A stretch of DNA of 64,000 nt from a virus: IMG/VR virus record IMGVR_UViG_3300034121_001395. One strand, 5' to 3'. The position numbers were made by a program, and so were the translations under genes. The notes beneath the pieces are model-generated. The model saw only the letters and a program-made list of their open reading frames with translations, ran no database searches and had not been told where the DNA came from. Shown one piece after another: positions 1-64,000 of the stretch; positions within the stretch are counted from its first letter, which is position 1; each line of letters begins with the position of its first letter.

Positions 1-1
1 A

Positions 2-382
2 TTTGGCATTGGGTTCGATCAGCTCTTTCAAGAGTTTGATTCAATTAACAAAGAAAATTCGAATGTTTATCCACCACACAACGTGGTTAAACTCGACGAA
101 GATCAGTATGTCATTGAGTTAGCAGTCGCTGGATTCGCTGAGTCGGAACTCGACATCGAAACTGTAGAAAATTCGCTAGTGATCACTGGTGAAAAGTCTG
201 AAAAAGACGAAAGAGAGTATGCCCACAAGGGTATTAGCGCACGTAAATTTACTCGGCGCTTCACGTTGGCAGAGCATGTTGTCGTGAGTGGTGCTTCTCT
301 ACAAAATGGAATCCTATCAGTCTCGCTTGAGAAACAGGTTCCAGAAGAGAAGAAACCTCGCAAAATTGTAATAAACAAATAA
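2..382 (+). CDS. hsp20: Small heat-shock protein Hsp20/IbpA (5'-truncated by window edge)
   Basis: Frame open from base 2: FGIGFDQLF..YPPHNVVK..IELAVAGF..HKGISARKFTRRFTL..NGILSVSL..PEEKKPRKI, the alpha-crystallin signature. Confidence 0.92.
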   Translation, partial: FGIGFDQLFQEFDSINKENSNVYPPHNVVKLDEDQYVIELAVAGFAESELDIETVENSLVITGEKSEKDEREYAHKGISARKFTRRFTLAEHVVVSGASLQNGILSVSLEKQVPEEKKPRKIVINK

Positions 383-408
383 ATAAATAAAAATTAATAC
401 ATAAAATT

Positions 409-456
409 AAACCGGCAAAGATTGTTGTTTACATCTTTGCCGGTTTATGTTATAAT
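409..456 (+). promoter_or_regulatory. Terminator-like hairpin overlapping the early promoter of gene 43
   Basis: AAACCGGCAAAG/CTTTGCCGGTTT inverted repeat; GTTTAC (427-432)-N18-TATAAT (451-456), T4 early promoter type. Confidence 0.7.
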
Positions 457-464
457 GCTCTTAC

Positions 465-3026
465 ATGATTAATGGATTCTATACTTGCATCGAACGAAAG
501 ATGAATACTCTCCTGTACAGGGGATATGACGAAGACGGACAAAAGATTTATACAACATACAGGTTTCGTCCTGTAATGTATCTCGAAAGTAAGGATAGCA
601 ATGCAAAGTGGCGGTCTCTCGACGGGTTGCCTCTCGAACCAATGCGGTTTGAGAGCATGTCTGATTGCCGTGCGTTTATTAAGAGCTATGAAGGAATCGA
701 TAACTTTAAAATTTATGGAAATGATCGTCATATACCTGCTTTTATTCAGGCAGAATTTCCAAATGAAATTAAGTATAACCCTAAAAAGGTTGATGTCGTG
801 TCTCTTGACATTGAGTGTAAGTCTGATAATGGTTTCCCAGAGCCATCGGTAGCCGATCAAGAAATAACCGCGATTGGCCTCAAGAGCAGTCGGCTCGATC
901 ACTATATTGTTTGGGGCTTAAAGAGCTATGACCCTTCGCAGTCAAGCGTCCCTCATTTGAAAAAACAATTTAGACAATTTGATAGCGAATCTGAATTGTT
1001 GACAGATTTTTTATCTTGGTGGTCAGACACACTAAACACACCAGACGTTATTACTGGTTGGAACATTCGTTTGTTTGATATTCCATATCTCGTCAATCGC
1101 ATCTCTCGTGTACTTGGTCAAGACTCTGCAAAAAAGATGTCGCCATGGAATTTTGTTGAACAAAAGTCTGTAATGATTAAAGGTAAAGAGAATTTCTTAT
1201 ACAACCTATATGGAATTCAGCAACTAGACTATCTTGACCTCTTTAAAAAGTTTGCAGCAAATACCTATGGCGCCCAAGAGTCTTATCGTCTTGATTTTAT
1301 TGCTGAAGTTGTACTTGGGCAAAACAAGATTGATTATAGTGAATATGGCACACTCACAGAACTTTATGAACGTGACTATCAAAAATTTATTGACTATAAC
1401 ATTGTTGACATTGAACTTATTGAACGTTTAGAAGCCAAACTCGGTCTTATCAACCTTGTGTTTACACTTGCATATTTTGGCGGCGTAAACTATGGAGATA
1501 CATTAGGGACTGTTGCAATTTGGGACAGCATTATTTTTCGAAAACTTGCAACTCGAAAGATTGCGATTCCGCCAAACTCTCGATCATTTAAAACAGACTA
1601 TGCTGGTGGATTTGTTAAAGACCCACAGGTCGGTCGTCACCAATGGGTTATGAGTTTTGACCTTAATAGTCTCTATCCCAATCTTATTATTCAATATAAT
1701 ATGAGTCCTGAAACAATTGTGCCTCATATGAAAGTGGCATCATTGCAGAATGGTGGAGAAGACAAGATTTTAAACTCTGAACAAACATGGGCGCCAGAAG
1801 ACAATCTTGCAGTTGCTGCAAATGGCGCATGCTTTCGTCGTGATAAACAAGGCATCCTTCCAGAAATTATTGAAGAATTATACAACCAACGTGTTGCAGT
1901 CAAACGACAAATGCTTGACTATGAGAAGGAAGCAGAGCTTACTGATAAAAAGACTGCGCGATATCATACACTTCAAATTGAAATTGATCGAGCGAGCAAT
2001 CGGCAAATGTGTTTAAAGATTCTTCTTAATAGTTTGTATGGCGCAGCGGCAAACCAATATTTCAGATACTTTAATCTTGATATTGCAGAAGGTATCACAT
2101 TATCTGGTCAACTTGCAATTCATACTGCAGAAAATGCAGTAAATGAGTATTTGGCGAAGGCTCTTGCTGATAGCATTCCAAAGGATCGTATTGTAGCATC
2201 AGACACAGATTCAATCTATATCAACTTATCAGATGTTGTACAAAAATGTAATCCAAAAGACCCTCATGCATTTTTAATTAAATTTGGTAAAGAGGCTCTT
2301 GAACCAGTAATTCAAACAGCTTATGAAAACTTGTCACGTAAGACAAACTCTTATAAAAACACAATGGTAATGAAAGTAGAAAAGATTAGTAGTGTTGCTA
2401 TCTTTACTGCCAAAAAACGATATATCCTAAACGTTCTTAGTAGCGAAGGCGTGCAGTATACAGAACCAAAAATTGTTATGAAAGGCATTGAGGCTATTAA
2501 AAGCAGTACTCCTAAAATTTGTCGCGAAGAGTTTAAAAAGATTTTTAAGATTTTAGTTACTGGTTCAGAGTCTGATATTCAATCAGAAGTTTCAAAGTTT
2601 CGTGATGTGTTTGACCATTATCCAATTGAAAAGATGGCATTTCCTAGGGGAGTGTCTGATATCAATAAATGGATGCAAAAAGTTGGCGTAAATGGTGTAA
2701 AAGTTCCATATAAGAGTGGCACACCAATTAACAGTCGTGCAGCAATTATGTACAACTCGTTGTTAAAACAACATGGCCTGACCCAACAATATCATCTTAT
2801 TAAAGGTGGTGACAAGATTAAATACATCTATCTTAAAAAGGGTAATCCAACCGGTGAAAACGTTATTGGATTTATTGATACTTTGCCAACAGAATTTGAA
2901 TTAGAAGGTTGGGTGGATCGTGACTTGCTTTTTGAAAAAACATTTTCTGATCCGCTACAACTGGTGCTTGATGCAGTTCATTGGAAAGCAATTCCAGTTG
3001 CAAGTCTTGAAGATTTTTTTAATTGA
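465..3026 (+). CDS. 43: Family B DNA polymerase (T4 gp43-like)
   Basis: ExoI DIEC, ExoII GWNIRLFD, motif A SFDLNSLYP, motif B KILLNSLYG, motif C SDTDS, KKRY. Confidence 0.97.
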   Translation: MINGFYTCIERKMNTLLYRGYDEDGQKIYTTYRFRPVMYLESKDSNAKWRSLDGLPLEPMRFESMSDCRAFIKSYEGIDNFKIYGNDRHIPAFIQAEFPNEIKYNPKKVDVVSLDIECKSDNGFPEPSVADQEITAIGLKSSRLDHYIVWGLKSYDPSQSSVPHLKKQFRQFDSESELLTDFLSWWSDTLNTPDVITGWNIRLFDIPYLVNRISRVLGQDSAKKMSPWNFVEQKSVMIKGKENFLYNLYGIQQLDYLDLFKKFAANTYGAQESYRLDFIAEVVLGQNKIDYSEYGTLTELYERDYQKFIDYNIVDIELIERLEAKLGLINLVFTLAYFGGVNYGDTLGTVAIWDSIIFRKLATRKIAIPPNSRSFKTDYAGGFVKDPQVGRHQWVMSFDLNSLYPNLIIQYNMSPETIVPHMKVASLQNGGEDKILNSEQTWAPEDNLAVAANGACFRRDKQGILPEIIEELYNQRVAVKRQMLDYEKEAELTDKKTARYHTLQIEIDRASNRQMCLKILLNSLYGAAANQYFRYFNLDIAEGITLSGQLAIHTAENAVNEYLAKALADSIPKDRIVASDTDSIYINLSDVVQKCNPKDPHAFLIKFGKEALEPVIQTAYENLSRKTNSYKNTMVMKVEKISSVAIFTAKKRYILNVLSSEGVQYTEPKIVMKGIEAIKSSTPKICREEFKKIFKILVTGSESDIQSEVSKFRDVFDHYPIEKMAFPRGVSDINKWMQKVGVNGVKVPYKSGTPINSRAAIMYNSLLKQHGLTQQYHLIKGGDKIKYIYLKKGNPTGENVIGFIDTLPTEFELEGWVDRDLLFEKTFSDPLQLVLDAVHWKAIPVASLEDFFN

Positions 3027-3051
3027 AACAAATATATACAATACAAACATT

Positions 3052-3462
3052 ATGAGTACAAATTGGGTAAAAGACATATATGATATGCATGCAAAGTATG
3101 GCGTACATGCCGCAGTTGAAAATTTTGATGCAAATAAACTAAGACAGTTTTTAAACTTTCGTTTGGGTTTTCTTGAAGAAGAGCTTAATGAAACTAAGAC
3201 TGCAGCAACCAGTGAACAAATAGACGCTGAAGAGGTAGTTGATGGACTTATTGATCTGTGTGTTGTTGCAATAGGCACATTAGACGCATTTGGCGTAAAT
3301 GCCTATACAGCATGGAGTGCGGTGCATACAGCAAATATGAACAAAGAGGTTGGAATAAAAGAATCTCGACCAAATCCACTAGGTCTTCCAGATCTTATTA
3401 AACCAGAAGGATGGTGTGCTCCTTCTCACGCAGGCAATCACGGCAAATTAAGTAGTTTATAA
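3052..3462 (+). CDS. MazG-like all-alpha nucleotide pyrophosphohydrolase (possible dCTPase role)
   Basis: EEELNE..EEVVDGLIDL..VHTANMNK..DLIKPEGW motifs; start moved to ATG 3052 after the gp43 stop. Confidence 0.75.
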   Translation: MSTNWVKDIYDMHAKYGVHAAVENFDANKLRQFLNFRLGFLEEELNETKTAATSEQIDAEEVVDGLIDLCVVAIGTLDAFGVNAYTAWSAVHTANMNKEVGIKESRPNPLGLPDLIKPEGWCAPSHAGNHGKLSSL

Positions 3463-3505
3463 AATCATTTACATTCTGTTTAGAATAGATTAGAATAATC
3501 TTCGA

Positions 3506-4447
3506 ATGCAATACAGTCTTACTATATTTACTTCAATATTTGACAATAAGACTCATCGTCAAATGACATTTGATAGTGTTGATGCATTTGAAAAACTGTT
3601 GTATAAACTGAGCGAGCAACCAGGGTATAAACCTAAAAAGGGAGAATTCCGCGCTGGCTCTCCACTAATAAGTCCTGCTCGCTTTGTTGAAAATGAAACA
3701 CGTAAAAATGTGAATGTAATTTCATGGGGAGGGTGGGCAGCACTTGATGTCGATGACTATAATGGTTCCTTTGAAGACACGATAGAAAGCTTTAAAAACG
3801 TTCGATTCATTTGTTACTCTTCTGCAAGTAGCACACCTGAAAAGCCAAAGTTTCGGGTTATATTTCCACTCACATGCGAGGTGCCAGTAGAAAGTATAAA
3901 ACATTTTTGGTATGCACTAAACACAGAATACAACTCATTGGGAGATCCACAAACCAAGGACCTGTCTCGTATGTATTATGTGCCTGCTCGCTATCCAAAC
4001 AGCCACTACTTTATATTCTCACATCATGACGCTCCACTATTGGATCCATACGCGTTGATGGCTAAACATCCATATGTGATCAAAGAGACCGCAGCAACAT
4101 TCCTTGATAAACTGCCCGAGAGCATACGTTTAAAAGTTATACAACATCGGCGCGAATCGCTTACAAATACTTCATACACTTGGAAATCATATCATGACTG
4201 CCCCTTTGTAAATAGAAATATGGTGGCTGATTATCGCAATATCCAACATTCTGGATGGTACACACAAATGTACAAAATAATGGTTAATATTTCTTCTAAC
4301 GCAATGAAGCGTGGTTATCCTATCACACCAGTTGAAGTTGCAACCCTTTGCAAAGAAATAGATCTTGAGACTGGAGGATGGTACAAATCCCGTCCAATGG
4401 AACTGGAGGCCTCCCGGGCCATAGAATTTGCCTCCCAAACATTGTAA
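3506..4447 (+). CDS. AEP/PrimPol-like primase protein
   Basis: ALDVDD, YSSASS..PKFRVIFPL and DPQTKDLSRMYY motifs typical of phage primase-polymerase domains. Confidence 0.65.
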   Translation: MQYSLTIFTSIFDNKTHRQMTFDSVDAFEKLLYKLSEQPGYKPKKGEFRAGSPLISPARFVENETRKNVNVISWGGWAALDVDDYNGSFEDTIESFKNVRFICYSSASSTPEKPKFRVIFPLTCEVPVESIKHFWYALNTEYNSLGDPQTKDLSRMYYVPARYPNSHYFIFSHHDAPLLDPYALMAKHPYVIKETAATFLDKLPESIRLKVIQHRRESLTNTSYTWKSYHDCPFVNRNMVADYRNIQHSGWYTQMYKIMVNISSNAMKRGYPITPVEVATLCKEIDLETGGWYKSRPMELEASRAIEFASQTL

Positions 4448-4489
4448 ATTCTCACATTTTTGACCTCCGGGAGGCCTCCAGATGGTCGG

Positions 4490-4590
4490 TTTCTCTATAC
4501 GGGGGCACTGTCCGGGGCCTTTTTTCACTTTTATGAAAAAAGTTGTGTACTTTCTGTGGGTTTTATGCTATAATAACCATGTAAGCAACA
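4490..4590 (+). repeat. Repeated early-promoter cassette, copy 1
   Basis: TTTCTCTATACGGGG..CCTTTTTTCACTTTT..GAAAAAAGTTGTGTACTTTC..TATAATAACCATGTAAGCAACA; recurs at about 16893, 46166 and 52892. Confidence 0.85.
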
Positions 4591-4592
4591 AT

Positions 4593-4796
4593 ATGACACC
4601 ACAAACCAAAATGCAACTCGACGCCCGTAAGTCACTCATCGCTAAAATCGCTCAGCGTCATGCTGCTGACCGTAAATTGATCAAGTCCTTTGAAGTTGAA
4701 GATAGTACTAAAGTTTCAAGCGACTATGATAATCTCGTTCAAGATGAATTTGCTCGAGTGCGTAAAGCTTCTACGTTCAATCCAATTAGTCTCTAA
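4593..4796 (+). CDS. Hypothetical early protein
   Basis: ATG directly after the promoter cassette; MTPQTKMQLDARKSLIAKIA. Confidence 0.6.
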   Translation: MTPQTKMQLDARKSLIAKIAQRHAADRKLIKSFEVEDSTKVSSDYDNLVQDEFARVRKASTFNPISL

Positions 4797-5721
4797 TGAA
4801 AAAGATCAAAGCAAAAACTTTTGACTATTCACCCATTGCTCTGAGAGCGCTGACTCGTCATAAGATTGCTCCTCCAACAAAATTCTTTACAGACAGAAAA
4901 AAGGCAAGTTCTAAGCTTGCATGCAGACTCAAATCTCATTGAATATGTACAAAATCAAAACTGAAACACTGCGTGACGTTAAAGAACGTCAAACACTATG
5001 GCTTCCCTGGATGCAAGAAATTTGTGAAGGTCTTAGTTTAGACTCACTAGTCGAGACGACCACCCAAATGTTGCCAATTGGAAACTATCTAGTCTCAATC
5101 AAACCAGCAAATAGAAACACCAAACAATGACACTGCTAACCAAACTATTCGGCAATAAGTCTAAGCGCAAGAATATGAGACCGCTCTATGGTTGGTCGAT
5201 CTTTGCTCTTGATGACAGCGTTCATCTTTCAAGACGCGTCACAGAAGCACAACGTAAACAGATGCAACAACTGCCATGATTTCTACAGTTGAATATATTC
5301 AAAACGGATTTATCTTTGTAAGTTGGGTTGCTGCAGGTTGGCTCGTTGGAGCAGCAGTCACTGCATATCTGATGCGATCATCAAAAAATAAGTAAAAAGC
5401 GATATGTCAACATACGAAAAAAGAGTTCAAGAACTTGAAGATGAAGGTCTTACAACCTCAGATGCGCAAGGGATTGCTGATATGGAATTTGAACAGGAAG
5501 CGGTGTACGAAAACTTTAACCAAATTTTTAGATGACAAATAGTGCTCAATATGAATTAGAAGTGTTGGTGTTATCGGTACCAGACAAATTAGTAGAGTTG
5601 GGACTCATCGACAATGAAGACGAATATTCATTGTTCTATGCGTTGCAGCATCGAGTTAACTCTATACGTTGTAAAAATTCTAAACGTTTAAATTTTTTTA
5701 CTCGGCTAAAAAATAAGTTTT

Positions 5722-6009
5722 ATGGCTGTTGTTGAAATCTTTTTGAATCGTGGCATAAGCCTCTACGAGGGTCGGCTTGCTAACTACAACCGACTCGTGT
5801 TCGAGTATGAGTCACGATTGTCTGGAGAGGATGCAGCAGAAGAAGCATATAAAATAATAAACTCCGCAACTTTTGAATTGCAAGATGACGAACTTACAAT
5901 TCAGGAAGAATATCTTGCCAACAATCAGGAAATTATTGCCAGCGGAGATGTAGTAGCCATTGATGATGTAGTGTATATTTGTTTGCCGGTCGGTTGGAAA
6001 AAGATGTAA
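5722..6009 (+). CDS. Hypothetical protein
   Basis: 95-aa ORF; C-terminal SGDVVAIDDVVYICLPVGW resembles YodL-like phage proteins. Confidence 0.55.
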   Translation: MAVVEIFLNRGISLYEGRLANYNRLVFEYESRLSGEDAAEEAYKIINSATFELQDDELTIQEEYLANNQEIIASGDVVAIDDVVYICLPVGWKKM

Positions 6010-6015
6010 AAAAGT

Positions 6016-6045
6016 GTGTACAACCCTTTATAGATAATGTATAAT
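6016..6045 (+). promoter_or_regulatory. Early promoter
   Basis: GTGTAC-N18-TATAAT with A-rich upstream tract. Confidence 0.7.
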
Positions 6046-6220
6046 ACACTATGCAAGTGAATTTTGAAAACGTTGTAGTATTTATTGCATTCGGGCTCTA
6101 TGCCATGGTATGCATTGCTCATGCATATAAACAAAATTATGCATGGGCTGTGGTCTGGGGAGGATACGCTGTATCTAACTTAGGCTTAATTGTAGCGCAA
6201 TCACTAACAAAATAAAAATT

Positions 6221-6940
6221 ATGGGAATGTTCGATTATATAAGAGTAGGAACAACTCTACCAGAGTTGCCAGATGCGGTTATCTCTCATTGGGGAGATAA
6301 AGTAAGTGATATTGCCTTTCAAACGAAAGACACCCCAAACCAAGCAATGTCAACCTATAGGATTGATGGGCATGGCCAATTATGGTTTAAGCAGGTTGAA
6401 GGTCGTTGGGAAAAGGGTGAAGAGGTTGCTGAAGACGCGTCGTTTAGTGAAAAGATAGCCGCAATGGGTCACTTTGTAGTCGAAGCGGAGTGGTATGAGA
6501 AAGAGCCATATACAGGAGCTATCAACTTTTATGAAAGCTATAATCATGCAGAATATAAATCTCCCGAGTTGGATTATGACAGTGATGATTGGAGACGCTT
6601 TGAATCTGGTTGGATTGAATATTGTGCATTGTTTAAAAATGGAAAGCTCGTTGAAGATATCACGCTTGTAGAGCATAGAGAGCCTAAAAAATATACTGAT
6701 GAAGAGTATGCCGCCAAGCAAGAGGAATGGGTCGCAGATCGCGAAAAGTGGGAAATAACTTTTAAAGAGAATCGTAAAAAATATCCTAGTGCTGAACAAA
6801 AGCTTATAGATAATATTGAACGTGAAACTAAACTAGCAACCGCAATATTTGATGAGCAAGACATATCAAATGCGTTGTCTAACATTAGAATTTTTATTAA
6901 AGAATATAGAGAAAAACATGATAAATGGTACGAACAATGA
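6221..6940 (+). CDS. Hypothetical phage protein (MGMFD family)
   Basis: MGMFDYI..FQTKD..GWIEYCALFKNGKL, a common uncharacterised phage family. Confidence 0.65.
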   Translation: MGMFDYIRVGTTLPELPDAVISHWGDKVSDIAFQTKDTPNQAMSTYRIDGHGQLWFKQVEGRWEKGEEVAEDASFSEKIAAMGHFVVEAEWYEKEPYTGAINFYESYNHAEYKSPELDYDSDDWRRFESGWIEYCALFKNGKLVEDITLVEHREPKKYTDEEYAAKQEEWVADREKWEITFKENRKKYPSAEQKLIDNIERETKLATAIFDEQDISNALSNIRIFIKEYREKHDKWYEQ

Positions 6941-7041
6941 AAGTAAATGGTATAAGTTTCGTGGCAAGGTTTTTGAATGTGCTGAACACACAATTCGTCA
7001 ATTAAACCTTGCACTCGCATACAACAGATCAAAAGAACGTT

Positions 7042-7245
7042 ATGAAGAAGTTAAACCAAACACAACAAGAAAAAGTTGAGACTGCTAGAGCAGCAATCAA
7101 GCAACTTCAAGATGCAGAAGCTATCATCTATAGCAAACTCATCGAAGAGATAGATTTAGACAATGACTGGCTCTATGACTATGTCTTCAACTGCGCAACT
7201 GAAGATGATTATTCTGCGATGGTAAGAAGAGAAATCTTTGAATAA
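7042..7245 (+). CDS. Hypothetical protein
   Basis: ORF from ATG 7042, tightly packed with neighbours. Confidence 0.5.
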   Translation: MKKLNQTQQEKVETARAAIKQLQDAEAIIYSKLIEEIDLDNDWLYDYVFNCATEDDYSAMVRREIFE

Positions 7246-7247
7246 CT

Positions 7248-7457
7248 ATGGCAGCAACAAACGATATTACTGGAGACTCAATTGCTTCACGAGTGCTTTC
7301 AGCTCAAGGACGAGAAAACTTTGATGCTGCATTCAAGAAAAAATCTCTCTACGAATGGTATCTTGATGAGGGCATCATCATTGATGCTGAAGGAGAAGAA
7401 TATCATACACCAGTCAGCTATTCTGAATTTAGAACACACTTTAGAAACAATAGATAA
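7248..7457 (+). CDS. Hypothetical protein
   Basis: NDITGDSIAS..ENFDAAF motif seen in small phage ORFs. Confidence 0.55.
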   Translation: MAATNDITGDSIASRVLSAQGRENFDAAFKKKSLYEWYLDEGIIIDAEGEEYHTPVSYSEFRTHFRNNR

Positions 7458-7460
7458 AAT

Positions 7461-7700
7461 ATGAAACTAATCTTAGCAAGTGCAAGTTGGTGCGGTCCGT
7501 GTCAAGTAGTTAAGGCACGATTGCAATCAGAAAATTTAATGGATCGAGTAGAGATCAAAGACGCAGACATCGACGGTGCATTCTTTAAAGATCACGGCAT
7601 CAAATCTGTACCTCGCTTGTTAGTCATTGATGGCGAAACTGTTGTAGAAACAGTTCAGGGTTCGGAAGATATCATCAAACGCATTAAGCAAGATCAATGA
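7461..7700 (+). CDS. Thioredoxin/glutaredoxin-like protein
   Basis: ASWCGPC active site, GIKSVP cis-Pro motif. Confidence 0.85.
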   Translation: MKLILASASWCGPCQVVKARLQSENLMDRVEIKDADIDGAFFKDHGIKSVPRLLVIDGETVVETVQGSEDIIKRIKQDQ

Positions 7701-8131
7701 GTTATAACCTTTTTCTAGATGATTTGCGCAAACCAGAGCATGCGTATATCCATCCTAAGCGTGATGGTAATAGCATCGTTATAACGTCGCATAGTTTAGA
7801 AAATATGTCTGGTGTGCCTAACAACGACTGGGTTGTAGTTCGTACTTATGAAGATTTTGTACAAACAATCGAAGAAAAAGGTATTCCTAATGCTGTAAGT
7901 TTTGATCATGATCTGGATGAAGAACATATTCGTCACTATTATAAAGTAACTGAAAGCACCGGAGTTATTGAGTATGGTAATTTAAAAGTAAAAACTGGAA
8001 AACACTGTGCAGAATATTTTGTACAAAAGTATAAAGAACTGCAACCACATCATATTCCCCACGTTTATATACACAGCGCAAATCAATGGGGAGCACAAGA
8101 AATTAGAAAAGTATTAAAAGAAATTTGTTAA
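7697..8131 (+). CDS. Cyclic-phosphate-processing receiver-like domain protein
   Basis: LFLDDLR, VVRTYEDF, SFDHDL, TGKHCA and IHSAN motifs. Confidence 0.7.
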   Translation: MSYNLFLDDLRKPEHAYIHPKRDGNSIVITSHSLENMSGVPNNDWVVVRTYEDFVQTIEEKGIPNAVSFDHDLDEEHIRHYYKVTESTGVIEYGNLKVKTGKHCAEYFVQKYKELQPHHIPHVYIHSANQWGAQEIRKVLKEIC

Positions 8132-8132
8132 A

Positions 8133-8651
8133 ATGATTAAAAGAATATTTCAAGATTTAGATGAGTGTATCTTGCATACATATGTAAACAGCATGCCGCC
8201 TACCGAGTATGTTGAGTTTATACTCAGTGAAGACATGCATACCTATCGTACGATGATTCGTCCGTGCGCAAAGCGCCTCTTTGAATACTACAACAGTGTC
8301 GTAGGCAAAGAAAATGTTTATATTCTTACAAGCGCAACTTGTGACTATGCTGAAAGCTTGAATCGTCTTGGTGAGTTTGGTTTAGATAACGATCACATTT
8401 ACACACGCGAAGACATTCAGCAGTATAGCATTTCACATGGCTATGGTGGCGAAAGCACTCTTCCAATGCCTATCGCTGATAAAGACAATGTTCTCATTGA
8501 CAATCTTCCACCTCGCTATAATTACAACAAGATGGACATGATGGGCATCGTCACTAAAAACTACTATCAAACAAGAGAGTATTATGGCTTGAATGATGAT
8601 GACGAATATTTCTTTGAAGATGTTGTAGAGTTTATCAAAGCGAGACTATGA
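8133..8651 (+). CDS. HAD-superfamily (NIF/FCP1-like) phosphatase
   Basis: FQDLDECILHT, IRP, ILTSA and VLIDN motifs. Confidence 0.7.
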   Translation: MIKRIFQDLDECILHTYVNSMPPTEYVEFILSEDMHTYRTMIRPCAKRLFEYYNSVVGKENVYILTSATCDYAESLNRLGEFGLDNDHIYTREDIQQYSISHGYGGESTLPMPIADKDNVLIDNLPPRYNYNKMDMMGIVTKNYYQTREYYGLNDDDEYFFEDVVEFIKARL

Positions 8652-8991
8652 GCAGAGAGCTTAAATTTAGAGTTTATATTCCAGAACATGAAGGATTTTC
8701 TTATTTTGAATTAGGAAATTTTGATTATTCAGACAGATATTTGTATCAACATAACTATCCTGTTCAACAATACACTGGACTCAAAGATAAAACGGTGATG
8801 AGATTTATGAGGGAGATATTGTAAAAGCGACATCTGACCAATACGAAAATGAAAACTTTGTCGGCAAAGTGATTTTTGATGAAGGGTGTTTTTTAACTTG
8901 GATTAATAAAAATGATATTCGGGGAATTTGGGGTGAGGATGATATTGAAGTCATTGGAAACATCTTTGAAAATAGTGAATTATTAAAATGA
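8648..8991 (+). pseudogene. YopX-family protein with a 1-nt frameshift
   Basis: MSRELKFRV..QYTGLKDK, then shifted frame (N)GDEIYEGDIV..EVIGNIFENSELL; one A missing in the run at about 8788-8792. Confidence 0.8.
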
Positions 8992-9266
8992 AATATAAAA
9001 TCACAATCAGCGAAGGATGCACAGCATTCTATACAGAAATCAATGGTAAATTTGTTGGTGGAGAAGATCCACGATACGACTTTACGGAAAAAGAAATCGA
9101 CGAACTTATCGACTATCTTTGCGAGCGATTTAAAGAAGAGCGTAAGATGTGTACAGTACAACTCGATGATTTAATCAAATGCTTTCAACCAGACAGTTGG
9201 CACTATGATGACGAGCCATGTGATCAATGCGGAGATAATGTAAGCTCGCAAACTTGGGAGTTATGA
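8988..9266 (+). CDS. Hypothetical protein with C-terminal CxxC
   Basis: 92-aa ORF, PCDQCGD. Confidence 0.55.
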   Translation: MKYKITISEGCTAFYTEINGKFVGGEDPRYDFTEKEIDELIDYLCERFKEERKMCTVQLDDLIKCFQPDSWHYDDEPCDQCGDNVSSQTWEL

Positions 9267-9922
9267 TTGAAATTTTAGTAGTTAGCGATATTCATCTTGG
9301 AACTTCGGTAAGTCAAAAAGAAAAGGTATTAGAAGTTCTTTCGCTTGATTTTAACACACTACTAATCAACGGTGACTTATTCGATAACTATTCTTTCAAA
9401 CGCTATGACAAGCGTGATTGGAAAATTCTTGGAAAGATTCGTAAACTTTCAAAAACACATAATGTTATTTTAGTTAAGGGCAATCATGACAGTAATGCAG
9501 AATTTTTAAGTGCGATTACTGGCATGGAACTGCTAGAAAATTATGCAACCACAATCAATAACAAAAGATTCTTTTTTGAACATGGTGACAAGTATGATCA
9601 TTGGATAAAACACCGACCATTTTTAACATGGTTTTTTACTGGTATATACTATTGGATACAAAAGTTTGATAGGACACATAGATGTTCAAGGCTTTTAAAA
9701 CGATTGAGCAAATCTTGGATTGAAGCAAAAAATATAGTTTGTAAAAAATTCGTCGAGAAATACGGCAAAAAATATGATGTGCTTCTTGCTGGTCACACCC
9801 ACTATGCAGAAATAAGAAAGATTGATTCTTGCACCTATATAAATTCTGGCTCATTTTGCGAGCATCGCTGTTCTTATGTCGAGATTTATCCTGATGGAAA
9901 ATTTAAATTAAAATACATTTAG
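9263..9922 (+). CDS. Calcineurin-like metallophosphoesterase (LpxH-like)
   Basis: SDIHLG, NGDLFD, KGNHD, EHGDKYD, AGHTH and YINSGS motifs. Confidence 0.85.
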   Translation: MIEILVVSDIHLGTSVSQKEKVLEVLSLDFNTLLINGDLFDNYSFKRYDKRDWKILGKIRKLSKTHNVILVKGNHDSNAEFLSAITGMELLENYATTINNKRFFFEHGDKYDHWIKHRPFLTWFFTGIYYWIQKFDRTHRCSRLLKRLSKSWIEAKNIVCKKFVEKYGKKYDVLLAGHTHYAEIRKIDSCTYINSGSFCEHRCSYVEIYPDGKFKLKYI

Positions 9923-9924
9923 TT

Positions 9925-9954
9925 GTTTACAAACTGAAGGAACTGTGGTATAAT
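9925..9954 (+). promoter_or_regulatory. Early promoter
   Basis: GTTTAC-N18-TATAAT with TGTGG extended -10. Confidence 0.75.
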
Positions 9955-10698
9955 GAGCTTATGCAACCGCTAAGTCCAACTGAAATTTACTCTCTCATCG
10001 AGTATGAGAAATTACGGAATTTTGTCGAGCTTGTGTCGAATGGTAAACGACCAGATGGTTCATACAATTATTGTCGTGAAGCATTGGAAAAGAAAGCTCA
10101 GCAACTGCTGGAAGAATTAAAAGAAATTAAACAAGACGGATTGAGAAATCTTTGCTGATATGAAGCTTTGGAGAATATGGGCTAAAGCAATGGGATCAAA
10201 GATTAGCGACGATGATCGTGAATCTGATGCCGCTGCAATAGTAAGAACAATTTTTTGGATTGTGAATTTGATTACCTGCTTTTTCATTATGGCAAATACA
10301 ATACGACACTGGTAGAATATGAATATAAATGAGTCGGATACAATCATTGAATACAGAGATTGCAATCATAAATTGCACGAAATGTCATTTGACGAGTCAT
10401 TGGAGTATATCAAGAAGTCAATTGCCTCAGTATACGAACGAGGTGCTTCAGAGTTTGTGGTAGTTTGTAATAGACGTGATTATGACTTTTTTTGGTTAAA
10501 TGATTATCAGTAATTGAACTCTAATAAAATATGAATAAAAAACCTAAAGTCACTTATGAATGCTCGTGTTTAAAATACGGAGTTTTGAGAAGTGCTTGCA
10601 GAGGACCACAGGGTTGCCAAGCTGACAGAGATCGTGAAGCGTATTTGGAATCTAAAAAGCCTAAAAGTAAACGTTGGGTCTGGAAAAAACAATAAAAT

Positions 10699-11424
10699 AT
10701 GATTATGACAGATGAAATTACATATTTTTTGCAACGAGGTGATGTCTTGTTGAAAGAAAAATTTGCTGTAAAAAACTTAAATCTGTCATCTGTGTTTTGT
10801 GCATATGACGACATTGTAGATTTTTTTAACAAATTAAATATCTTAAACAGCATTCCGCAAAATTATATTCCTGTGGGGTCAGTAGAGTTTATCAACAAAT
10901 ATGCTGACAATTTTGGAATTGATTTGCCGGAAAACATTTCATATCCAGAATGTTTGCAAAAATACTTAAAAAGAGATTTAAGAAAAGGAATTTTTTTTGG
11001 TGCAAACGACTATGAATTTGTCAAACCCCAATCTACAAAAATATTTACTGGAGCAATTAAAAAAGATTTAAAGGAAAATGTTGTTGATTGGGAACCAGTT
11101 TGGATTTCTGAACCAATGTCTTTTGATGCTGAATTTAGATATTATGTAGTTGATGGTAAAATAGTCGGTCACTCTCGCTATGATGACTTTGAAAATGATT
11201 TATGCGCAGATGAAAACGTTGTAAGACAAATGATTTGTGACTATGCGGATCAACCTATAGGCTATTCAATAGATGTTGGAATAAACAGTGATAACGGTGA
11301 GACCGTTTTGATTGAAGTAAATGATGGTTGGGCATTAGGTTTATATCCTTGGGGAAATATGAGCAATGAAAGTTACGTAGATTTGATTACAAAAAGATGG
11401 AAGCAAATTTTAGATAAAATATGA
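10699..11424 (+). CDS. ATP-grasp domain protein (DUF4343/R2K-like)
   Basis: PVGSVEF, SYPECL, FVKP..KIFTG, EFRYYVVDG, SIDVG and LIEVNDGWALG motifs. Confidence 0.75.
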   Translation: MIMTDEITYFLQRGDVLLKEKFAVKNLNLSSVFCAYDDIVDFFNKLNILNSIPQNYIPVGSVEFINKYADNFGIDLPENISYPECLQKYLKRDLRKGIFFGANDYEFVKPQSTKIFTGAIKKDLKENVVDWEPVWISEPMSFDAEFRYYVVDGKIVGHSRYDDFENDLCADENVVRQMICDYADQPIGYSIDVGINSDNGETVLIEVNDGWALGLYPWGNMSNESYVDLITKRWKQILDKI

Positions 11425-11796
11425 ATAAAGACAATACAGAAAAAATTACGTACATTATAATTTTAGCTATTGTAATATACTACTGTTCAATTGTAGTGTG
11501 GGGATTTGCACGCCAGATGGACACTTTGAAAATTGAAGCAGTAGAACGTGGGCATGCTGAATGGAAAATTAAGAGTAATGGAGCAGTAAACTGGCAGTGG
11601 AAGGAACTCAAATAAAATATGATTATGACAACTATTCCTGATAAAGCAGATTTAAAAAGAATCGACAAATACAATTCTTTGGATCAACTTATGATTCTCA
11701 AAGATATCTGTAATAGAATGTATATTGCGCGAAACATTACGCTGTCGCAAGACTCTATGATTGACAACTTAGAAAAACTCGATAGACTGTTTAGAG

Positions 11797-12069
11797 ATGA
11801 AAACTACAATTGATGTTGTTCGAGAATGCTCTGGAGCAATTATGTCAATTTGTTGTATGACTGCAGCTTTACCACAAATTTATAAAGTGCTTAAAACAAA
11901 ACATGCATCAGATCTTTCACCTCATAGTATTTGTATTGGATTGTTATGTGCTGTCTCTGGACTCATATACACACTAACTGGTCCATACGGTGTGTGGTTG
12001 TTAATTAACTGTATAAGTGGTATTATACTCCAGTCTATAGTACTAATTTGTTGGTCAAAATATAAATGA
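11797..12069 (+). CDS. PQ-loop / SemiSWEET-like membrane protein
   Basis: ALPQIYKVLKTKHASDLS and three hydrophobic segments. Confidence 0.75.
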   Translation: MKTTIDVVRECSGAIMSICCMTAALPQIYKVLKTKHASDLSPHSICIGLLCAVSGLIYTLTGPYGVWLLINCISGIILQSIVLICWSKYK

Positions 12070-12073
12070 TGTT

Positions 12074-12376
12074 ATGAAAGAGATTCAATTTGTATCAGAG
12101 CTAACTGAAGCAGAAGTACGACAACTGCTGTTTGATATTTACGAGCGAGTGCCAATCGCTGGTGAAGATCTTTCCTATTCAGCATTGCCAGATAAAATTA
12201 CACGTGTTGTCAATGAAGCGCATCGTCTCTTTGCACTGGAAGAAGTGGTAACAGCATATATTGTTGAAGAATGTAACAATGGAAACATTGGTGTTCAAGA
12301 TCCGATTAACTTTTTGCTTGCATCTCATCGTATGTTAAGACATAATCTACACGACACATGGAAAGAAGAATATTAA
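12074..12376 (+). CDS. Hypothetical protein
   Basis: 100-aa ORF in a tightly packed operon. Confidence 0.5.
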   Translation: MKEIQFVSELTEAEVRQLLFDIYERVPIAGEDLSYSALPDKITRVVNEAHRLFALEEVVTAYIVEECNNGNIGVQDPINFLLASHRMLRHNLHDTWKEEY

Positions 12377-12563
12377 TATGAATGAAAAAATTGAGAAAAT
12401 TGCAAAAGCACTTGAGGATGTATCTGATCGTTCTGTGAATGCTATGGAAAATTTAGAACATAAACTAAATGATTTGGATGCTGACACCAAACAAAATAAA
12501 ATTATAATTTGGGTGATAGCATTTATTATTGCTGCAATTATAATCGCACTTAGATCTTAAGCT

Positions 12564-12821
12564 ATGGAAGGTAAATATTTTAGATGTGAATGCCATTGTG
12601 GTGTGCTCTATATGGAGTATGATCCAGATTGGGGTTTAGAGTTTGCAATGTATGAACGTTGTGTTTCACGATCGTGGTGGAATAGAATATACCTCGCTTG
12701 GCGCACGCTCTATGGTCGACCATACACTGATATGATCATCTTGAATGACCAACAGGTTGCAGATCTTGCAGACTACCTGTTTCTTGTACAAAATCCAGAT
12801 CAAACTATAAACAATATATAA
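12564..12821 (+). CDS. Hypothetical protein
   Basis: 85-aa ORF, CECH motif. Confidence 0.5.
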   Translation: MEGKYFRCECHCGVLYMEYDPDWGLEFAMYERCVSRSWWNRIYLAWRTLYGRPYTDMIILNDQQVADLADYLFLVQNPDQTINNI

Positions 12822-12825
12822 TACT

Positions 12826-13113
12826 ATGAACTACGATAAACAAGAGCCTATTAAGATTAGTGTTGAAGGTGGTCTGTCTCCAGACAGGACTCTTCAACTT
12901 ACGATGCATCCACATGCTACGATAGAAGAATGGATTGAGACATTCAAGACTATTCTTATTCATCAGACATTTGCAGAAGATACGATAAAAGAATTGTTTG
13001 ATAGAGATTATGACGAATCATGTTATGACGCTGATAACGACGATGATTGTAGCGTAGACGAAACCATCACATACCGATCTTTTAAACAAAATAATTGGAA
13101 ACAAGAATTTTAA
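12826..13113 (+). CDS. Hypothetical protein
   Basis: 95-aa ORF. Confidence 0.5.
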   Translation: MNYDKQEPIKISVEGGLSPDRTLQLTMHPHATIEEWIETFKTILIHQTFAEDTIKELFDRDYDESCYDADNDDDCSVDETITYRSFKQNNWKQEF

Positions 13114-13118
13114 AACAT

Positions 13119-13403
13119 ATGAAGATTGCAATTAACGAGTGTCATGGAGGATTTGATCTTTCGCCTGAAGCAATGTATTTGTATAGAGAAAGAGCAAATG
13201 TTCCTATAGATTTCCCATTGTATGCTTGGCATATTCCTCGAAATGATGAAAATTTAATAGGAGTAATTGAAGAGTTGGGAGAAACATCTTGGGGGCAATT
13301 TGCCAAACTAAAACTCGTTGAGATTCCAGATGACGTAGAATGGGAAATTGCTGAGTATGATGGAGTTGAATGGGTAGCTGAGAAACATCGCAAATGGAAT
13401 TAA
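13119..13403 (+). CDS. Conserved phage hypothetical protein
   Basis: KIAINECHGGFDLS..VIEELG..EIPDDVEWEIAEYDGVEWVAEKHR, widespread phage family. Confidence 0.7.
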   Translation: MKIAINECHGGFDLSPEAMYLYRERANVPIDFPLYAWHIPRNDENLIGVIEELGETSWGQFAKLKLVEIPDDVEWEIAEYDGVEWVAEKHRKWN

Positions 13404-13410
13404 AAAACTT

Positions 13411-13440
13411 GTGTACATTTTTCGAGTTTTAGTGTATAAT
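13411..13440 (+). promoter_or_regulatory. Early promoter
   Basis: GTGTAC-N18-TATAAT. Confidence 0.7.
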
Positions 13441-13446
13441 TAGGCC

Positions 13447-14037
13447 ATGATTATTGATACATACAGTCCCAGTCCTTGGAGAGTTTTTAAACATCCTTCG
13501 CTGCTGTTTAACAGCTTTTATTGGAGTGATATCAAATACCAAATCAAAGCATGGTTTAATCCACGCCAAAAGTGGCTAACTAAAACTATTCCTAACACAT
13601 GGTGTGACAAGGTAACTCTTATTCCGCACTTACTTTTTACTTGTCTCACACACTATGTAGAAGACGAAAAAGGTCTTCAAGATCATACTGATTGGACTGA
13701 AGATCTTGAAAAAGGATATATCTCGCAAGAGTATGTTGATAGTGTTAAAAACACTGATAATGAGCTTCGTGAAGTTTATAATTATATTAAAACCGAGCGA
13801 CCAGGACTTGAACTACATCTTGAAGTTTCTTATCCAACACCAAGTTCAAAAGCAATCAATGATCTTTTCATTAAAGAGGAAGATGGCAATTGTACAATGA
13901 GAAGCTGTGAAGAGCTTTACGGTATGTCATATAAAGAAGCATATGCTGAGGTTCATCGTCTTGAAGCATTGCTTGAAGAAAAAGATATGTGGGCTATGAA
14001 CACCATCATCAAGCACTATCAAAAAATGTGGACATGA
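13447..14037 (+). CDS. Hypothetical protein
   Basis: 196-aa ORF directly after the promoter; WCDK..MWT motifs. Confidence 0.6.
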   Translation: MIIDTYSPSPWRVFKHPSLLFNSFYWSDIKYQIKAWFNPRQKWLTKTIPNTWCDKVTLIPHLLFTCLTHYVEDEKGLQDHTDWTEDLEKGYISQEYVDSVKNTDNELREVYNYIKTERPGLELHLEVSYPTPSSKAINDLFIKEEDGNCTMRSCEELYGMSYKEAYAEVHRLEALLEEKDMWAMNTIIKHYQKMWT

Positions 14038-14441
14038 AAAACTACTTCGCAGACAACAACTATGGCATTCGGTTTAAATCCAAAACAGAAGCAATTGAGC
14101 AGTTATGCTTAAAGGTTTTTGGAGCGACTCCTGTTTATGAATCGTCTCTTGAAGAATTAAAAACAGAAACACTAGAGAGTATGTATGCAAAGGTAGTTTC
14201 TGTAGCTTTAGAATGCGATCCAATTCCAGCAAAGGATCGTGCGGATGATAAATTAGAACCACCGTGGGAAGTTTTTGCGCGAGTTAAACGTGAACGTGAC
14301 AAACTGGTATCGGCTTTGTGGTCGATCAGGGAATATTGGAATCGTAACCAGAATGAATCGGCAATGGTTGACGCATGCTGGCATGCAATCTATACTGCTG
14401 AACAAGCACTCGCCGCCGTGGAAGGAGGGAGCGATGAGTGA
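14034..14441 (+). CDS. Hypothetical protein
   Basis: ATGA overlap with the previous stop. Confidence 0.55.
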   Translation: MKNYFADNNYGIRFKSKTEAIEQLCLKVFGATPVYESSLEELKTETLESMYAKVVSVALECDPIPAKDRADDKLEPPWEVFARVKRERDKLVSALWSIREYWNRNQNESAMVDACWHAIYTAEQALAAVEGGSDE

Positions 14442-14913
14442 GGGGCGGATCAGGGTATATGGCCGGAGGCTGTCCAATCGTGAGATTGCGGATTTGCTAC
14501 CTCTTTCAGCCGAACGCCAACGCGAACGCGACATGCTTGTTGAGGAGCAAAACCTATTGAAGCAATGCTTGTCAGCCATGCCAGTCGGCTACATTCCAAC
14601 GCACACAGCGGAGAACTTACCAGAGATGATTTGCGACTTAGCGAAAGCACTTGCTGAAGAAACCACTGAGCGAGAAAATCTCGAACGCGAACTTGCCACC
14701 GTGACTGAGCAACGCGACAGGCTGGCGGAGGCAATACGAAAACACAGAGATGAGCTTGAACTAACTTCTGGCGACTCCGTTGATAGAATTTTATGGAACG
14801 CCCTCGCCGCCGTAAAAGAAAAACAAACAAAAGACAGTCAAAGTTGTCCAGAGTGTGACGCTTTGGCAAGTCATGGATGCAATGATGGACCATGTGAAAC
14901 TCATAAGTTATGA
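14434..14913 (+). CDS. Hypothetical coiled-coil protein (GC-richer segment)
   Basis: GGAGGG before ATG 14434; coiled-coil ERENLERELATVTEQRDRLAEA. Confidence 0.5.
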   Translation: MSEGRIRVYGRRLSNREIADLLPLSAERQRERDMLVEEQNLLKQCLSAMPVGYIPTHTAENLPEMICDLAKALAEETTERENLERELATVTEQRDRLAEAIRKHRDELELTSGDSVDRILWNALAAVKEKQTKDSQSCPECDALASHGCNDGPCETHKL

Positions 14914-15635
14914 AATATAAATCAGTAGAAGAATTAAACGATAAAATTATGGAAGCTATAGAAGAAGACGACAAATTTGAAACGCAACTGTTTGCAAAAT
15001 ATCCTGCTCTCTTTCCACGAGATGAAAGTGGTAATCTATTGCCACAAAGCCAACGATGCTGGAACGATTGCCCAGACGGGTGGAGAAATATTGTAGACTC
15101 GTTGTTTGATTGCATCGATGACTATGTAAAGCATCATAAGTATACAGAAGTCAATCCAAAGCGCAAACTGCAATTGAGAATGCGTAAAGCATATTGGAAG
15201 TATGTACGTGATCCAATTTACAGAAAGTTCAATCCATATCGAGACTTTGAAAAGAGATTGCCTAAAGGTGCAAAGTTTGCTTCTCCGAGCAATGAAGAGC
15301 GAGAGAAGATTAATAAAACTTTTGCCTCTCGTATTCGTGCTCTCGTAAGTACTATTGATAGAAAGTTTTTTAATAGACGCGATCTTTACATTGGTGTGTC
15401 TCCTCCCCCTGTAGTTATCGATCAATACAAAGAAAAGTTTGGCACTCTGCGCGTCTATTTTGATGGTGGAGATGATGTTGTTAAAGGCATGGTTCATTAT
15501 GCTGAACATCTGTCTTCGCTTACCTGTCAAGACACTGGAAAGCCTGGACAACTGTGTCGTCGTGGAATGTGGTATGCTACTCTGAGTAAATCACAAGCTA
15601 AAAAGCAAGGATATAAACCGACAAAGGACCAATAA
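14910..15635 (+). CDS. Conserved phage hypothetical protein
   Basis: CPDGW..QYKEKFGTLRVYF..TCQDTGKPG family motif. Confidence 0.7.
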   Translation: MKYKSVEELNDKIMEAIEEDDKFETQLFAKYPALFPRDESGNLLPQSQRCWNDCPDGWRNIVDSLFDCIDDYVKHHKYTEVNPKRKLQLRMRKAYWKYVRDPIYRKFNPYRDFEKRLPKGAKFASPSNEEREKINKTFASRIRALVSTIDRKFFNRRDLYIGVSPPPVVIDQYKEKFGTLRVYFDGGDDVVKGMVHYAEHLSSLTCQDTGKPGQLCRRGMWYATLSKSQAKKQGYKPTKDQ

Positions 15636-15640
15636 AACGT

Positions 15641-16240
15641 ATGAAAAAAAATGACTTTATTGCAAAGGCAATCTCTGAATTGCTAGAAGACGGATTTTCT
15701 ATTCGATTGCCTATGGTAAAGTCTATTGATGGCAAGTATGGTGGTTGGTTTAATGATGATAAGACACAAAAAGAATTTGTAGTCGCGATGAAGCGTGACA
15801 GCGCATTTGAAGTGTTTGTGCATGAATATTGTCACTATCTTCAGTGGAAACATCATCGCAGATTTTTTAATAAAAAGGCAAAGGGATGCGATGTTGTATT
15901 TAGTTGGCTTGACGGTAAACGCTATTCAAAAAAGGTAGTAGCGCAGTCGATACGAGATGCTATAGAACTTGAACTGCATTGTGAACAGCTTGCGTGCAAG
16001 ATGATTAAACAATATAAGTTAGACATTGACCTTGACAATTATATTCGTGGTGCAAACTGCTATCTCTTCTTCTATCATACTGTAGAAAAGTTGAGAGCAT
16101 GGTGCAACAACAGTCGATCACCATATTCAAAGCCGTTGAGAGCATTAGCATCGACACGACTAGAGCCTTTAGATTTTTATCTAGACGCAAATAACTATAG
16201 TGATAAGCTTCGTGCTCGTCATGAAAAGATTTGCAATTAA
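15641..16240 (+). CDS. Putative zinc metallopeptidase
   Basis: VFVHEYCHYLQW (HExxH) with downstream ELHCE. Confidence 0.6.
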   Translation: MKKNDFIAKAISELLEDGFSIRLPMVKSIDGKYGGWFNDDKTQKEFVVAMKRDSAFEVFVHEYCHYLQWKHHRRFFNKKAKGCDVVFSWLDGKRYSKKVVAQSIRDAIELELHCEQLACKMIKQYKLDIDLDNYIRGANCYLFFYHTVEKLRAWCNNSRSPYSKPLRALASTRLEPLDFYLDANNYSDKLRARHEKICN

Positions 16241-16341
16241 AAACCCTTTCACGGTGTAAACTGTGAAGCTGTGGAGACGTATTATCCTCTCCTTGTTTGC
16301 TGAGGACAAATAATACTAAAGATAGAAAGGAAACAAAAATA

Positions 16342-16755
16342 ATGATGAAAAAACTGTTGTATACAACTATAACCTCATTATTGCTTCTTGGGACTGCATA
16401 CTCAACGAGTACCGCTCTTAAGAACGCGACAAAGGTGCGCGCACGCATTACATACTACTATTCGGAATCTCCGTGGTGGGATCGTGTAGCATGCCCAAAA
16501 ACCAAAACTGCAAAAAGCGGGGTGACTGTAGCAGCTCATCCCGATTTCAAGATGGGAACGAAGTTATTTATTCCCGGTTTGAAAGGAAAAGTAGGAAATG
16601 GGAGTTTCGTCGTCCAAGATCGTGGTTCGGCCGTTACTCGCAAAAGTGCTGCTCGTGGTCGTGGATATGTCTTTGACATCTACGTTCCAAGAGCATCATA
16701 CACTCAGCTTGTAAAGTCCACTCCTGCCTGGATGGATGTTTATATTCTGAAGTAA
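16342..16755 (+). CDS. 3D-domain secreted/cell-wall protein
   Basis: Signal peptide; ARITYY, TVAAHP, GTKLFIPG, VQDRGSAV and FDIYV. Confidence 0.75.
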   Translation: MMKKLLYTTITSLLLLGTAYSTSTALKNATKVRARITYYYSESPWWDRVACPKTKTAKSGVTVAAHPDFKMGTKLFIPGLKGKVGNGSFVVQDRGSAVTRKSAARGRGYVFDIYVPRASYTQLVKSTPAWMDVYILK

Positions 16756-16892
16756 AAAATACACTCAGCAAACAGGTTTGGGGATAGTGTGGTCATTTGT
16801 ACTACACTATCCCTGTCCCAGGCCTCCCAAGGGCTAAAAATGCCTAAAATATGGTCCCGGGGACGAAAAAAGTGAAAAAAAGTGCATTTTGT

Positions 16893-16960
16893 TGAAAAAA
16901 GTTGTGTACTTTCCGTGGGTTTTATGCTATAATAACCATGTAAGCACAACCAACCACAAT
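16893..16960 (+). repeat. Repeated early-promoter cassette, copy 2
   Basis: TGAAAAAAGTTGTGTACTTTCCGTGGGTTTTATGCTATAATAACCATGTAAGCAC..CAACCACAAT. Confidence 0.85.
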
Positions 16961-17149
16961 ATGCAAACCACAATTAAGTTCCCTTCCCACGAAGAGATTT
17001 ATAAGCAGATGCTCGAACTTTTCAATGCAAGTGCCAACTGGCGCGGGATGCACAATCGTGAGACGCTCGACGATTTGATCTCTGACTTGGAACAGTATCG
17101 TCGCACTCTTCCAACCGTTGAAGAATATATTGTCCACGATCTTCTCTAA
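16961..17149 (+). CDS. Hypothetical early protein
   Basis: ATG immediately after the cassette. Confidence 0.55.
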   Translation: MQTTIKFPSHEEIYKQMLELFNASANWRGMHNRETLDDLISDLEQYRRTLPTVEEYIVHDLL

Positions 17150-17171
17150 TACAAATACCACCACTAATACC

Positions 17172-17426
17172 ATGTCAAACTACCCTAATATGAGCTACTG
17201 CATGTTCGAGAATACCGTTCATGCCATGAAACAAATCGAGAGTGATCTACTAGCTGCTCTCGATGATGGAACATCGCCCGAAGATTATCGTAAAGCATTG
17301 AGTTGCCGTCAAGAGGCAGAAGCATACGATAGACTCAAAGAGATGTGTGAAGATATTCTTAGCATACTTAAGGACATGAATTACAATGATCCTGACTATG
17401 TTGAAATCGACGATGAAGACGATTAA
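17172..17426 (+). CDS. Hypothetical protein
   Basis: NMSYCMFENT motif of a small phage family. Confidence 0.6.
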   Translation: MSNYPNMSYCMFENTVHAMKQIESDLLAALDDGTSPEDYRKALSCRQEAEAYDRLKEMCEDILSILKDMNYNDPDYVEIDDEDD

Positions 17427-17840
17427 GGAACACAGATATAATACACATATGGAAACGATCTACAATGTTAAAGTACGTACAAACGATGACGATGCATTCA
17501 CTGTCTATCATTTCGATGAAGAAGGTGCCAGGGAGTGCGTTTTTGATTACTTGTCGCAAGGCTTTACGGTCACTATAGTAACTGAAACTTCAGAGGAACT
17601 CTGATACAATAAGATATGCAAACAGACACCGTCGAACAAACTATTGAGAAGCTGATGAAGACTGTTGACGAGCTCATGACGCTCGGTCATGCCGCAATCA
17701 ACTTCATCGATTACGACAAGCATAGCGCTGATCGTATGCACCTTCGCGATAATCTTCTTAACATCACCAAGCGACACAACGAACAATACTAGAAGAAGTC
17801 TTGGACAATATGCTCTCAATGCAATTTAATGTAAAAAGTT

Positions 17841-17870
17841 GTGTACATCTTCTAAATTTTAAGTTATAAT
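17841..17870 (+). promoter_or_regulatory. Early promoter
   Basis: AAAAAGTTGTGTAC-N18-TATAAT. Confidence 0.75.
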
Positions 17871-17900
17871 AGTCTCCTAACAACAAAACAAAACAAACAT

Positions 17901-18335
17901 ATGCTAACGCGTGTAAAAGAAATGATTGACGAGTTCAATTCTCGTCCCAATGCTTCCGCTGGCTTTACTGCCAAGGAAGTTTATGAAGTCGGTAAGACCT
18001 TTGGTCTTACTTGTCGTGAAATTGGCCAAACCTTCCTTGGCAAAGACAAGTCGATTGGTTATAGTCGCTATTTGCCGCAAATGCCTCCCGCTGAGGTTAT
18101 TGCAGCAGCAATGAAGGCTGGTCCAAAGAAGCGTGGTCGTAAACCAGGTGCTGCAAAAAAAGTTGCTGCTGAAGTCGTGCCAGAGGTTGTTGAAAAGGCA
18201 AATGATGAGATGCCTTCTTCAAGCGAAGGTGGAGAAGTCTTTTGTTGGATCGCATCTCCTCAAGAGATTGCTGAAGAGTTTGAGTCTCCAGCGCCAGTTA
18301 AAGCCAAAAAACCACGTAAAGTAAAGCGTCTCTGA
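17901..18335 (+). CDS. Basic, possibly DNA-binding protein
   Basis: PKKRGRKPG AT-hook-like motif, Lys-rich tail. Confidence 0.55.
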   Translation: MLTRVKEMIDEFNSRPNASAGFTAKEVYEVGKTFGLTCREIGQTFLGKDKSIGYSRYLPQMPPAEVIAAAMKAGPKKRGRKPGAAKKVAAEVVPEVVEKANDEMPSSSEGGEVFCWIASPQEIAEEFESPAPVKAKKPRKVKRL

Positions 18336-18413
18336 TTTAATTTGACGCCTCTTAAAAATCCCAGATGGTAATTTTAAATTGCTGTCTGGGATCTTTCTCT
18401 TATAAATCACTAT

Positions 18414-18776
18414 ATGACAGACACTCATCCTATTCTAGATCGCCTCTATTCAATGTTTTGTGCAAAAGCAAATGTGCACACCTCTGACGTTTTGCAAAAT
18501 CAACTATTTTCAAAGGTGCTCGATTTTGTTGAATGTCAAGATTGTTTTAATAGCATTTCATGGTCTTCAATCGAAAATGGTCATTCAATCAAAGATGCTG
18601 TTTCAGACGTTTATCTATACGTCACTAATGATCGACCACTTCAAGTCAATAAAATTATAGAGTGCGAGTTGTCTGAAAATTATGACGCGCTCTCTGAGCG
18701 CACAGCAGCTCTTGAAGAGCAAGACAACTATCATTTGAGTTTAATCGTTGCGTTTCGCAAAATTATTTTTGGTTAA
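18414..18776 (+). CDS. Hypothetical protein
   Basis: 120-aa ORF. Confidence 0.55.
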   Translation: MTDTHPILDRLYSMFCAKANVHTSDVLQNQLFSKVLDFVECQDCFNSISWSSIENGHSIKDAVSDVYLYVTNDRPLQVNKIIECELSENYDALSERTAALEEQDNYHLSLIVAFRKIIFG

Positions 18777-18777
18777 T

Positions 18778-19512
18778 ATGACAATAGAGCAAATACGACA
18801 ATATTTTGTAGGTCAATACAAAAGCAAAAATTTTGTAGTTGATAAGAGTGGTGTCACTACACTCGAGCTTGTTGGTGCAAGCTTTTGTGCCAATGAACCA
18901 AGTATCTTTGGTGAAATTAACGATGACTATATTCAACGCGAGTTGGAATGGTATCTTTCGCAAAGTCTCTATGTAAAAGACATTCCAGGTGTTGTTCCTA
19001 AAATTTGGCAAGACGTTTCAAGCCGAGACGGCAAAATCAATTCAAATTATGGTTATCTTGTTTTCAACTCTGAAAACTACGCGCAATATGAAAATGTGTT
19101 AATGGAATTGTCTCGTTCACCAAACAGTCGCCGAGCTGTCATGATCTATACTCGACCAAGCATGCATAGCAACTGGTGTGTAGGCGGCATGAGTGACTTT
19201 ATTTGCACAAATGCAGTGCAATATATGATTCGTAATGGCGCCCTGCAGGTTGTTGTACAGATGCGTAGCAATGATATTTGGGCAGGTTATCGTAATGACT
19301 ATGCGTGGCAAAAGTATGTTCAAGACAAACTCGTCTATGATTATAATTGTGGTACCAAAAAAGCCGATAAGATTGTCCCAGGAAATATCATTTGGCAAGT
19401 CGGCAGTCTACATGCATACGAAAATCAATATTATTTGATTGATCATTATTCTAAAACTGGAGAATTCTACATTTCTAAAAAAGATTATAATATTTTGTAT
19501 AATAAATCTTAA
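18778..19512 (+). CDS. 42: dCMP hydroxymethyltransferase (T4 gp42-like)
   Basis: NSNYG, SDFICTN, QMRSNDIWAGYRNDYAWQKYV and GSLHAYE; the Asp in RND is the dCMP-specificity residue (Asn in ThyA). Confidence 0.85.
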   Translation: MTIEQIRQYFVGQYKSKNFVVDKSGVTTLELVGASFCANEPSIFGEINDDYIQRELEWYLSQSLYVKDIPGVVPKIWQDVSSRDGKINSNYGYLVFNSENYAQYENVLMELSRSPNSRRAVMIYTRPSMHSNWCVGGMSDFICTNAVQYMIRNGALQVVVQMRSNDIWAGYRNDYAWQKYVQDKLVYDYNCGTKKADKIVPGNIIWQVGSLHAYENQYYLIDHYSKTGEFYISKKDYNILYNKS

Positions 19513-19541
19513 CGACATAGAGTTTGGTTATAAATACCTAA

Positions 19542-20186
19542 ATGGGATATGTTTATAAATTTACTCACGTCAATACTGGAATGTATTATATAGGAAGTCA
19601 TAATGGAAAAAAGAAAAACTATAGTGGAAGCGGTTTAATTTGGCAAAGAGCAAAATTAAAATACAGTATAGATTCTTTTACTAAAGAATTGTTATATGAA
19701 GGAGATTTTTATAGAGAAGAAGAGGAAAGAATTCTTAAAGAATTAGATGCAGCAAATGATCCGTTATCATATAATATGAAAAATGAAGCATTAGGTGGTT
19801 CATTTCATGGAGAAAAAAATGGAATGTTTGGTAAAAAATTAACTGAAAAACACAAATACAAATGTGGAAATGGATTTAGAGGTAAAAAAAGACCAGATCA
19901 TTCAGAAAAAATGAAAGGTAAAAATAATCCAGCATTTGGTAAATCAGAACATGCATATGGTATAATTGAATGGGCAAAAAATAATGAAGGAAAAACATAT
20001 GATGAAATACACGGAGAAGAAAAAAGTAAAATTTTAAGAAGTAAATTGTCTAAGAGTCAGCGAGGTAAAAAACATAATTTGGCACAAAAGCAATGTCCTC
20101 ATTGTCTATTAGTTGGTAGTGGCCCAAATATGTCACGATACCATTTTAACAATTGTAAAAAATATATTCAAGAACACTCCCTTTGA
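19542..20186 (+). CDS. Seg-like GIY-YIG homing endonuclease
   Basis: YVYKFTH..YYIGSH, YSGSG, SYNMK and NUMOD-like GEKNGMFGKK repeats; late promoter TATAAATA just upstream. Confidence 0.8.
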   Translation: MGYVYKFTHVNTGMYYIGSHNGKKKNYSGSGLIWQRAKLKYSIDSFTKELLYEGDFYREEEERILKELDAANDPLSYNMKNEALGGSFHGEKNGMFGKKLTEKHKYKCGNGFRGKKRPDHSEKMKGKNNPAFGKSEHAYGIIEWAKNNEGKTYDEIHGEEKSKILRSKLSKSQRGKKHNLAQKQCPHCLLVGSGPNMSRYHFNNCKKYIQEHSL

Positions 20187-20223
20187 TATTTACAAAGCTT
20201 AAAAAACATATATAATAACATCT

Positions 20224-20349
20224 ATGAAACACACTGGAATTAAAGTACAACAAAAGAAAATTAAGCGCAAAGGCATTCATGCTAAAAGCAAGACTTCACA
20301 TCTCAAACAAAGTAAACACTACAGGAAACTTTCACGCGGCCAAGGTTAA
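20224..20349 (+). CDS. Small basic peptide
   Basis: MKHTGIKVQQKKIKRKGIHAKSKTSHLKQSKHYRKLSRGQG after a TTTAC/TATAAT promoter. Confidence 0.5.
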   Translation: MKHTGIKVQQKKIKRKGIHAKSKTSHLKQSKHYRKLSRGQG

Positions 20350-20354
20350 TAAAC

Positions 20355-20702
20355 ATGAAAAAAGCATCAATAAAAGTTCTTGAAGAGTGCGCGGAACTAC
20401 AACTCAAAAAGTCTAATGACTATCAAAATCCTCATAGCAGGATTCGTCAAGCAGACTATTATCCACGCGGCGCAGCTAGTATACTTGACGTTATACACGC
20501 AAAGGTGCTACGTATGTCAAGCGTTCTTGAAGCCATGGAAAATGATCCAAATTACACTCCAAACTTTGAAAGTATTGAAGACAGCGGCAAGGATCTAATT
20601 AACTATGGCAGCTTTCTCGTTGCATGGTGTCGTGGTGGAATTGATGGTCAGGACCCGGATCGTGACTTTTTAAATCGTCGTAAAAAACAAACTGAAGCAT
20701 GA
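20355..20702 (+). CDS. DUF1599-like nucleotide-modification-associated protein
   Basis: KKSNDY..ESIEDSGKDLINY motif; lies between the hydroxymethylase and the glycosyltransferase. Confidence 0.7.
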   Translation: MKKASIKVLEECAELQLKKSNDYQNPHSRIRQADYYPRGAASILDVIHAKVLRMSSVLEAMENDPNYTPNFESIEDSGKDLINYGSFLVAWCRGGIDGQDPDRDFLNRRKKQTEA

Positions 20703-21727
20703 GAATACTAATTACTGGTTGTAATAAAGCACAATGTACATATGACTTTTATCTGCAACAACAATTGCAGGTTGCGATGTGTCAATATAGTTTGCCACGA
20801 GTGCTTCGTGATATGGGTCATACAGTTGATATGCGTCCTACTATTATTGGTGAAAGTTTAGATGAATATGATGAGGTGTTTGTGTTTTTACACAACCCGG
20901 CCGGGTTTGCCGGGTTTGTCTATAACGCACTTTGGGCAATATCACGTCATCCAAATTGTATTTTTGCTTTTGATGATTGGCAAACCGATAGTATTTTCTC
21001 TGGAATCACTTCGCTGAGCGATCCAACTAAGTTATTTAGAAAATTTGTTGTAGACAGTCATACTAATATTCCAAGTGATATTGAAACGCATGCAGATGTA
21101 TTTCTTCAAGCAATTGAAAAGATAAAGAGCAAAACAAACAGAATGTGTATGCCCGCCTTTGCTGGTGGTGACCTAAGTCTATTATTAGACTGGCCAAAAG
21201 AATTGCTATTTGGATACAACCCAAATCCATATCACTTAAATCGCCAAGCAACACCGGCTCTCTTTCCTGAGCCAAAACAGCGAGTGTTTAATTTTGCTGG
21301 ACTAGTCCAAGACAAGACTAAAAAATGGTTGGCAAAACAGGGAGTAGAATCAACAGATTGGCCTCTAAAGCAATATGGCTCTCGTAAAGATGGCCAAGAC
21401 AGAGTTGTTGAAAGCGAAATGATGAATGTCTATGCATCACAATGGGGCATACTTATGCCTGGATATTTCCACGCTGGATCTGGATGGTGGAGAGCACGAC
21501 CTCTACAAATTGCTGACGTAGAGTCAATTCTTATTGGTGAACCTAAAGAAATGATGTTGTATTATCGTGACGAGAGCCTTGCAAACATTCGAGCATCTGA
21601 CATCGCGACTCTATCAGACTCTAAATTGACTGAAATTGCTATCGCACAACGAGAAGCGATTTATCGCAATCATCCGCTCAATAAAGAAGTCACACGTCAA
21701 GAATTAAATGCAGTACTAAATGCATAA
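20699..21727 (+). CDS. DNA glycosyltransferase, T4 beta-glucosyltransferase-like (GT-B)
   Basis: 342 aa; LRDMGHTVD, LDEYDEVFV, FAFDD and WRARPLQIA parallel T4 BGT (ISEMGLNVD, VNDYDRLIV, YLFTD, TLRVWETMA). Confidence 0.6.
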   Translation: MRILITGCNKAQCTYDFYLQQQLQVAMCQYSLPRVLRDMGHTVDMRPTIIGESLDEYDEVFVFLHNPAGFAGFVYNALWAISRHPNCIFAFDDWQTDSIFSGITSLSDPTKLFRKFVVDSHTNIPSDIETHADVFLQAIEKIKSKTNRMCMPAFAGGDLSLLLDWPKELLFGYNPNPYHLNRQATPALFPEPKQRVFNFAGLVQDKTKKWLAKQGVESTDWPLKQYGSRKDGQDRVVESEMMNVYASQWGILMPGYFHAGSGWWRARPLQIADVESILIGEPKEMMLYYRDESLANIRASDIATLSDSKLTEIAIAQREAIYRNHPLNKEVTRQELNAVLNA

Positions 21728-21783
21728 TTTCTTGTTTACTTTACACAAAAACAATATATAATATATCAAAGGAAAAATAAACT

Positions 21784-22848
21784 ATGTCATCTGTACTTGA
21801 AAAATTAAAAAAGAATTGCAGAATTAAAGAAGCTGATGTCCTTGCTGACAGCGACTTTTATTCTGAAAAAGACGTTACATCTACATCTGTGCCAATGGTC
21901 AACGTTGCTCTAAGTGGCAGTATTGATGGTGGTCTGACGAGTGGTCTTACTGTACTTGCCGGCCCATCAAAGCACTTTAAGACGAGCTTTGCATTGCTTA
22001 TGGCAGGTGCATACCTTAAAAAACATACTGACGCGTGCCTTATGTTTTATGACAGCGAATTTGGTTCTCCTCAGCAATACTTTGAAAGCTTTGGAATTGA
22101 CACTTCACGAGTGCTGCATATTCCAATTAAAAACATTGAAGAACTTAAGTTTGATATTGTTAATCAACTTGAGCAGATGGATCGCAAAGATAAAGTAATT
22201 ATTGTTATTGACAGTGTTGGTAATCTTGCAAGTAAGAAGGAATTGGAAGATGCGATGAATGAAAAGAGTGTTGCTGACATGACTCGCGCTAAAGCTCTTA
22301 AAGGATTGTTTCGTATGGTAACCCCCTACCTGACAATGAAAAACATTCCACTTCTTGCAATCAATCATACCTATCAGACTCAAGAAATGTTTAGCAAGGC
22401 TGTGGTGAGCGGTGGAACAGGAATTATGTATAGCGCTGACAATGTTTGGATTATTGGTCGTCAGCAAGATAAAGATGGCACTGAAATCCAAGGTTATCAC
22501 TTTATCATCAATGTTGAAAAGAGTCGATTTGTAAAAGAAAAGAGCAAGATTCCAATCAGCGTTAGTTGGGAAGGTGGAGTTCAAAAATGGAGTGGGTTGC
22601 TTGATATTGCGCTTGAAGGCGGTTTCGTAGTCAAGCCTAAAAATGGCTGGTATACTGCATACGATCCAGCGACAAAAACTGAACTTACAGGAAACCTTCG
22701 CGCAGCACAAACGCTGACAAAAGAATTTTGGGAAACCATCTTTACAAAGACAACATTTGCCTCACATATCAAACAAAAGTATACAATTGGTCTGCGAGAC
22801 ATGATTGATGGCGGCTCAGACCCAATTGTAGAAAACGAAGAAGTCTGA
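21784..22848 (+). CDS. uvsX: UvsX RecA-like recombinase
   Basis: AGPSKHFKT Walker A, FYDSEFG, DSVGNLASKKE and SGGTG. Confidence 0.95.
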   Translation: MSSVLEKLKKNCRIKEADVLADSDFYSEKDVTSTSVPMVNVALSGSIDGGLTSGLTVLAGPSKHFKTSFALLMAGAYLKKHTDACLMFYDSEFGSPQQYFESFGIDTSRVLHIPIKNIEELKFDIVNQLEQMDRKDKVIIVIDSVGNLASKKELEDAMNEKSVADMTRAKALKGLFRMVTPYLTMKNIPLLAINHTYQTQEMFSKAVVSGGTGIMYSADNVWIIGRQQDKDGTEIQGYHFIINVEKSRFVKEKSKIPISVSWEGGVQKWSGLLDIALEGGFVVKPKNGWYTAYDPATKTELTGNLRAAQTLTKEFWETIFTKTTFASHIKQKYTIGLRDMIDGGSDPIVENEEV

Positions 22849-22849
22849 T

Positions 22850-23449
22850 ATGAAGACTTTGGCGGACTATATACTTCTATTAAAAGGCGCGATGCCGCTT
22901 GATATGTGCGAGGCATTGATTGCGAGATATGATTCAATATCAAAAAATGATCCTTTAAAGGTACATCGTAAAAATAAAATCCTTGATTTTGAAGAGATTA
23001 ACATGCTTGATCATCCTGGATTTGAAGAGTTTAGGGTTCCAATGATGACGTTGATGAGAGCAGTCAATAAACACTATCTTGAAAAAACGTGTAATATTTT
23101 AAAGGATCGTTTACCGTGTTATGAACCTCTACAAGATTTTGAGGCGCCACGAATAAAACGTTATGAGCCTAGAACTGGGCTCTTTGATTGGCACACTGAT
23201 CATTGTGATGTTCCATCAAGTAAACGTGCAGTTGTAATGTTTTGGTATCTTAACGACGTTGCAAAAGGGGGTGAAACGTTATTTGATATTGGCACAGAAA
23301 TTGCAATAAAACCTGAAGCTGGTAATGTGCTCTGTTTTCCACCTTATTATATGTATCCACATAAGGGTGCAACTCCAATCTCTAACCCAAAGTATGTAAT
23401 TTCATCATATGTCTGGCTTCCACAGAAGTATGGAAATTCTTGCGATTAA
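22850..23449 (+). CDS. 2OG-Fe(II) oxygenase
   Basis: WHTD, WYLNDVAKGGET, YPHKG and KYVISS. Confidence 0.88.
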   Translation: MKTLADYILLLKGAMPLDMCEALIARYDSISKNDPLKVHRKNKILDFEEINMLDHPGFEEFRVPMMTLMRAVNKHYLEKTCNILKDRLPCYEPLQDFEAPRIKRYEPRTGLFDWHTDHCDVPSSKRAVVMFWYLNDVAKGGETLFDIGTEIAIKPEAGNVLCFPPYYMYPHKGATPISNPKYVISSYVWLPQKYGNSCD

Positions 23450-23454
23450 AATTT

Positions 23455-23757
23455 ATGCCGAGCGAAATATCTGACTATATATTTGTAGATGACCCTGCAA
23501 ATGACAAAGTGTATGCAATACGACTTGTTAGTGGGCCGTATGTAGATACCATCTATAAGTATGCAAATATAAAAATAAATGAAGACACAGAAAAAGAAAT
23601 GTGTACATTATCGTATGCGTATAATATAATGTCTACTCCAACTGGATGCGATAAAGAAACATTGCATTCTGATGCAGATTTTAAAAACTATATCGGAGAC
23701 GTATTATCTGATATACTTTCAAACCAAGAATATAAAATAGGAAACCATGGAGAATAA
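23455..23757 (+). CDS. Conserved T4-like protein upstream of the helicase (gp40 position)
   Basis: IRLVSGPYVDTIYKY..FKNYIGDVL; synteny uvsX-X-41. Confidence 0.55.
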   Translation: MPSEISDYIFVDDPANDKVYAIRLVSGPYVDTIYKYANIKINEDTEKEMCTLSYAYNIMSTPTGCDKETLHSDADFKNYIGDVLSDILSNQEYKIGNHGE

Positions 23758-25135
23758 TCTTCAAGACATCATAATTAAAAATCTAGTCAATAACGAAGCA
23801 TTTTGTCGTAAAACCCTACCACACCTAAAACCAGAATATTTTGAAGGACATCATAAGGCGATATATGGTCTTATATTGCAGTTTATAACAAAGTATAATA
23901 AACTCCCAAATTCATCATCGTTAGCAATTGAATTTCAACAGTCCGAACATACTCGTCGTACAGACGCAGGCGCAATTGCACAATCAATCTCAACGTTAAA
24001 TGAAAATTTTTCAGTTGAGCATGAATGGTTACTTGTTCAAACTGAAAAGTGGTGTAAAGATCGAGCAGTTCATCTTGCTATTATTGAAGCAGTTTCTATT
24101 ATTGATGGCAAGTCTCCTGACAAAGCAGAAGGAGCAATTCCAAGTATACTTAGTAAGGCGCTAAGCGTAACATTTGATACAAACGTTGGGCATGATTATC
24201 TTGAAAACGTAGATGGTCGCTATGAGTTTTATCACAAGACAGAAGATAAAATTCCCTTTGACTTGGATATGTTTAATACAATTACTGGCGGAGGCATTCC
24301 ACGTAAGACGCTAAACATTATTCTCGCTGGTACAGGTTGCGGCAAGAGTTTAGGAATGTGTCATATGGCTGCTGCTGCTCTTGCCCAAGGGCGAAATGTC
24401 TTGTATATTACTCTTGAAATGGCAGAAGAGCGTATTGCAGAACGTATCGATGCTAATTTGCTTGATATACGAATTGATAAAATCAAAGACCTGTCTCAAC
24501 GCGAATTTTATTCTCGCGTAGAGGACATCTCTAAACGCACTCATGGAAAACTTATTGTGAAGGAATATCCAACTGCAGCGGCACATGTTGGTCACTTTAG
24601 AGCACTGCTGCTCGAATTAAAACTTAAAAAGAAGTTTGAACCCGATATCATATATGTAGATTATCTTAATATTTGTGCGTCTTCACGTGTTAAAGGATTA
24701 AGTGGTAGCATCAACACCTATAGTTTTATCAAAAGTATTGCTGAGGAGCTTCGTGGTCTTGCTGTAGAGTTTAATGTCCCAATCTGGAGTGCCACTCAGG
24801 TGACTCGCGGAGGATTTAATAATTCAGATGTTGAAATTACTGACACCTCTGAATCTTTTGGCTTGCCTGCTACCGCTGACCTCATGATTGCATTTATTCG
24901 AACTGAACAACTTGACAAAATGAATCAGATTATGGTTAAGCAACTCAAGAATCGTTATAATGATCCAACAAGCAATAAACGATTTACTATTGGAATTGAT
25001 CTTTCCAAGATGAGACTATATGATATTTCAGATCCTATGGCAAATATTACCAATGATGGTGATAGTTCTCCAGTAGTAAGCACTCCATTTAATAGTCAAC
25101 GAAAAAATAGAGATTATAGTGACATAAAGGTGTAA
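23747..25135 (+). CDS. 41: Replicative DNA helicase (T4 gp41)
   Basis: AGTGCGKS, ITLEMAEE, VKEYPT, VDYLNI, SATQ and SESFGLP. Confidence 0.96.
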   Translation: MENNLQDIIIKNLVNNEAFCRKTLPHLKPEYFEGHHKAIYGLILQFITKYNKLPNSSSLAIEFQQSEHTRRTDAGAIAQSISTLNENFSVEHEWLLVQTEKWCKDRAVHLAIIEAVSIIDGKSPDKAEGAIPSILSKALSVTFDTNVGHDYLENVDGRYEFYHKTEDKIPFDLDMFNTITGGGIPRKTLNIILAGTGCGKSLGMCHMAAAALAQGRNVLYITLEMAEERIAERIDANLLDIRIDKIKDLSQREFYSRVEDISKRTHGKLIVKEYPTAAAHVGHFRALLLELKLKKKFEPDIIYVDYLNICASSRVKGLSGSINTYSFIKSIAEELRGLAVEFNVPIWSATQVTRGGFNNSDVEITDTSESFGLPATADLMIAFIRTEQLDKMNQIMVKQLKNRYNDPTSNKRFTIGIDLSKMRLYDISDPMANITNDGDSSPVVSTPFNSQRKNRDYSDIKV

Positions 25136-25173
25136 TTTTATAAATAATACAAATATTATTATAAATAGCTTAT

Positions 25174-26706
25174 ATGTCAAAACTAACCGAATTTAAACGT
25201 TACCTAACAGAGGCGCTCTCTACATCATCTGTAGAAAAAGCTGCATTCATTATTCAACGCTACCTTAAGAAAAAGACTGGTACTACATTTTTTAAATATC
25301 CTGGATTAGAAAAATACAAGAATCCTAATGGCACTGGTTTTGGACTACGTCTCTATACTACAAAGCGCAACCAAAGTATTCGTTTTAACTGGACTCAAAG
25401 CTCGCTTGCTGGTTTAAATAACTTAACATCTATTGATTACTGGAATGGTAAGAGCCCAACTCCATTTCATATTGAATTTGATCAGAGTGTCTCTCTTGTA
25501 AAGACATTGCCAATTGTTGCTGATATTATAATTGCAGGCACTGTTGAACTTGGCAAGATTATGTCTATGCCTGACGAGGTGCCACTCTATGAAGGAGTGC
25601 TAAATGAAGCACGTAGCAGTCATGACTTTGAAGCTATTTTTGATGAGATTGCTGACTATCTTGTTGACCCAAACTTTGTAAAAAGTAAGATTTACAGCAT
25701 GTACGGCATTCCTGGAGTCAAGATTTTTGACGCTCTTTCGGCAGCATATCCAAACTATATTGAAAAGCAAGGCATCAAGTATGTTTGGGTCGGCAAGGCA
25801 AAAGACTTAAAGCAAATCAAAGCTGAAAAGGGAAAGATTATGGCTCGTATTGGAGTCGTGGCCGGTGTCGTTTCTAAAGGTGCTGCTAAAGAAAAATACA
25901 GTTATTCTCCGGAAGTAGAACAAATTGAAGCAGATCGTGAGCGCCTATCATTTGAAGCTCAGCTAAAAGATCTTGAAAATCTCGTTAAACTTACAGTGAG
26001 TGGCGCATCAAATGCGCTCTTTGTTTCTGGTAAGGGTGGAGTTGGTAAAACCCATACAACTGAAAAGATACTTGCTGATATGGGACTGCGCGATGGCAAT
26101 GGTTATTTTAAAAATACCGGTTCCGCAAGTGCTGCTGGTCTCTATTCATTGTTGTTCCGTTACAAAAATGATATTGTTTTCTTTGATGATAGCGACGACG
26201 CACTTGGCGATCAGGAAGCTCGTAACCTATTAAAGGCTGCTACTGACACCAAAAAGATTCGTAAACTTGTTTGGAATAAAATGGGTAAAAATGTTGTCGA
26301 TCCTGAAAACGACATGAGTGATGACGAAATTATTGACCAAGGATTGATTCCTCGTTACTTTGAATTTACTGGTAAAATTATCTTTATCTCAAACCTTAAC
26401 CTTGACAAACTTGATCCAGATGGTGCACTACGTACACGTGCTTTTATCATCAACATCGATCCTACTGAAGTTGAAATCTATGACTTTATGGAAAAGATTG
26501 TAGGAGATATGAAGCTTGAAGACGGTCTTTCACTTGATCAAAAAGCTCGTTTGCATGTTGTTGATTTGCTTCGTAAGGGTAAGAGCAGACAAAGCGCCAA
26601 CCTTCGCAAACTCTCACGTGGCTTGAATATGGCTGCAGGAGCACTTGCTGCCGGTGTTGAAGTTTCCGACGGCGATCTTGCTCGTATGATTGAGTCTTAC
26701 GCATAA
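25174..26706 (+). CDS. P-loop (AAA-like) ATPase with capsid-targeting-like N-terminus
   Basis: GKGGVGKT, FFDDSD and IIFISN; N-terminus MSKLTEFKRYLTEA; TATAAATA upstream. Confidence 0.7.
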   Translation: MSKLTEFKRYLTEALSTSSVEKAAFIIQRYLKKKTGTTFFKYPGLEKYKNPNGTGFGLRLYTTKRNQSIRFNWTQSSLAGLNNLTSIDYWNGKSPTPFHIEFDQSVSLVKTLPIVADIIIAGTVELGKIMSMPDEVPLYEGVLNEARSSHDFEAIFDEIADYLVDPNFVKSKIYSMYGIPGVKIFDALSAAYPNYIEKQGIKYVWVGKAKDLKQIKAEKGKIMARIGVVAGVVSKGAAKEKYSYSPEVEQIEADRERLSFEAQLKDLENLVKLTVSGASNALFVSGKGGVGKTHTTEKILADMGLRDGNGYFKNTGSASAAGLYSLLFRYKNDIVFFDDSDDALGDQEARNLLKAATDTKKIRKLVWNKMGKNVVDPENDMSDDEIIDQGLIPRYFEFTGKIIFISNLNLDKLDPDGALRTRAFIINIDPTEVEIYDFMEKIVGDMKLEDGLSLDQKARLHVVDLLRKGKSRQSANLRKLSRGLNMAAGALAAGVEVSDGDLARMIESYA

Positions 26707-26725
26707 TCGTTTAGCATATACAATT

Positions 26726-26762
26726 AAAAAAACGGGGTCTTCTATGAGGATCCCGTTTTTTT
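26726..26762 (+). terminator. Rho-independent terminator
   Basis: AAAAAAACGGGGTC-loop-GATCCCGTTTTTTT. Confidence 0.8.
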
Positions 26763-26777
26763 ATAAGTAGTTTTAGA

Positions 26778-27242
26778 ATGATAAGTATCAAGGTACATGG
26801 CGCCAGACGTGACCGCCGCCTTTACAATCTTATAAAAAATGCTGCATATTTTTATCTAAAAACACTGTGTCCACGCATTCGAAAGATACGCATAGTAATT
26901 CAACTTATTGATAATTTGTCAGAATCTGAACGTGTGCATGGTGACTGTTGTCAATGTGGAGTCGATGAACCAGACATTGACTATATTGTAAGACTCAATA
27001 AAAGTGATTCATATCATCTTATATTAACGATACTAGCACATGAAATGGTTCATCTTAAGCAGTATGTTCGAAGAGAGCTTGTCCTTTATAGCGGCGACAA
27101 CGAAGGTGCCCGATGGAAAGGAGTCTACTGTTCAGAATATGACTATGACTCTGCTCCGTGGGAAAAGGAAGCGGATGAATACGAACTTGAACTCTATATG
27201 GCATTTTTTGAAAACTGTTCATTGTTGAAAGAGTATAAATAG
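26778..27242 (+). CDS. SprT-like zinc metalloprotease
   Basis: LAHEMVHLKQY and PWEKEA. Confidence 0.75.
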   Translation: MISIKVHGARRDRRLYNLIKNAAYFYLKTLCPRIRKIRIVIQLIDNLSESERVHGDCCQCGVDEPDIDYIVRLNKSDSYHLILTILAHEMVHLKQYVRRELVLYSGDNEGARWKGVYCSEYDYDSAPWEKEADEYELELYMAFFENCSLLKEYK

Positions 27243-27258
27243 TTAACAGACACAAAGC

Positions 27259-28197
27259 ATGAAAAGTTTTAAACAATATATTTATGAAATTGAATCTATG
27301 ATGACCTACGATAACTTAGTAAATATTTTAATTTCATTAGGGTATGACAAAATTAAAAAAATATCTGGAAATAAAATTGCAGTTCTTGTTAATGATAACC
27401 GAGTAACAACTCTTGAAAAAATTAATAAGAATATTAAAGGATCAATATACGATAGAAATCCTAGTTCTGAAAGTAGTGTAGGACGTGTTAACATATCAGG
27501 CTTTTCTATTCTAGCTAAACCAGCTTCTAAACAGGGAAGCGCCAGTGCTGGTGTAGAAAACGAACAAATTATTGTCGACACGATCAATAAAAGAACAAAA
27601 ACTGGTCCAATTAATGTAATTTTTAAAGCAAAGAATAAAAAATTCACTGTTTTAAATTGTGTTAAAGCCATTCAAGTTGGAGGAGATACTGCTGGAAGAA
27701 AAAAGGCAGATATTGTATTAATTAATTCAAAAAATAAGAGATATCCAATTTCAATTAAAAAGGATAATGCCGAAACATGGGAAAGCGCAGATAGTTATTT
27801 TGGTCCTACTGCATTAAAAATAATCAAAAAGGCAATAAAAGACAAAAAAACTAAACTTGTCAGCGAAGGCAGTTATTTTAAAATAGAACCTAACATTGCA
27901 GTTGAAGCCACACAAGCAGAAAAACAAGCCGTTGTTTTTGGTTCAGATTTAGAAAATGGCGGAGCGGTTGTCACAAAAACATTTGGTAGTTCGTCATTTT
28001 CTGATGACGGCGATACTTTAGTTGTTGATTGCTCTCACATAATTACATCTTTAAGTGATGTTAAAGGAGACAAGGACGTATATTTTCTTATAAGAAATGA
28101 TAAGACTCGTAAATCATTAAAGGAATATCCTGGCATTAGAATATTAGCTGTCTATACAAAGAGAATAAACCAAAACGTAGTAGTCGTTAAACGTTAA
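27259..28197 (+). CDS. PD-(D/E)xK-like nuclease-fold protein with capsid-targeting-like N-terminus
   Basis: AGVENE..KKADIVL..ISIKK; MKSFKQYIYE leader; TATAAATA upstream. Confidence 0.55.
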   Translation: MKSFKQYIYEIESMMTYDNLVNILISLGYDKIKKISGNKIAVLVNDNRVTTLEKINKNIKGSIYDRNPSSESSVGRVNISGFSILAKPASKQGSASAGVENEQIIVDTINKRTKTGPINVIFKAKNKKFTVLNCVKAIQVGGDTAGRKKADIVLINSKNKRYPISIKKDNAETWESADSYFGPTALKIIKKAIKDKKTKLVSEGSYFKIEPNIAVEATQAEKQAVVFGSDLENGGAVVTKTFGSSSFSDDGDTLVVDCSHIITSLSDVKGDKDVYFLIRNDKTRKSLKEYPGIRILAVYTKRINQNVVVVKR

Positions 28198-28205
28198 TTT
28201 ATTTT

Positions 28206-29444
28206 ATGATTACTTTTAAACAATACATAACAGAAGCAAGTACGGAAGGTAAAAATCTTCATATGGTTCATATTGAGGATCAAGTGCTCTATGGCGGTGT
28301 AAAGGGCGCTCGTGAAGCAATCATTGCATTACGCAGTATGAGAGACATGTTAGCTGGAAACAGTCCACAATCATATGATGTTGCTGCAAAGTTTGACGGT
28401 GCTCCAGCAATATTTGTTGGAACTGATCCATCAGACGGAGCATTTTTTGTTGCCAAGAAAGGCATCTTTAATAAAAATCCAAAAGTCTATAAGAGTGAGC
28501 GTGATATTAAGGCTGATACAAGTGGCGACCTTGCAGAAAAATTAACTGTAGCATTTAATGAATTTAAAAAACTAGGCATTAAAGGAGTATTGCAAGGAGA
28601 TCTTGCCTATACACAAAAAGATTTAAAGACAGAACGTTTTGACGGTGTTGAATATCTTACATTTCAACCAAACACAATTGTCTATGCAATTCCTGCTGAC
28701 AGCACTCTTGCAAAAACTATAAAGGCATCTAAGATTGGTGTAATGTTTCATACACAATACTCTGGAGACTCTTTTGAAACGATGAAGGCATCATATGGCT
28801 TTGATTCAGGCACTCTTAAAAAGACGTCTGGTGTATGGTTTTCAGACACATACATACGTGACCTGTCTGGCAAGGCTACGCTCACTGCCGCAGAAACCGA
28901 TCAGTTAACGGCTAAACTTTCTGAGGCTGGACGTATTTTCCAAAAGATATCGGGCAGCACACTTCGTCAAATTGAAGCAGACCCAACTCTTGCTCAAACA
29001 CTCGAGACATTCAATAATACATTCGTTCGTCGTGGAGAAGTTGTCACAAATACCACTCAACACGTGCAACGACTGGTAGATTGGGTGAGTGACCGGTTTC
29101 AAAAAGACATTGAATCTAAAAAGAGCGAAAAGGGAAAGCTCGCTGCAACTGGAAAGCGCGATGAGTTTATGTCATTCTTTTCTGATTCAAACAAAGCAAA
29201 CTTAGACCTCATCTATCAACTACAAAATGCACTCATTGATGCCAAGCTTATTATTATACGCAAACTTGACACTCTTAAAAAGATGAAGACATTTGTGCGC
29301 ACTTCAAGTGGCTTTCAAGTGACTCCACAAGAAGGCTTTGCTATCAATGACAGAATCAAACATAATGTCGTTAAGCTTGTCGACCGCATGACCTTCTCTA
29401 AGAATAATTTTGATCCCGCGATATTAAAGGGGTGGTCACATTAG
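28206..29444 (+). CDS. Conserved T4-like myophage protein (DUF6267-like)
   Basis: KNLHMVHIED, KFDGAPA, FQPNTIVY and KLVDRMTFS; MITFKQYITEA leader. Confidence 0.75.
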   Translation: MITFKQYITEASTEGKNLHMVHIEDQVLYGGVKGAREAIIALRSMRDMLAGNSPQSYDVAAKFDGAPAIFVGTDPSDGAFFVAKKGIFNKNPKVYKSERDIKADTSGDLAEKLTVAFNEFKKLGIKGVLQGDLAYTQKDLKTERFDGVEYLTFQPNTIVYAIPADSTLAKTIKASKIGVMFHTQYSGDSFETMKASYGFDSGTLKKTSGVWFSDTYIRDLSGKATLTAAETDQLTAKLSEAGRIFQKISGSTLRQIEADPTLAQTLETFNNTFVRRGEVVTNTTQHVQRLVDWVSDRFQKDIESKKSEKGKLAATGKRDEFMSFFSDSNKANLDLIYQLQNALIDAKLIIIRKLDTLKKMKTFVRTSSGFQVTPQEGFAINDRIKHNVVKLVDRMTFSKNNFDPAILKGWSH

Positions 29445-29473
29445 TGTAAAAGTTGTTTTTTATAAATAACTTT

Positions 29474-30364
29474 ATGCCACACTTATATGAAATACATTTA
29501 TTAGATCGAAAGGAATCTGGATTGTTACCATGGAAATATAGTGGATCTTCATATAATGATGAACCTTTTTATTTTGGTTCATCGTGTCATCCAGACTACA
29601 AAAATCATTTTAATATTTCATCAAATTTAAAAAAAGTTAAAAAAATTATTATTAAACAGTATAGTAAAACTGATATAAGCCCAATAGAATTGCGAATTAA
29701 AGAATCACAATGGCAAAAGAATAATAATCATAAATATGATGACGAATATTATAATTTATCTGATTCTATTCACCCGGTAGCAGATAATCAAATTTCTAAA
29801 GAGAAAATATCTAATACATTAAAACGAAAGGGAATAACGCCATATTCATCTAAAACTCATTCACATGAAGCGCTGTCTAAAGCAAAGGCAACAAAAGAAT
29901 TAAAGGGATTCAAGTGGTATTATTGTCCGCAAACGTTAGAATCAAAAATGTTTGCAGTTAAAATAGGAGATGTTCCTCCTATATCATGGTTACCTGGAAA
30001 AAAACCAAAAACAAAATATAATAAGAAACCACTAGGCCAACGTTGGGAAGTGTATAAAAATGGAAATAAAATTTGGGAAGGTCAAAACCTTAAAAAGTGG
30101 TCAATAGAAAATTCTTTAATTGGATTACCATATAATATACACTTATATAAAAAGAGAGAAATAGCTTCAACTCATATTATTTCTAGATCAAAAGTCACAA
30201 ATACTATAATTTTTGATGGTCATGATACTGGATTACTTCAATACCAATTTTCAATATTACATGAGTGTTCGTCATCATATATTTCTACAATTATAAATGG
30301 AACTGGCATATTTTATAAGTATTGTATAGCAGAATATAATGCTATAAAAATTAAAGAGAGGTAA
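29474..30364 (+). CDS. Putative GIY-YIG-like homing endonuclease
   Basis: AT-rich; LYEIH..KYSGSS..YFGSS..EYYNL; own TATAAATA promoter at 29461. Confidence 0.55.
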   Translation: MPHLYEIHLLDRKESGLLPWKYSGSSYNDEPFYFGSSCHPDYKNHFNISSNLKKVKKIIIKQYSKTDISPIELRIKESQWQKNNNHKYDDEYYNLSDSIHPVADNQISKEKISNTLKRKGITPYSSKTHSHEALSKAKATKELKGFKWYYCPQTLESKMFAVKIGDVPPISWLPGKKPKTKYNKKPLGQRWEVYKNGNKIWEGQNLKKWSIENSLIGLPYNIHLYKKREIASTHIISRSKVTNTIIFDGHDTGLLQYQFSILHECSSSYISTIINGTGIFYKYCIAEYNAIKIKER

Positions 30365-30367
30365 GCG

Positions 30368-30997
30368 ATGCCATACTTAAATCATAACACTCCGAATATT
30401 ACATGTTTCATAAGAAACGAATATCTTTTTAATCATGAAAAGGGTCATGGCGAATATACTCCTGCTAATATACACTCAGTAGCTTCTATTGAAAATCGTG
30501 TTCCACTCTTTGAAGCATTCTTGTCGAATGGTGTAAACTGGACCCGTCGTCCGCTGTCTGCGTTTTGTTGGAAAGAGTGTGATCCGCTTCCACTCGAAGA
30601 GCTTATCTACTGGGACTGCTTTAGTCCGTATATTGATGTTTCTATTCGCTCTCGCTTTAGGGGTTTGAGAGCGGAACTTATAACTCCATCAACTGCTAAA
30701 GTCTGGGGTGAATATCTCTTTACTCTTGATTGGGCTTGGGAAAATAAAGGGGTATTAGACACAAACTTTTCAGAGACAAGCGAACATAAGTGCGCTCATC
30801 TTTTTAAAGCGGACAGTGGTCATTTTTATGCATATCCAAACAATCGAATCTTGTGGCATGACAAAGCATGGAGTGATGAGCCTATAACATGCAATCCAGG
30901 ATATAAAATTGATAGCAATATATACAGTGTAGAAAACACAAAAGTTAGCTATACTGATGATCAATATATGACAAACTTTACAGTAACACCATCATGA
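30368..30997 (+). CDS. Conserved myophage hypothetical protein
   Basis: MPYLNHN..WDCFS..YLFTLDW..EHKCAH..YPNNRI family. Confidence 0.7.
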   Translation: MPYLNHNTPNITCFIRNEYLFNHEKGHGEYTPANIHSVASIENRVPLFEAFLSNGVNWTRRPLSAFCWKECDPLPLEELIYWDCFSPYIDVSIRSRFRGLRAELITPSTAKVWGEYLFTLDWAWENKGVLDTNFSETSEHKCAHLFKADSGHFYAYPNNRILWHDKAWSDEPITCNPGYKIDSNIYSVENTKVSYTDDQYMTNFTVTPS

Positions 30998-31440
30998 TGC
31001 AATCATTTAAAGAATTTTTATTGGAGAATACTGCCTATTATAGAGGCTTGTCAAAGAGTACGTCTGATAAACGAAGCGCTCATTTTAATCGTCAGACCCG
31101 TATGAGTGATGATGATGCAGACGCGTACAAACCTGCGCCTGGAGATGCACGCGCCGATACAAAGACGTCTAAATGGACGCAGGCATATGCCGACAAATAC
31201 GGAGAAGATCTTGAAGAATCAGAAACAAGTGCACTTCAAAAGAAAGCAGAAAAGACTGGCATAGCATACAGCATTCTTAAAAAAGTATTTGATCGCGGCA
31301 TGGCTGCATGGAAAACTGGTCATCGGCCAGGAGCCTCACAGCACCAGTGGGCATATGCTCGCGTCAACAGCTTTATTATGGGTGGACCTACTCAAAAGAC
31401 TACAGATGCTGACCTGTGGGCGCAGCATAAGGGTAAATAA
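30994..31440 (+). CDS. Conserved head-associated protein
   Basis: MQSFKEFLLE leader; RGMAAWKTGHRPGASQHQWAYARVNSF. Confidence 0.7.
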   Translation: MMQSFKEFLLENTAYYRGLSKSTSDKRSAHFNRQTRMSDDDADAYKPAPGDARADTKTSKWTQAYADKYGEDLEESETSALQKKAEKTGIAYSILKKVFDRGMAAWKTGHRPGASQHQWAYARVNSFIMGGPTQKTTDADLWAQHKGK

Positions 31441-31461
31441 GTATAAATATATAATCTGCAT

Positions 31462-32148
31462 ATGAAAAAAGAAGTAAGACTCAAAGATCTACTAACAGTT
31501 GACCCTACAGATGGCTCATATAACTATGATCCACTCGACATTATGATCACTGCATACAAAAAACGCAAACGAGATTGGATGATCAGTGAAGAGGACCCAG
31601 AATGTGAGTGTCCAGCAGACTGTGACTGTGACTGTGACTGTCATGACATAGAAGAGTCTGTCTATGATACTATGTCAAAACATGAGTTGAATGCAGAACT
31701 TCGTAGAATTAATGACGAACTTAAAAAATTAAAGTCTGCTGAAAAAACAAAAGACACACTCAACAAAATAGGAATATTGACTAATGCTCGTGATAGTGTG
31801 CTAGAAATGCTAAAGGAAGAAACAATTGTTGAAGTATTAACTATTCAGCAGCGTATGGCACGCCGTGCAGCTATGCGTCGACTCAAGAGTCGCATAAAGG
31901 TTGGTCGCGAGCGGGCAAAACGCCGTCGCGCATCAAATGAAGTATTAAAAGCTCGTGCACGTCGTGCAGCTCGTAACCAACTAGCTAAACGTTTACTTGG
32001 AGGCAAGAGCAAAAGTGAAGTATCCTATGCTGCACGTTCACGAGTTGAAAAGGCGCTGTCAAAACAAAAAAATCTTATAAATTCTTTAGCAGCAAAGTTA
32101 TTAACACAAGTACGGGCAAAGGAAGTTGCACGATTTAGAAAAAAATAA
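31462..32148 (+). CDS. Arg-rich conserved T4-like protein
   Basis: LTIQQRMARRAAMRR basic domain; (GACTGT)4 giving DCDCDCDC; TATAAATA upstream. Confidence 0.65.
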   Translation: MKKEVRLKDLLTVDPTDGSYNYDPLDIMITAYKKRKRDWMISEEDPECECPADCDCDCDCHDIEESVYDTMSKHELNAELRRINDELKKLKSAEKTKDTLNKIGILTNARDSVLEMLKEETIVEVLTIQQRMARRAAMRRLKSRIKVGRERAKRRRASNEVLKARARRAARNQLAKRLLGGKSKSEVSYAARSRVEKALSKQKNLINSLAAKLLTQVRAKEVARFRKK

Positions 32149-32152
32149 AATT

Positions 32153-33208
32153 ATGGGAGTTCACTTAAAATCATTTAAGACATACACTGAAGAAAAGACT
32201 TCTGAAATTATAGTTTCTTTTGGCCGTTTTAATCCGCCTACACGCGGCCATGAAGAAAACATTGAAGCCATAGCAAAACTTGCAAAAGGTAAACCATTTA
32301 GAATATACGCATCTCAAAGTGAAGATCCAAAGAAAAATCCTTTGGGTTATGAAGAAAAGATTAAATTTATGCGTAAAATGTTTCCACAATATGGTCGCAA
32401 TATTATATTAGATCGGTCTGTTAAAAATGTATTTGACATAGCAACAAGTGCATATGATGAAGGTTATACTCGCTTTACAGTTGCTGTTGGTAGCGATCGT
32501 GTTGAAGAGTTTAAGGCATTGCTTCGTAAATATGATGGCGTAAAGGGCACGCATGGCTATTATAAATTTCCTGATGGCATAAACATTGCATCTACTGGTC
32601 AGCGTGATCCTGATATTGACAGTCGTACTGGTGCAAGCACCTTTGCCATTAGTGCTAGCAAGATGAGAAGCGCAGCAGCAGACAATGATCTTGAAACGTT
32701 TGCGAAAGGCGTGCCAAAAACATACGGCGATGTAAAGGATCTTTTTAATGCAGTGCGCAAAGGCATGGGACTAAAAGAAAGTCATAGTTTTAGAAAACAC
32801 GTTCAGTTTGATACCTTAAGTGAAACTCGTGAACGCTATATCTCTGGAGAAATATACAACATTGGAGACTCTGTAGTGGCAATAAAAGACAACACAGAAT
32901 ATAAGATTGCCAGTCGTGGTCCTAACTATGTCACGTGTGTAAATGAAACTGAAGACAAACAAGTTAAATTTTTTATACATGACATACGAGAAAAGTTGAT
33001 GCTCGACGAAGAAACATGGGAGGCTGGTTATGAGCGTCGAGTTGTAAAGGTTACCAAACCAGATCGTTTAGAAGCTGGATATAAATGGAGAATAAAGGGC
33101 AAAGATGACTCTTCACGTACAATTAAATATTACAAAGACAAACCAGACTTTGAAGAATTTAAAGCACAAATGCAAAGAGTAGCAGGTCATGAATTTGGAA
33201 CTCGATGA
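32153..33208 (+). CDS. Cytidyltransferase-like protein
   Basis: SFGRFNPPTRGHE, KNPL, VGSDRV and ISASKMR, as in T4-like cyanophages. Confidence 0.85.
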   Translation: MGVHLKSFKTYTEEKTSEIIVSFGRFNPPTRGHEENIEAIAKLAKGKPFRIYASQSEDPKKNPLGYEEKIKFMRKMFPQYGRNIILDRSVKNVFDIATSAYDEGYTRFTVAVGSDRVEEFKALLRKYDGVKGTHGYYKFPDGINIASTGQRDPDIDSRTGASTFAISASKMRSAAADNDLETFAKGVPKTYGDVKDLFNAVRKGMGLKESHSFRKHVQFDTLSETRERYISGEIYNIGDSVVAIKDNTEYKIASRGPNYVTCVNETEDKQVKFFIHDIREKLMLDEETWEAGYERRVVKVTKPDRLEAGYKWRIKGKDDSSRTIKYYKDKPDFEEFKAQMQRVAGHEFGTR

Positions 33209-34265
33209 AGAATATGGTGCCGGCTTTGAGGGCACAAAAGGCCTATTGTATAAATATATAAAAGACACACCTGGGCAAAGCATACAACAATATATGAAAA
33301 CTAAAAGCTTATCTGAAATACTAAAAAAGAGTGATCCAGTCGGAGATTGGATTCGTGATTTTATTAACAGCGACAACTCCCGCTTCTCCGGAAAGTCAAA
33401 AAAAGAACGCATTAATATGGCACTTGGAGCATACTATGCTGCTCAACGCAATGAGAGCACAACAGAAGTTGGACTTGAAGAAAGCACAGTATCAGCAAGT
33501 CAAATCAATCGATATATCGATACAGAAAACTGGAAAGCAATTGCTGACTTAATGAAGGGTCTAAACGATGATGAACACGAATTGTGGGCAAAAAACGGTT
33601 ATGATGGACGTACCTATGAGTTGTTAATGAAAACTCGTAAGAAAACTCGTAAAGAGTCTGTAGAACTTGATGAAATGCGCGAACTCTATGCTGTAGTAGA
33701 CACTACAGACGGCACAGTAGTTGCAACCGCATCAAGTGAAGACGGAGCAAAGCGTAGCATACGCAGCGCTCACCTTCCACCAATTTCAAGTGAGCATCCT
33801 TCAAAGCTAAAGATTGTAAAGACTAAAAAGACTGCGCAGGTTGGCTATCCAATCAAGGAAGAAACAAATAAATTGACAGAAAAGATTGATGTCGAAGCTT
33901 TGCTTGATGCTGCGGTAGCGCTTAGGAAAAAGAATCCACAATTACGCAAAGGTCAAAGCATTATGATTGCTTTACATGATGTGGATAAAAAAGCATATGA
34001 TAATGCTAGAAATAAAGCTGATGCATTTAATAATGACTCTAAAATTCCACAACTAATTCAATTATTAGATCCTTCTTATTATAAAGAAGAGAAAAATTTA
34101 GAAGAAAGTCCTTCATTAGACACTCTTCGTATCATGAAGATAGTCTCACTTGCTACTGGATGTAAAGATCTAGACTCACTCTATGAGTACGCATCCACAT
34201 CACCAAACTATTCTTCAATCGTAGAACTAAAAGAAAACTTTAATAAGTATATTCAACAAGCATGA
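33189..34265 (+). CDS. Modular hypothetical (probable internal head) protein; start uncertain
   Basis: FSGKSKKERINMALGAYYAA module and acidic L-x-E linkers. Confidence 0.6.
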   Translation: MNLELDEEYGAGFEGTKGLLYKYIKDTPGQSIQQYMKTKSLSEILKKSDPVGDWIRDFINSDNSRFSGKSKKERINMALGAYYAAQRNESTTEVGLEESTVSASQINRYIDTENWKAIADLMKGLNDDEHELWAKNGYDGRTYELLMKTRKKTRKESVELDEMRELYAVVDTTDGTVVATASSEDGAKRSIRSAHLPPISSEHPSKLKIVKTKKTAQVGYPIKEETNKLTEKIDVEALLDAAVALRKKNPQLRKGQSIMIALHDVDKKAYDNARNKADAFNNDSKIPQLIQLLDPSYYKEEKNLEESPSLDTLRIMKIVSLATGCKDLDSLYEYASTSPNYSSIVELKENFNKYIQQA

Positions 34266-35053
34266 AATCATTAAACGACATTTTAAACGAATCATCTGGT
34301 GACGATCTGCTAGGTCGTATGATGGCAGAATATAAGGTATTTGTTTCTACACTAAAATCTTTGGGTTTTGAAAAGGCTCCAATTGGATCTTCGACATACA
34401 AGCCAGGACCGAATCGTGGAAAGGTAGAAGAACTTTGGGGCATTCCAATGCGCGCTGACAAATGGGCAGACATCTTTTTTGCAGTTATGTATGACGATCG
34501 TCTTCCATGGCGTATCATTGATCGTGACGGCACTGAAAGCTATGCCAAGTTAAATGATGTCACTAAGGCACTCATGAAGCGTATGCGTACCATCAAAGAA
34601 GAGCAGTCTGATGAAGAAGTTGATCCAACCGGAGAAGCGCTATCAGAACTAGAAGACATTTGTGAAATGGCAGATGAATTATATGAGACTCTCTCTGACC
34701 TTGATGAAATTGATTCTGAAATGCGCGAAAGTATTACAGCAATCTATTTAGCACTTGATGATCTCTATGAAAATGTAGATAAAAAATATGAAGTCACAGT
34801 TGATGCAGATGAGTATGAAGAAGTAAACGAAGAGGTTGATATGACCCGCTTTAAGCAACTTGCTTCTACTGGACTTGTATCAAGAGAAGAACTTCCTAAA
34901 CTCGTACTTGCTATGCGTGCACTTGACGCAGACAAACCGCTGTCAATGTCACAAAAAGATCTTATAAATTCAACATTTCAATCACTTATTGCAATTGTAA
35001 CTGGTGATACAAGCGTACTCTCAAAGGTAAAAAGTAGCATCGCTAACAACTAA
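34262..35053 (+). CDS. Acidic hypothetical (head-associated) protein
   Basis: MKSLNDILNE leader; acidic centre. Confidence 0.6.
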   Translation: MKSLNDILNESSGDDLLGRMMAEYKVFVSTLKSLGFEKAPIGSSTYKPGPNRGKVEELWGIPMRADKWADIFFAVMYDDRLPWRIIDRDGTESYAKLNDVTKALMKRMRTIKEEQSDEEVDPTGEALSELEDICEMADELYETLSDLDEIDSEMRESITAIYLALDDLYENVDKKYEVTVDADEYEEVNEEVDMTRFKQLASTGLVSREELPKLVLAMRALDADKPLSMSQKDLINSTFQSLIAIVTGDTSVLSKVKSSIANN

Positions 35054-35194
35054 TTCTATCTCGCCTTAAAACCCCATTAGCCATCCGTTCCGGAACTTTC
35101 AGGCTATAGTTTTTATCAAGGCATTTTAGGAAGCTTTTATTGAAAGGAATGTATATTATTATACCAATCAAACCCAAAATGTAAATAACAAAAT

Positions 35195-36457
35195 ATGCCA
35201 ACTCAATTTTTATCATCTGACCATACACTGACTCGTAAAGCTGCACGTTATGAGGTTGGCATGCTTGCTGATCAGCTTACACCAAGTGGTGCTTTAACTG
35301 ATGCATTTGGTCGACTACGCACTTCAACTCCATTCACACTTTTTGACAGTCAACATCGCTATGTTGAGAATGACAAATGGAGTACAGTAACTGCAAATGG
35401 TGGAACGTCAGTACACGTTCCTGTAGAGAGTGTAATGAATATGTCTGTGACGTCAACGACAAACAGCGAAGTTGTTCGTGAGACTCGTCGAGTGATGGCA
35501 TATCAGCCAGGCAAAAGTTTGTTGATTATGACAACATTTGCTATGGCAACTCCAGTTGCAAATCTTCGTCAACGCGTCGGTTATTTTAGTACAACAAACG
35601 GTATATATCTCGAAAATGATGGCGCATACAACTGGATTGTGCTTCGCAGTGCCAGTTTAAACACAGAACTTCGAATTCGTCAAGACGCTTGGAATGGTGA
35701 TAAGTTTGATGGCTCAGGCTATTCTGAAAGAACATTAGACCCGTCAAAAACACAAATATTTTGGATGGACATCGAATGGCTTGGAGTCGGTGATGTTCGT
35801 TGCGGGTTTGTAGTAAATGGCAAACCAGTACTCGCCCATACATTTCACAATGATAATGTTCGAACAACAACATACATGACGACTGCGTGTTTACCACTTC
35901 GCTATGAAATTAAAAATCTTGGATCAGCGAGCGGAACGATGAAGCAGATATGTTCTACTGTGCTATCAGAAGGTGGCTATGAAGAAATTACAAAACAATG
36001 GGCAGCAACACGAACAACTGCTATTGCATCGGTATCAGTTGCCACAGGTTGGGCCCCGGTAGTAAGTATACAATTAGCAAGTGGTCGTACAGATGGCATT
36101 GTTATTCCTGCGCAGATACACATAGTTGGTACAGGAAATGGAATTATATATGAATTTGCTCTTATAAGAAATGCAACAATTTCAAGTGGACAATGGGTGA
36201 CACACTCTTCTAGCGGTGGAGGTGTTGAATATAACGTTACATCGACATCAATGTCTGGTGGTGCAGTAGAAGATAGTGGTATATTTGCAAGTTCAAACCA
36301 ATCAAATGCTCTCATCAATATTGAAATTGCACGCCGCTTTGAACAGCAACTCGGGCGAGATCAGTCAGGAACTTCTGATACTATTACTCTTGCTGCACGT
36401 CATCTAGCTGGAAGTGGCTCCGTTTATGGTACACTCAACTGGAACAGCGTAGTATGA
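35195..36457 (+). CDS. Putative virion structural protein
   Basis: DAFGRLRTS, YQPGKS and EWLGVG motifs of a widespread beta-rich phage family. Confidence 0.65.
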   Translation: MPTQFLSSDHTLTRKAARYEVGMLADQLTPSGALTDAFGRLRTSTPFTLFDSQHRYVENDKWSTVTANGGTSVHVPVESVMNMSVTSTTNSEVVRETRRVMAYQPGKSLLIMTTFAMATPVANLRQRVGYFSTTNGIYLENDGAYNWIVLRSASLNTELRIRQDAWNGDKFDGSGYSERTLDPSKTQIFWMDIEWLGVGDVRCGFVVNGKPVLAHTFHNDNVRTTTYMTTACLPLRYEIKNLGSASGTMKQICSTVLSEGGYEEITKQWAATRTTAIASVSVATGWAPVVSIQLASGRTDGIVIPAQIHIVGTGNGIIYEFALIRNATISSGQWVTHSSSGGGVEYNVTSTSMSGGAVEDSGIFASSNQSNALINIEIARRFEQQLGRDQSGTSDTITLAARHLAGSGSVYGTLNWNSVV

Positions 36458-36768
36458 TGACCTTTAAAGACTATTTCTATGAAGCCGCTGAGTATGACGG
36501 TCAGAGCGTGACTCTCAACAAGCCATGGCGTAGCGACGATGAAAAACATAAGTTTTATGTCTATGTGCGTAATGAAAAGGGCAACGTCATAAAACTTGGA
36601 TTTGGTGATCCAAAGGCAGAGATTAAACGAGATGATCCAGAGCGTCTAAAAAGTTTTAGAGCTCGCCATCAGTGTGATACAGATCCGGGTCCAAAGTGGA
36701 AGGCTCGTTATTGGAGTTGTAAGTTTTGGGAAAAAGGGAAGACTGTAACTGATTTATTGTCGAAGTAA
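36454..36768 (+). CDS. Conserved myophage protein
   Basis: MTFKDYFYEA leader; FGDP..SFRARHQC..ARYWSC. Confidence 0.7.
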   Translation: MMTFKDYFYEAAEYDGQSVTLNKPWRSDDEKHKFYVYVRNEKGNVIKLGFGDPKAEIKRDDPERLKSFRARHQCDTDPGPKWKARYWSCKFWEKGKTVTDLLSK

Positions 36769-36788
36769 ACGACGATATAAATTATAAT

Positions 36789-37157
36789 ATGCAGTTGGTA
36801 AATGAGTTAACGGATAAAAATTTTTTAGTCTACGCGGCTAAACATTATAACAATCCACACTGTCTAGATATAAAAGAGTTTCACGCTGATCTTGCTCATC
36901 TGAAGTATATCAAAAAACTCTTTAAAAAATATCAAGATAAAAGTATACTTCAAGAGAGGCTAATCTTAAACCATCTCATTATACTTCACAATATGTTTTA
37001 TACTGAAGCTGCAACTCGTATGTGTTTTAATCGAGTAAACGAACACAGTTGGCCAGCACTTAAGACATTTTTGCTTTATCTAAACTATATTCCAGAAGGC
37101 GAATATATAAATATACCTATTGATCTATACGTAGCTCGAACACTTCAAAGAATTTAA
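36789..37157 (+). CDS. Conserved T4-like hypothetical protein
   Basis: KHYNNPHC..ERLILNHLIIL..LKTFLLYLNY. Confidence 0.7.
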   Translation: MQLVNELTDKNFLVYAAKHYNNPHCLDIKEFHADLAHLKYIKKLFKKYQDKSILQERLILNHLIILHNMFYTEAATRMCFNRVNEHSWPALKTFLLYLNYIPEGEYINIPIDLYVARTLQRI

Positions 37158-37161
37158 AACT

Positions 37162-37746
37162 ATGGGACTCCTAACACGCACTACAGACACTGTTTACGCA
37201 TTTAGATTTTTACGCTTACTCACTACTCCATGGACGAAAACAGGAGCCTATAAGATGGGACTTATAGATGCAAATGGCAACGTAATAAGAAAGCCAGAGA
37301 CAAGTGAAGAAAAAAGTAAGTATAATATTTTTCATAAATTGGTCTTTAACGTTAAACGTATGCTTAATGTAATTCCATTTGGCAAGACTACAATTGCTTC
37401 GTATCTTGCGGCGCTCTATCTCATAAAAGAAAAAACTGGAGTTTCTGATCGAGCACTTGCTAAGGTTATCAAAGAGGCCACTGGGTGCGATCCACGTGCG
37501 CTTCATCTTGAAGAGTCTTTTTGGTATCTCAATGAAGACAACACTCTTCGTCATGGAACATACAAATTAACGCGTAACCTACCATTACAACTAACTGGAG
37601 ACATATTGGCTCTCAAGAATACAACAATATCAATAGCAGAAAATTCATGCCCGGTTGGAAATATTTTTGGCGTAAATGTGTATGACGCCGTGCATTGTAA
37701 GACTGGACAAAAAGTATTAATAACTCAACACGATATTAAGCAATGA
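37162..37746 (+). CDS. Conserved T4-like hypothetical protein
   Basis: FRFLRLLTTPW..AYKMGLIDANG..ASYLAALYLIKE. Confidence 0.7.
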   Translation: MGLLTRTTDTVYAFRFLRLLTTPWTKTGAYKMGLIDANGNVIRKPETSEEKSKYNIFHKLVFNVKRMLNVIPFGKTTIASYLAALYLIKEKTGVSDRALAKVIKEATGCDPRALHLEESFWYLNEDNTLRHGTYKLTRNLPLQLTGDILALKNTTISIAENSCPVGNIFGVNVYDAVHCKTGQKVLITQHDIKQ

Positions 37747-38030
37747 AAAACGAAGAAGTAGTTACTGGAGACGTTGCAATGCCACCTTCTGACTATCCTA
37801 AAAGTGGAGCAACATGGAGACTTTTTAATGTACCAACTGACATCTTTAGACGGTTTGAAACCGGGCGAAATAAGTTTGAACGCTGGTGTAAATATCTAGA
37901 TATGGCAGATGAGGAGCAGCAAGCTTTATACAATTATGCTAAGAAAAATAGCAAGCATACAATTGTACTACGTGATTCTGTTAGTGGCGCTCTTCGTAGC
38001 ATACGCAGACGTGCCATGAATGAATCATGA
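37743..38030 (+). CDS. Conserved T4-like hypothetical protein
   Basis: GRNKFERWCKYL..IVLRDSVSGA. Confidence 0.6.
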   Translation: MKNEEVVTGDVAMPPSDYPKSGATWRLFNVPTDIFRRFETGRNKFERWCKYLDMADEEQQALYNYAKKNSKHTIVLRDSVSGALRSIRRRAMNES

Positions 38031-38108
38031 GACGTGTAAAAAATTATTTACAACTCGCCTTTTTCTGTTTATAATAAACATCTGCTACACAGCGTAACAT
38101 TTTCCAAC

Positions 38109-39101
38109 ATGAACGACAATAATACACACAGCATCTTCGAAGAACAAATTAGCCGCAAACCAAACCACTATCCATGGACAGAGCAGTTTATTGAGGCCAT
38201 GCACAATGGATTTTGGACAGACAAAGAGTTTAGTTTTAAATCTGATGTGCAGCAATTTAAGGTTGATTTAAATGATCAAGAACGCGAGATTATTGTGCGT
38301 ACACTTTCAGCAGTTGGACAAATTGAAGTTGCAGTAAAAACTTTTTGGGCCAAACTGGGAGAAAACCTGCCGCATCCTAGTCTTCAAGATCTAGGCTATG
38401 TTATGGCAAACATTGAAGTTATTCATAATAGTGCCTATGAGCGTCTACTTAGTGTGCTTGAACTAGAAGATATTTTTGAAGAGAATCTTAAACTTGAATG
38501 GATACAAGGTCGTGTTAAATATCTTCGTAAGTATACTCACAAGTTTTATAAAGATTCTAAAAAACAATATCTCTATGCTTTGATTCTTTTCACTCTTTTT
38601 GTTGAAAATGTTTCGTTATTTTCTCAGTTTTATATTATTAACTGGTTCGCTCGTTTTAAAAATGTACTTAAAGACACAGATCAGCAAGTAAAGTATACTC
38701 GCAATGAAGAAAACATTCATGCTCTTGTTGGTATAAAGATTATCAACACAATTCGTGAAGAGCATCCTGAACTATTTGACAATGAGCTTGAGGCACGCAT
38801 CGCGCATGAAGCTGAAGAGGCATACAAGTCTGAAGCTAAGATTGTTGACTGGATGATCAATGGCATAAATGAACCTGGGCTATCAGCACCAATTCTTAAA
38901 GAGTTTATTAAAAATCGTATCAATGAATCCCTTGCTCAAATCAGTTTTAAACCAGTATTTGAAGTGGATAGAGAGTTGCTTGAGTCTACAATGTGGTTTG
39001 AAGAAGAACTACTTGGCAACAATATGGCGGATTTTTTTCACACCCGCCCGACTGAATATTCAAAGAAAAATCAAAGCTTTAGCGAAGACGACCTGTTTTG
39101 A
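38109..39101 (+). CDS. nrdB: Ribonucleotide reductase class I beta subunit
   Basis: EVIHNSAY, VENVSLFSQF, EENIH and DFFH. Confidence 0.93.
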   Translation: MNDNNTHSIFEEQISRKPNHYPWTEQFIEAMHNGFWTDKEFSFKSDVQQFKVDLNDQEREIIVRTLSAVGQIEVAVKTFWAKLGENLPHPSLQDLGYVMANIEVIHNSAYERLLSVLELEDIFEENLKLEWIQGRVKYLRKYTHKFYKDSKKQYLYALILFTLFVENVSLFSQFYIINWFARFKNVLKDTDQQVKYTRNEENIHALVGIKIINTIREEHPELFDNELEARIAHEAEEAYKSEAKIVDWMINGINEPGLSAPILKEFIKNRINESLAQISFKPVFEVDRELLESTMWFEEELLGNNMADFFHTRPTEYSKKNQSFSEDDLF

Positions 39102-39122
39102 TGTGATATATAGATCTATATT

Positions 39123-40781
39123 ATGAGTGATAAAATATATTGGTTAAATAAAGATAGTAGAAAATTTTTAGAGAGAGGATATCTCTTAGAGGGAGAAACT
39201 CCAGAACAGAGAATACAGGACATTGGCGACAGGGCACAAGCACTGTTAGATGATATGCCTGGGTTTTCAAACAAGTTTGTAGACTATATGTCAAGAGGTT
39301 TCTATTCTCTTGCTTCTCCAATCTGGTCAAACTTTGGCCGTAAACGCGGGCTGCCAATTTCATGCTTTGGTAGCTATATACCTGATGACATGAATGGAAT
39401 CCTCTCAAAGGTCGGCGAGATTGGTACAATGTCAAAAGTCGGCGGAGGAACGTCTGCATATTTTGGAGACGTACGTGGTCGAGGAGCACCAATATCTTCT
39501 GGCGGTGCTGCTACAGGTGTGCATCATCAGCTTACAGTTTTTGATTCGCTTATCAACTATGTCTCTCAGGGCAATGTACGACGTGGTTCTTTTGCGGCCT
39601 ATTTGCCTATTGATCATCCTGATATTGAAGAGTTTCTCAAGATTCGGTCTGAAGGTAATGCTATTCAAGACTTGTCTATAGGTGTGTGTGTATCAGATGA
39701 GTGGATGAAGAGCATGATTGGTGGTGACAAAGATAAACGTAAAGTTTGGAGCACAGTCATTAAAAAACGATTTGAGTCTGGTTATCCTTATATCTTTTTC
39801 TCTGATAATGTAAACAACGGCGCACCTCAGATGTATAAGGACAAGGGTCTTAAGATACATGCAAGTAACCTTTGTACAGAAATCTTTTTGTCTACATCAG
39901 AAGATGAAAGTTTCGTGTGTGACCTCTCTTCACTTAATCTTGAAAAGTGGGACGAGATTGCAGAAACAGATGCAGTAGAGACGCTTGTATATTTCTTGGA
40001 TGCAGTCATGTCTGAGTTTATTTTGAAGACTGGAAATCCTGGCAATGAATTTATGAGAGCGCCTCGTAAGTTTGCTATCAATCAGCGTGCACTCGGTGTA
40101 GGTGTACTTGGTTGGCATTCATTATTGCAGTCAAAGATGGTGCCATTCGAGTCGATGGAAGCAAAGATGATGAACAATCAAATTTGGAGTACTATCCGTG
40201 CCAAGGCAGACTCTGCTACCTCCCAACTTGCAAAACTTTTTGGCGAGCCATTTATGCTGGAAGGTTATGGTCGACGCAACTCTACTACGCTTGCAATTGC
40301 TCCTACTACGAGTAGTTCTTTTATTCTTGGACAGGTATCACCAAGTATTGAGCCACTAAACAGCAATTATTTTGTTAAGGATCTTGCTAAGGGCAAGTTT
40401 ACCTATCGCAATCCATATCTTGAAAAGTTGCTCAAAGAAAAAGGCAAAAATGATCAAGAAACATGGAAGGATGTTCTTACTCATGGTGGTTCTGTACAAC
40501 ATCTAGACTTTCTTTCTACAGAAGAAAAAGATGTATTTAAAACCTTTGGTGAAATCTCTCAAAAAGAGATTGTCATTCAAGCAGCACAACGTCAAAAGTA
40601 TATTGATCAAGGTCAATCACTCAACTTGATGATTGCACCTACTGCAAAGCCAAAAGAAGTCAACGAGCTTCTTATCTTTGCTTGGGAACAAGGAGTCAAG
40701 TCATTGTATTATCAACGTAGTGCAAATCCAGCACAGGAACTTGCACGTTCAATCTTAACCTGTAGCACATGTGAAGGGTAA
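39123..40781 (+). CDS. nrdA: Ribonucleotide reductase class I alpha subunit (short, no ATP cone)
   Basis: PISCF, SNLCTEI, APTTSSS, QKYIDQGQS, KSLYY and C-terminal CSTCEG. Confidence 0.95.
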   Translation: MSDKIYWLNKDSRKFLERGYLLEGETPEQRIQDIGDRAQALLDDMPGFSNKFVDYMSRGFYSLASPIWSNFGRKRGLPISCFGSYIPDDMNGILSKVGEIGTMSKVGGGTSAYFGDVRGRGAPISSGGAATGVHHQLTVFDSLINYVSQGNVRRGSFAAYLPIDHPDIEEFLKIRSEGNAIQDLSIGVCVSDEWMKSMIGGDKDKRKVWSTVIKKRFESGYPYIFFSDNVNNGAPQMYKDKGLKIHASNLCTEIFLSTSEDESFVCDLSSLNLEKWDEIAETDAVETLVYFLDAVMSEFILKTGNPGNEFMRAPRKFAINQRALGVGVLGWHSLLQSKMVPFESMEAKMMNNQIWSTIRAKADSATSQLAKLFGEPFMLEGYGRRNSTTLAIAPTTSSSFILGQVSPSIEPLNSNYFVKDLAKGKFTYRNPYLEKLLKEKGKNDQETWKDVLTHGGSVQHLDFLSTEEKDVFKTFGEISQKEIVIQAAQRQKYIDQGQSLNLMIAPTAKPKEVNELLIFAWEQGVKSLYYQRSANPAQELARSILTCSTCEG

Positions 40782-40984
40782 AGACTATATAAAACTGTCT
40801 CCATTTTGGTATGCACTTGGTATGTTTGTAGTAGTACCATTTGCAGCAATACTTATGATAGTGTCTGCTCTTTTAATGCTGGCATTTTGGCCATTGGTTC
40901 CATTTGTCGCATATTTTGAAAGAAAGAACGACCCCGTTATTGATGATATAAATAACAGAAAATAATTTAAATATATTAAATATA

Positions 40985-41185
40985 ATGATAGAAAACAATC
41001 GATGCCCTAAATGCAAATATGTCTACGAAGTCTCTTGGGATGATGAGGACGATAAATACTATTGCGATGACGAAGAAGATTTTGAAGATCTAGAACGTGA
41101 AGAACTCTACCCAGAATATTGCCCTTTCTGTGGAACCTATCGTATCTATGGAACAGAAGACGATTCTCGCGATGACGAAATTTAA
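40985..41185 (+). CDS. Small zinc-ribbon protein
   Basis: CPKC..CPFCG. Confidence 0.6.
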   Translation: MIENNRCPKCKYVYEVSWDDEDDKYYCDDEEDFEDLEREELYPEYCPFCGTYRIYGTEDDSRDDEI

Positions 41186-41195
41186 TATATAATTT

Positions 41196-41627
41196 ATGAC
41201 ATGGCTATATAATGAACTTCCTTTTACTCGCGAACTTGCTCAAGAGAAAATTGATGAAGGTTATATTGGGTTTGTCTATGAAATAACTGATAGTCTAAAT
41301 GGCAAAAAATATATTGGCAAAAAACTGTTGTCTAGTGTAAAAAAACTTGCTCCACTAAAAGGCAAAACCCGCAAAAGAAAAAAGTGTGTGCAGTCTGATT
41401 GGGAGAAATACTATGGCAGCAGTGAAACTGTAAAGGCTTTAGTCGAATCACGACAATCAGATTTTATTCGTCGAATCATATATCTCTGCAAATCTAAAGG
41501 TGAATTGTCTTATATGGAAGCAAAGGAACAGTTTGACAAAGAGGTGCTGCTTACAGATGATTTTTATAATGAATTTATTGGAGTAAAAATCCACAGCGCC
41601 CATGTAAAAAGTTTATGGAAAAAGTAG
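41196..41627 (+). CDS. GIY-YIG family protein (conserved upstream of rnh)
   Basis: GFVYEIT..KKYIGKK..SDWEKYYGSS. Confidence 0.8.
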   Translation: MTWLYNELPFTRELAQEKIDEGYIGFVYEITDSLNGKKYIGKKLLSSVKKLAPLKGKTRKRKKCVQSDWEKYYGSSETVKALVESRQSDFIRRIIYLCKSKGELSYMEAKEQFDKEVLLTDDFYNEFIGVKIHSAHVKSLWKK

Positions 41628-41662
41628 TGTACATTTGAGTCACATTAGTGTATAATTATATC

Positions 41663-42532
41663 ATGTTACTAATCGACTATTCTGGAATTGCAATCTCTGC
41701 TATATTTTCTCAATCGCGCCCTGGGAAAATTACAGAGGACTTTATGCGACATATTATCTTAAATTCGCTGAGAATGTATAATCTCAAGTATAGAGAAAAG
41801 TATGGACGTATGATTATCGCATGTGATGGCGGCAGTTGGCGTAAAGATTATTATCCGCAATACAAAGCTGGACGCAAGAAGAGTCGTGAGGCGTCTGATC
41901 TTGACTGGAAAGAAATTTTTGCTATCATAAACAAGATACGTGATGAAATAGTTGAGCATATGCCATATCCAGTAGTAGTTGTACAAGGCGCAGAAGCTGA
42001 CGATGTTATTGGCACACTCGTTGAATCTACTCAAGAGTTTGGTCAGCATGAACCTGTAATGATTATCAGCGCAGACAAAGATTTTATTCAACTTCAAAAG
42101 TATGATAATGTCTCTCAGTACAGCCCTATGACTAAGAAGATGTTGAGTGATAAAAACCCGGCTAATTATCTCTATGAGCATATCTTTCGTGGTGACAGCG
42201 GTGATGGCATTCCAAATGTCTTGTCATCTGATACTGTATTTGTTGATGGCGGTCGTCAAACACCACTCAGTTCAACTAAAATGACAGCATGGATCGCTGC
42301 TGCAAATGAAGGTAAACTACAAAGTGTTCTTCCAGAAACAGTCTATCGCAACTATATTCGTAATAGCACAATAATTGATCTTAGCAAAACACCAGAAAAT
42401 GTAAAAGCTTCAATTCTATCTGCATATTCCGAGTGTGCTTCTGTCGGAAACTCTAAAATACTTAACTATCTTATCTCTAAGCGTTGCAACATGTTAGTAT
42501 CATGTGCTGAAGAATTTTTTACACATAAATAA
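41663..42532 (+). CDS. rnh: RNase H / 5'-3' flap exonuclease (T4 rnh)
   Basis: WRKDYYPQYK, EADDVIG, SADKDFIQL and GDSGDGIPN; early promoter at 41627-41656. Confidence 0.93.
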   Translation: MLLIDYSGIAISAIFSQSRPGKITEDFMRHIILNSLRMYNLKYREKYGRMIIACDGGSWRKDYYPQYKAGRKKSREASDLDWKEIFAIINKIRDEIVEHMPYPVVVVQGAEADDVIGTLVESTQEFGQHEPVMIISADKDFIQLQKYDNVSQYSPMTKKMLSDKNPANYLYEHIFRGDSGDGIPNVLSSDTVFVDGGRQTPLSSTKMTAWIAAANEGKLQSVLPETVYRNYIRNSTIIDLSKTPENVKASILSAYSECASVGNSKILNYLISKRCNMLVSCAEEFFTHK

Positions 42533-42543
42533 AACCATACATT

Positions 42544-42996
42544 ATGAGACCACAAACTGCATCAAACAACAGAACGAAACATCCGTTTGAAATTTTTGAA
42601 AGCATACAGGCGACAGACAAAGTCGCTGATCGAGTGCACATACTTCAAGAAAATGAATCTTATGAATTAAAGACTATACTTCAGGCAGCATTTCGTCCTG
42701 ATATAAAATTTGATTTACCGGTAGGTGCTCCTCCATATACGCCTAGCCCAAACCCAGCAGGAGTAAATTTTTCTCCGCTAAGAAAACAGATTGATACCCT
42801 ACCTCGCCTTTTAGTTGGTAATACTACATATGACAAGATTAAAAAAGAGATGGCCTTTATCAAACTATTAGAAAATGTTCATGCATCTGATGCAGAAATT
42901 TTAATTGCAATGAAAGATAAAAAACTACATAAAAAATATAGTCTACTTACGTCTTCACTCATTAAAAAGGCCTTTCCAAATCTTGGCATAGAATAA
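42544..42996 (+). CDS. Conserved T4-like hypothetical protein (DUF6433-like)
   Basis: LPVGAPPY..FIKLLENVHASDAEIL..KDKKL. Confidence 0.7.
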   Translation: MRPQTASNNRTKHPFEIFESIQATDKVADRVHILQENESYELKTILQAAFRPDIKFDLPVGAPPYTPSPNPAGVNFSPLRKQIDTLPRLLVGNTTYDKIKKEMAFIKLLENVHASDAEILIAMKDKKLHKKYSLLTSSLIKKAFPNLGIE

Positions 42997-42997
42997 T

Positions 42998-43255
42998 ATG
43001 AGATACGACTACTATTGTATAGAATGCGACGCCCGCTGGGAAGAAACTCAGTTCATGAATGATCGGGACCTCCCGACTATATTACCATGTCCGCATTGCG
43101 ATAAGACCGAGTGTGTTAAGCGAGGAGTAGTTTCCTTAGCGATATCATATGCAGGCGGTCAGACTGTCCTTCAACGAGCAGGTTCTGGTTGGAATGACGT
43201 ATTAAACAAAGTAAAAAAAGCAAGTGGAAGAAAAGCAAATATAGAAACCCGTTAA
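42998..43255 (+). CDS. FmdB-like zinc-ribbon protein
   Basis: YDYYCIEC..PCPHC..GWNDVL. Confidence 0.75.
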   Translation: MRYDYYCIECDARWEETQFMNDRDLPTILPCPHCDKTECVKRGVVSLAISYAGGQTVLQRAGSGWNDVLNKVKKASGRKANIETR

Positions 43256-43424
43256 ATATGGGACGCAGCAGAAAAAACAAAGACAAAAAAAGACAAGACA
43301 CCTATTATGATGATAGTTATGATGAACGATCACGTAATAAAAAATTTAAGAAAAATCGATTTAACGACAATAGAAGAGACAAAGAAATACAACAAAAATT
43401 ATTTGTTGATTGGGATAAACTCTG

Positions 43425-44120
43425 ATGACTCGAAAAAAGTTTACACACACACCTCTAGATCTTGGCTATAGTGATCTAGAAGCAAACACTACCACTTCTG
43501 GTCGTTTTTATATGACGCCTAATGGTAAAGCCTATCCTAGTATTACTACTGTATTAGGCATTCGTAACAAAGGTGCACTTCAAGAATGGAGAGCACGAGT
43601 TGGCGAAGTTGAAGCAGCACGTGTAGCCCGACATGCAAGTACGCGAGGCACAGCTTTACATGCAGCCGTTGAACGATATATTGATAACATTGATTCATAT
43701 TTTGCTGAAGGAGAGATGCCTCATGTAAAAGATATGTTTAACTCTATCAAGCCTGTCTTGGATGACCGAATCGATAACGTATGTCTTCAAGAGGCTCCAC
43801 TCTACTCAGATCATCTTGGACTCGCTGGACGAGTTGACCTCATCGCAGAATTTGATGGTCGGCTGAGCATAATCGATTTTAAGACAAGTTCTCGAGCTAA
43901 AACTGAAGATGAGATTGACAGTTATTTTATACAAATGGCAGCATATGCTATTATGTGTGAAGAGCGTACAGGCACACCAGTAAGTCAAGGAGTAATCGTT
44001 ATGGCTGTAGAAAACAGTTCACAACCGCTGGTTTTTGTGCAAAAACGAGATGGTTGGACAGATGAACTTTTTAAAACTATAAATGAATATAATACCAAAA
44101 AACTATTTGGACATGCATAA
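43425..44120 (+). CDS. PD-(D/E)xK (Cas4-like) exonuclease
   Basis: YPSITTVL, RGTALH, AGRVDL, IIDFKTS and QMAAYA. Confidence 0.88.
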   Translation: MTRKKFTHTPLDLGYSDLEANTTTSGRFYMTPNGKAYPSITTVLGIRNKGALQEWRARVGEVEAARVARHASTRGTALHAAVERYIDNIDSYFAEGEMPHVKDMFNSIKPVLDDRIDNVCLQEAPLYSDHLGLAGRVDLIAEFDGRLSIIDFKTSSRAKTEDEIDSYFIQMAAYAIMCEERTGTPVSQGVIVMAVENSSQPLVFVQKRDGWTDELFKTINEYNTKKLFGHA

Positions 44121-44724
44121 ACACAACATACAAAATAAGGGCTTACTGGATCTACTAAAAGGCGGCGCAAATGATTGCTTTACGAGCGACTATGGTGCAG
44201 TCAAAGAATATTATCTTTCTGAAGAGATTGGTGATGCAAGTGACTATATACAATGGTTTCATGATATACGCAACAGTCGTCAGAGTGATGTCGTTAAAAT
44301 TCACATCAATTGTCCTGGAGGCAACTTGTTTACTACAATTCAGTTTATGCAGGCACTCTCAGAAACTGAAGCACATATTATGGTAAGCGTTGAGGGGGCA
44401 TGCATGAGTGCGGCAACTCTAATTTTCTTGATGGCTGACGAGTATATGATAACAGATCATAGTATGTTCTTGTTTCATAACTATAGCGCAGGAACTGCTG
44501 GCAAAGGTGGTGAGATGTATCATGGCATGGTTCACGAACGCAACTGGAGCGCAAACCTGTTTAGAGACATGTATTCAGATTTTCTCACAGAGGCCGAGAT
44601 TAAAGACATGCTTGAAGACAAAGACATCTGGATGGATGCGCAACAGGTACTTGATCGTTTAGAGAAGCGCGGCAAGTCCATTCAAAAACGAATCAAGGCT
44701 GAAGAGAAGAAGAAAAAAGTATAA
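44113..44724 (+). CDS. ClpP-like protease
   Basis: IHINCPGG, CMSAATLIF and MFLFH. Confidence 0.8.
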   Translation: MHKHNIQNKGLLDLLKGGANDCFTSDYGAVKEYYLSEEIGDASDYIQWFHDIRNSRQSDVVKIHINCPGGNLFTTIQFMQALSETEAHIMVSVEGACMSAATLIFLMADEYMITDHSMFLFHNYSAGTAGKGGEMYHGMVHERNWSANLFRDMYSDFLTEAEIKDMLEDKDIWMDAQQVLDRLEKRGKSIQKRIKAEEKKKKV

Positions 44725-44733
44725 ATACACTAT

Positions 44734-45795
44734 ATGTCAAAGACTTCGCAGCTAACAGAATTAACAACAGGACTTGCACAAAATGATATTTTGCAAGTTG
44801 TTGATGTTAGTGATCTTAATATGGCCACAAGTGGCACAAATAAAAAGATCACTATAGGCAACCTAGCAACTGGTTTGGGTAATAGTGGTACTTTACAAGC
44901 AACAATACCAGCAGGCACGACAAGTCAATATTGGCGAGGAGACAAGACTTGGCAAACATTAAACAAAGCAGTTGTAGGGTTAACCAACGTTGATAACACA
45001 AGTGATGCAAATAAACCGGTATCAACAGCGACACAAACTGCATTAAATCTTAAAGCAAATCTTGCAAGTCCTACATTTACAGGAACAGTTACACTTCCAA
45101 CCGATGTTGTAATATCTGGTTCTAGTTCTGGTGATGCAGTGCGTATTACTCAAACTGGTTCTGGTAATGCTCTAGTTGTGGAGGACAGCGCAAATCCGGA
45201 CGCAACACCATTTGTGATAAACTCTAGCGGACAGTTATTTATTGGAAAAACGAGTAGCGAAGATACTGGATTAAGAACAATTGACATTATTTCAAATGGA
45301 GGTGCTTCCGTTGCAAACAACGGAAACATTAGATCCATACGCTGTGCAGATGAAGTTACTGGAATTATATATTCACAGGGGAGAACAAGAGGTAGTGCGC
45401 AAACACAAACAATTGTTCAAGCAGATGATAGTTTAGGCAATTTTGTTTGGTCTGGATATGATGGAGTCGATCAAATAGTTGCAGCTAGAATCTCCTCACT
45501 TGTAGACGGGACACCTGGAGCAAATGATATGCCGGGCCGCTTGGAATTCTCGACAACTTCTGATGGGGCGGCCACTCCGACAGAACGCATGCGCATCACT
45601 AGTTCTGGAAATGTTGGAATTGGCACTACCTCACCAAATTCTAAACTACACATCGCTGGAGACCTCACCGTTTCATCCGCTACCGTGGCGACTTCCGCAA
45701 CTGCCGGAACTAACGGTGATGTACCAGTTCAAGTCGCAGGATACCTAGTTGTAAACATCAACGGAACCGCTCGCAAGATTCCATACTACGCATAA
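44734..45795 (+). CDS. Tail-fibre-like structural protein
   Basis: VGLTNVDNTSDANKPVSTATQTALNLKANLASPTFTG and ERMRITSSGNVGIGTTSP repeats; TATAAATA upstream. Confidence 0.7.
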   Translation: MSKTSQLTELTTGLAQNDILQVVDVSDLNMATSGTNKKITIGNLATGLGNSGTLQATIPAGTTSQYWRGDKTWQTLNKAVVGLTNVDNTSDANKPVSTATQTALNLKANLASPTFTGTVTLPTDVVISGSSSGDAVRITQTGSGNALVVEDSANPDATPFVINSSGQLFIGKTSSEDTGLRTIDIISNGGASVANNGNIRSIRCADEVTGIIYSQGRTRGSAQTQTIVQADDSLGNFVWSGYDGVDQIVAARISSLVDGTPGANDMPGRLEFSTTSDGAATPTERMRITSSGNVGIGTTSPNSKLHIAGDLTVSSATVATSATAGTNGDVPVQVAGYLVVNINGTARKIPYYA

Positions 45796-45796
45796 T

Positions 45797-46005
45797 ATAA
45801 AAACACTTATCTCAAGCACAGAAGATTCTGCAACTATGAGTTCAAATTTGGTGATGTCATTCGGGTAGTTGAATATAGCAAGTCGCCGCCACAGGAAAGC
45901 GAAGAGCAAGCCCCAAAGCAACCATTCGACCATGAGGCAATGTCAGAAGCTGAGTACCAAAGTTGGGTGAGGCTATCTAACGCTAACATGCAACTTCGCT
46001 GTTAA
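45797..46005 (+). pseudogene. Degenerate small ORF after the fibre gene
   Basis: ATA for ATG plus a 1-nt shift restores (M)KTLISSTEDSATYEFKFGDVIRVVEYSKSPPQE..WVRLSN. Confidence 0.35.
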
Positions 46006-46165
46006 TATGCTTAATGGCGAGGGTGGTAATATCATCCCAATAAATAACCAAATTTACCATACCGTCCATTAATACTTGCCATGCCTCTCAACGATGCGCA
46101 CTTTGGTGGGTATTTTTGCATAAAAAATCATAAATTTGGCATTTTTAGACCTTGGAAGCACTAGA

Positions 46166-46275
46166 TTTCTCTATACGGGGCCTAACTTCGGGACCTTTTT
46201 TCACTTTTTTGAAAAAAGTTGTGTACTTTCTCTGCATTTTAGTGTATAATGACCATGTAAGCAACACAACACAAT
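46166..46275 (+). repeat. Repeated early-promoter cassette, copy 3 (heads the ncRNA array)
   Basis: TTTCTCTATACGGGGCCTAACTTCGGGACCTTTTTTCACTTTTTTGAAAAAAGTTGTGTAC-N18-TATAAT. Confidence 0.85.
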
Positions 46276-46362
46276 ATGAAAGAAACATTAGGAATTTTCA
46301 TCGGAATCAATGCAGCAGTTTGGTTCGTCATCTTTATCCAAACCATGAACGGTAGTTGGTAA
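46276..46362 (+). CDS. 28-aa hydrophobic peptide
   Basis: MKETLGIFIGINAAVWFVIFIQTMNGSW directly after the promoter. Confidence 0.45.
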   Translation: MKETLGIFIGINAAVWFVIFIQTMNGSW

Positions 46363-46366
46363 TCAC

Positions 46367-46455
46367 AAGAGTTGAACATCTTTTAAAAAGCTTTGAGCTT
46401 CGGGCACTCGTTAAACCGCTCTAGAGAGTTGAGCATCTCTTAAAACTGCTCACCA
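46367..46455 (+). ncRNA. Three tandem H-type pseudoknot units
   Basis: For example AGAGA-GTTGAGCA-TCTCT-TAAAAC-TGCTCA; ends in CCA. Confidence 0.55.
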
Positions 46456-46472
46456 CTTTCAAAAAACAATTT

Positions 46473-46635
46473 TCCCCTGAAGTATTGGCCCGCCAGTAGA
46501 TCTTCTAGAACAAACACTAAGTGAATCCCGGGCATGTGACCAGTTGGAGTTAACGCCACCGAAACATGAATAGCTTAGTCAATGATCTAGAATGAACTCT
46601 GGGAGACGAGGTTCGACTCCTCGCGGGGGACACCA
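46473..46635 (+). ncRNA. tmRNA-TLD-like, CCA-ended structured RNA
   Basis: Acceptor TCCCCTG/CGGGGGA, T-arm CGAGG-TTCGACT-CCTCG, ACCA end, long interrupted helix in place of the anticodon arm. Confidence 0.7.
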
Positions 46636-46652
46636 CTTTCAAAAACAAATTT

Positions 46653-46823
46653 AAGGTAATGCCCCAATCGTAAGAGACTGCAGCTCGAGAAGATAAGAAA
46701 ATTAAATGTGCAGATGGACTCACACAGCCGTTTCTGATGATAGGAAGACCCCAGGATTGCTCAGCAATAGTAAGGAAACCGAACATGCCCGTGTTTCATC
46801 AGCAACAAAAGTTAGGCACGGGA
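46653..46823 (+). ncRNA. Unclassified pseudoknotted RNA
   Basis: CCCGTG/CACGGG stem whose loop TCATCAG complements upstream CTGATGA; CTGCA/TGCAG stem. Confidence 0.45.
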
Positions 46824-46843
46824 AATTTTCAAAAAACAAATTT

Positions 46844-46949
46844 ACTGATGGAGGTTGCAAACGAAATCAGAGATAAAAGGAACGAGCCTCTTGTCCGCAG
46901 GGAGAGCGTTAAAAAGTTTCATGGTGCAATTCCATAGCCTGCGGTGCCA
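46844..46949 (+). ncRNA. tRNA-minihelix-like RNA ending in CCA
   Basis: CCGCAGG/CCTGCGG stem, ATGG-TGCAATT-CCAT T-arm-like hairpin, TGCCA end. Confidence 0.5.
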
Positions 46950-47009
46950 TTTCCAAAAAAAACAACAACAAATACAAATAGAATAACGACATAAGATTTT
47001 AAAACCTTC

Positions 47010-47140
47010 TCTATCGCAAAGCCAGTAGTCATGACCTGGTAGTGGCCTATAAGAATATTATTCAAAAGTCCGTTCAATTCGGAGGTGATAGAAACCTGGG
47101 AGGCTCCTCAGCCCCAATTGAAGCTGTAAAGCACTGAGGA
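47010..47140 (+). ncRNA. Unclassified structured RNA with T-loop-like hairpin
   Basis: TCTATCGC/GTGATAGA, GCCAG/CTGGT, TCCG-TTCAATT-CGGA and TCCTCAG/CTGAGGA. Confidence 0.45.
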
Positions 47141-47281
47141 TACTTTTAAACAACAAACACCAAACCATGAAACTATCGCATTTTTATCCACTGGCCATCT
47201 TGATATCACTATTTTTTGGAGTCTGTATGATTGGATTCATCAGCGCTCTGTTCAAAGCAGTCTATCTTTTCTTTAACTAAT

Positions 47282-47614
47282 ATGAACACACAACGAACAA
47301 TACTAAAGGTTGAAAATAACGAGGCCGGAAAAACAATAATCTTTCATTTGAGGCGTGAGGTAAAAACTCATAATTTGAGAGAGCGTTTGAAAGAGATGGA
47401 GTCTCCAGACTATGTTGGAAAATTTAAACGAGTTGACCTCTATGGCCGCCTTGGAAAAAATAATCCAAATCGTCACAAATATTCTATTTCTAGTCGTCGC
47501 TCAATCTTTCGCAGCCACACTAGAATTCGTTTAGAAGATGCATCACACATTGCAGTCTATGTAAACAACGTCGTGCGCTCTAAGTTTGGTGGTTATACTC
47601 TCGTCTGTTCATGA
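47282..47614 (+). CDS. Hypothetical protein
   Basis: ATG 47282 after a 37-aa membrane ORF (47167-47280); LYGRLGKNNPN. Confidence 0.55.
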   Translation: MNTQRTILKVENNEAGKTIIFHLRREVKTHNLRERLKEMESPDYVGKFKRVDLYGRLGKNNPNRHKYSISSRRSIFRSHTRIRLEDASHIAVYVNNVVRSKFGGYTLVCS

Positions 47615-48207
47615 TTCCGGTTTTTCCCTCTCATAAGACTACACTCGTATTGACTGCAGGCTTTCAGCCGTGTGGATTTTTTTCTGCTCGGTCTGCAATT
47701 CGAAACATGATGGTTGGAGGCGTAAAAGCCTATGACCAGTATGGAAACATACGAGACTGGAGCAGCTGGATCGCGAACGACGATCATCTCAGTCCAAACA
47801 ACCCTGCGCTGAGAAGTGTCGACACGCTGTGGGCAATTCCTACAATCGTGGTGGTTCCTGGCTATTTTGGTCACTACAAGCAAGGCAAAAAGCAGCCGCG
47901 CGCAATCAACCTTCGTCAGCTGTATTATATCTATGGAGGAGAATGTCAATATTGTCTAAAGAAAATTCCATACACTTCTGCGACTCGCGATCATCTCATT
48001 CCTCGCAGTCGTGGAGGCGGCAACAACGACGACAATATCGTTCTCTCTTGCAAAAAGTGTAATACCAAAAAATCAAACAAGTTTCCATATTTCAACATTC
48101 ACGGCTCTGAAGTAAAGCCTAAGATGCTAAAAGACATTGAGTTTAGCGCGCTTAGTGAAAAAGTTACGATTCGTGAAGAGTGGAAGGATTTTTTACAATA
48201 TAAATAA
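47611..48207 (+). CDS. HNH endonuclease (McrA-like)
   Basis: CQYC..TRDHLIPRSRGG..NIVLSCKKCNTKK. Confidence 0.88.
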   Translation: MIPVFPSHKTTLVLTAGFQPCGFFSARSAIRNMMVGGVKAYDQYGNIRDWSSWIANDDHLSPNNPALRSVDTLWAIPTIVVVPGYFGHYKQGKKQPRAINLRQLYYIYGGECQYCLKKIPYTSATRDHLIPRSRGGGNNDDNIVLSCKKCNTKKSNKFPYFNIHGSEVKPKMLKDIEFSALSEKVTIREEWKDFLQYK

Positions 48208-48229
48208 ATCACTTATAGATAAAAAAGAT

Positions 48230-48259
48230 GTTTACATGTGAGAGAGTTTAGTGTATAAT
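48230..48259 (+). promoter_or_regulatory. Early promoter upstream of the tRNA cluster
   Basis: GTTTAC-N18-TATAAT. Confidence 0.7.
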
Positions 48260-48495
48260 GTCTCTGTAAGCAACAAGAAACAAAAGTTTCATAACTGAAC
48301 GCCACATCAACTGCTACTGAAAGTTGAGAACGTCCGTGGTTGTACGGCTTGGATCACTCAGTGATGCGATGTCAAAGGTTTGTATATAGGAGTTTTCGGT
48401 CCCTATAAAAAAGTCATAGTTGATTGCAGTTGCAGCGCACATTTTTTGCGCTCCTCATTCGACATGCCAATATGATTAACCGATAAATTTTCAAT

Positions 48496-48569
48496 CGCGA
48501 GTTAGAGTAGTGGTTACTCGGCAGTCTCATAAGCTGCATAGGTCGGTTCGATTCCGACACTCGCAACCA
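48496..48569 (+). tRNA. tRNA-Met(CAT), initiator-like (C1:A72)
   Basis: CGCGAGT/ACTCGCA, GCAGT-CTCATAA-GCTGC, CCA. Confidence 0.88.
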
Positions 48570-48577
48570 TTTTATAT

Positions 48578-48673
48578 GCTAGAGTGTCCTGAATTGGTTA
48601 AAGGTCCTTCTTTATAAGGGGGTAGAATCGGTCATCGAGCCGTATGTGGGTTCGAGTCCCACCTCTAGTACCA
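48578..48673 (+). tRNA. tRNA-Ile(TAT) with long variable arm
   Basis: GCTAGAG/CTCTAGT, CCTTC-TTTATAA-GGGGG, about 23-nt variable region, A73, CCA. Confidence 0.78.
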
Positions 48674-48677
48674 CTTT

Positions 48678-48751
48678 CGCACGTTGGCAGAGAAGTCATG
48701 CAGTGGTCTGCAAAACCGCCTAGTCCAGAGCGTTACTGGAACGTGCGTCCA
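48678..48751 (+). tRNA. tRNA-Cys(GCA), atypical T-loop
   Basis: CGCACGT/ACGTGCG, GTGGT-CTGCAAA-ACCGC, U73, T-loop AGCGTTA. Confidence 0.8.
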
Positions 48752-48763
48752 TCTACAACCCAT

Positions 48764-48838
48764 GCTCACGTCGTCTAATGGTTAGGACTTGCGGTTTTCA
48801 TCCGCACAATCGGGATTCGATTTCCCGCGTGAGTACCA
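48764..48838 (+). tRNA. tRNA-Glu(TTC)
   Basis: TGCGG-TTTTCAT-CCGCA, CCA. Confidence 0.88.
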
Positions 48839-48852
48839 ATAAATAATACACC

Positions 48853-49080
48853 ATGAAAACTATATTTCGCACCTCAACATACGTCAAGGTCGGTCAATTT
48901 TACCTTTCAATAAAACTGCCACTTAAGAGCGGTGAACGTCGCTTTAGAGTCACTCGTGATCATTCACGCTTTCAAAACTATTTTGAAATGCACGCTCTAG
49001 GATTTACATGCGGTCGCATGTGGTCTACTCATGCCCAACGTGCGAGTGAGAAGCGTTGGTTAAATTCACTCGAAGAATAA
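48853..49080 (+). CDS. Hypothetical protein
   Basis: 75-aa ORF within the tRNA cluster. Confidence 0.5.
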   Translation: MKTIFRTSTYVKVGQFYLSIKLPLKSGERRFRVTRDHSRFQNYFEMHALGFTCGRMWSTHAQRASEKRWLNSLEE

Positions 49081-49084
49081 CACT

Positions 49085-49456
49085 ATGAAAATATACATTG
49101 AACGATGGATGACTGAAACTGTCCACACTGGAAAGCTGTTTAGCATAGACACCGAAAAGTTGAGAGAACTCTATGATGAATATGCACATCTCTCTGACGA
49201 AGAACTCGTTGAACGCGTGAGCGAAGATTCTGAATGCGGCGAGCTTGATTGGCATGAACAGTACGAAGACGCCCTGTCTGCATGCGACATTTCAGGAGAA
49301 AACAGTCTAGTAAAGCTTCACACATCAGAGACCCTGCAAGACAATCTAGAATGGGGTGTCTGGCACAGAGGTCGTCTTACTCTCAATGAAGAATATATAG
49401 ACATTGATACAGAAAATTTTGAAGAGTTTGTCTCTAAAATTCCTCACTATAAATAA
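49085..49456 (+). CDS. Hypothetical acidic protein
   Basis: 123-aa ORF within the tRNA cluster. Confidence 0.55.
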   Translation: MKIYIERWMTETVHTGKLFSIDTEKLRELYDEYAHLSDEELVERVSEDSECGELDWHEQYEDALSACDISGENSLVKLHTSETLQDNLEWGVWHRGRLTLNEEYIDIDTENFEEFVSKIPHYK

Positions 49457-49464
49457 CTTTACAA

Positions 49465-49539
49465 TCCGACTTAGCTCAGCGGCAGAGCGGGTGCCTGTTA
49501 AGCACTAGGTCCATGGTTCGATCCCATGAGTCGGAGCCA
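49465..49539 (+). tRNA. tRNA-Asn(GTT)
   Basis: TCCGACT/AGTCGGA, anticodon loop CTGTTAA, CCA. Confidence 0.92.
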
Positions 49540-49547
49540 ATTTTTAC

Positions 49548-49622
49548 GCCTCCTTAGCACAGTGGTAGTGCAGCTCATTTGTAATGAGCAGGTCGTCCGT
49601 TCGAATCGGACAGGAGGCTCCA
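49548..49622 (+). tRNA. tRNA-Thr(TGT)
   Basis: GCCTCCT/AGGAGGC, GCTCA-TTTGTAA-TGAGC. Confidence 0.92.
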
Positions 49623-49631
49623 GTTTAAAGT

Positions 49632-49708
<77 letters not shown>

Positions 49709-49715
49709 TATTTTA

Positions 49716-49792
49716 CGGGATGTAGCTCAGCCTGGTAGAGCGCTGCGTTTGGGACGCAGATGTCGCATGTTCGAATCGTGTCATCCCGACCA
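49716..49792 (+). tRNA. tRNA-Pro(TGG)
   Basis: CGGGATG/CATCCCG, CTGCG-TTTGGGA-CGCAG. Confidence 0.92.
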
Positions 49793-49828
49793 TTTATAGC
49801 TCAGTTGGTAATTTTTATAAATAATAAT

Positions 49829-50256
49829 ATGCTTCATAAACATCATATTATTCCACGACACATGGGAGGTACAGACGATCCCTCTAATATAATTGAATTA
49901 ACTATTGAGCAGCACGCAGATGCTCATAAAAAATTATATGAGCAACATGGTAAACTAGAAGATTATGTTGCTTGGAAAGGATTATCTGGACAAATCAACA
50001 GAGAAGAAGTTATTGCTTATAAATGTTCTATGGGCGGTCATGCCAATAAAGACGTGCCAAAAAGCGAAGATCATAAAGCAAAAATTGCTATAACATTAAC
50101 GGGAACAACTCATACAGAGGAAAGAAAAAATAATATTGCTAAATCTGCCATTGGTAATAAAAATTCAAAAAATCATTCTAGCGAAGAATATAAACAAAAA
50201 CAAAGCGATGCAATGAAACAAGCTTGGGCTAGAAGAAAATTAAAACAATCAACAAA

Positions 50257-50266
<10 letters not shown>
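49829..50266 (+). CDS. HNH homing endonuclease; stop codon inside tRNA-Ala
   Basis: HKHHIIPRHMGGTDDPSNIIELTIEQHADAH and NUMOD3-like repeats; TATAAATA upstream. Confidence 0.85.
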
Positions 50267-50331
<65 letters not shown>

Positions 50332-50338
50332 TTTTTAA

Positions 50339-50416
50339 GGAGCGGTAGCTCAGTCTGGTTAGAGCGCCAGCCTGTCACGTTGGAGGTCGCGGGTTCGAGC
50401 CCCGTCCGCTCTGCCA
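50339..50416 (+). tRNA. tRNA-Asp(GTC)
   Basis: CCAGC-CTGTCAC-GTTGG, G73, CCA. Confidence 0.92.
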
Positions 50417-50424
50417 ATTTAATT

Positions 50425-50500
50425 GGTGGTTGTAGTTCAATGGTAGAGCCCCAGATTGTGATTCTGGTTGTTGCGGGTTCGAATCCGGTAACCTCCACCA
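50425..50500 (+). tRNA. tRNA-His(GTG), chimeric 3' end copied from tRNA-Ala
   Basis: G-1, CCAGA-TTGTGAT-TCTGG; 3' GGTTCGAATCCGGTAACCTCCACCA is identical to tRNA-Ala and mispairs. Confidence 0.65.
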
Positions 50501-50504
50501 TTAT

Positions 50505-50579
50505 ACGTCATTGGTGTAACGGTAAGCACAAAGGTCTCCAAAACCTTTTGTCTCAGTTCGAATCTGAGGTGACGTGCCA
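50505..50579 (+). tRNA. tRNA-Trp(CCA)
   Basis: AAGGT-CTCCAAA-ACCTT, CCA. Confidence 0.9.
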
Positions 50580-50580
50580 T

Positions 50581-50654
50581 AGAGGTATTGTGTAACGGTA
50601 GCACCACAGATTTTGATTCTGTTTGTCGAGGTTCGAATCCTTGTACCTCTACCA
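50581..50654 (+). tRNA. tRNA-Gln(TTG)
   Basis: AGAGGTA/TACCTCT, ACAGA-TTTTGAT-TCTGT. Confidence 0.9.
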
Positions 50655-50659
50655 ACTTT

Positions 50660-50770
50660 GCCGCTAGAGAGGTGCACGGGCTCCATGCCCGGTATATAGA
50701 TACAGATGACGTGCAGGACTGCGTATGCGGGTGCGTACGGGAATGTATCTATGTCGCCTCTCTAGTCGGC
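50660..50770 (+). ncRNA. Unclassified structured RNA between tRNAs
   Basis: GCCGCTAGAGAGG/CCTCTCTAGTCGGC closing stem, ATAGATACA/TGTATCTAT inner stem, GGGC/GCCC side hairpin. Confidence 0.6.
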
Positions 50771-50782
50771 TCAATTTTCAAT

Positions 50783-50862
50783 CGCGGGGCAGTCAGTAGT
50801 GGTGCTGAACTAGTCTCATAAGCTAGGCTTCGGTGTGGGTTCGACTCCCACCCCCGCAACCA
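50783..50862 (+). tRNA. tRNA-Met(CAT), second initiator-like copy
   Basis: CGCGGGG/CCCCGCA (C1:A72), CTAGT-CTCATAA-GCTAG. Confidence 0.85.
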
Positions 50863-50944
50863 ATTTTTAGCAATGGCAATCAGTGAGTTAAATGCGCATA
50901 AGGCTTGAGATTCTGTGTGGGTCAATAACCATACATTGCTAAAT

Positions 50945-51030
50945 GGGTAGATGCCCGAGTGGCTAAAGGGGGCGGTCTGTAAAATCGCTGGCTTACGCCT
51001 ACGCTGGTTCGAATCCAGCTCTGCCCACCA
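50945..51030 (+). tRNA. tRNA-Tyr(GTA)
   Basis: GCGGT-CTGTAAA-ATCGC, long variable arm, CCA. Confidence 0.92.
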
Positions 51031-51148
51031 TCTTTGTATAAGTAATTTGCAACCGAGCTCAAGAAGAGTGGTGATGCGCATAGGTGATTAGGTTCACGCC
51101 TTCGGGTTAATATGACAAGTATGCCTGCGTAAGCTCTTCATATATTTT

Positions 51149-51247
51149 CAATGTATAGTGTAGTGGTAGCACGCCCCAAGCAAGGGGTTTCTTATCCGAT
51201 AGGATAGGCGACAACGCCGAGGTGATGGTTCGATTCCATCTGCATTG
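51149..51247 (+). ncRNA. tRNA-like RNA with 6-nt anticodon loop and extra hairpins
   Basis: CAATGTA/TGCATTG, D-arm GTG-TAGTGGTAG-CAC, T-arm GATGG-TTCGATT-CCATC. Confidence 0.65.
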
Positions 51248-51257
51248 TTTAATTTTC

Positions 51258-51312
51258 GCGGGATTTGTATAATGGTAATACGCCATCCTTCCAAGTTGGA
51301 GTCATCAGTTCG
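51258..51312 (+). pseudogene. Truncated tRNA-Gly(TCC)
   Basis: GCGGGAT..CCATC-CTTCCAA-GTTGG..ATCAGTTCG, broken in the T-loop by TATAAATA and the HNH ORF. Confidence 0.85.
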
Positions 51313-51329
51313 TATAAATAAATACATAT

Positions 51330-52097
51330 ATGAACTACAAAAAGATTTATGATAATCTGATAAAATATAGACAACAAAATATTTTATCAGATGGATATAT
51401 TGAACGACACCACATTGTGCCTCGATCACTTGGTGGATCTGATGAAGAAACAAATATAGTGGCTTTAACAGGTCGTGAACATTATGTTGCTCATTTACTT
51501 CTAGCAAGATATAATAAATGCAGTCAAACTATATATGCACTTTGTATGATGCAAATAAAAAATATTACGAACGAAGGGCGCCCTCTTATTAAATCTGGTA
51601 GAATGTATGAATGGGCTCGTAAAGAATTTGCTAAATATGTAGCAAAAAATAATATGATTACCTCAAAAGGAGAACAAAATAGTCAATTTGGAACTCGTTG
51701 GATATGTAATATAACTTTAAAAGAAAATCGTAAAATTTCTAAAGATAGTTTGATTCCAGACGGATGGATTGCCGGTCGCAATAAATGGAAACATAAATAC
51801 TTAACGCGAACAGCAAAGGGTTCTAAAGAACATAGAAATCGAGTAAGAGACGCACGTATAGGAAAAAAACTAAGTATTGAAACAAAAGAAAAAATATCTA
51901 AAGCAAATAAAAAATCTCGTTTAGGCAATGAATCTTTAACTGGTAGGATTTGGATTAACAATGGAACAATTAACAAAGCAATACTAAAAAATGAATCTAT
52001 ACCAGAAGGATTTATTAAAGGAAAACTTTCGCGTCATAAGTGTTACGGCAGCACATTAGACTTCCACTCTGAAGGCGTGAGTTCGACCCTCACATGA
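51330..52097 (+). CDS. HNH homing endonuclease (Mob-like); C-terminus overlaps tRNA-Gly
   Basis: MNYKKIYDNLI..ERHHIVPRSLGGSDEETNIVALTGREHYVAHLLL; GEQNSQFGTRWI. Confidence 0.88.
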   Translation: MNYKKIYDNLIKYRQQNILSDGYIERHHIVPRSLGGSDEETNIVALTGREHYVAHLLLARYNKCSQTIYALCMMQIKNITNEGRPLIKSGRMYEWARKEFAKYVAKNNMITSKGEQNSQFGTRWICNITLKENRKISKDSLIPDGWIAGRNKWKHKYLTRTAKGSKEHRNRVRDARIGKKLSIETKEKISKANKKSRLGNESLTGRIWINNGTINKAILKNESIPEGFIKGKLSRHKCYGSTLDFHSEGVSSTLT

Positions 52098-52104
52098 CGC
52101 ACCA
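52031..52104 (+). tRNA. tRNA-Gly(TCC), intact replacement copy
   Basis: GCGTCAT/ATGACGC, TTAGA-CTTCCAC-TCTGA, A73, CCA. Confidence 0.85.
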
Positions 52105-52111
52105 ATTTCAA

Positions 52112-52216
52112 TGGGGTGAAGCTTAGCGGCTTCTATTCTCTTTATACCCTCTACGCTTGATGGGTGCACACTAGACAGCGCATGGTTTTAATAATGACAT
52201 GAGAATACCCCCACCA
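52112..52216 (+). ncRNA. Unclassified CCA-ended structured RNA
   Basis: TGGGG/CCCCA+CCA, GAAGC/GCTTC and TATTCTC/GAGAATA. Confidence 0.5.
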
Positions 52217-52217
52217 T

Positions 52218-52400
52218 TTTTTCCCTGCCATTGTAGGCATAGACACTGCAATGAGCGATTTGACAGAGAGCGGGTTAGCAACCCGATGATGACAAACGTA
52301 ATCCGACGCAAATTAAACTAGTCTTGGAGTCGCTACCAAGATGAAATAGTCACTGTGTTTCTTCAAAGCAACATCGTTGCTTCATCGGTAGTGGGGAAAA
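52218..52400 (+). ncRNA. Unclassified multi-stem RNA with likely pseudoknot
   Basis: TTTTCCC/GGGAAAA closing stem; CATTGTAG/CTGCAATG, CGGGTT/AACCCG and TCTTGG/CCAAGA hairpins. Confidence 0.5.
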
Positions 52401-52405
52401 CACTT

Positions 52406-52476
52406 TGCGAGAGGGATCATACGGAGATCGCTAGGCCCATAGTCTAGAGTGGAGGTTAAAGCCCTCCCCCTCGCAA
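52406..52476 (+). tRNA. Degenerate tRNA-like gene, CAT anticodon, no CCA
   Basis: GATC/GATC D-stem, CTAGG-CCCATAG-TCTAG, GGAGG-TTAAAGC-CCTCC. Confidence 0.5.
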
Positions 52477-52580
52477 TTCGTATCATGCGCGAATCCAAAT
52501 ATGTCATGACGCAGCTAGGTGTGGTTCCTAGATAGCCCCAGCCCTGGGTGAGTGTAGCAGCAATCTGTTATGGGCAAATA

Positions 52581-52771
52581 TTTAACGGGTATGTCGGCTT
52601 AGAAGTAGCCATCATATAAGAAGTGGAACTAAACGTGAAGAAGAGGTAATTCGTATGGATACAATTCAATCAAGCCATACACCCTTGCAAAAGGTACTGC
52701 GATACTCGTGAATTGCGTTTCATAGGACGAGCAATCGTAACTCCTTTGGTGTAACAACAACACCCGTTAAA
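52581..52771 (+). ncRNA. Mimic of the 23S rRNA L11-binding domain (H43/H44) with large insertion
   Basis: ATGTCGGCTTAGAAGTAGCCATCAT (H43-like) and GT-GTAACA-AC (H44-like) inside a TTTAACGGGT/ACCCGTTAAA stem. Confidence 0.75.
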
Positions 52772-52891
52772 TTCATTTTCTATCGTGCGTTTTGATCGCC
52801 CGAAGTATTCAGAGAAAACAGACAGGAAAATGAGTGTAGCAGCAATCTGTCATGGGCAAATTTTCACAAAAATAAGTCCTGGAGGTCAGTT

Positions 52892-53003
52892 TTTCTCTAT
52901 ACGGGGCTTAACTTCGGGACCTTTTTTCACTTTTTTGAAAAAAGTTGTGTACTTTCTGTGGGTTTTATGCTATAATAACCATGTAAGCAACACCAACCAC
53001 AAT
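52892..53003 (+). repeat. Repeated early-promoter cassette, copy 4
   Basis: Near-identical to copies 1 and 3. Confidence 0.85.
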
Positions 53004-53216
53004 ATGAAAAACAAATCTTCAATATTTCTCTTATTAGGACGCGTAGACTATGAAGGCGACGACGTATTAGGAGCCTATAGCTCACTTAAAAAAGCAAATT
53101 GCGCACTAGATGCTTATAAGGCTAAGGTTGATGCTGATCGTGTCAACAATCATTATGAAAATACTGCGTATGATGATTATGTTATAAATGAATGTGAGGT
53201 CAATGCTGAAGTCTGA
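53004..53216 (+). CDS. Hypothetical early protein
   Basis: ATG right after the cassette; DYEGDDVLGAYSS. Confidence 0.6.
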   Translation: MKNKSSIFLLLGRVDYEGDDVLGAYSSLKKANCALDAYKAKVDADRVNNHYENTAYDDYVINECEVNAEV

Positions 53217-53469
53217 TCTTTTGAGAAACTCCAATACAATATGAAACAGGACATCGATCAAAAGTTTACTGTCACTTGGAATTCTCCAACGCAAGCAAAG
53301 CGCAAGACAGTTATGTTCCGTAAGCAGAAAGACGCAGAGGAATTCTACGAAGAGAAGAAGGTCGCAAAGAGATCCCCTGCTCTATACATTACTGAAAAGA
53401 TTACCTCTACGCGTCGGCTCAAAGCTTAACACATTAGTTGAGCACTAATAAACTCCACCACATCTTTAT

Positions 53470-53745
53470 ATGACTATCACTGAATCAATTGGCAAGAAAG
53501 TAAGGCATGGCTCTCACGGCTATCAAAATGAGGAGACAATCAAGCAAATCTCCTTTTTAAAAGACTCGGTAGAGATTGAGTTTGAATCGGGTGTCTTTTC
53601 GACCATGTCACCGGGTGAGTTTGGACACTTTATGCGATATGAAGAACTCTCTTATAAAGAGAAGCATCATGAAGGTTCAAGTTATATTTTCAGTTATATT
53701 TTCTTTTGTGACACTGAAAACCAATGGTATTCACTCATCGACTAA
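53470..53745 (+). CDS. Hypothetical protein
   Basis: 91-aa ORF. Confidence 0.5.
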   Translation: MTITESIGKKVRHGSHGYQNEETIKQISFLKDSVEIEFESGVFSTMSPGEFGHFMRYEELSYKEKHHEGSSYIFSYIFFCDTENQWYSLID

Positions 53746-53983
53746 AGCAACATCAACACTAAGACCGCATGAAAACAAAACAATATTCGATTGTATTTCA
53801 CACAGCTGAATGCTATATAGAAGCAATGACGTTAAGCGACATTCACACCTATAACGATGCCGATGCTGCAGAGATTGAGCTTTTCTGGAACAGCAAACAT
53901 AAACGTGACAACGCGGTTCGTCTTCTTAAGCAACATGACATCGTTGTCGACACATATGACGGCGTACCAATATGAAAACACTC

Positions 53984-54058
53984 GGGCATATGATGTAATG
54001 GATAGCATCAGGGTCTTCTAAATCCTTCGCCTAGGTTCGAATCCTAGTATGCCCGCCA
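53984..54058 (+). tRNA. tRNA-Arg(TCT)
   Basis: GGGCATA/TATGCCC, AGGGT-CTTCTAA-ATCCT. Confidence 0.88.
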
Positions 54059-54161
54059 AACTAATAAATAAAATTTCGGTACTGTGGTGGTATCGCTTAC
54101 AGGAGCATGAGGTCCCTAAAGTCGAACAAACATCTCGTCGACAACCTCTAAATTTTATAAT

Positions 54162-54246
54162 GGCTGTGTGATGAAATCGGTAAACATTGCGAACTTAAAA
54201 TTCGTTGCCTTATGGCTTGTCGGTTCGAGTCCGACCACAGCTACCA
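54162..54246 (+). tRNA. tRNA-Leu(TAA)
   Basis: GCGAA-CTTAAAA-TTCGT, variable arm, A73, CCA. Confidence 0.9.
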
Positions 54247-54531
54247 CCTTAAAAAATTATGAATGAAGAACGCATAAAAACCTTGATTGAGGCAGAAGTA
54301 GAAGCGCTGCTCTCTGAAATAACTGAACTCAGAGAGAGAATAAGTAAACTTGAGCATGAATCATTTCATCTCAAAACTCAGAACATGAATAATGCTGCTA
54401 AGCATGAGTATATCGGTCGTTGGAATCATAAAAAGATTGAAGATAAAACCAAGGTGACTTGCAACATAAGTAAACTAATTTAGAATGATCTAGGACCTGA
54501 GCATGTCTTGAAAAGGTTTAACATAATAAAA

Positions 54532-54814
54532 GGGCTTGTAGCTCAGCGGTAAGAGCAGTCGACTCGATAGGGTCTTCTTATTAGAAATAGTAAGTTAGCA
54601 GAACTTAAATTCAGGGAACGCTTAACGGGTAATGCCGATGCCAATCCTGAGCGAAACCTCGAAAGAGGGACGTGCAGAGACTATAATAGTTCAATCTTAA
54701 CAGGTTATGCTGAAGATTAAGGGATAGTCCAGACCACAAACTGAAAAGGTAGTGAAAACTATAGTGGTAAGCATAATCGATTGGTCGCAGGTTCGAATCC
54801 TGCCGGGCCCACCA
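54532..54814 (+). tRNA. tRNA(CAT), probably Ile2, interrupted by a group I intron
   Basis: Exon 1 54532-54564 ending GTCGACT; exon 2 54772-54814 starting CATAATCGAT; GGGCTTG/CGGGCCC acceptor. Confidence 0.88.
54565..54771 (+). mobile_element. Group I intron (IC3-like, 207 nt, no ORF)
   Basis: P1 GACT/GGTC with U.G pair; P AAATTCAGGGAA, Q AATCCTGAGC, R GCAGAGACTA, S GATAGTCCA; terminal G. Confidence 0.9.
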
Positions 54815-54831
54815 TTATAAATAAATTTTTT

Positions 54832-54921
54832 GGGTGAATGGCAGAGCGGTTTATTGCACTTGTCTTGAAAACAAGAGTGGCTGAAAGGTCACCGTGGGTT
54901 CAAATCCTACTTCACCCGCCA
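54832..54921 (+). tRNA. tRNA-Ser(TGA)
   Basis: CTTGT-CTTGAAA-ACAAG, long variable arm, G73, CCA. Confidence 0.9.
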
Positions 54922-55015
54922 TTTTTGGAACGTTGGCTGAGTGGCTGAAAGGTCACCGTGGGTTCAAATCCTACTTCACCCGCCATTTTTGGAACGTTGG
55001 CTGAGTGGCTGAAAG
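54875..55015 (+). repeat. 64-bp tandem duplication between the two Ser tRNAs
   Basis: 54875-54938 equals 54939-55002, bounded by GAGTGGCTGAAAG. Confidence 0.9.
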
Positions 55016-55077
55016 CACTCCCTTGCTAAGGGAACGTAGGGGTGACTCTACCGTAGGTTCAAATCCTACACGTTCCG
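54991..55077 (+). tRNA. tRNA-Ser(GCT), no encoded CCA
   Basis: GGAACGT/ACGTTCC, loop TTGCTAA, long variable arm. Confidence 0.85.
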
Positions 55078-55100
55078 CCGACACATATAGATACTTTTAT

Positions 55101-55175
55101 GGGGAGTTAGCTCAGCGATAGAGCATCTCGTTTACACCGAGTCGGCCGGGGGTTTGAATCCCTCACTCCCCACCA
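55101..55175 (+). tRNA. tRNA-Val(TAC)
   Basis: GGGGAGT/ACTCCCC, loop TTTACAC, CCA. Confidence 0.85.
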
Positions 55176-55208
55176 CTTCTCCCCCTGAAAAACAAAATGA
55201 ACTATAAT

Positions 55209-55937
55209 ATGAAAAAACAAACACAAATCGTTAAAATTGGTATGATTGCAGCACTTGCTGCTCTTAACTATGCATACGCTGGTACAATCGAAGACGCTCC
55301 TTCAGCATTCACGCCGGTGATGCTTGAAACTGGCTACTCTTCTGATAAGGTCTGGCGTGGTGCTGATCTAGGCGCAAATGAAGCAAATGCAATCGTCACA
55401 ACGACAACTGAACTTCCTGCGGACGTTTCGTTGGCTTTGAGCGCTGACTATGCAAACGCTGAAACAACTGGGAAGGACGAAGCTACTGAGCTGTCTGCAA
55501 TCTTCTCTAAGAGTATTGCTGACTATCTCGTATCTTTGAGCTATACCTGGTATTCGCAGGACTATGCAGGCCAGGAAGGACAAGCGCAAGAAGCTGGCTT
55601 GACTGTATCACGTGCAGTTGGTCCAATCGATCTTTCGCTTACTCAGTATATGAGTATTGTAGGTGATAACAATGCTTACAGCGAACTTGCTGCAACATAC
55701 AGTGATGACTTTGGATCTTCATTGATGCTTGACTTTCGTGCTGAGCTTGGTTATCTCGCTCAAGAAGGACAGTGCACTCATTTTGAGACCACTATGTCGA
55801 CTGACATTCCAGTTGTGCAAGGTGTGACCGCTGTCCCGTTTGTTTCGTACTCACTCGGTCTTGATGACTCGGTTGGCGTGCATTCAGACATGAAGAATCT
55901 TTTCTTCGGTGGAATTGAGTTTAAGAAGTCGTTCTAA
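55209..55937 (+). CDS. Outer-membrane beta-barrel protein (porin-like)
   Basis: Signal peptide ending AYA, YSSDKVWRG, alternating beta strands, C-terminal GGIEFKKSF BAM-type signal. Confidence 0.7.
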   Translation: MKKQTQIVKIGMIAALAALNYAYAGTIEDAPSAFTPVMLETGYSSDKVWRGADLGANEANAIVTTTTELPADVSLALSADYANAETTGKDEATELSAIFSKSIADYLVSLSYTWYSQDYAGQEGQAQEAGLTVSRAVGPIDLSLTQYMSIVGDNNAYSELAATYSDDFGSSLMLDFRAELGYLAQEGQCTHFETTMSTDIPVVQGVTAVPFVSYSLGLDDSVGVHSDMKNLFFGGIEFKKSF

Positions 55938-55956
55938 TAGATAATAGAATAAAAAC

Positions 55957-55993
55957 AAAAACGGAGCCTTCTCTATGTTGGCTCCGTTTTTTT
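55957..55993 (+). terminator. Rho-independent terminator
   Basis: AAAAACGGAGCC-loop-GGCTCCGTTTTTTT. Confidence 0.8.
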
Positions 55994-55999
55994 ATTATA

Positions 56000-56083
56000 G
56001 GGCAAGTGGTGTAATGGTAGCCACGCTAGATTTAGGATCTAGTGCAGTGATGCGTGAGGGTTCGAGTCCCTCCTTGCCCACCA
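56000..56083 (+). tRNA. tRNA-Leu(TAG)
   Basis: GGGCAAG/CTTGCCC, CTAGA-TTTAGGA-TCTAG. Confidence 0.9.
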
Positions 56084-56086
56084 ACA

Positions 56087-56545
56087 TTAATAGTTGGTCT
56101 TGCCAAAGCTATAAAGCATTGGATTGTCACTTGATCCAGTACCGGTTGTAGTGACTTCTTTTTTCGCTGGAGTAAATGCATAGATCTCCCGTTGAGCACG
56201 ATCTGCATCAATCCATACTTCTTTATAGTTGCTGTCGCGAATGAGCAGCATTGGTGCACCATGAATATGAGCATAGCCAACACACTCTCCACGAATGCTG
56301 TCAGAACCAGAGTGAACTTCAAGATATTTACCAAAGAGTGGAAACTTGTCTACCTGTCTGTTGATTGTATCGACAGCTGAGCCAAGATCATCTTTACTTA
56401 CAAGATCCTTTCCGATATAGATGCCTTTACCTTTAGCACGATAGCTTGGAAATGTTACAATGCCTTCGCTTAATTGTTCTTGAGACATAATCTGTGCAGC
56501 AGCAGAAACCAATGAGTCGTTTTTATAAGAAGTAAAATTAGTCAT
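56087..56545 (-). CDS. Leader-family protein 1 (putative internal head protein)
   Basis: MTNFTSYKNDSLVSAAAQIMSQEQLSEG; minus-strand TATAAATA just upstream. Confidence 0.65.
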   Translation of the reverse strand: MTNFTSYKNDSLVSAAAQIMSQEQLSEGIVTFPSYRAKGKGIYIGKDLVSKDDLGSAVDTINRQVDKFPLFGKYLEVHSGSDSIRGECVGYAHIHGAPMLLIRDSNYKEVWIDADRAQREIYAFTPAKKEVTTTGTGSSDNPMLYSFGKTNY

Positions 56546-56621
56546 ACTCTTATTTATACAATTTTCGAATTATGAAAATGTATAAATAGTCTTATATGCA
56601 ACCCTTTGACAACTATCAATT

Positions 56622-57410
56622 ATGAAATTATTTAATTATAATGAAGATCCATTATATGATATTGCTGCATCAATTCTTGCTGGCAAAAATATTTCAGAAG
56701 AAACTTTATCAGAAGCATCAGCTAATGACACGCTTGACGGCTTTGGCAGTGCTCCAGAAATTATTGCTGCACTATTAAAACTGCCTGGCGTAAAAGATCA
56801 TCTTCGTAAAATCAAAGCTAAACCATATTTTGATGATACTGATTTTGTAGTTGCTAGCAAAACCGCAATTCGAGATGCTATATTCAATCCAAAGATCAAA
56901 TTAGCTGATTTAGTACGAGCAGTAATGGCTGAAAAGGGTGACTTTGCTAAACCTGAAAAGGAAGCTATGCCTAATAGAGTAATTGCTGCTGTAGACAGTG
57001 AAGCTGCAGCTAACAAACTTTTAGATTTGATAAAGACAAATAATGCTAAAGCTTCTTCTAAAGACATGAAGGTAAAAGTACAAAAATTTGCTCGTAAAGG
57101 CGGATTTAAATTGTATATTACTGGAAATAGTGTAGCAGCAATTGGGCCATATAAGAAGCTTGCTGAAGAGTCTGATTTATATGAAGACATCACACTCCAA
57201 GAATATTATACTGCTAAGTTTCCACTTGCTAAAAAAGCAATTGAAGCAGTAGGCAATCTGGATGAAGACGAAATGGAAGATTTCTTGTTTGCGCTTGATA
57301 GCTTTTTCGAAGAAGGCGAAATGTCTGACTATAAAGAATCAAGCAACATCTCTGCATTAATCTATAAGGCAGCACAAATTTGGAAAAATAGAAACGAAAG
57401 ATATGCATAA
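56622..57410 (+). CDS. Leader-family protein 2
   Basis: MKLFNYNEDPLYDIAASILAGKNISEETLSEA; TATAAATA at 56581. Confidence 0.7.
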   Translation: MKLFNYNEDPLYDIAASILAGKNISEETLSEASANDTLDGFGSAPEIIAALLKLPGVKDHLRKIKAKPYFDDTDFVVASKTAIRDAIFNPKIKLADLVRAVMAEKGDFAKPEKEAMPNRVIAAVDSEAAANKLLDLIKTNNAKASSKDMKVKVQKFARKGGFKLYITGNSVAAIGPYKKLAEESDLYEDITLQEYYTAKFPLAKKAIEAVGNLDEDEMEDFLFALDSFFEEGEMSDYKESSNISALIYKAAQIWKNRNERYA

Positions 57411-57924
57411 AGACACACTTGTAGAAGCAGCAACACTCATACTGCAGGGCAAGACTCCGGACGAGTCTCTTCAAGAAGCACAAAGCACAATTGTAAAACG
57501 CCTATTAGCAGAAATTGATAATTTAAATAGAAGTCAGATGCAAGAATTTTTACTTGCATTTGCCGATCACATGGATGAGATGACAAAATATGCATCATCA
57601 CGTGATCAAAAAGGCAATCCAAGAGAAGTCATTAAAAAAATAAGTGATCATCTATATGACGCAGCAAGAGCAGCAAGTGGATTAAAGACTGGAGAAAAGT
57701 ATGGTTATTTTGAAGCTGCTGAGCAAGACGCAGGCGAGTATGACGCTGAAGGCAGCATGGCAAAGACCGCACTCCGCACAATCATTCGCAACGCAAAAGG
57801 ATTGCATGACATGCTAAGCGACGACGAAAATTTACCAGAGCACGTTCAAGCAAATCTCGTAAAGGCAGAAGAGTATGTTGTCAGTGCTCGTGACTATATT
57901 GAGAGCACAAAGGAAGCAGAATAA
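57403..57924 (+). CDS. Leader-family protein 3
   Basis: MHKDTLVEAATLILQGKTPDESLQEA; C-terminal EYDAEGSMAK..LPEHVQ module. Confidence 0.7.
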   Translation: MHKDTLVEAATLILQGKTPDESLQEAQSTIVKRLLAEIDNLNRSQMQEFLLAFADHMDEMTKYASSRDQKGNPREVIKKISDHLYDAARAASGLKTGEKYGYFEAAEQDAGEYDAEGSMAKTALRTIIRNAKGLHDMLSDDENLPEHVQANLVKAEEYVVSARDYIESTKEAE

Positions 57925-57933
57925 ATAAGACAT

Positions 57934-58377
57934 ATGAATAATTTTCATTACAACCAAGACCCGTTGTATGCCGCTGCAGCAAAGATACTCGGCAGAGAAT
58001 CATTAACAGAAGATGCATCGCATGCGTCTGCCCTTAAAGAACTTAAAGCTTCTAAGGGCGCTGCAATGTTAAAGTCAAAAAATAATCGGATCTTTGGTAA
58101 AAATGGTGGATTCTCTGCAGCTCAAGAAGACGCTGACACAATTGCTATTATGATTTTCAAGCAGTCGAACAAAGGATGGATTACCAAGACTACATTCTAT
58201 ACAATTGAAAAAGAAGATGGTGAAAGTTATTTTAATGTCTACAGTCAAGACGTGACACACATCGCAAATCCAAAGACGTCTGCTGAAAAGGTCTATGAGA
58301 TTGCAAAGGAACACAGCGACAACAAATACTATTTTAAAACCTTCGATCAAAAATTAGAAATTGACGAACTAAACTAA
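57934..58377 (+). CDS. Leader-family protein 4
   Basis: MNNFHYNQDPLYAAAAKILGRESLTED. Confidence 0.7.
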   Translation: MNNFHYNQDPLYAAAAKILGRESLTEDASHASALKELKASKGAAMLKSKNNRIFGKNGGFSAAQEDADTIAIMIFKQSNKGWITKTTFYTIEKEDGESYFNVYSQDVTHIANPKTSAEKVYEIAKEHSDNKYYFKTFDQKLEIDELN

Positions 58378-58395
58378 ATATAAATATATTAACAC

Positions 58396-60492
58396 ATGAA
58401 TAACTTCCACTATCACCAAGACCCGATGTATGCTGCAGCTGCAGCAATTCTAACTGGCAAAACTCAACTGCAAGAGTCTGATACTCTTGACGAAGCAATT
58501 GATTGGAACCTTATCCAATCAATGTATGTAAAAGACATTATTGATATTGTAGCAGCATTAGTAATTGGAGGAGGAATTGGTGTAGCTGCTATATTTGGTG
58601 GCGCAATAAAAAGATATCTTTCAGATAAAGCAGACGAAAGAGACGCAAAGGAGTCTGCACAATTCTTAAAGAGCACACTCGATAAAATCTTAAAGGACAG
58701 CAAATCAAAAGAGCTTATTTCACAAATTAAATCTTTTCCTTATTCATCAAAATCTACAGAAGAAGCTAAAAAGAATAATGAAGAGCGTAAAAAGCTAGTT
58801 AGAGCTTATAGTGCACGTCTCAAAACATTATTAAGCGATGATGAGTATGCATTGATAAATGACATCTATAACAATACCATTCGTGAAAGCGCTGATACTC
58901 TCGAAGAAGGCGTAGAAGACGTCAAGACAATCATTGACACTCTAAAGGTTGGCGACACTACAAACTTTGGCAAGGTGTTAGAGATTGGTCCTAACAGCAT
59001 TACATTCAAGGCAAAAGATCTTCCAAAGACAACAATCGCGTTTAACCAACGCAAGATGGGCAGCTCAGAATTTTTACTTCTTAAAACAATCAAACTAAAG
59101 GAAGAGACTGAACTTGAAGAAGAGGACGTTGCTGAAGCATACAAGCCATTACGCAAGCCAGCCGACCTCATCGACGAATTACAAAGCATAGTCGACGCCC
59201 CAGATTCAAAACTTTGGGACGTCACTAGCGTGTCTATTCGTTTAAGTCATGAAGATATTTTTGATCGTTTTCCAAAGATTTATGACTATGTTGAAGACAT
59301 GTGGTTTGAAATTATGCAACCAAATGGCGCTAAAAAGACAAAAGAAATTGCTAAAAAAGCAATTGAAGCAGTGCGCAAATATTATCCAGACCTCAACAAA
59401 TCTCAGAAAAGCAATCCAGTCTATAAAGAAGAAGAGAGCACTGAAGAAGAAACCCTTGATGAAGCAATCAACTGGCTTGGTGACTATCTCACAACTTCTG
59501 AAAAGAGTCAGTTTGGCGGATATCGTCCGACTATACTTGATAAGAAAACTAAAAGGGTTATATACCAAAGTGCAGTCAGATACAATGTGCCTCAAGAGGC
59601 AAAGGATCACGCTGAAGAATATCTCAAGCAAAAGGCAAAGGGCATCAAAGAGCCAAAACTTCCTCATGTCGGTACATACAAAGAAGAGTCTGATTGCTCT
59701 GATGAAAAGATGAATGAAGCCACTCCAGCAGATGCCGCACTCAAGCGCCGCAAACAGATTGATATGGCCCGAGTAAATGCTGGCGTTATGAGTCGTGATG
59801 ACTACAACAAAAAGTATAAACTTGGTAAATATCGTCCAGCTGGCAGCAAATTGTCTGGTCCAGGTGGTCTCTATAAAAACCTTGTTAAGGAGGAAGAGAC
59901 CCTCGAAGAAGCTGTTCCAACACCAGCAATACAAAAGCTTATTGCCAAGATTGATGAAATGAGCCCTAAAGACTATCTACTTTTCTTACAAGCACTCGCA
60001 GACAATGCACAAGGCATCTCTAATATGAGCCGTCCAGTAAATGCTCTTGGAATGCCAGATAAAAATACAAGTGGTGCATCAAATGCAAAGGCGTGGGCAG
60101 CAGTAGCTGATCATATTTCTGCAGCAGCTGATGCCTATGCAAAGCGTCCAGTTCGTATGGAAGACACCGAAGTGCAAGGTGAGACACTCGAAGAAGCTGC
60201 TAACATCAAACCAGTGCAAGGAAAATATATCTTCTTTATTCAAGACCGCGAACTCTATCAACTCGACCCATATAAACTGCTTGCAAAGACTGATTTTGAT
60301 CGAATCTCTAGCAGCAAACTTATGTCACACATGAAATTAGGCAGCGAGTGGAAAGCAGTATCAGTTGCATGGGGAACAGATCTTCTTGAGATTGGTGCAC
60401 TCGAATCTCCAAAAGATATATCTGATGCAGAGCAATGGTATGTCGTGCCCCATCTATACGACAAAGTCACACATCTTGCATTGATACACTAA
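58396..60492 (+). CDS. Leader-family polyprotein-like protein (698 aa)
   Basis: MNNFHYHQDPMYAAAAAILTGK; seven acidic linkers ending TLDEA, TLEEG, VAEA, MNEA or TLEEA. Confidence 0.75.
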   Translation: MNNFHYHQDPMYAAAAAILTGKTQLQESDTLDEAIDWNLIQSMYVKDIIDIVAALVIGGGIGVAAIFGGAIKRYLSDKADERDAKESAQFLKSTLDKILKDSKSKELISQIKSFPYSSKSTEEAKKNNEERKKLVRAYSARLKTLLSDDEYALINDIYNNTIRESADTLEEGVEDVKTIIDTLKVGDTTNFGKVLEIGPNSITFKAKDLPKTTIAFNQRKMGSSEFLLLKTIKLKEETELEEEDVAEAYKPLRKPADLIDELQSIVDAPDSKLWDVTSVSIRLSHEDIFDRFPKIYDYVEDMWFEIMQPNGAKKTKEIAKKAIEAVRKYYPDLNKSQKSNPVYKEEESTEEETLDEAINWLGDYLTTSEKSQFGGYRPTILDKKTKRVIYQSAVRYNVPQEAKDHAEEYLKQKAKGIKEPKLPHVGTYKEESDCSDEKMNEATPADAALKRRKQIDMARVNAGVMSRDDYNKKYKLGKYRPAGSKLSGPGGLYKNLVKEEETLEEAVPTPAIQKLIAKIDEMSPKDYLLFLQALADNAQGISNMSRPVNALGMPDKNTSGASNAKAWAAVADHISAAADAYAKRPVRMEDTEVQGETLEEAANIKPVQGKYIFFIQDRELYQLDPYKLLAKTDFDRISSSKLMSHMKLGSEWKAVSVAWGTDLLEIGALESPKDISDAEQWYVVPHLYDKVTHLALIH

Positions 60493-60513
60493 TACTAATT
60501 AAAAAATAATATA

Positions 60514-60548
60514 GAAAAAGCCACTCGGGTCACTCTGAGTGGCTTTTC
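60514..60548 (+). terminator. Rho-independent terminator
   Basis: GAAAAAGCCACTCGG-loop-CTGAGTGGCTTTTC. Confidence 0.75.
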
Positions 60549-60627
60549 TCGTATATATAACTCTATAGAGGACGCGGTTGTCTTCTATACTTAACACACA
60601 CAAACACACACAAACACACACAATAAA

Positions 60628-60846
60628 ATGAATAAAAACGCATACGAAATACGACTAGAGGTATTACAACTCGCTCATGGCGATATTATGACGCAATATC
60701 ATGAGGCATTAAATTGTCAAAAAGAGACGATTTATCAGGACGGACAGGAAACATCAGACTTGTCTACTGTAGATGTCACACTACCAGCTGTATCTAAGGT
60801 TATCGAAAGAGCAGAAGAACTCTATGCATTTGTGCACGGAGCATAA
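60628..60846 (+). CDS. Conserved small myophage protein
   Basis: KNAYEIRLEVLQLA..VIERAEELYAFV; preceded by (ACACACACAA)3. Confidence 0.7.
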   Translation: MNKNAYEIRLEVLQLAHGDIMTQYHEALNCQKETIYQDGQETSDLSTVDVTLPAVSKVIERAEELYAFVHGA

Positions 60847-60929
60847 AGGTTAATAGCGAGTAGCCAGTGTTGTATTGCGCTGGCTACTTTTTTGTTTACA
60901 TATTAAAAAATATTGTATATAATAACGAC

Positions 60930-61184
60930 ATGAAAATCAAGGATAAAAACGGTGTTCAGTGTGAGCTTGATGATTTTACAGTTCTTCAAATTACTCTCAA
61001 TAAACTTCGTAAAGTATATGACTGGCAGTCAAATTACTATATTGACACTGCTAGCAACAAGGTGTTAAAGACGGAAACCTTTCACACCACTCATAGTTGG
61101 GACACCACAAGCGAAGTGCGTGATGCAACAGTTGATGATTATCGCTTTTCTGCAGTTTTTGCTAAATTAGTTTGTGGGAGATAG
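60930..61184 (+). CDS. Hypothetical early protein
   Basis: After GTTTAC-N18-TATAAT (60894-60923). Confidence 0.55.
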   Translation: MKIKDKNGVQCELDDFTVLQITLNKLRKVYDWQSNYYIDTASNKVLKTETFHTTHSWDTTSEVRDATVDDYRFSAVFAKLVCGR

Positions 61185-61979
61185 CTTATGTTTTGTAATT
61201 GGCACTCGATAGAGCCAGTGTACTGAGTCACTAAATCCTGAGCCCCAATGATGCACACTAAACTGATGTATATGTCGTGCTCGTGATAGGATAAAAAAAT
61301 CTACTAGTGTGTCAAGCGCAGAATCATTTTCAAGTGCCATATGACTTGGAACCGTAGAAGTGCATCTCAAACCATATTTTTCTGCTAAGATGCGCTTACA
61401 TTCAGCTGAGTCTGACATTATTATGCATGGACGACCCGTTGATTCTTTTATATTTTTTATGACATACAAACTATCAATAAGCTGTTCCATTGTATAGTCA
61501 ACAGTGTCTCCTATTTGGGTACCAAATGAAAGTATGTCACCGACGCGAACGTGAATAACTTCATAATCTGTCAGCGAATCTAATGCAGCAACTATTGCAC
61601 GTTCGCACTCTTCAGTTGGTTGCAAATATTTTCTAACAGACTCTACTATTCGCCTTGGTAGTTTAAATACTGGCCATACATTTGTGTAAATATGTAAATT
61701 ATCCCGCCGTAAATTTTTTAGATTTATTTGATTTTTAAGATTGGTTTGTAGTGCCCGTAGAGTGGCATTTTGAATGTCTTGTAAATCTAAAATTTTATTT
61801 GTATTTGGAGGTGTAACCGAACATTGATTTTGTAAATATTGACCAATTGGGTGCTGCCTAAAATCAATTTCAAATGGTATACTATATTCCACGCATAGTT
61901 GATTTGCCGCGATTGACCCTCGTATAAAATCACCCAATCCCATCCCCCTTTCTTTTGCAAAGTATGTGTGTATGAGCAT
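61167..61979 (-). CDS. Fucosyltransferase-like glycosyltransferase (NodZ/GT11-like)
   Basis: GLGDFIRG, VIHVRVGD, IMSDS, LVDFFILSRA and GSGFS. Confidence 0.7.
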   Translation of the reverse strand: MLIHTYFAKERGMGLGDFIRGSIAANQLCVEYSIPFEIDFRQHPIGQYLQNQCSVTPPNTNKILDLQDIQNATLRALQTNLKNQINLKNLRRDNLHIYTNVWPVFKLPRRIVESVRKYLQPTEECERAIVAALDSLTDYEVIHVRVGDILSFGTQIGDTVDYTMEQLIDSLYVIKNIKESTGRPCIIMSDSAECKRILAEKYGLRCTSTVPSHMALENDSALDTLVDFFILSRARHIHQFSVHHWGSGFSDSVHWLYRVPITKHKLSPTN

Positions 61980-62005
61980 GTTATTATTTATTATAAATAA
62001 AATAT

Positions 62006-62662
62006 ATGAAAATAACGCGTGAAAACATTGCGATTTTAGAGAATGATACTCATATATCACGTTGGGTTGAAGAAAGTGGCCGCCTCGATCATGATCGCTA
62101 CGCGTTGCCAATCATTTTAGAACACATACAACCTGGTTATACAGTTGTTGATGCTGGCGCATTTATAGGCGACCACACACTTGCATATTGTGATGCAGTT
62201 GGTAAAAATGGAGACGTTTATGCGTTTGAACCTAATCCTGCAGCCTTTGAATGTTTACAATATAATTGTGGTTCAGCAAAATTATTTAATTGCGGACTAT
62301 CAAATTGTGACGAAGAAGTAAACTATTCAGTAGATAATAATGCCGGAGCTGGCCGAATATCACAACAGTCTGGTGATGGTTCATTTTGCATAAAAACTAT
62401 AACATTAGACTCACTAAACCTACCTGCTCTTGATTTTTTTAAGCTTGACATAGAAGGTTATGAACTCAATGCTTTAGAAGGAGCAAAAGAAACAATTTCA
62501 AAATATCGTCCAGTTTTTTGGATTGAAATTAATGTCGGTGCCCTTGCGCAACATGGTAAAACTGCGCATGATATTGAAAACTTTCTGTCTCAATTTGGTT
62601 ATGACATAATACCATTCCCTGAAGTTGGTGAACAATATGACATACTTTGCATACCGCAATGA
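62006..62662 (+). CDS. FkbM-family methyltransferase
   Basis: VVDAGAFIG, YAFEPNP and FKLDIEGYE. Confidence 0.9.
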   Translation: MKITRENIAILENDTHISRWVEESGRLDHDRYALPIILEHIQPGYTVVDAGAFIGDHTLAYCDAVGKNGDVYAFEPNPAAFECLQYNCGSAKLFNCGLSNCDEEVNYSVDNNAGAGRISQQSGDGSFCIKTITLDSLNLPALDFFKLDIEGYELNALEGAKETISKYRPVFWIEINVGALAQHGKTAHDIENFLSQFGYDIIPFPEVGEQYDILCIPQ

Positions 62663-63342
62663 AAACTGATATACTCATACGTTCGTATCGCAATGACTTT
62701 AAATGGTTGTGGCATTCTTTAAAAAGTATACATAAATATGGTAAAGAGTTTGAAACTCTTCATCTTGTAGTCCCAGAATCTGATGTTCAACTGCTCGCTC
62801 ACCTTACAGCAGAGAATGTACATGGCACAGTTGATCAATGTGATGGCTATCTTGCGCAACAGATTACTAAATTACATGCAGACACGTGGTGTTTATCTGA
62901 CTATATTCTTCATGTTGATAGTGACTGTATTTTTTATAAAGATTTTTCACCAACTTGTTTTTTTAAAGATAACAAACCTATTATGCTTCGCGAAGAATGT
63001 TCTAATAGTCCATGGAATGCGATCTCTGAAAAGACTCTTGGTTGGTATGATAGTTATGAATATATGAGAAGACATCCAATTATATATCCACGATGGATAT
63101 ATAACGAGTTTAGAGCATGGATAATGAAAAAACATAGTTGCAGCCTTGAACAATGGATATGCCAACAACAGCGTAATGAATTTAGTGAGTTTAATACTCT
63201 TGGTCAATGGGCGCATAAAGTTTATCCTGAAGCATTTTCATGGTGTCACCCAAGCGAAATTCCAGAATATTGTAAGCAATATTGGTCATGGGGAGGATTG
63301 CAAGATGATATAATCAAAGACATTGAAACATTACTGGCATGA
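62659..63342 (+). CDS. GT-A glycosyltransferase-like protein (DUF6492-like)
   Basis: GYLAQQITKL, HVDSD (DxD) and FSEFNTLG. Confidence 0.7.
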   Translation: MKTDILIRSYRNDFKWLWHSLKSIHKYGKEFETLHLVVPESDVQLLAHLTAENVHGTVDQCDGYLAQQITKLHADTWCLSDYILHVDSDCIFYKDFSPTCFFKDNKPIMLREECSNSPWNAISEKTLGWYDSYEYMRRHPIIYPRWIYNEFRAWIMKKHSCSLEQWICQQQRNEFSEFNTLGQWAHKVYPEAFSWCHPSEIPEYCKQYWSWGGLQDDIIKDIETLLA

Positions 63343-63992
63343 AAGTTTTGCTTTTAACAGTTTGTTCGGCTCGTCATCAAAACTTTACTGAAAAGCTTTA
63401 TAATGAAATTTTGTTACATTGCAAACATGAATGTAAGATTGCATATCTTGATAATAGTTGCGAAGGAGACTTTCAAAGTGAGGCATTTTTTAATGCATGT
63501 TATAATAAAACACACCATATTATCACTGAACTTGAGGCTTTGCAATATGGTGATGCACTCATATATCTAGATAGTGATATATGCGTAAGAGGCAACATAG
63601 TAACTACAATGTTAGAAGAACTTGGAGACTCTCATATTGCATTTCAACAAGATAGCAAAAACGCATTATGCGCCGGACTTTTTGTATGTCGGGTATGTCC
63701 TGAAACTATTAACTTTTTTAATAATGTAAAAGAAGCTCTCATTTGTAATAAAGAATATTATGCAGCAAAGGAATGTGACCAAACTGTAATAAATGAGATG
63801 TTACCGCATTCAGGTTTAAAATATATTCCACTTAGTCTCAAATTTACGACATATGGCAATCTAGAACTCGGCCTTTGGAGTCCAGATTCTCCGCATTTTG
63901 TTTTAGATAGTGATGCCTTAGCATTTCATGCAAATTTTACAGTAGGGTTGCATAATAAAACACAATTGTTGAATTTAGTACGATTACAATAG
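63339..63992 (+). CDS. Nucleotide-diphospho-sugar transferase (GT77-like)
   Basis: YLDSDI, LCAGLF, DQTVIN and FHANF..K. Confidence 0.78.
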   Translation: MKVLLLTVCSARHQNFTEKLYNEILLHCKHECKIAYLDNSCEGDFQSEAFFNACYNKTHHIITELEALQYGDALIYLDSDICVRGNIVTTMLEELGDSHIAFQQDSKNALCAGLFVCRVCPETINFFNNVKEALICNKEYYAAKECDQTVINEMLPHSGLKYIPLSLKFTTYGNLELGLWSPDSPHFVLDSDALAFHANFTVGLHNKTQLLNLVRLQ

Positions 63993-64000
63993 TTGTGTAC

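Follow-up and report, generated by a model that had tools for sequence, protein, structure and literature searches.

Positions 46363–47166 of the window, by which we mean the whole 64,000-nt stretch of viral DNA analysed here, are non-coding and, as judged from comparison with related sequences, carry an array of at least six RNA modules predicted to fold separately. These comprise three pseudoknots, an RNA shaped like the tRNA-like domain (TLD) of tmRNA, a 170-nt pseudoknotted RNA, a minihelix-ended RNA, a tRNA-like cloverleaf and a conserved hairpin, parted by a linker of the type (U)UUUCAAAA. Our preferred reading, to which we give a probability of about 0.6, is that the array is a co-transcribed row of independent, conserved structured-RNA genes, that these belong to a 'tRNA-cluster accessory' repertoire of this phage group, and that the RNAs are excised by tRNA-maturation enzymes.

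The source is an uncultured phage with a genome of about 174 kb; its nearest relative genome, G001, measures 173,760 bp, and one window protein shares only ~30% identity with those of T4-like phages. The window contains 21 tRNA genes, all on the + strand, at 48.5–56.1 kb, and the array lies ~1.3 kb upstream of this main cluster on the same strand. On its 5′ side, genes match phage families with the annotations ribonucleotide reductase, exonucleases, Clp-like protease and tail-fibre protein, and just upstream there is an abiF-motif-like hairpin (46075–46111; 32.2 bits versus a gathering score of 37 in Rfam). The features of the locus are as follows.

46176..46200, + strand: terminator-like hairpin and U-run, first half of a repeated terminator/promoter cassette of the PeSL type
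46205..46250, + strand: predicted sigma-70-type promoter (A/T-rich upstream block, then −35 and −10 elements)
46276..46362, + strand: orf28, a 28-aa hydrophobic ORF, first cistron of the transcription unit, between promoter and array
46367..46393, + strand: unit 1, pseudoknot 1 (P1 AAGAG/CUUUU; loop GAAC with GCUU after an A5 linker)
46394..46421, + strand: unit 1, pseudoknot 2 (P1 UGAG/CUCG; loop GGGCA with CGCUC)
46423..46451, + strand: unit 1, pseudoknot 3 (P1 GAGAG/CUCUU; loop GAGCA with UGCUC)
46452..46472, + strand: linker 1, ACCAC UUUCAAAAAACAAUUU (22-nt repeat and exact core)
46473..46635, + strand: unit 2, tRNA-like RNA with the layout of a tmRNA TLD (part-by-part comparison)
46636..46652, + strand: linker 2, CUUUCAAAAACAAAUUU (linker repeat search)
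46653..46823, + strand: unit 3, RNA of ~170 nt with hairpin H1, apical hairpin H3 and an H-type pseudoknot
46824..46843, + strand: linker 3, AAUUUUCAAAAAACAAAUUU (exact core match)
46844..46949, + strand: unit 4, 5′ hairpin domain, 3′ minihelix and UGCCA (homologue in relatives)
46950..47009, + strand: CA-rich unstructured spacer (linker 4 and extension), found with unit 5 only
47010..47093, + strand: unit 5a, weak tRNA-like cloverleaf (ARAGORN at the 80% threshold only)
47095..47150, + strand: unit 5b, conserved hairpin (stem CCUCAG/CUGAGG, loop CCCCAAUUGAAGC...AAAGCA), with GGGAGG 5′ of it
47167..47280, + strand: orf37, a 37-aa hydrophobic ORF, next cistron after the array

A preliminary description of this DNA had placed the array behind a promoter cassette, and this placement stands. 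Read from the letters, the predicted promoter has a −35-like TGTACT (46222–46227), a 17-nt spacer and a −10 TATAAT (46245–46250), the same layout as the promoter at 48231–48259. The cassette core, TTTTTTGAAAAAAGTTGTGTAC, occurs five times in the window versus 0 expected, and the cassette as a whole (46166–46276) has at least 10 copies in the nearest genome. PeSL elements of T4-type phages likewise consist of a terminator hairpin and an early promoter (PMC2839356, PMC4122927), and the cassette shares with them the order of hairpin then early-type promoter, the many copies and the position at borders of variable blocks. The likeness is limited to this upstream cassette, however; inside the array, borders are marked by a much shorter A/U-rich linker. 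The coding sequence of orf28 is kept at 72–100% nucleotide identity among relatives and matched no PHROG family. No terminator was found inside the array, or on the stretch from it to orf37, orf110 and the HNH gene.

Open reading frames in 46363–47166 are short (at most 66 aa on the + strand and 78 aa on the − strand), span unit borders and are impossible in relatives without unit 3, so the ~780 nt described as lacking a credible ORF contain none that could be conserved. The broader picture, a co-oriented row of distinct structured RNAs in non-coding sequence, is borne out as well, by the ORF analysis and by the relatives. The near identity of the linkers could be put in numbers: the 22-nt linker occurs twice at ≤2 mismatches (0.01 expected) and its core, TTTCAAAAAACAA, is exact at 46457 and 46827. 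The ACUUUC part of linker 1 lies 3′ of pseudoknot 3 in every relative. T-loop-type hairpins are present in three units (GGUUCGACUCC, GGUGCAAUUCC and CGUUCAAUUCG), as had been reported. Two points of the preliminary description need revision. Three units do end in CCA in the window (46452–55, 46632–35 and 46946–49), but this end is conserved in unit 2 alone and not in units 1 and 4. The division into five units, correct in depicting a row of modules, is too coarse, with unit 1 consisting of three pseudoknots and 'unit 5' of two elements, 5a and 5b, which follow the 60-nt CA-rich spacer.

Folded singly, the units have energies no better than those of shuffled sequences (z from −1.5 to +0.6), and support for structure was therefore taken from comparison with relatives. 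These were gathered by pattern scans and by searching for the neighbouring Clp-like protease, which gave a series of contigs with 57–100% protein identity. In viral contigs, patterns of 15–16 nt produced chance matches only, and longer degenerate patterns were needed. A scan of genome contigs returned just two matches, both at chance level, and hence no clue to the host. Covariation in homologues, on which the claim of structured RNAs had been staked beforehand, was seen in units 1, 2, 3 and 5b.

By these comparisons, unit 3 is the best supported of the units. Its pseudoknot is predicted to pair S1 (CUGAUGA/UCAUCAG) and S2 (CCCGUG/CACGGG) in the strand order S1-5′, S2-5′, S1-3′, S2-3′. The family has seven distinct members (the window, L252, L254, the marine L260, L263, L209/L211 and G004), all matched by our unit 3 model R1 and always next to tRNA genes. 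Together they provide 15 compensatory pairs (4 in H1, 3 in S1, 5 in S2 and 3 in H3), with G004 contributing a third Watson–Crick type at S1 pair 1 and further pair types. In five of the six other members, a tRNA CCA plus AUUU(U) immediately precedes AAGGUAA, the start of the RNA; L263 is the exception, its tRNA being parted from AAGGUAA by a 5b-like element and additional sequence. On the 3′ side, five of the six carry AUUU(U)CAAA, the linker known from the array, and then the next tRNA, usually tRNA-Glu, and G004 has AUUUUUAAAA in place of AUUU(U)CAAA. Unit 3 itself shows no tRNA features and has no match in Rfam. A hammerhead reading of its CUGAUGA...CGAA was rejected: the heptamer pairs with UCAUCAG, and the pairing covaries to UUGACCA/UGGUCAA.

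Unit 1 (46367–46451) consists of three tandem H-type pseudoknots of ~29 nt each. In pseudoknot 1, P2 covaries, the GAAC/GCUU of the window (one mismatch) being replaced in relatives by GAGC/GCUU, GAAC/GUUU or AAGC/GCUU; this pseudoknot is missing from L096, L268 and L269. Pseudoknot 2 shows U·G changed to C-G in L191, L194 and L268, and A·C changed to A-U in L039, L268 and L269. Pseudoknot 3 is nearly invariant across all eight haplotypes and contexts. Identity in unit 1 is 91–96% where that of the flanking orf28 is 72–77% and that of orf110 is 65%. The terminal CCA is not kept, relatives reading AUCA, AGAC, GUCA or GGAC at this point. Unit 1 stands alone between protein genes in L191 and L194, and lies 30–40 nt 5′ of protein ORFs in these two contigs and in L268 and L269. 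Within the window, the exact pseudoknot motif occurs at 46369 and 46426 only. Dispersed copies of the pseudoknot elsewhere in the window were considered and dismissed: nine were counted by a loose pattern, versus 0–8 in shuffled sequences, which is the level of chance. The unit resembles type III antitoxin RNAs (ToxI, AntiQ) and preQ1-I in its ~29-nt hairpins and in the loop pairing past an A-rich linker, and the antitoxin RNAs also in its tandem modules. It differs in that no toxin gene is adjacent, no ligand-pocket signature is present and the three repeats are not identical, whereas known type III antitoxins have near-identical repeats. None of the Rfam antitoxin families scored against unit 1 at E values up to 10, and no riboswitch family matched it.

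Unit 2 is laid out like a TLD. From its 5′ side, it comprises a 7-bp acceptor stem, a 13-nt D-analogue and a long variable central arm, and then a 4-nt connector, a 5-bp T stem with the loop UUCGACU, and CA + CCA; by inspection rather than by model score, the order and sizes of these parts match the TLD of the true tmRNA in relative L215. As in tmRNA, a long helix takes the place of the anticodon arm between D-analogue and T arm. The acceptor stem changes among haplotypes from U·G to U-A, from G-C to A-U (pair 7) and from C-G to U·G. The central insert measures 102 nt in the window as against 41 nt in relatives, and the stem of its apical hairpin shows compensatory changes. The T arm is invariant, and CCA is kept in seven of seven haplotypes. 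Departures from tmRNA are equally clear. All haplotypes have U1-A, C2-G and C3-G in the acceptor stem and thus lack the G3·U70 pair that specifies alanine identity; two nucleotides, not one, separate the 7-bp stem from CCA; and no tag reading frame, mRNA-like domain or internal pseudoknot was found. The unit has no match to the Rfam tRNA model, or to tmRNA (RF00023) at E up to 10 for the window and at E up to 1 for the G001 copy. ARAGORN reported no tmRNA at default settings. Its call of a permuted tmRNA at the array was treated as spurious, because it needed a 70% threshold and no tag could be recognised.

A true tmRNA does exist elsewhere in G001 (9001–9327; 81.6 bits against RF00023), and relatives G003 and G005 carry 69-nt RNAs that correspond to the TLD alone, with G3·U70. 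Given unit 2, the true tmRNA and these TLD-only RNAs, TLD-shaped RNAs are a theme of the phage group. No phage-encoded SmpB was found in G001, G002, G003 or G005.

In unit 4, the minihelix is formed by a 7-bp stem (CCGCAGG/CCUGCGG), a conserved 18-nt bulge and a T-loop hairpin (AUGG-UGCAAUU-CCAU). A homologue at L199:11459–11532, also present in L218 and L249, lies between tRNA-Met and the 69-nt TLD-only RNA; our model R2 found no members beyond the window group and this L199 group, and the distant homologue does not end in CCA. The T stem shows one compensatory change (U-A to C-G) and the outer stem wobble changes. Overall, 98% of cells are paired, versus 33–52% with slid partners, a difference that is not significant against shuffles.

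Unit 5a is the least supported unit and lacks comparative support. It has an 8-bp acceptor stem, a long extra arm and a T loop (UUCAAUU); CCA and a usable anticodon loop are lacking. The minimum-free-energy fold is a four-way junction. The sole difference between its two near-identical haplotypes breaks a predicted pair. For unit 5b, homologues follow tRNAs within clusters at L249:436–493(−) and L263:3026–3076, and the stem changes from A-U/G-C to G-C/A-U and from U-A through U·G to C-G. This hairpin ends 16 nt before the orf37 start. Its likeness to DUF2815 RNA (RF03084) is weak, at 18.9 bits and E 3.4, below the gathering score of 41.2, and its relatives in L249 and L263 have no match to that family at E up to 5.

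Comparison of the contigs indicates that the linker repeats are the points of module gain, loss and reordering, as predicted by the suggestion that units would be swapped while linkers persist. Genomes of the G001 type lack unit 3 and one linker, with the junction inside the linker repeat. In L039-type contigs, two small protein ORFs replace the spacer and unit 5, and in L096 the spacer and unit 5 are absent. L268 and L269 have the reverse order, unit 2 coming first and being followed directly by pseudoknots 2 and 3 of unit 1. L196–198 have no array, and here orf28 is directly followed by orf110. Contigs without unit 5 retain orf37, preceded there by quite another sequence. The tandem pseudoknots travel with unit 2 in three different arrangements.

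A link to tRNA clusters emerges from more distant relatives, where units 3, 4 and 5b have homologues that are set among the tRNA genes and follow a tRNA CCA directly, apart from unit 3 in L263. All but one of the window's tRNA genes called by ARAGORN, the exception being a Ser gene, encode CCA followed by a U-rich trailer, and since such CCA/U-rich junctions are common to both, the array shares border signals with the tRNA cluster. ACCA-CUUUC is found also 3′ of tRNA-Ile(UAU), and AAUUUUCAAU precedes both initiator-type tRNA-Met genes. The solitary copies of unit 1 in L191 and L194 count against a picture of purely tRNA-like processing, as does the lack of a terminator ahead of the downstream ORFs.

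The array RNAs form new families. Neither the array nor its relatives matched anything in Rfam at gathering or E-value thresholds, and the array and the relatives of units 3 and 4 had no match to cultured phages among 50,697 phage records (megablast and blastn). In 46000–48495, the tRNA model RF00005 had no match at E up to 10 and ARAGORN called no tRNA at default settings; calls at the array were obtained only when forced, at thresholds of 70–85%. Mimicry of rRNA was also explored. Two cues lie behind the idea, the AAGGUAA start of unit 3 and the CCGCAGG/CCUGCGG stem of unit 4, which is like 16S h45. Against the E. coli rrnH operon (16S, 23S and 5S), all units gave z below 2.2, and the candidate was rejected. 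The positive control was an RNA at 52580–52772 that copies the 23S GTPase centre in 30 of 33 bases (z 9.4); RNA mimicry thus does occur in the window's genome.

How might such a locus work? In our preferred reading, accessory RNA genes have been brought together downstream of a terminator/promoter cassette, ~1.3 kb ahead of the main tRNA cluster, and host enzymes of tRNA-cluster maturation would cleave the primary transcript into small RNAs. Excision by tRNA-processing enzymes is probable. RNase P may cut on the 5′ side of the acceptor/T-arm mimics in units 2, 4 and 5a, and RNase E together with exonucleases may act in the single-stranded, A/U-rich linker. The products would then be trans-acting, with the translation apparatus or components able to recognise tRNA shape as targets. 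The linker may double as a short stretch of homology for modular recombination.

Instead of being released, the modules could be cis-acting parts of an early mRNA running orf28-array-orf37-orf110-HNH, serving as stabilisers, processing barriers or translational operators. Cis roles are conceivable because no terminator follows the array and because unit 1 can stand alone between protein ORFs, a short distance upstream of them in four contigs; the weak resemblance of unit 5b to the DUF2815 5′-UTR motif, just ahead of orf37, extends to where the AUG lies. As regards units 1 and 5b, this rival is a serious one. But in relatives the neighbours of units 3, 4 and 5b are tRNA genes, leaving no ORF to regulate, and orf37 persists without unit 5 upstream of it. 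Moreover, orf28 and orf110 need no array, as they are adjacent in L196–198. We consider it unlikely that the modules are, in general, cis-acting elements of this kind.

Two further explanations take the modules to be either decoys or relics. According to one, unit 1 mimics a type III antitoxin and neutralises a host nuclease of the ToxN/AbiQ type, and the tRNA-shaped units are decoys for tRNA-directed defence nucleases. A tandem row of three H-type pseudoknots that each include an A-rich stretch fits this proposal, as do the nearby abiF-motif-like hairpin and the presence of a 23S GTPase-centre copy in the same genome. Set against these are the lack of any Rfam antitoxin match, repeats that differ from one another and dispersed copies at chance level, and we regard the proposal as distinctly improbable. 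The other holds that the units are decaying tRNA or tmRNA pseudogenes without a function of their own. Unit 5a does look like a degraded long-arm tRNA, at a place where relatives have a real tRNA before the 5b element, and unit 2 has a tmRNA-like layout, with a true tmRNA elsewhere in the nearest genome. Decay is hard to square, however, with compensatory changes in units 1, 2, 3 and 5b, with conservation exceeding that of the flanking genes, or with unit 3, which has nothing of a tRNA about it; the chance that the array is a set of pseudogenes seems to us very slight.

A more far-reaching possibility, which we hold as speculation with the odds well against it, is that the array, the TLD-only alanine-type mini-RNAs, the true tmRNA and the 23S GTPase-centre copy make up an RNA toolkit directed against the translation and tRNA-surveillance machinery of the host. 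Unit 2 would be a TLD mimic, unchargeable or mischarged, and would tie up a reader of tRNA/TLD shape, for which SmpB, RNase P, the CCA-adding enzyme and tRNA-shape-reading defence nucleases are candidates. The pseudoknots would be its functional partner, the two resembling a tmRNA taken apart and left without a message. The GTPase-centre copy keeps this idea alive and does not prove it.

Small RNAs in phage tRNA clusters have been known since RNAC and RNAD of T4, whose role is still unexplained (PMC3014915; PMC9697503). Comparison of sequence and gene order suggests that the RNAs of the array are real, conserved and of the same kind: T4 RNAC (species 1, 139 nt) and RNAD (species 2, 119 nt) have their genes at the end of that phage's tRNA cluster, and the array too consists of small non-tRNA RNAs on the same strand as phage tRNA genes. 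Unit 2 also shares with T4 rnaC a canonical T arm and a body closed imperfectly in acceptor-like fashion; in rnaC this body measures ~100 nt (PMC3014915). No sequence homology to rnaC or rnaD was detected by blastn in distant mode in a phage collection that included T4. The systems differ in several ways. T4 has two RNAs and the array at least six modules; the array is detached from the tRNA cluster, behind its own promoter cassette and a small ORF; and its modules are joined by a conserved linker and shuffled among close relatives. This linker-joined, shuffled organisation is new relative to RNAs of the RNAC/RNAD type.

The locus adds several well-delimited families to this unexplained class, with covariation-backed structures for units 1, 2, 3 and 5b, and early mRNA regions and tRNA clusters appear to exchange its RNAs as cassettes. 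Natural variants lack, reorder or resize single modules and hence offer ready-made comparisons for testing what the RNAs do. As to 3′ ends, the T4 rnaD annotation ends in CACC, and the next base of the genome is A.

Related phages and contigs carry tmRNA genes, or RNAs with the form of the tmRNA tRNA-like domain alone. Their positions are as follows.

tmRNA genes and RNAs restricted to the tRNA-like domain (TLD) in relatives
L199:11547-11615 (= G003:32194-32262), TLD-only RNA, 69 nt
G005:131722-131790, TLD-only RNA, 69 nt
G001:9001-9327, true one-piece tmRNA gene, 81.6 bits
L215:13781-14100, true one-piece tmRNA gene, 93.8 bits, tag GKNTLALAA

The 69-nt RNAs of L199/G003 and G005 consist of the tRNA-like domain without the rest of tmRNA, the body being replaced by a short UUCG-capped hairpin. 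Each comprises a 7-bp acceptor stem that carries G3.U70, a UUCGAC D-analogue, a T arm and ACCA; against the tmRNA model their scores are 39-46 bits, short of the cut-off of 47. A search of four relatives (G001, G002, G003 and G005) for an SmpB gene gave none. By synteny, the window phage's own tmRNA gene would lie just past the 3' end of the window.

In unit 3, the ~170-nt pseudoknotted RNA of the array, the palindrome CUGCAG (window 46678-46683) is changed to CCGCGG in the homologue from G004 (L270:415-420). Preservation of the palindrome through this change hints at a possible dimerisation or kissing contact. Between their unit 3 and tRNA-Glu, two contigs, L252 (6162-6290) and L209 (11610-11760), carry another conserved element that looks like an RNA. 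This element, which has no match in Rfam, is closed by the pair ACUGUUGAA/UUCAACAGU, carries GGUGAAAAUCC and GGAAUGAGAAGCCCUAG, and is also bordered by the linker UUUUCAAAA. In L249 (395-440, minus strand), unit 3's 5' motif (GCUCCAAUCGUAAGAGUCUGCAGC) recurs within the 8-bp stem of a 40-nt hairpin, which lies immediately after an element like the hairpin 5b, ends in CCACCA and scores 25 bits with R1, the model of the unit 3 family. On contig L268, ~130 nt without an ORF but rich in hairpins (5905-6035) follow unit 2 and the pseudoknots, ahead of the next gene; this stretch may be an additional module.

A little 5' of the cassette, window 46075-46111 gives a sub-threshold match to the Rfam abiF RNA motif (32.2 bits, E 0.0028; gathering score 37), and a U-run comes after it. 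Because its outer stem is lost in G001, the nearest relative genome, this element may be no more than a terminator-like hairpin.

The array is flanked by two very small hydrophobic ORFs, orf28 (window 46276-46362, 28 aa) and orf37 (47167-47280, 37 aa). Neither has a PHROG family; contig L194 carries a second paralogue of orf28. The leaders before gene starts at window 46262-46278, 47150-47169 and 48840-48856 are CA-rich (e.g. AACACAACACAAUAUG) and contain no Shine-Dalgarno sequence, a clue to what would be an unusual style of translation initiation in the host.

Within the tRNA region, the RNA at window 52580-52772 resembles the GTPase-associated centre of E. coli 23S rRNA (1056-1089), with 30/33 bases identical (z 9.4 versus shuffles); it served as the positive control of the rRNA-mimic test.

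Follow-up and report, generated by a model that had tools for sequence, protein, structure and literature searches.

A conserved tRNA-like RNA with an exchangeable arm in uncultured phages of apparent T4 type

The 'tRNA-like molecules' of T-even phages are rnaC and rnaD. Stable tRNA-like RNAs of these phages have been known since the 1970s, and to our knowledge no function has ever been assigned to them. rnaC (T4 species 1 RNA, 139 nt) sits inside the T4 tRNA cluster and does not decode; its canonical T arm abuts a 7-bp acceptor stem, and long hairpins stand for the D and anticodon arms. In the engineered tRNA scaffold, a cargo RNA replaces the anticodon arm and uses the processing and stability of the tRNA. 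D-armless mitochondrial tRNAs show that an acceptor stem, a T arm and one more arm make a viable fold. Y RNAs, some of which are carried by phages, are tRNA mimics that combine a T arm and an acceptor-like stem with a long helix for protein docking; YrlA ends in the long helix, and its acceptor stem is closed by a loop.

A mini-tmRNA consisting only of the tRNA-like domain (TLD) was described in mycobacteriophage DS6A (Hudson, Lau & Williams 2014, PMC4131195). According to that article, a TLD-only RNA inhibits tmRNA whether charged or not, perhaps by titration of SmpB (Mao et al. 2009, as cited in PMC4131195). The decoy concept is already published, for DS6A (PMC4131195). The DS6A gene lies between gp33 and gp34 (DNA pol III) and is unannotated in GenBank. 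The same phage also encodes an RtcB-like RNA ligase.

The RNA analysed here is encoded in a stretch of 64,000 nt of viral DNA (IMGVR_UViG_3300034121_001395; hereafter the window). The DNA polymerase of the phage is 44-46% identical to the enzymes of 'Phage C48C1' and cyanomyoviruses. Almost all coding in the window is on the + strand, the GC content is ~38%, and 21 tRNA genes are clustered at 48.5-56 kb (ARAGORN, Rfam). Judged from sequence, the source is a large uncultured phage of T4 type, and its nearest relative is the IMG/VR genome G001 (173.8 kb, 97% complete). The RNA gene is located ~1.9 kb upstream of the tRNA cluster, in a directly adjoining ~1.4-kb tract (45.8-47.2 kb) without convincing ORFs, where it forms one unit in an array of non-coding units rather than a gene between genes. 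A repeated element of ~110 nt precedes the array and contains TGTATAAT, an extended -10-like sequence; at least eight further copies (80-90% identity) are dispersed over G001. A promoter role is inferred for this element, and the transcript holding the RNA would putatively start there. A terminator-like hairpin lies on the upstream side of the putative promoter, and a hydrophobic mini-ORF (MKETLGIF...) follows the element. Within the tract, the abiF RNA motif is matched close to, but below, its gathering score (32.2 bits, with 37 required; E 0.003). A 42-nt stretch over this match has 90% identity with a site that bears no annotation in Salicola phage CGphi29, an unrelated phage. The match may represent a phage version of an RNA associated with defence.

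The sequence-only reading had described a tmRNA-like RNA with an acceptor stem, GAGA, a T arm and four arm helices, and every one of these parts was found where that reading had placed it (Table 1). The CCAG/CUGG, UUCUAGA/UCUAGAA, ACUAAG/CUUAGU and CAUGU/ACAUG helices are all present in the minimum-energy fold. The acceptor stem and the 5-bp T stem form a 12-bp stack and the T loop has 7 nt (UUCRANU), both as in tRNA. The RNA is also a tRNA mimic without decoding function, with an acceptor stem and T arm and no anticodon arm. The apical loop has 12 nt in the short arm, and the long arm (102 nt) is branched.

Table 1. Positions of the RNA, its parts, its neighbours and related elements (window coordinates unless a locus, accession or alignment is named)
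Feature	Position	Strand	Basis or remark
353-aa protein	44734-45795	+	collagen-like repeats
abiF-like motif match	46075-46111	+	Rfam
Repeated element, putatively promoter-bearing	46166-46276	+	TGTATAAT at 46243-50; upstream of small-RNA array
Terminator-like hairpin	46176-46190		
Mini-ORF	46277-46363	+	28 codons
Hairpin module, ~64 nt	46392-46455	+	GAGC...AGAGA-GUUGAGCA-UCUCU...GCUC
A/U-rich 5' leader AACAAUUU, U at -1	46465-46472	+	moves together with RNA module
RNA, whole	46473-46635	+	
Acceptor stem, 5' strand UCCCCUG	46473-46479	+	pairs with 46624-46630; one U.G pair
D-loop-like connector AAGUAUUGGCCCG, 13 nt	46480-46492	+	invariant UGGC
UUGG, possible local partner of CCAG	46485-46488	+	covariation
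CCAG, 5' strand of basal helix or 3' strand of local hairpin	46493-46496	+	covariation
Long interrupted arm ('cargo') replacing anticodon arm, 102-nt 'long form A'	46497-46598	+	fold and comparison
CUGG, 3' strand of basal helix	46599-46602	+	fold and covariation
GAGA connector, variable-loop position	46603-46606	+	invariant in types 1 and 3; AAGC in type 2
T arm CGAGG/UUCGACU/CCUCG	46607-46623	+	loop UUCRACU invariant; one stem pair G-C to U-A in type 2
Acceptor stem, 3' strand CGGGGGA	46624-46630	+	covariation
3' tail CA-CCA: two unpaired nt, then encoded CCA	46631-46635	+	comparison
U-rich trailer and linker CUUUCAAAAACAAAUUU	46636-46652	+	recurs at 46457-46473 and 46827-46843
Array unit of ~173 nt	46654-46826	+	between linker copies
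Next array unit	46844-46950	+	7-bp stem CCGCAGG/CCUGCGG
tRNA, 96 nt	48578-48673	+	ARAGORN Ile(UAU)
Non-canonical tRNA-shaped gene	51149-51248	+	Rfam tRNA, 40.9 bits
tmRNA of G001	L256:1501-1827 = G001:C1:9001-9327	-	RF00023
tmRNA of G004	L255 = G004:C1:120748-121074		RF00023
DS6A mini-tmRNA	L254:28478-28560 (JN698994)	+	
Chelatococcus asaccharovorans element	L152:3340-3406	+	67 nt
Acceptor stem	alignment columns 1-7 with 91-97		102-nt variants
Basal helix	alignment columns 21-24 with 66-69		102-nt variants
CUA/UAG helix	alignment columns 28-30 with 62-64		102-nt variants
Hairpin	alignment columns 32-39 with 52-59		102-nt variants
T arm	alignment columns 74-78 with 86-90		102-nt variants

Two details of the first description stood only in part. 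The RNA had been said to lack a D stem. An unpaired connector is possible, but CCAG has equal covariation scores for pairing with the downstream CUGG and with the upstream UUGG, and the latter pairing gives a 4-bp local hairpin, an analogue of the D arm. The long-range basal pairing changes from G-C to A-U in type 2 (see below). A8, G10 and UGGC of the connector are unchanged in all types, including the divergent type 2, and by analogy its GG could contact the T loop in the fashion of tRNA or tmRNA. The 3' terminus had been given as ACCA. The CCA is indeed encoded, but the stem is followed by CA-CCA and not by N-CCA. Every type 1 and type 3 variant ends in NN-CCA (NN = CA, CG or AG), and type 2 ends in CACAC without CCA. 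All 20 CCA-encoding tRNA genes of the window have one nucleotide fewer than the RNA between acceptor stem and CCA.

The flanks of the RNA resemble those of tRNAs at several points. U-1 is frequent before real tRNAs of the same phage as well, and CCA followed by (C)UUUC also flanks genuine tRNAs of the window. The leader AACAAUU(U) precedes the RNA in unrelated intergenic contexts too. The sequence after the tail is likely a 3'-processing region and array spacer.

Relatives were found by pattern scans of viral and metagenome contigs and with a covariance model. Together these gave 14 distinct sequence variants in ~30 uncultured phage contigs, all of one phage group. The variants fall into three types with lengths of 102 nt or 162-163 nt: type 1, as a short form (102 nt), a long form A (163 nt, the form of the window) and a long form B (162 nt); the divergent type 2 (102 nt), which is a second copy in genome G004; and type 3, in which a type 1 shell is recombined with an arm like that of type 2. 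The two paralogues of G004 lie ~50 kb apart. Beyond this phage group, three looser pattern scans of viral contigs returned only tandem tRNAs or chance matches, and the RNA found no match in cultured phages by megablast and blastn. When 185,579 prokaryote genomes were scanned for the pattern of GAGA plus the T arm, no homologue emerged, only chance CDS matches and ordinary tRNAs. On these comparisons the RNA is a lineage-specific family in a clade of apparently T4-like uncultured phages.

A chance find of the same genome scan was a tRNA-like element in Chelatococcus asaccharovorans. It has a 7-bp acceptor stem, no anticodon arm, a U-CCA end and identical GAGA and CGAGG-UUCAACU-CCUCG segments; its sole Rfam match is a weak one to tRNA-Sec (19 bits).

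Taken alone, the sequence does not fold with significant energy (z -1.26; 20 of 200 shuffles do equally well), so the case for the structure rests on comparison. Pairs were counted on the eight 102-nt variants with a five-helix structure of 27 pairs. In this alignment 98.1% of cells were paired and 10 of the 27 pairs had changed on both sides, covariation that rests largely on types 2 and 3 (a single sequence each) because the core helices are nearly invariant within type 1. None of 500 shuffles matched the real covariation, and controls with slid partners gave 0-2 double-changed pairs and 32-49% pairing. The two-sided changes occur in the acceptor stem (four of seven pairs), T stem, basal helix and hairpin, and include pairs 1-97 (U-A to C-G), 2-96, 6-92 and 7-91, one T-stem pair and four hairpin pairs. 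Three more pairs of the long arm covary between long forms A and B. Consistently, the minimum-energy fold of type 2 is exactly the proposed structure (z -2.79). Several pairs that are G.U when read on the + strand would become A.C mismatches on the - strand, which identifies the + strand as the transcribed one. The unpaired internal-loop motifs ACACUAA and AUAGC of the arm are invariant across types 1, 2 and 3. These comparative results indicate that the RNA is real and conserved, with a fold shown by comparison.

The same data bear on whether the locus is only a functionless relic, either a selfish repeat or a pseudogene in decay that stems from a tRNA or tmRNA. Its narrow phylogenetic range, the varying copy number and position and the loss of CCA in type 2 would fit a relic. 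However, ten compensatory pair changes preserve every helix across types, the nucleotides of T loop and connector are invariant, and no residual similarity to any tRNA of the window is found. A relic is therefore hardly credible.

The shell is defined as the first 24 and last 37 nt of the RNA. Comparison of long form A with long form B gives 97-100% identity in the shell and 61-66% in the arm. Because all variants come from closely related phages, much of such conservation in the type 1 shell could reflect recent descent or recombination rather than selection. Short forms, for example that of G001, have a 41-nt arm in place of the 102-nt arm. The unit of leader AACAAUU(U), RNA and trailer CUUUC has different settings from contig to contig: within the array, right behind a CDS, or flanked by a CDS on either side. 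In sequence comparison the RNA gene behaves as an autonomous module in which the tRNA-like shell stays constant and the cargo arm is exchanged, a pattern verified for the 14-variant family. The ~173-nt unit downstream of the RNA is present in all contigs with long form A and missing from G001-type genomes; with the linker UUUCAAAAA(A)CAAAUUU on both sides, it looks like a cassette gained or lost through recombination between linker copies. Some apical loops are palindromic (UGCA, CCAUGG, UCAUGA) and, in this small set of sequences, were noted as possible kissing-dimer sites. The architecture of a constant shell and an exchangeable arm is clean and comes with natural swap variants (short, long A, long B, types 2 and 3); since the helices covary and such variants exist, shell and arm are separately testable.

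Segment by segment, the RNA has the layout of the E. coli tmRNA TLD: a 7-bp stem, a connector with central GG (13 nt versus 14 nt), a long junction helix, a second connector of 4 nt, the T arm (5 bp, loop of 7 nt, UUCRACU) and the 7-bp strand again. The earlier comparison with the architecture of TLD plus helix 2 was thus fair for the layout, which follows that of E. coli ssrA except that a local 4-bp hairpin has as much support as the unpaired connector. Membership in the tmRNA family fails on the diagnostics examined. No member of the Rfam tmRNA clan (RF00023) matched at E<=10 over 45800-48600 or at the gathering score over the window, and ARAGORN called no tmRNA in the window or five related loci. 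As a positive control, the 83-nt TLD-only RNA of DS6A scored 43.2 bits (E 5e-14) with RF00023. The check proposed earlier with ARAGORN and the Rfam tmRNA and YrlA models hence gave no match to the RNA, although RF00023 detects the DS6A TLD. Unlike tmRNA, the RNA has no mRNA-like domain, no pseudoknots and no G3.U70. Position 3-70 is C3-G70 in 14 of 14 variants, in agreement with the earlier statement that G3:U70 is missing. The tmRNA consensus connectors (C)GAC and GGAC are replaced by CCCG and GAGA, and by CACA and AAGC in type 2. Also absent is the N73-CCA end, since types 1 and 3 have an extra nucleotide before CCA (NN-CCA) and type 2 has CACAC. The claim that there is no tag reading frame was borne out, as the short arm frames are not conserved between forms. 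A tag peptide was considered and rejected: the AUG frame has 9 codons in form A and 10 in type 2, form B and type 3 have no stop, and the short form of type 1 has no AUG.

The comparison with DS6A gives the same picture. Both are phage RNAs (~83-100 nt for the DS6A kind) with an acceptor stem, a GG connector, one helix, a T arm and no tag frame, in the same order of segments. In contrast, the DS6A RNA has G3.U70, CGAC and GCAC connectors and its RF00023 score, none of which is found for the window RNA, and the window RNA exists in several types with swapped arms.

Genuine tmRNA genes are present in the relatives. G001 and G004 each encode a full-length one-piece tmRNA (RF00023, 81.6 and 84.2 bits), located ~20 kb downstream of the RNA gene in window orientation. 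The G001 copy has G3.U70 and A-CCA, and ARAGORN calls it a tmRNA, with a predicted tag that is basic, of unusual length and has LA at its end. By synteny, a tmRNA gene should lie ~2-3 kb past the 3' end of the window. Because the relatives hold a one-piece tmRNA, the RNA is neither the tmRNA of the phage nor half of a two-piece one. A two-piece (permuted) tmRNA with a partner elsewhere, raised earlier as a possibility, was rejected for this reason; both acceptor strands also lie in one 163-nt unit, and the cyano_tmRNA model gave sub-threshold matches only (<=16.5 bits). With blastn-short, the RNA showed no similarity to the phage tmRNA, the phage's own tRNAs, T4 rnaC/rnaD or the DS6A TLD. By these sequence criteria the RNA is not a tmRNA, and a tmRNA-like outline by itself is no proof of tmRNA kinship. 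The comparison shows at the same time that this T4-like phage group brings a genuine tmRNA gene.

An RNA of this shape might, by analogy, be a mini-tmRNA and block trans-translation by binding SmpB (and EF-Tu), as the sequence-only reading had proposed. The layout of TLD plus helix 2 and the TLD-only precedent of DS6A (PMC4131195) speak for such a decoy. However, the RF00023 model that gives the DS6A TLD 43.2 bits finds nothing here at E<=10 and ARAGORN is silent; the RNA has C3-G70 instead of G3.U70, other nucleotides in place of the GAC and GGAC connectors, and an extra tail nucleotide or no CCA. The tmRNAs of G001 and G004 (G3.U70 read in the G001 copy) would be inhibited too, so that inhibiting trans-translation would be an odd strategy for phages whose close relatives carry their own full-length tmRNA. 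Sequence similarity to the phage tmRNA is lacking, and paralogues with swapped arms occupy several intergenic sites. No SmpB gene was found in the 97%-complete G001. The proposal of an SmpB/EF-Tu decoy is left without support by these results, and we consider it very improbable.

Other RNA classes fit no better. The tRNA model RF00005 had no match at E<=10 (45800-48600), and ARAGORN was silent on all forms tried. A cloverleaf tRNA was rejected on the ground that the RNA has no anticodon arm, only a 12-nt loop or a branched arm. An intron-containing tRNA, which had been named as a possible outcome, is likewise dismissed: removal of the arm leaves neither a D arm nor an anticodon arm, and 41-102 nt is too small for a group I core. 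The alternative of a Y-RNA-like mimic did not survive comparison. The RNA shares with YrlA and Y RNAs a T arm, an acceptor-like stem and a long helix, but it ends at an open acceptor stem, the opposite of the YrlA topology; YrlA gave no Rfam match, and no Ro/TROVE gene was found in the 97%-complete G001. No other Rfam family matched the RNA at the gathering score (window) or at E<=10 (45800-48600).

By analogy, the RNA most resembles T4 species 1 RNA and would belong to the kind of phage stable tRNA-like RNAs. Both are located in or next to the tRNA cluster of a T4-type phage, and the window RNA shares with rnaC the canonical T arm abutting a 7-bp acceptor stem, long hairpin structure for the D and anticodon arms and a non-decoding character. 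They differ in that rnaC has two large hairpins and U.U mismatches in the acceptor stem, whereas the window RNA carries a single arm, a connector that may be unpaired as in tmRNA, and an NN-CCA that is encoded. The covariance model (R1) found only a match of E 0.6 in T4, away from rnaC, and blastn-short gave nothing for rnaC or rnaD. Without a sequence relationship to rnaC, the resemblance is one of kind and not homology. Two other RNAs of the window, at 46844-46950 and 51149-51248, are of the same kind. The window RNA is also like the engineered tRNA scaffold in the swap of cargo for anticodon arm, though the latter is man-made, and it is unlike D-armless mitochondrial tRNAs, which keep a 7-nt anticodon loop and decode, in having a 12-nt loop or a branched 102-nt arm.

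With moderate confidence, the locus is read as a gene for a tRNA-scaffolded stable small RNA that is processed from an early small-RNA array by tRNA enzymes. Early transcription would run from the repeated promoter element through the tiny ORF and the array of small RNAs. RNase P would cut at the 5' end of the acceptor stem, and the 3' end would be trimmed back to CCA, as for neighbouring tRNAs with U-rich sequence after CCA. The shell would then shield the product from nucleases, on the tRNA-scaffold principle and as may hold for T4 species 1 RNA. The mature RNA of 102-163 nt would not decode and would probably not be aminoacylated; it would act in trans and bind a protein, with the arm setting the specificity or the shell being the binding part. 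The signals of the tRNA pathway are the canonical T loop, the 12-bp stack, U-1, CCA with (C)UUUC and the nearby cluster of 21 tRNA genes. Two features count against this reading. NN-CCA instead of N-CCA may weaken the contact of RNase P with the 3' end, and type 2, judged by its sequence, lacks CCA. If the shell is a handle for processing and stability, phages had the tRNA-scaffold principle long before engineers.

Alternatively, activity could reside in the shell instead of the arm. The shell would then be a decoy in the form of a tRNA 'top half' and sequester a host factor that recognises the acceptor end or elbow, such as a tRNA-targeting defence toxin with cleavage or modification of tRNA 3' ends as its action, and the arm would be a tolerated spacer. 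The shell stays constant while arms are swapped, and the unpaired A8, G10, UGGC and T loop are invariant even in type 2, despite its compensated helices. The abiF-like motif (32.2 bits, E 0.003) in the surrounding non-coding island hints at an anti-defence RNA island. However, a scaffold for processing and stability predicts the same conservation, the CCA expected of an acceptor-end decoy is missing from type 2, and the invariance of ACACUAA and AUAGC between types 1, 2 and 3 argues that the arm is no mere spacer. This possibility is regarded as unlikely. A broader version, held just as tentatively, is that a phage mimic of the acceptor/elbow half titrates a host tRNA-end binder (an immunity toxin or SmpB) early in infection, with arms that tune the partner, in an 'anti-defence RNA island' with abiF-like and antitoxin-like RNAs. 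As a decoy, the shell would represent a novel way for a phage to counter defence, or to manipulate translation, by means of RNA.

Processing by RNase P could also be an end in itself. In plant mitochondrial mRNAs, t-elements act as such punctuation, and the module might likewise be a cis-acting tRNA-like RNase P site that cuts polycistronic early transcripts, the excised RNA being a by-product. In several contigs the module lies between co-directional CDSs, 16-40 nt before the next start codon, and more than one copy per genome is possible, as would be expected of punctuation. On the other hand, a minihelix of acceptor and T stems would suffice for RNase P, yet an arm with conserved loops and covarying stems is kept, and the window copy stands among non-coding array units and not genes. 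Punctuation is thus thought quite improbable, and a trans-acting, tRNA-scaffolded stable RNA is still the preferred reading.

Other units of the array and its surroundings have features of their own. The next array unit, with a 7-bp stem around two hairpins (one with a 7-nt loop), is followed by UG-CCA-UUUCC and so has the stem-NN-CCA-UUUC layout of the tRNA-like RNA; its stem shows wobble-compatible changes in relatives. The ~64-nt hairpin module moves independently, lying before the tRNA-like RNA or after it (after in L018, L025 and L239), and its ACCA end is not conserved (AUCA, GGA).

In the tRNA cluster, a second non-canonical tRNA-shaped gene has intact acceptor, D and T arms and three small hairpins (44 nt) for the anticodon arm. 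It has no encoded CCA, its fold has a z of -3.17, and ARAGORN is silent on it. The 96-nt tRNA gene called as Ile(UAU) has a long extra arm and a score of only 40.8 bits with the Rfam tRNA model. Upstream of the non-coding tract, the 353-aa protein with collagen-like repeats has a C-terminus of the endosialidase-chaperone type, and it has short, highly similar repeat segments in common with minor tail proteins of actinophages.

Follow-up and report, generated by a model that had tools for sequence, protein, structure and literature searches.

The window, a 64,000-nucleotide stretch of viral DNA (IMG/VR record IMGVR_UViG_3300034121_001395), belongs to a distant T4-like phage whose DNA polymerase shares no more than 46% identity with its counterparts in cyanophage-like myoviruses. 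Within its 21-gene tRNA cluster we identified a cassette comprising, in order and all on the + strand, a 55-nt 5′ stump of a tRNA-Gly(TCC) (51258..51312), a T4-type late promoter motif read from the sequence (TATAAATA; 51313..51320), an open reading frame for a Mob-like HNH homing endonuclease of 255 aa (51330..52097), and an intact tRNA-Gly(TCC) with an encoded CCA (52031..52104) in which that frame ends. Searches of 50,697 cultured-phage records with megablast and blastn recovered no close relative of this region, the matches being restricted to tRNA-Tyr and short HNH pieces; the nearest record to the window is a viral contig of 173.8 kb (G001).

The stump ends in the T-loop after GTTCG, and matches at 55 of 55 positions the 5′ portion of a complete 74-nt tRNA-Gly(TCC) found in four viral contigs lacking the homing endonuclease gene (HEG-less contigs L087-L090). 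When the spacer is included, the stretch of identity to these contigs reaches 61 of 61 positions, far beyond chance, and Rfam detects a partial tRNA at 51258-51314 with a sub-threshold score of 23.5 bits. We refer to the intact tRNA of L087-L090 as allele A, and to the tRNA at 52031-52104, called by ARAGORN and scored by Rfam at 56.4 bits (gathering score 29), as allele B. The two alleles are identical at 46 of 74 positions (62%), and the stump is ~60% identical to B over its 55 nt. No 3′ remnant of allele A was demonstrable in the window; a CACCA end at ~52213-52217 was considered in this role and dropped, because it belongs to a downstream structured RNA (RNA-X, described below) that needs it for its terminal stem, and because B-type genomes without the HEG have it too. 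The stump and the HNH gene lie between two copies of a 7-nt repeat, TTTCGCG.

The product of the gene matches PHROG 655 "homing endonuclease" (E = 6.8e-38), and residues H27, H28, N42, H51 and H55 are invariant across 10 homologues. Matches from tblastn were to annotated MobB/MobC-like genes at 30-38% identity, and the Pfam HNH score (18.7 bits) falls below the cut-off of 21.4. No GIY-YIG match was returned for the 255-aa protein, which is an HNH protein, and comparison with solved structures gave no informative match. Values of dN/dS of 0.14 relative to the homologue in L007 (dS 1.04) and 0.18 relative to that in L190 (dS 0.58) indicate purifying selection. Across the family the N-terminal 150 residues, which form the catalytic half, are 35-83% identical; the C-terminal part is 46-76% identical among the three Gly-linked members compared and otherwise ~20-30%. 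Since this part is shared only among the Gly-linked members compared, the presumed DNA-binding module co-varies with the adjacent tRNA. No Rfam intron was found at 51258-52104 and no 3′ half of allele A follows the gene in the window; this is not an intron- or intein-encoded homing endonuclease.

Closer inspection of the overlap between gene and tRNA showed that B begins at the third base of codon 234 and that the TGA stop (52095-52097) lies in the 3′ acceptor strand. The original prediction, of a tRNA-Gly(TCC) stopping in its T-loop, a late promoter, and an HNH gene whose last 22 codons run through an intact, divergent tRNA-Gly(TCC) with the stop in its acceptor stem, thus holds in all of its coordinates. 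Its description of this DNA as dual coding was, however, an overstatement. The conserved protein consists of residues 1-233 and homologues align only to ~233, and the tail past a conserved KG[KR] motif varies both in sequence and in length (22 aa in the window, 8 aa in L094, and 3 aa in L101). Furthermore, the tRNA-encoded tail differs from that of L007 with a dS of only 0.24, its substitutions follow the constraints of the tRNA, and the T-stem changes in L007 are compensatory. The overlap therefore represents read-through into the tRNA rather than a conserved protein segment.

The late promoter lies 9 nt upstream of the ATG in the window, and 5 nt before it in most of the homologues displayed. 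Folding of 51295-51345 predicts a hairpin covering the start codon (51307..51336, + strand), in which 51307-51316 pairs with 51327-51336 to form a 10-bp stem (-8.2 kcal/mol, z -2.3). This places TATAAATA inside the predicted structure, as in the late-promoter/hairpin arrangement of T4; the 5′ arm is composed of the T-loop of the stump (GTTCG) and the 5′ end of the promoter motif, and the 3′ arm contains the ATG. Comparable start-codon hairpins were predicted in all 10 of the other members of the HNH family that were folded, with a z of approximately -1.6 or lower in seven and a stability no better than that of shuffled sequence in three. The hairpin accounts for a conserved GTTCG-like motif upstream of the promoter. 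The motif could alternatively be a second remnant of a T-loop, which explains it less well than does the 5′ arm of the hairpin, and both readings may hold. No Shine-Dalgarno sequence was seen for the window HNH gene. By analogy with T4, the hairpin would hide the start codon in read-through transcripts and leave them untranslatable, and the promoter within it would yield a late mRNA starting a few bases before the ATG, nearly leaderless. Translation, with no stop codon belonging to the HNH gene itself, would run 67 nt into B. The original prediction also had tRNA processing cut the nuclease mRNA, a reasonable but more speculative idea under which cleavage by RNase P at B would leave the HNH mRNA without its stop codon.

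Upstream of the cassette lies a 100-nt tRNA-like gene with extra arms (51149..51248, + strand; Rfam tRNA, 40.9 bits), which is 90-95% identical in L090, G001, L173 and L176 and forms a left flank common to A-type and B-type relatives. This conserved gene is uncalled by ARAGORN; a 4-bp stem with a 6-nt loop occupies the position of its anticodon arm, and its variable region holds two additional hairpins. A 109-nt stretch between it and tRNA-Tyr (51036-51144) is missing in G001, and the equivalent place in L010 is occupied by a late-promoter ORF of ~150 codons. Immediately downstream of B is RNA-X, a structured RNA of 113 nt ending in ACCA (52105..52217, + strand), for which a consensus fold with a 5-bp terminal stem was obtained; no covariation was found in this fold. 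RNA-X follows B in G001, L171, L173, L174, L177 and L190 and is absent after A in L087 and L089; it is thus a companion of the B allele only, and is probably co-inherited with it. Next is a longer conserved non-coding RNA (52218-52590), common to A-type and B-type phages at 81-97% identity; neither it nor RNA-X contains an ORF. Elsewhere among the tRNA genes, 54550-54753 gives a group I intron-like Rfam match of 42.3 bits, under the gathering score of 50, and pieces of this region align at separate places in L007 and L089.

Comparisons with HEG-less relatives revealed how the two alleles are distributed. As the original prediction had expected, relatives without the nuclease gene were found to carry an intact stump-type tRNA-Gly: in L087-L090 allele A lies at the same locus, after tRNA-Tyr or the tRNA-like gene, and precedes the conserved non-coding RNA found from ~52218 onwards in the window. 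In G001 and the L010-L015 group, the tRNA-like gene is instead followed by a 10-nt spacer and then by a B allele 100% identical to that of the window. These genomes lack both stump and HNH gene, such that 51258 to ~52026 is missing with both flanks kept, which constitutes a presence/absence polymorphism. A pattern scan identified B without HNH in 12 viral contigs, including G001 and the closest relatives of the window, within at least four spacer contexts (10 at 100% identity, an eleventh partially read, and a variant in L172), and in all 12 it is the sole tRNA-Gly(TCC) seen at the locus. A stump paired with an intact tRNA, the finding that would have counted against the original prediction, was never seen in HEG-less genomes. 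Given that HEG-less relatives carry either A alone or B alone at the same place, we consider A and B to be alternative alleles of one locus. By the same token B is not specific to the cassette, and the proposal that the element targets tRNA-Gly and carries a same-anticodon substitute has to be narrowed: it is supported by insertions in L094 (compared with L009), L194 and the tRNA-Val locus of G001, but the substitute also exists as an ordinary resident gene.

The flanks of the window are, on both sides, 95-98% identical to those of B-only genomes (G001, L173, L176) and 81-90% identical to those of the sampled A-type contigs, suggesting that this genome may have received stump and HNH as a unit upstream of a resident B. 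Two histories fit these data. Either the cassette spread in a sweep across an A-type clade, with stump and HNH lost afterwards from most lineages, or the stump and HNH entered a B-type backbone together; under the second, the breakage of A at the T-loop stays as an earlier event and the window genome's own tRNA is no longer claimed as the victim. Exact-pattern scans of viral contigs gave no match to the stump/promoter junction or to the replacement tRNA of L094, and found the left junction of the window only in L090. Allele A had no match elsewhere in G001, although an empty answer from such a search carries little weight. The sequence AAAACTTTC, a candidate footprint of the HNH 3′ end in L171-type HEG-less genomes, resembles the generic T-rich tRNA spacers of the group; the spacer before B in these genomes is almost the same as that of the cassette.

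More direct views of insertion were obtained in three further cases. In L094, compared with the HEG-less L009, an insert of ~785 nt comprising a hairpin, promoter, HNH gene and new tRNA-Gly interrupts the resident tRNA-Gly at the T-loop and separates its 5′ portion from a 14-nt 3′ portion, within flanks 90-98% identical to L009. The stump of L094 is an allele mosaic, its T-arm side resembling allele A of the window and not the local allele, so that part of a stump does move along with the cassette. In L194 the stump and HNH gene are followed by a B-like tRNA body joined to an A′-type 3′ acceptor strand (anticodon read by eye; the chimera is uncalled by ARAGORN), placing the right-hand crossover inside the T-arm. 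Finally, the tRNA-Val(TAC) locus of G001 (L185 1208-2060) contains a decayed GGGGAGT-type stump, an HNH paralogue and a divergent 81-nt tRNA-Val(TAC), and the window at this locus is HEG-less, with an intact GGGGAGT-type tRNA-Val (55101-55175) between the same flanks as in G001. Co-conversion of flanking donor markers is thus seen in the L194 chimera and the mosaic stump of L094, as well as in L190, where both B and RNA-X follow the HNH gene.

The cassettes of L190 and L007, with HNH proteins 84% and 78% identical to that of the window, share the arrangement of the window, running from stump through TATAAATA and HNH to B, and their HNH frames stop at the equivalent point of the tRNA. The L190 stump is identical to intact A at 57 of 57 positions, and that of L007 is decayed. 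Neutral remnants travelling with such diverged genes should differ at many sites, and the stumps of the window and L190 are unchanged despite the HNH dS of 0.58 between them; these stumps therefore appear to have been renewed from live A alleles, as repeated homing into A predicts. In the B-type tRNA-Gly of L007 (3702-3775) the T-loop reads TTTGACT in place of a TTCGA-type sequence and the GG of the D-loop has undergone a G-to-A change, apparently a pair of compensating substitutions at the G19-C56 tertiary contact, within a motif that is otherwise conserved.

Examination of HNH homologues in viral and metagenomic contigs revealed a common layout, consisting of a 5′ tRNA stump, TATAAATA ~5 nt before the ATG, the HNH gene, and a stop inside an intact tRNA of the same anticodon. 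Cassettes of this kind were identified for Gly (related contigs L094, L191 and L194), Gln (L099), Trp (L100), Val (L101 and G001), Arg(ACG) (L117), and Thr(TGT), the last in the cultured Vibrio phage VB_VaC_TDDLMA (PP083315.1; L184 1076-1893). Among the first eight cassettes whose stump anticodon could be read, six have a partner tRNA with the same anticodon (chance probability 4e-7). Those unpaired with a same-anticodon tRNA are L098, with a Thr stump before tRNA-Leu and a broken ORF, and L008, with a Ser stump and no nearby partner. Across cassettes the stump is 57-88% identical to its intact partner, which marks the two as divergent alleles rather than copies of recent origin. The T-loop sequence TTCRA is the end point of at least eight stumps; three others end elsewhere, in the D-loop (a second cassette in the window) or close to the anticodon arm (the Vibrio phage and L117), reflecting either erosion or other cut sites. 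In the Vibrio phage cassette, a tRNA-Thr(TGT) stump that breaks off beyond the anticodon loop precedes TATAAATA, a Shine-Dalgarno-like AAGAGGAA, and an HNH gene with its stop inside an intact tRNA-Thr(TGT); this phage could serve as an experimental system. We also observed that nuclease-linked replacement tRNAs for Thr, Val and Trp, normally short types, reach 79-87 nt through expanded variable regions beside the T-arm (L010 3691-3777, L101 3154-3239, L185 1208-1288 and L100 2335-2413), an expansion that could represent a means of escaping recognition.

The second HNH cassette of the window (49797-50331) has the same layout with an HNH of another subfamily. A 14-nt tRNA-Ala D-arm remnant (49797-49810), matching an L010-type allele, is followed by TATAAATA (49816-49823), an N-terminally short HNH gene starting at the ATG at 49829, and a stop (50264-50266) inside an intact tRNA-Ala (50257-50331). 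Folding predicted no start-codon hairpin here. This cassette is absent from L010, in which tRNA-Pro is followed by 10 nt and then tRNA-Ala.

Taken together, these findings suggest that the cassette at 51258-52104 is probably a free-standing Mob-like HNH homing endonuclease that lands in phage tRNA-Gly(UCC) genes and carries a spare tRNA-Gly along with it. Judging from the junctions, the nuclease would cut A-type alleles within or next to the T-loop, and B would escape cutting. The break would be repaired from an HNH-bearing genome. On the right side, repair would resolve by homology at or beyond the tRNA 3′ end, such that the donor B allele, here with RNA-X, is co-converted; the left junction would stay inside the target, leaving the 5′ stump, which could then provide the left homology arm for later rounds of homing.

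The strongest challenge to this reading comes from the B-only relatives. If the window descends from a B-type ancestor resembling G001, only the A stump, promoter and HNH gene might make up the mobile unit, inserted between the tRNA-like gene and a resident B, with the stump as a passenger. The target would then be the spacer or 5′ edge of B-type loci, or arrival would have been by ordinary recombination, and B would be neither supplied by the cassette nor necessarily immune. The flank identities of 95-98% to G001, L173 and L176, with A-type contigs less similar, agree with this scenario, and a single gain is more parsimonious than several independent losses of HNH; the TTTCGCG repeat around stump and HNH, and the partly window-A-like stump of L094, which implies that part of the stump moves with the cassette, also point this way. 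No site within B can be the target, however, given that B is intact in the HNH-bearing genome, and the spacer before B in L171-type HEG-less genomes is almost equal to that of the cassette. Moreover, an earlier break of an A allele at the T-loop is still required, the un-decayed stumps of the window and L190 need recent contact with live A despite the dS of 0.58, and the L094, L194 and G001 tRNA-Val cases are insertions into the tRNA itself. We regard a passenger stump as rather unlikely.

Two further explanations fare worse. The geometry of the TTTCGCG repeat could indicate that a single tRNA-Gly was partially duplicated in tandem to give the stump and the intact tRNA, through target-site duplication or SegB-style segmental amplification, with one copy diverging later. 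The identity of only 60% between stump and B over 55 nt, on which we rejected a target-site or tandem duplication, together with the 100% identity of the stump to alleles in other phages and the occurrence of one allele or the other at the same locus in HEG-less relatives, makes such an origin extremely improbable. The strong purifying selection on HNH might alternatively reflect a domesticated nuclease that no longer homes and is kept, for example, to renew or amplify tRNA genes against tRNA-targeting defences, the stump being an inert scar; amplification of tRNA genes by SegB has been shown to let phages evade a tRNA-cleaving defence (PMC13096335). Yet near-identical backbones differ in the presence of the cassette, renewed stumps and a chimeric junction are marks of ongoing mobility, and the window has no sign of amplification, so that domestication appears improbable.

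Returning to the homing cassette, a broader and more tentative extension is that a modular HNH family drives the turnover of tRNA alleles in phage tRNA clusters, a possibility that we consider doubtful. In each member a conserved catalytic half would be fused to a specificity module at the C-terminus, itself physically linked to a tRNA that is an immune isoacceptor; the member would destroy a same-anticodon resident at the T-loop and install its own tRNA. The stump would serve both as left homology arm and as one arm of a hairpin that silences the nuclease until late in infection, and the stop inside the tRNA would tie nuclease output to tRNA processing, the RNase P cut giving a non-stop mRNA. 

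Homing endonucleases spare their hosts by hiding in introns or inteins or by sitting between genes. The cassette suggests a third route, in which the target gene is broken and a working, presumably resistant, copy is delivered with the nuclease. If so, this route would help to account for phage tRNA clusters being mosaics of divergent isoacceptor alleles, for the tRNA stumps found beside nuclease genes, and for odd features of some nuclease-linked tRNAs, such as long variable arms. It also opens the matching of HNH specificity modules to tRNA genes to study in natural examples, of which VB_VaC_TDDLMA is a cultured one. T4 SegF, SegG and MobE are free-standing endonucleases that cut a nearby gene of a phage lacking the nuclease, whereupon repair installs the resistant donor allele along with the nuclease gene. 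This intronless homing, or localized marker exclusion, with co-conversion of a resistant allele is the logic of the cassette; those events are, however, clean homologous replacements of protein-coding genes that are not known to leave a remnant, whereas the window keeps a truncated copy of the target beside the nuclease gene and the gene replaced is a tRNA. In T4 I-TevI, e and soc, a hairpin sequesters the start region in early read-through RNA and a late promoter inside it gives a translatable late mRNA. The window likewise has a start-region hairpin with the TATAAATA late promoter within; it differs in that the 5′ arm is a T-loop remnant (GTTCG) and in the little or no leader that its late transcript would have.

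Nuclease genes have also been described at boundaries of genetic exchange between phages (PMC10448857). T4 SegB recognizes the T-loop motif GGTTCRANTCC, cuts inside the tRNA genes of relatives lacking SegB, and drives inheritance of the tRNA region, its homing carrying neighbouring tRNA genes along (PMC2330249); later work links SegB to tRNA-gene rearrangement via microhomology between a tRNA 5′ end and the nuclease-gene 3′ end (PMC13096335). Full-text literature searches turned up no account in which a tRNA stump and a replacement tRNA of the same anticodon are paired beside an HNH gene. SegB is a GIY-YIG enzyme and the window nuclease is HNH/Mob-like, and the SegB accounts consulted mention neither a target remnant in the form of a 5′ stump nor a replacement allele with the same anticodon, nor a frame ending in the downstream tRNA. 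Both are nucleases encoded among phage tRNA genes. T4 SegB is the closest described case, and the cassette is probably a form of intronless homing.

Follow-up and report, generated by a model that had tools for sequence, protein, structure and literature searches.

The closest known counterparts of the phage RNA described here are the GTPase-associated centre of bacterial 23S rRNA itself and the cis-acting, rRNA-mimicking leaders of ribosomal-protein operons. The centre (E. coli positions 1051-1108) forms a 58-nt fragment that binds uL11 and thiostrepton. Within it, C1072 pairs with C1092 and also bonds with G1099, and G1071 interacts likewise with the G1091-C1100 pair (PMC2952862). The C-terminal domain of uL11 binds the isolated H43/H44 substructure tightly (PMC3592554). 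Operon leaders such as the L10 leader (RF00557) and the L1-binding leaders share a principle with the reading favoured below, in that an RNA off the ribosome imitates an rRNA site and binds its protein; however, they act in cis within the mRNAs of cellular r-protein operons and resemble rRNA only in part, whereas the phage RNA stands alone and comprises a whole, autonomously folding domain.

Among phage RNAs, a ToxI-like pseudo-antitoxin RNA acts as a decoy against defence (PMC3475682). Such RNAs, and phage replacement tRNAs, likewise imitate a host or defence RNA and neutralise a protein; the molecule imitated by the present RNA is, in contrast, a ribosomal RNA domain, and its target is a candidate only. 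GOLLD and ROOL are likewise structured phage ncRNAs with no assigned function, often beside tRNA genes, but they have other folds, no likeness to rRNA and a much larger size, and their Rfam models did not match the element. In T4, rnaC and rnaD (species 1 and 2 RNAs) are likewise stable non-tRNA RNAs on the tRNA strand of a T4-type tRNA cluster. They were rejected as relatives, as the covariance model R1 described below found no match in T4 68.5-74.5 kb (best E=0.33) and no relation in sequence or structure was apparent.

The locus studied here lies in what we call the window, the whole 64,000-nt stretch of viral DNA that was analysed (IMG/VR record IMGVR_UViG_3300034121_001395). Its source is an uncultured T4-like myovirus, with a B-family DNA polymerase 46% identical to that of Phage C48C1 (best match) and about 44% identical to those of cyanomyoviruses. 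The element, 191 nt at 52581-52771, is a free-standing phage RNA gene outside any rRNA gene, and its RNA reproduces H43, H44 and the top of H42, with an insertion at about position 1089/1090 (E. coli numbering). As far as we found, no element of this kind, in which a phage encodes a free-standing copy of an rRNA domain, was known before.

Materials and Methods

The 23S reference was E. coli rrlH from NC_000913 (L001). Family members were collected from IMG/VR by three exact-pattern scans, each of which fixed one hairpin (the H43 loop with T1072, H44 with T-A, or H44 with C-G), and matches were then filtered by requiring the other hairpin and the junction motif. Matches to the H44 16-mer in coding DNA were mostly due to chance and were dropped by requiring an H43 loop upstream. 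Short records in the phage collection, and a match in Paenibacillus phage Pd_22F, were true 23S rRNA and were excluded from the family. Model R1 is a covariance model built from 24 shorter phage members, with the window left out of the training alignment.

Results

Structure of the element and comparison with 23S rRNA

The element (52581-52771) carried every part of the family in order, with a U/U/A triple in which position 1072 matches the 1092:1099 pair. The features of the locus were as follows.

52549-52582, + strand: direct repeat, upstream copy, 34 nt; bounds the cassette
52581-52590, + strand: closing stem, 5' strand, TTTAACGGGT; equivalent to the top of H42 (about 1047-1056) and complementary to 52762-52771
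52591-52615, + strand: H43-like hairpin, ATGTCGGCTTAGAAGTAGCCATCAT; equivalent to 23S 1057-1081, with T52606 at position 1072
52616-52624, + strand: junction, ATAAGAAGT; equivalent to 1082-1090; the family consensus is TTAAAGAGT, as in Firmicute 23S
52625-52744, + strand: inserted helical domain (Hx) of about 120 nt, which rRNA lacks; basal pairs GGA (52625-52627) with TCC (52742-52744)
52745-52761, + strand: TTT and the H44-like hairpin GGTGTAACAACAAC; the hairpin is equivalent to 1090-1102, with T52750 at 1092 and A52757 at 1099
52762-52771, + strand: closing stem, 3' strand, ACCCGTTAAA, the complement of TTTAACGGGT
52831-52864, + strand: direct repeat, downstream copy, 94% identical to the upstream copy
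52876-52927, + strand: intrinsic terminator; 9-bp outer stem GUCCUGGAG/CUUCGGGAC (52876-52920), then a U run

The order in the window was thus TTTAACGGGT, ATGTCGGCTTAGAAGTAGCCATCAT, ATAAGAAGT, about 120 nt, TTTGGTGTAACAACAAC (52745-52761) and ACCCGTTAAA. The H44-like part reads GGTGTAACAAC..AC (52749-52761), and the H44-like hairpin lies 129 nt downstream of the H43-like one. The initial annotation, made from the sequence without database searches, had described a 10-bp closing stem, a 23-of-25 match to 23S 1057-1081, an H44-like hairpin about 120 nt further on and a multi-hairpin insertion at about position 1089. The stem was read directly, as TTTAACGGGT at 52581-52590 and its complement ACCCGTTAAA at 52762-52771; rrlH agreed with both the E. 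coli sequence given there and the count; about 120 nt (52625-52744) separate the junction from H44; and a domain inserted at about 1089/1090 was present throughout the family.

E. coli rrlH reads GCCAGG-ATGTTGGCTTAGAAGCAGCCATCAT-TTAAAGAAAG-CGTAATAGC-TCACTGG at 1051-1107. Identity of the element to 1057-1081 (ATGTTGGCTTAGAAGCAGCCATCAT) was 23/25, the differences being U1061C and C1072U; the latter corresponds to T52606 in the H43-like hairpin. The H44-like hairpin has U for C1092 (52750) and A for G1099 (52757), and the triple of E. coli (proteobacterial) 23S is of the C type. U.(U-A) is the form typical of archaeal and eukaryotic rRNA and not of bacterial rRNA. The subgroup to which the window belongs departs from the family consensus at 1086/1087 and carries an extra A before C1102, and the G1087-C1102 pair is therefore non-standard here. 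Folding of the 191 nt as a single sequence was unremarkable (z=-1.7), and the evidence for structure comes from covariation and not from stability.

Model R1 matched the window at 52579-52774 (75.8 bits, E=1.6e-20, model positions 1-160), its sole match in the 64 kb. It gave 59.7 bits (E=1e-15) to the true GTPase-associated centre of E. coli 23S (1045-1115) and 62.2 bits to a Paenibacillus 23S. Because a model trained without the window recovered the element at E=1.6e-20, the resemblance is far beyond chance. Rfam 15 gave no match to LSU or any other rRNA, whether at gathering thresholds across the window or at E up to 10 across 52100-53980, and returned only tRNAs and noise. The element did not lie inside a full-length 23S rRNA by membership in the LSU_rRNA_bacteria model, its flanks being phage intergenic DNA and tRNAs; a cmscan gave no Rfam match to r-protein leaders, and the neighbourhood contains no r-protein gene. 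At the default cut-off, neither the 1.9-kb region nor 20 kb of the window had a BLAST match in the phage collection, and a 50-nt query found none in E. coli genomes.

The initial annotation had also taken the RNA to be free-standing, with no described family known for it, and had suggested an Infernal search of Rfam as a check. That search matched no LSU or ncRNA family to the element, and both views stood: no rRNA gene surrounds the element (Rfam 15), which has a closing stem of its own, and no family that fits it was found in Rfam 15 or in the literature searched. No description of the family was found in full-text literature open without subscription, and no rRNA-like motif is mentioned in a catalogue of candidate structured RNAs of viruses from 2023.

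A covarying phage RNA family

The IMG/VR scans yielded at least 145 distinct members in phage contigs. The common architecture is a closing stem, H43, the junction UUAAAGAGU (a Firmicute-type 23S sequence, as in the Paenibacillus 23S used for comparison), an inserted helix, UUUGG(C/U)GUAAYA(G/A)CAC and the other strand of the closing stem. The closing stem has at least 9 pairs, of which eight positions were scored as 82-96% paired in the 145 members, and all four Watson-Crick types occur at most positions. In H43, the pairs 1057:1081, 1058:1080 and 1059:1079 were 100% paired in 119 members through UA, GC, AU and CG alternatives (at 1058:1080, UA 54, GC 34, AU 25 and CG 4), and in the junction 1082:1086 covaried as UA in 61, CG in 26 and AU in 18. 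Three basal pairs of the inserted helix, which follow an invariant A-U, G.U and U.U, covaried among GC, AU, UA and CG and were 88-98% paired across the 145 members, while the interior of the insert was hypervariable, with lengths of 37-613 nt and 113 sequence clusters among 145 members.

In a MAFFT alignment of 55 members, 93.3% of cells were paired, compared with 68.4% after shuffling (reached in 0 of 500 shuffles) and 40-49% when the partners were slid; 19 of the 24 pairs had changed on both sides. RNAalifold recovered the same helices with no structure supplied. The match is neither a scrap nor a product of chance, and every helix covaries.

In the tertiary core, 84 members had C/C/G at 1072/1092/1099, 56 had U/U/A and 5 were mixed, and the 1092:1099 pair (CG in 84, UA in 59) tracked position 1072; in the 55-sequence alignment, 1072:1099 was C:G in 35 and U:A in 20, with no exceptions. 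Since each scan fixed one side only, ascertainment is not the cause of this co-variation; two of the patterns did fix part of 1090-1102, but members found by H43 alone showed the same H44. Among relatives with homologous inserts there were at least three separate coordinated switches of the triple rather than a single ancient split, because both types are present in each of three homologous-insert groups; in one of these, L180 is of the U type, and GAP32 and CBB are of the C type. Both types were also present in phages of Proteobacteria, and U.(U-A) is a true isosteric alternative to C.(C-G). It had been argued from the window that its T.(T-A) triple pointed to a selected fold and not to a decaying scrap, and a collection of homologues had been proposed as the check; the family upheld this, with 145 members that keep H43/H44, all helices covarying and the triple switching as a unit between C.(C-G) and U.(U-A).

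Positions G1071, G1091-C1100, U1060 and A1088 were invariant or nearly so, and the purine.A mismatch 1056.1103 was kept. The H44 loop, G-U-A-(A/G)-(C/U)-A, was kept even in members found via H43 alone. The tip of the H43 loop was relaxed: position 1067 was A in 117 members, G in 23 and another base in 5, 1068 was A in 26 and 1070 was G in 17.

The phage RNA and the bacterial 23S centre therefore have the same helices, near-identical loop and junction sequences, and in common the 1072.(1092-1099) triple, the contact of G1071 with G1091-C1100, that of U1060 with A1088, the 1082:1086 pair and the 1056.1103 mismatch. Unlike the 23S centre, the phage RNA is a stand-alone gene with its own closing stem, has a variable helical domain of 37-613 nt at about 1089/1090 that turns the three-way junction into a four-way one, varies at the H43 loop tip (1067-1070) and carries the U.(U-A) triple in many members. 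The covariation counts and the coordinated triple switches support assignment of the putative RNA to the GTPase-associated-centre fold (H43/H44, 1072.(1092-1099), and G1071 with G1091-C1100). Ancient capture of an rRNA segment is its likely origin, judging by sequence.

Distribution among phages

Full-length R1 matches were found in the cultured phages GAP32, pf16, fHe-Yen9-04, UNO-G1W1, Milchi and XaC1. Weaker matches occurred in Aeromonas phage 4_4572 (44 bits), Ralstonia phage RSP15 (41) and Prevotella megaphage Lak-A1 (30), and all three matches, by their reported ends, stopped before any H44-like 3' half. Pectobacterium phage CBB is known here from a BLAST match rather than from R1. In the records of carrier phages, the DNA of the element was unannotated or bore small 'hypothetical protein' calls on the opposite strand; such calls in Pseudomonas phage UNO-G1W1 (L444 1273-1380) and phage Milchi (L447 1224-1355) are probably spurious.

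A scan of one genome per prokaryotic species gave about 14 true members among 120 pattern matches, on contigs of Clostridia, Bacteroidota, Proteobacteria, Chloroflexota and other groups, which are presumably prophages or binned phage contigs. One prokaryotic contig (L424) had three copies in 1.4 kb (3993-4089, 4187-4348 and 5201-5390), two of them clear and one weaker.

A repeat-bounded cassette

The nearest available relative, G001 (173.8 kb, 97% complete), was 97% identical to it on both sides of the element. There, the sequences equivalent to window 52403-52582 and 52831-53004 abut via a single copy of the 34-nt sequence, and an R1 search found no mimic anywhere in G001. The 282-bp unit is a presence/absence polymorphism bounded by the repeat, and either state may be ancestral.

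The 34-nt repeat, TGAGTGTAGCAGCAATCTGTYATGGGCAAATWTT, brackets the mimic and a 60-nt tail, and its copy in G001 lies at about 23266-23299 (L003). Two other loci (L011 and L016) have a similar small hairpin, then ATGGRCAAAT, before the mimic, with no downstream copy; the repeat may represent the 3' terminus of an RNA element lying upstream, or else a signal for processing. The stretch 52380-52580 is non-coding and 97% identical to G001, compared with only 82% for the adjacent 52100-52405. Rfam did not match it and its folding stability was ordinary (z=-0.01); it could be another RNA element.

Genomic surroundings

The element lies inside, and on the same strand as, a cluster of 21 tRNA genes (48.5-56.1 kb, all +), among which small ORFs and a gene for a homing endonuclease are scattered; no ORF of note among those of the window overlaps it. 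The endonuclease gene (51330-52097; phrog_655, E=7e-38) is about 480 nt upstream of the mimic. Odd tRNA calls in the cluster (48578-48673, 51149-51248 and 50783-50862) comprised a 96-nt tRNA-Ile(UAU) and a 100-nt tRNA match made by Rfam only (40.9 bits), which are both long enough for an insert or intron, and a tRNA-Met called by ARAGORN only. After the terminator comes a promoter cassette, TTGAAA-N-TATAAT (52935-52976), one of three in the window. The full cassette of about 100 nt (terminator hairpin, T-run and TTGAAA...TATAAT promoter) was seen at 4533-4574, 16892-16933 and 52935-52976 and in more than 10 places in G001, and marks the boundaries of transcription units in this phage lineage.

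The association with tRNA genes extended to the family. Of the 145 members, 52 had a tRNA no more than 100 nt away and 91 had one within 2 kb, on the same strand in all 91, and four loci carrying the mimic also had a tmRNA. An all-versus-all comparison of ORFs within 3 kb of the 145 members found no conserved protein neighbour, the largest cluster (a TerD domain) occurring at 8 of 145 loci, which points to a host partner. Proteins with vWA-TerF, HNH endonuclease, NADAR, CCA-adding enzyme and DUF2828 domains were each near a few members. Within 3 kb of the mimic, NADAR (which reverses ADP-ribosylation), the CCA-adding enzyme, DUF2828/DUF7788 and a TerD and vWA-TerF pair were each seen at 4-8 of 145 loci; examples from this set are L131 7372-7875, L257 8417-9883, L041 4725-6176 and L291 1062-2728.

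A few mimic-bearing islands encoded suppressor-type tRNAs, with a CUA anticodon (L031, L184 and L188) or a UCA anticodon (L026). uL11 is reported to affect RF1-dependent termination, and it is conceivable that these tRNAs are linked to stop-codon read-through via uL11 and RF1.

Discussion

The findings established that the element is a replica of the uL11-binding domain that closes on itself and is under selection, that it lies on the strand of the tRNA transcript and that no protein gene is dedicated to it. We infer that it is expressed as a discrete RNA, that it binds uL11 and that this binding has a downstream effect. The initial annotation had suggested titration of uL11 or RelA, or a decoy for an rRNA-targeting defence factor; the results neither contradict these candidate roles nor separate them. 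The reading that we favour, with a probability of about 0.5, is that the phage RNA imitates the GTPase-associated centre off the ribosome and that uL11 is its most likely ligand. The gene would encode a stable non-coding RNA, co-transcribed with the tRNA array and ending before the terminator at 52876-52927. This RNA would fold as a self-closed copy of the centre (top of H42, H43 and H44) with its tertiary core kept, and the extra variable helical domain would emerge from the junction at about 1089/1090. Off the ribosome in the infected cell, it would imitate the site and capture uL11, whose C-terminal domain recognises the folded domain, and this capture would alter the steps that depend on uL11, such as RelA activation, factor-dependent GTPase steps and RF1 function.

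The C-terminal domain of uL11 reads the folded shape of its binding domain. A shape-reading ligand fits the family best because the folding core is conserved while the H43 loop tip drifts and either isosteric triple is accepted, and because both triple types occur in phages of Proteobacteria while E. coli 23S has the C type. Several observations count against uL11. The inserted domain exits beside A1088, near the place of uL11 and uL10 on the ribosome, and might get in the way of binding; the subgroup of the window has changes at 1086/1087 and an extra A before C1102; the stoichiometry is poor, given how plentiful ribosomes and uL11 are and that uL11 binds the ribosome cooperatively; and absence of the element from G001 makes it dispensable for that phage type.

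A broader view, which we regard as possible and hold only tentatively, is that many phage lineages carry the RNA as a portable counter-measure that would either trap toxins or defence effectors directed at the GTPase-associated centre, or silence the stringent response by stripping away or occupying uL11 or RelA. The first of these roles, taken by itself, we consider unlikely. It would make the RNA a decoy or trap for an enzyme that attacks the centre in rRNA (an ADP-ribosyltransferase or a nuclease), coming from competitors or acting as an abortive-infection effector, and would protect ribosomes that the phage needs, in the way that phage tRNA arrays make good the tRNAs cut by defence nucleases. 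A precedent for such an attack is the toxin Tre23, which ADP-ribosylates H44 at 1095-1098 and blocks the GTPase activity of EF-G (PMC8661411), and it is the H44 loop that is kept even in members found by H43 alone. The accessory, patchy, repeat-bounded gene, absent from G001, also sits in tRNA islands next to RNA-repair-type genes, with NADAR, the CCA-adding enzyme and DUF2828 each near four members, a pattern typical of counter-defence cargo. However, the NADAR neighbourhood rests on 4 of 145 loci, an enzyme with turnover is poorly held off by a competing substrate unless that substrate binds far more tightly, and we know of no defence system that targets the GTPase-associated centre.

A sponge for a scarce factor that docks at the L11 stalk appears improbable. 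RelA, the translational GTPases and the release factors are far scarcer than ribosomes, and titration of one of them by an RNA that keeps the docking-site fold would be numerically feasible; sequestration of RelA would blunt the stringent response. On the ribosome, these factors also use contacts with the sarcin-ricin loop, the A-site finger and tRNA, none of which the phage RNA has, and A1067, a conserved base of factor contact in rRNA, varies in the family.

We give still less credence to a partner role with a phage protein, the variable domain serving as a handle, or to a selfish cassette, of little benefit to the phage, whose spread is tied to the homing endonucleases found in tRNA islands. 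The hypervariable insert (113 clusters among 145 members), the presence/absence polymorphism bounded by a direct repeat and the homing endonuclease gene 480 nt upstream (51330-52097) are consistent with one or other of these, but no protein gene co-occurs with the RNA (the largest neighbour cluster reaches 8 of 145 loci), and purifying selection on a precise rRNA tertiary core would be hard to explain for a selfish unit. A decaying scrap of captured host rRNA or an assembly chimera, to which the similarity of the core to 23S and the likely ancient capture might point, was refuted by covariation, with compensatory changes in every helix and in the triple across 145 members, a closing stem of its own in each member, no other rRNA sequence in the window and the element present in finished genomes of cultured phages.

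Of these explanations, capture of uL11 by an off-ribosome replica is the one we prefer, and its consequences can be pursued directly, as carriers are in culture with laboratory hosts (pf16, UNO-G1W1, Milchi, GAP32, CBB, fHe-Yen9-04, XaC1 and RSP15). If the counter-measure reading were true, the RNA would be the first decoy of an rRNA domain and would imply an unrecognised class of attacks on the GTPase-associated centre; the family could expose toxins or defence systems aimed at that site. For annotation, the element accounts for unannotated gaps and spurious small CDS calls in phage tRNA islands. The family also amounts to a set of natural mutants of the centre, in which isosteric swaps of the triple recur, and shows that a whole domain can be accommodated at the junction. 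Should the RNA function as its fold implies, phages would be manipulating translation by means of a stand-alone replica of an rRNA domain, for which we found no precedent, and its study could reveal phage control of uL11-dependent steps, such as the stringent response, termination and the activation of factor GTPases.
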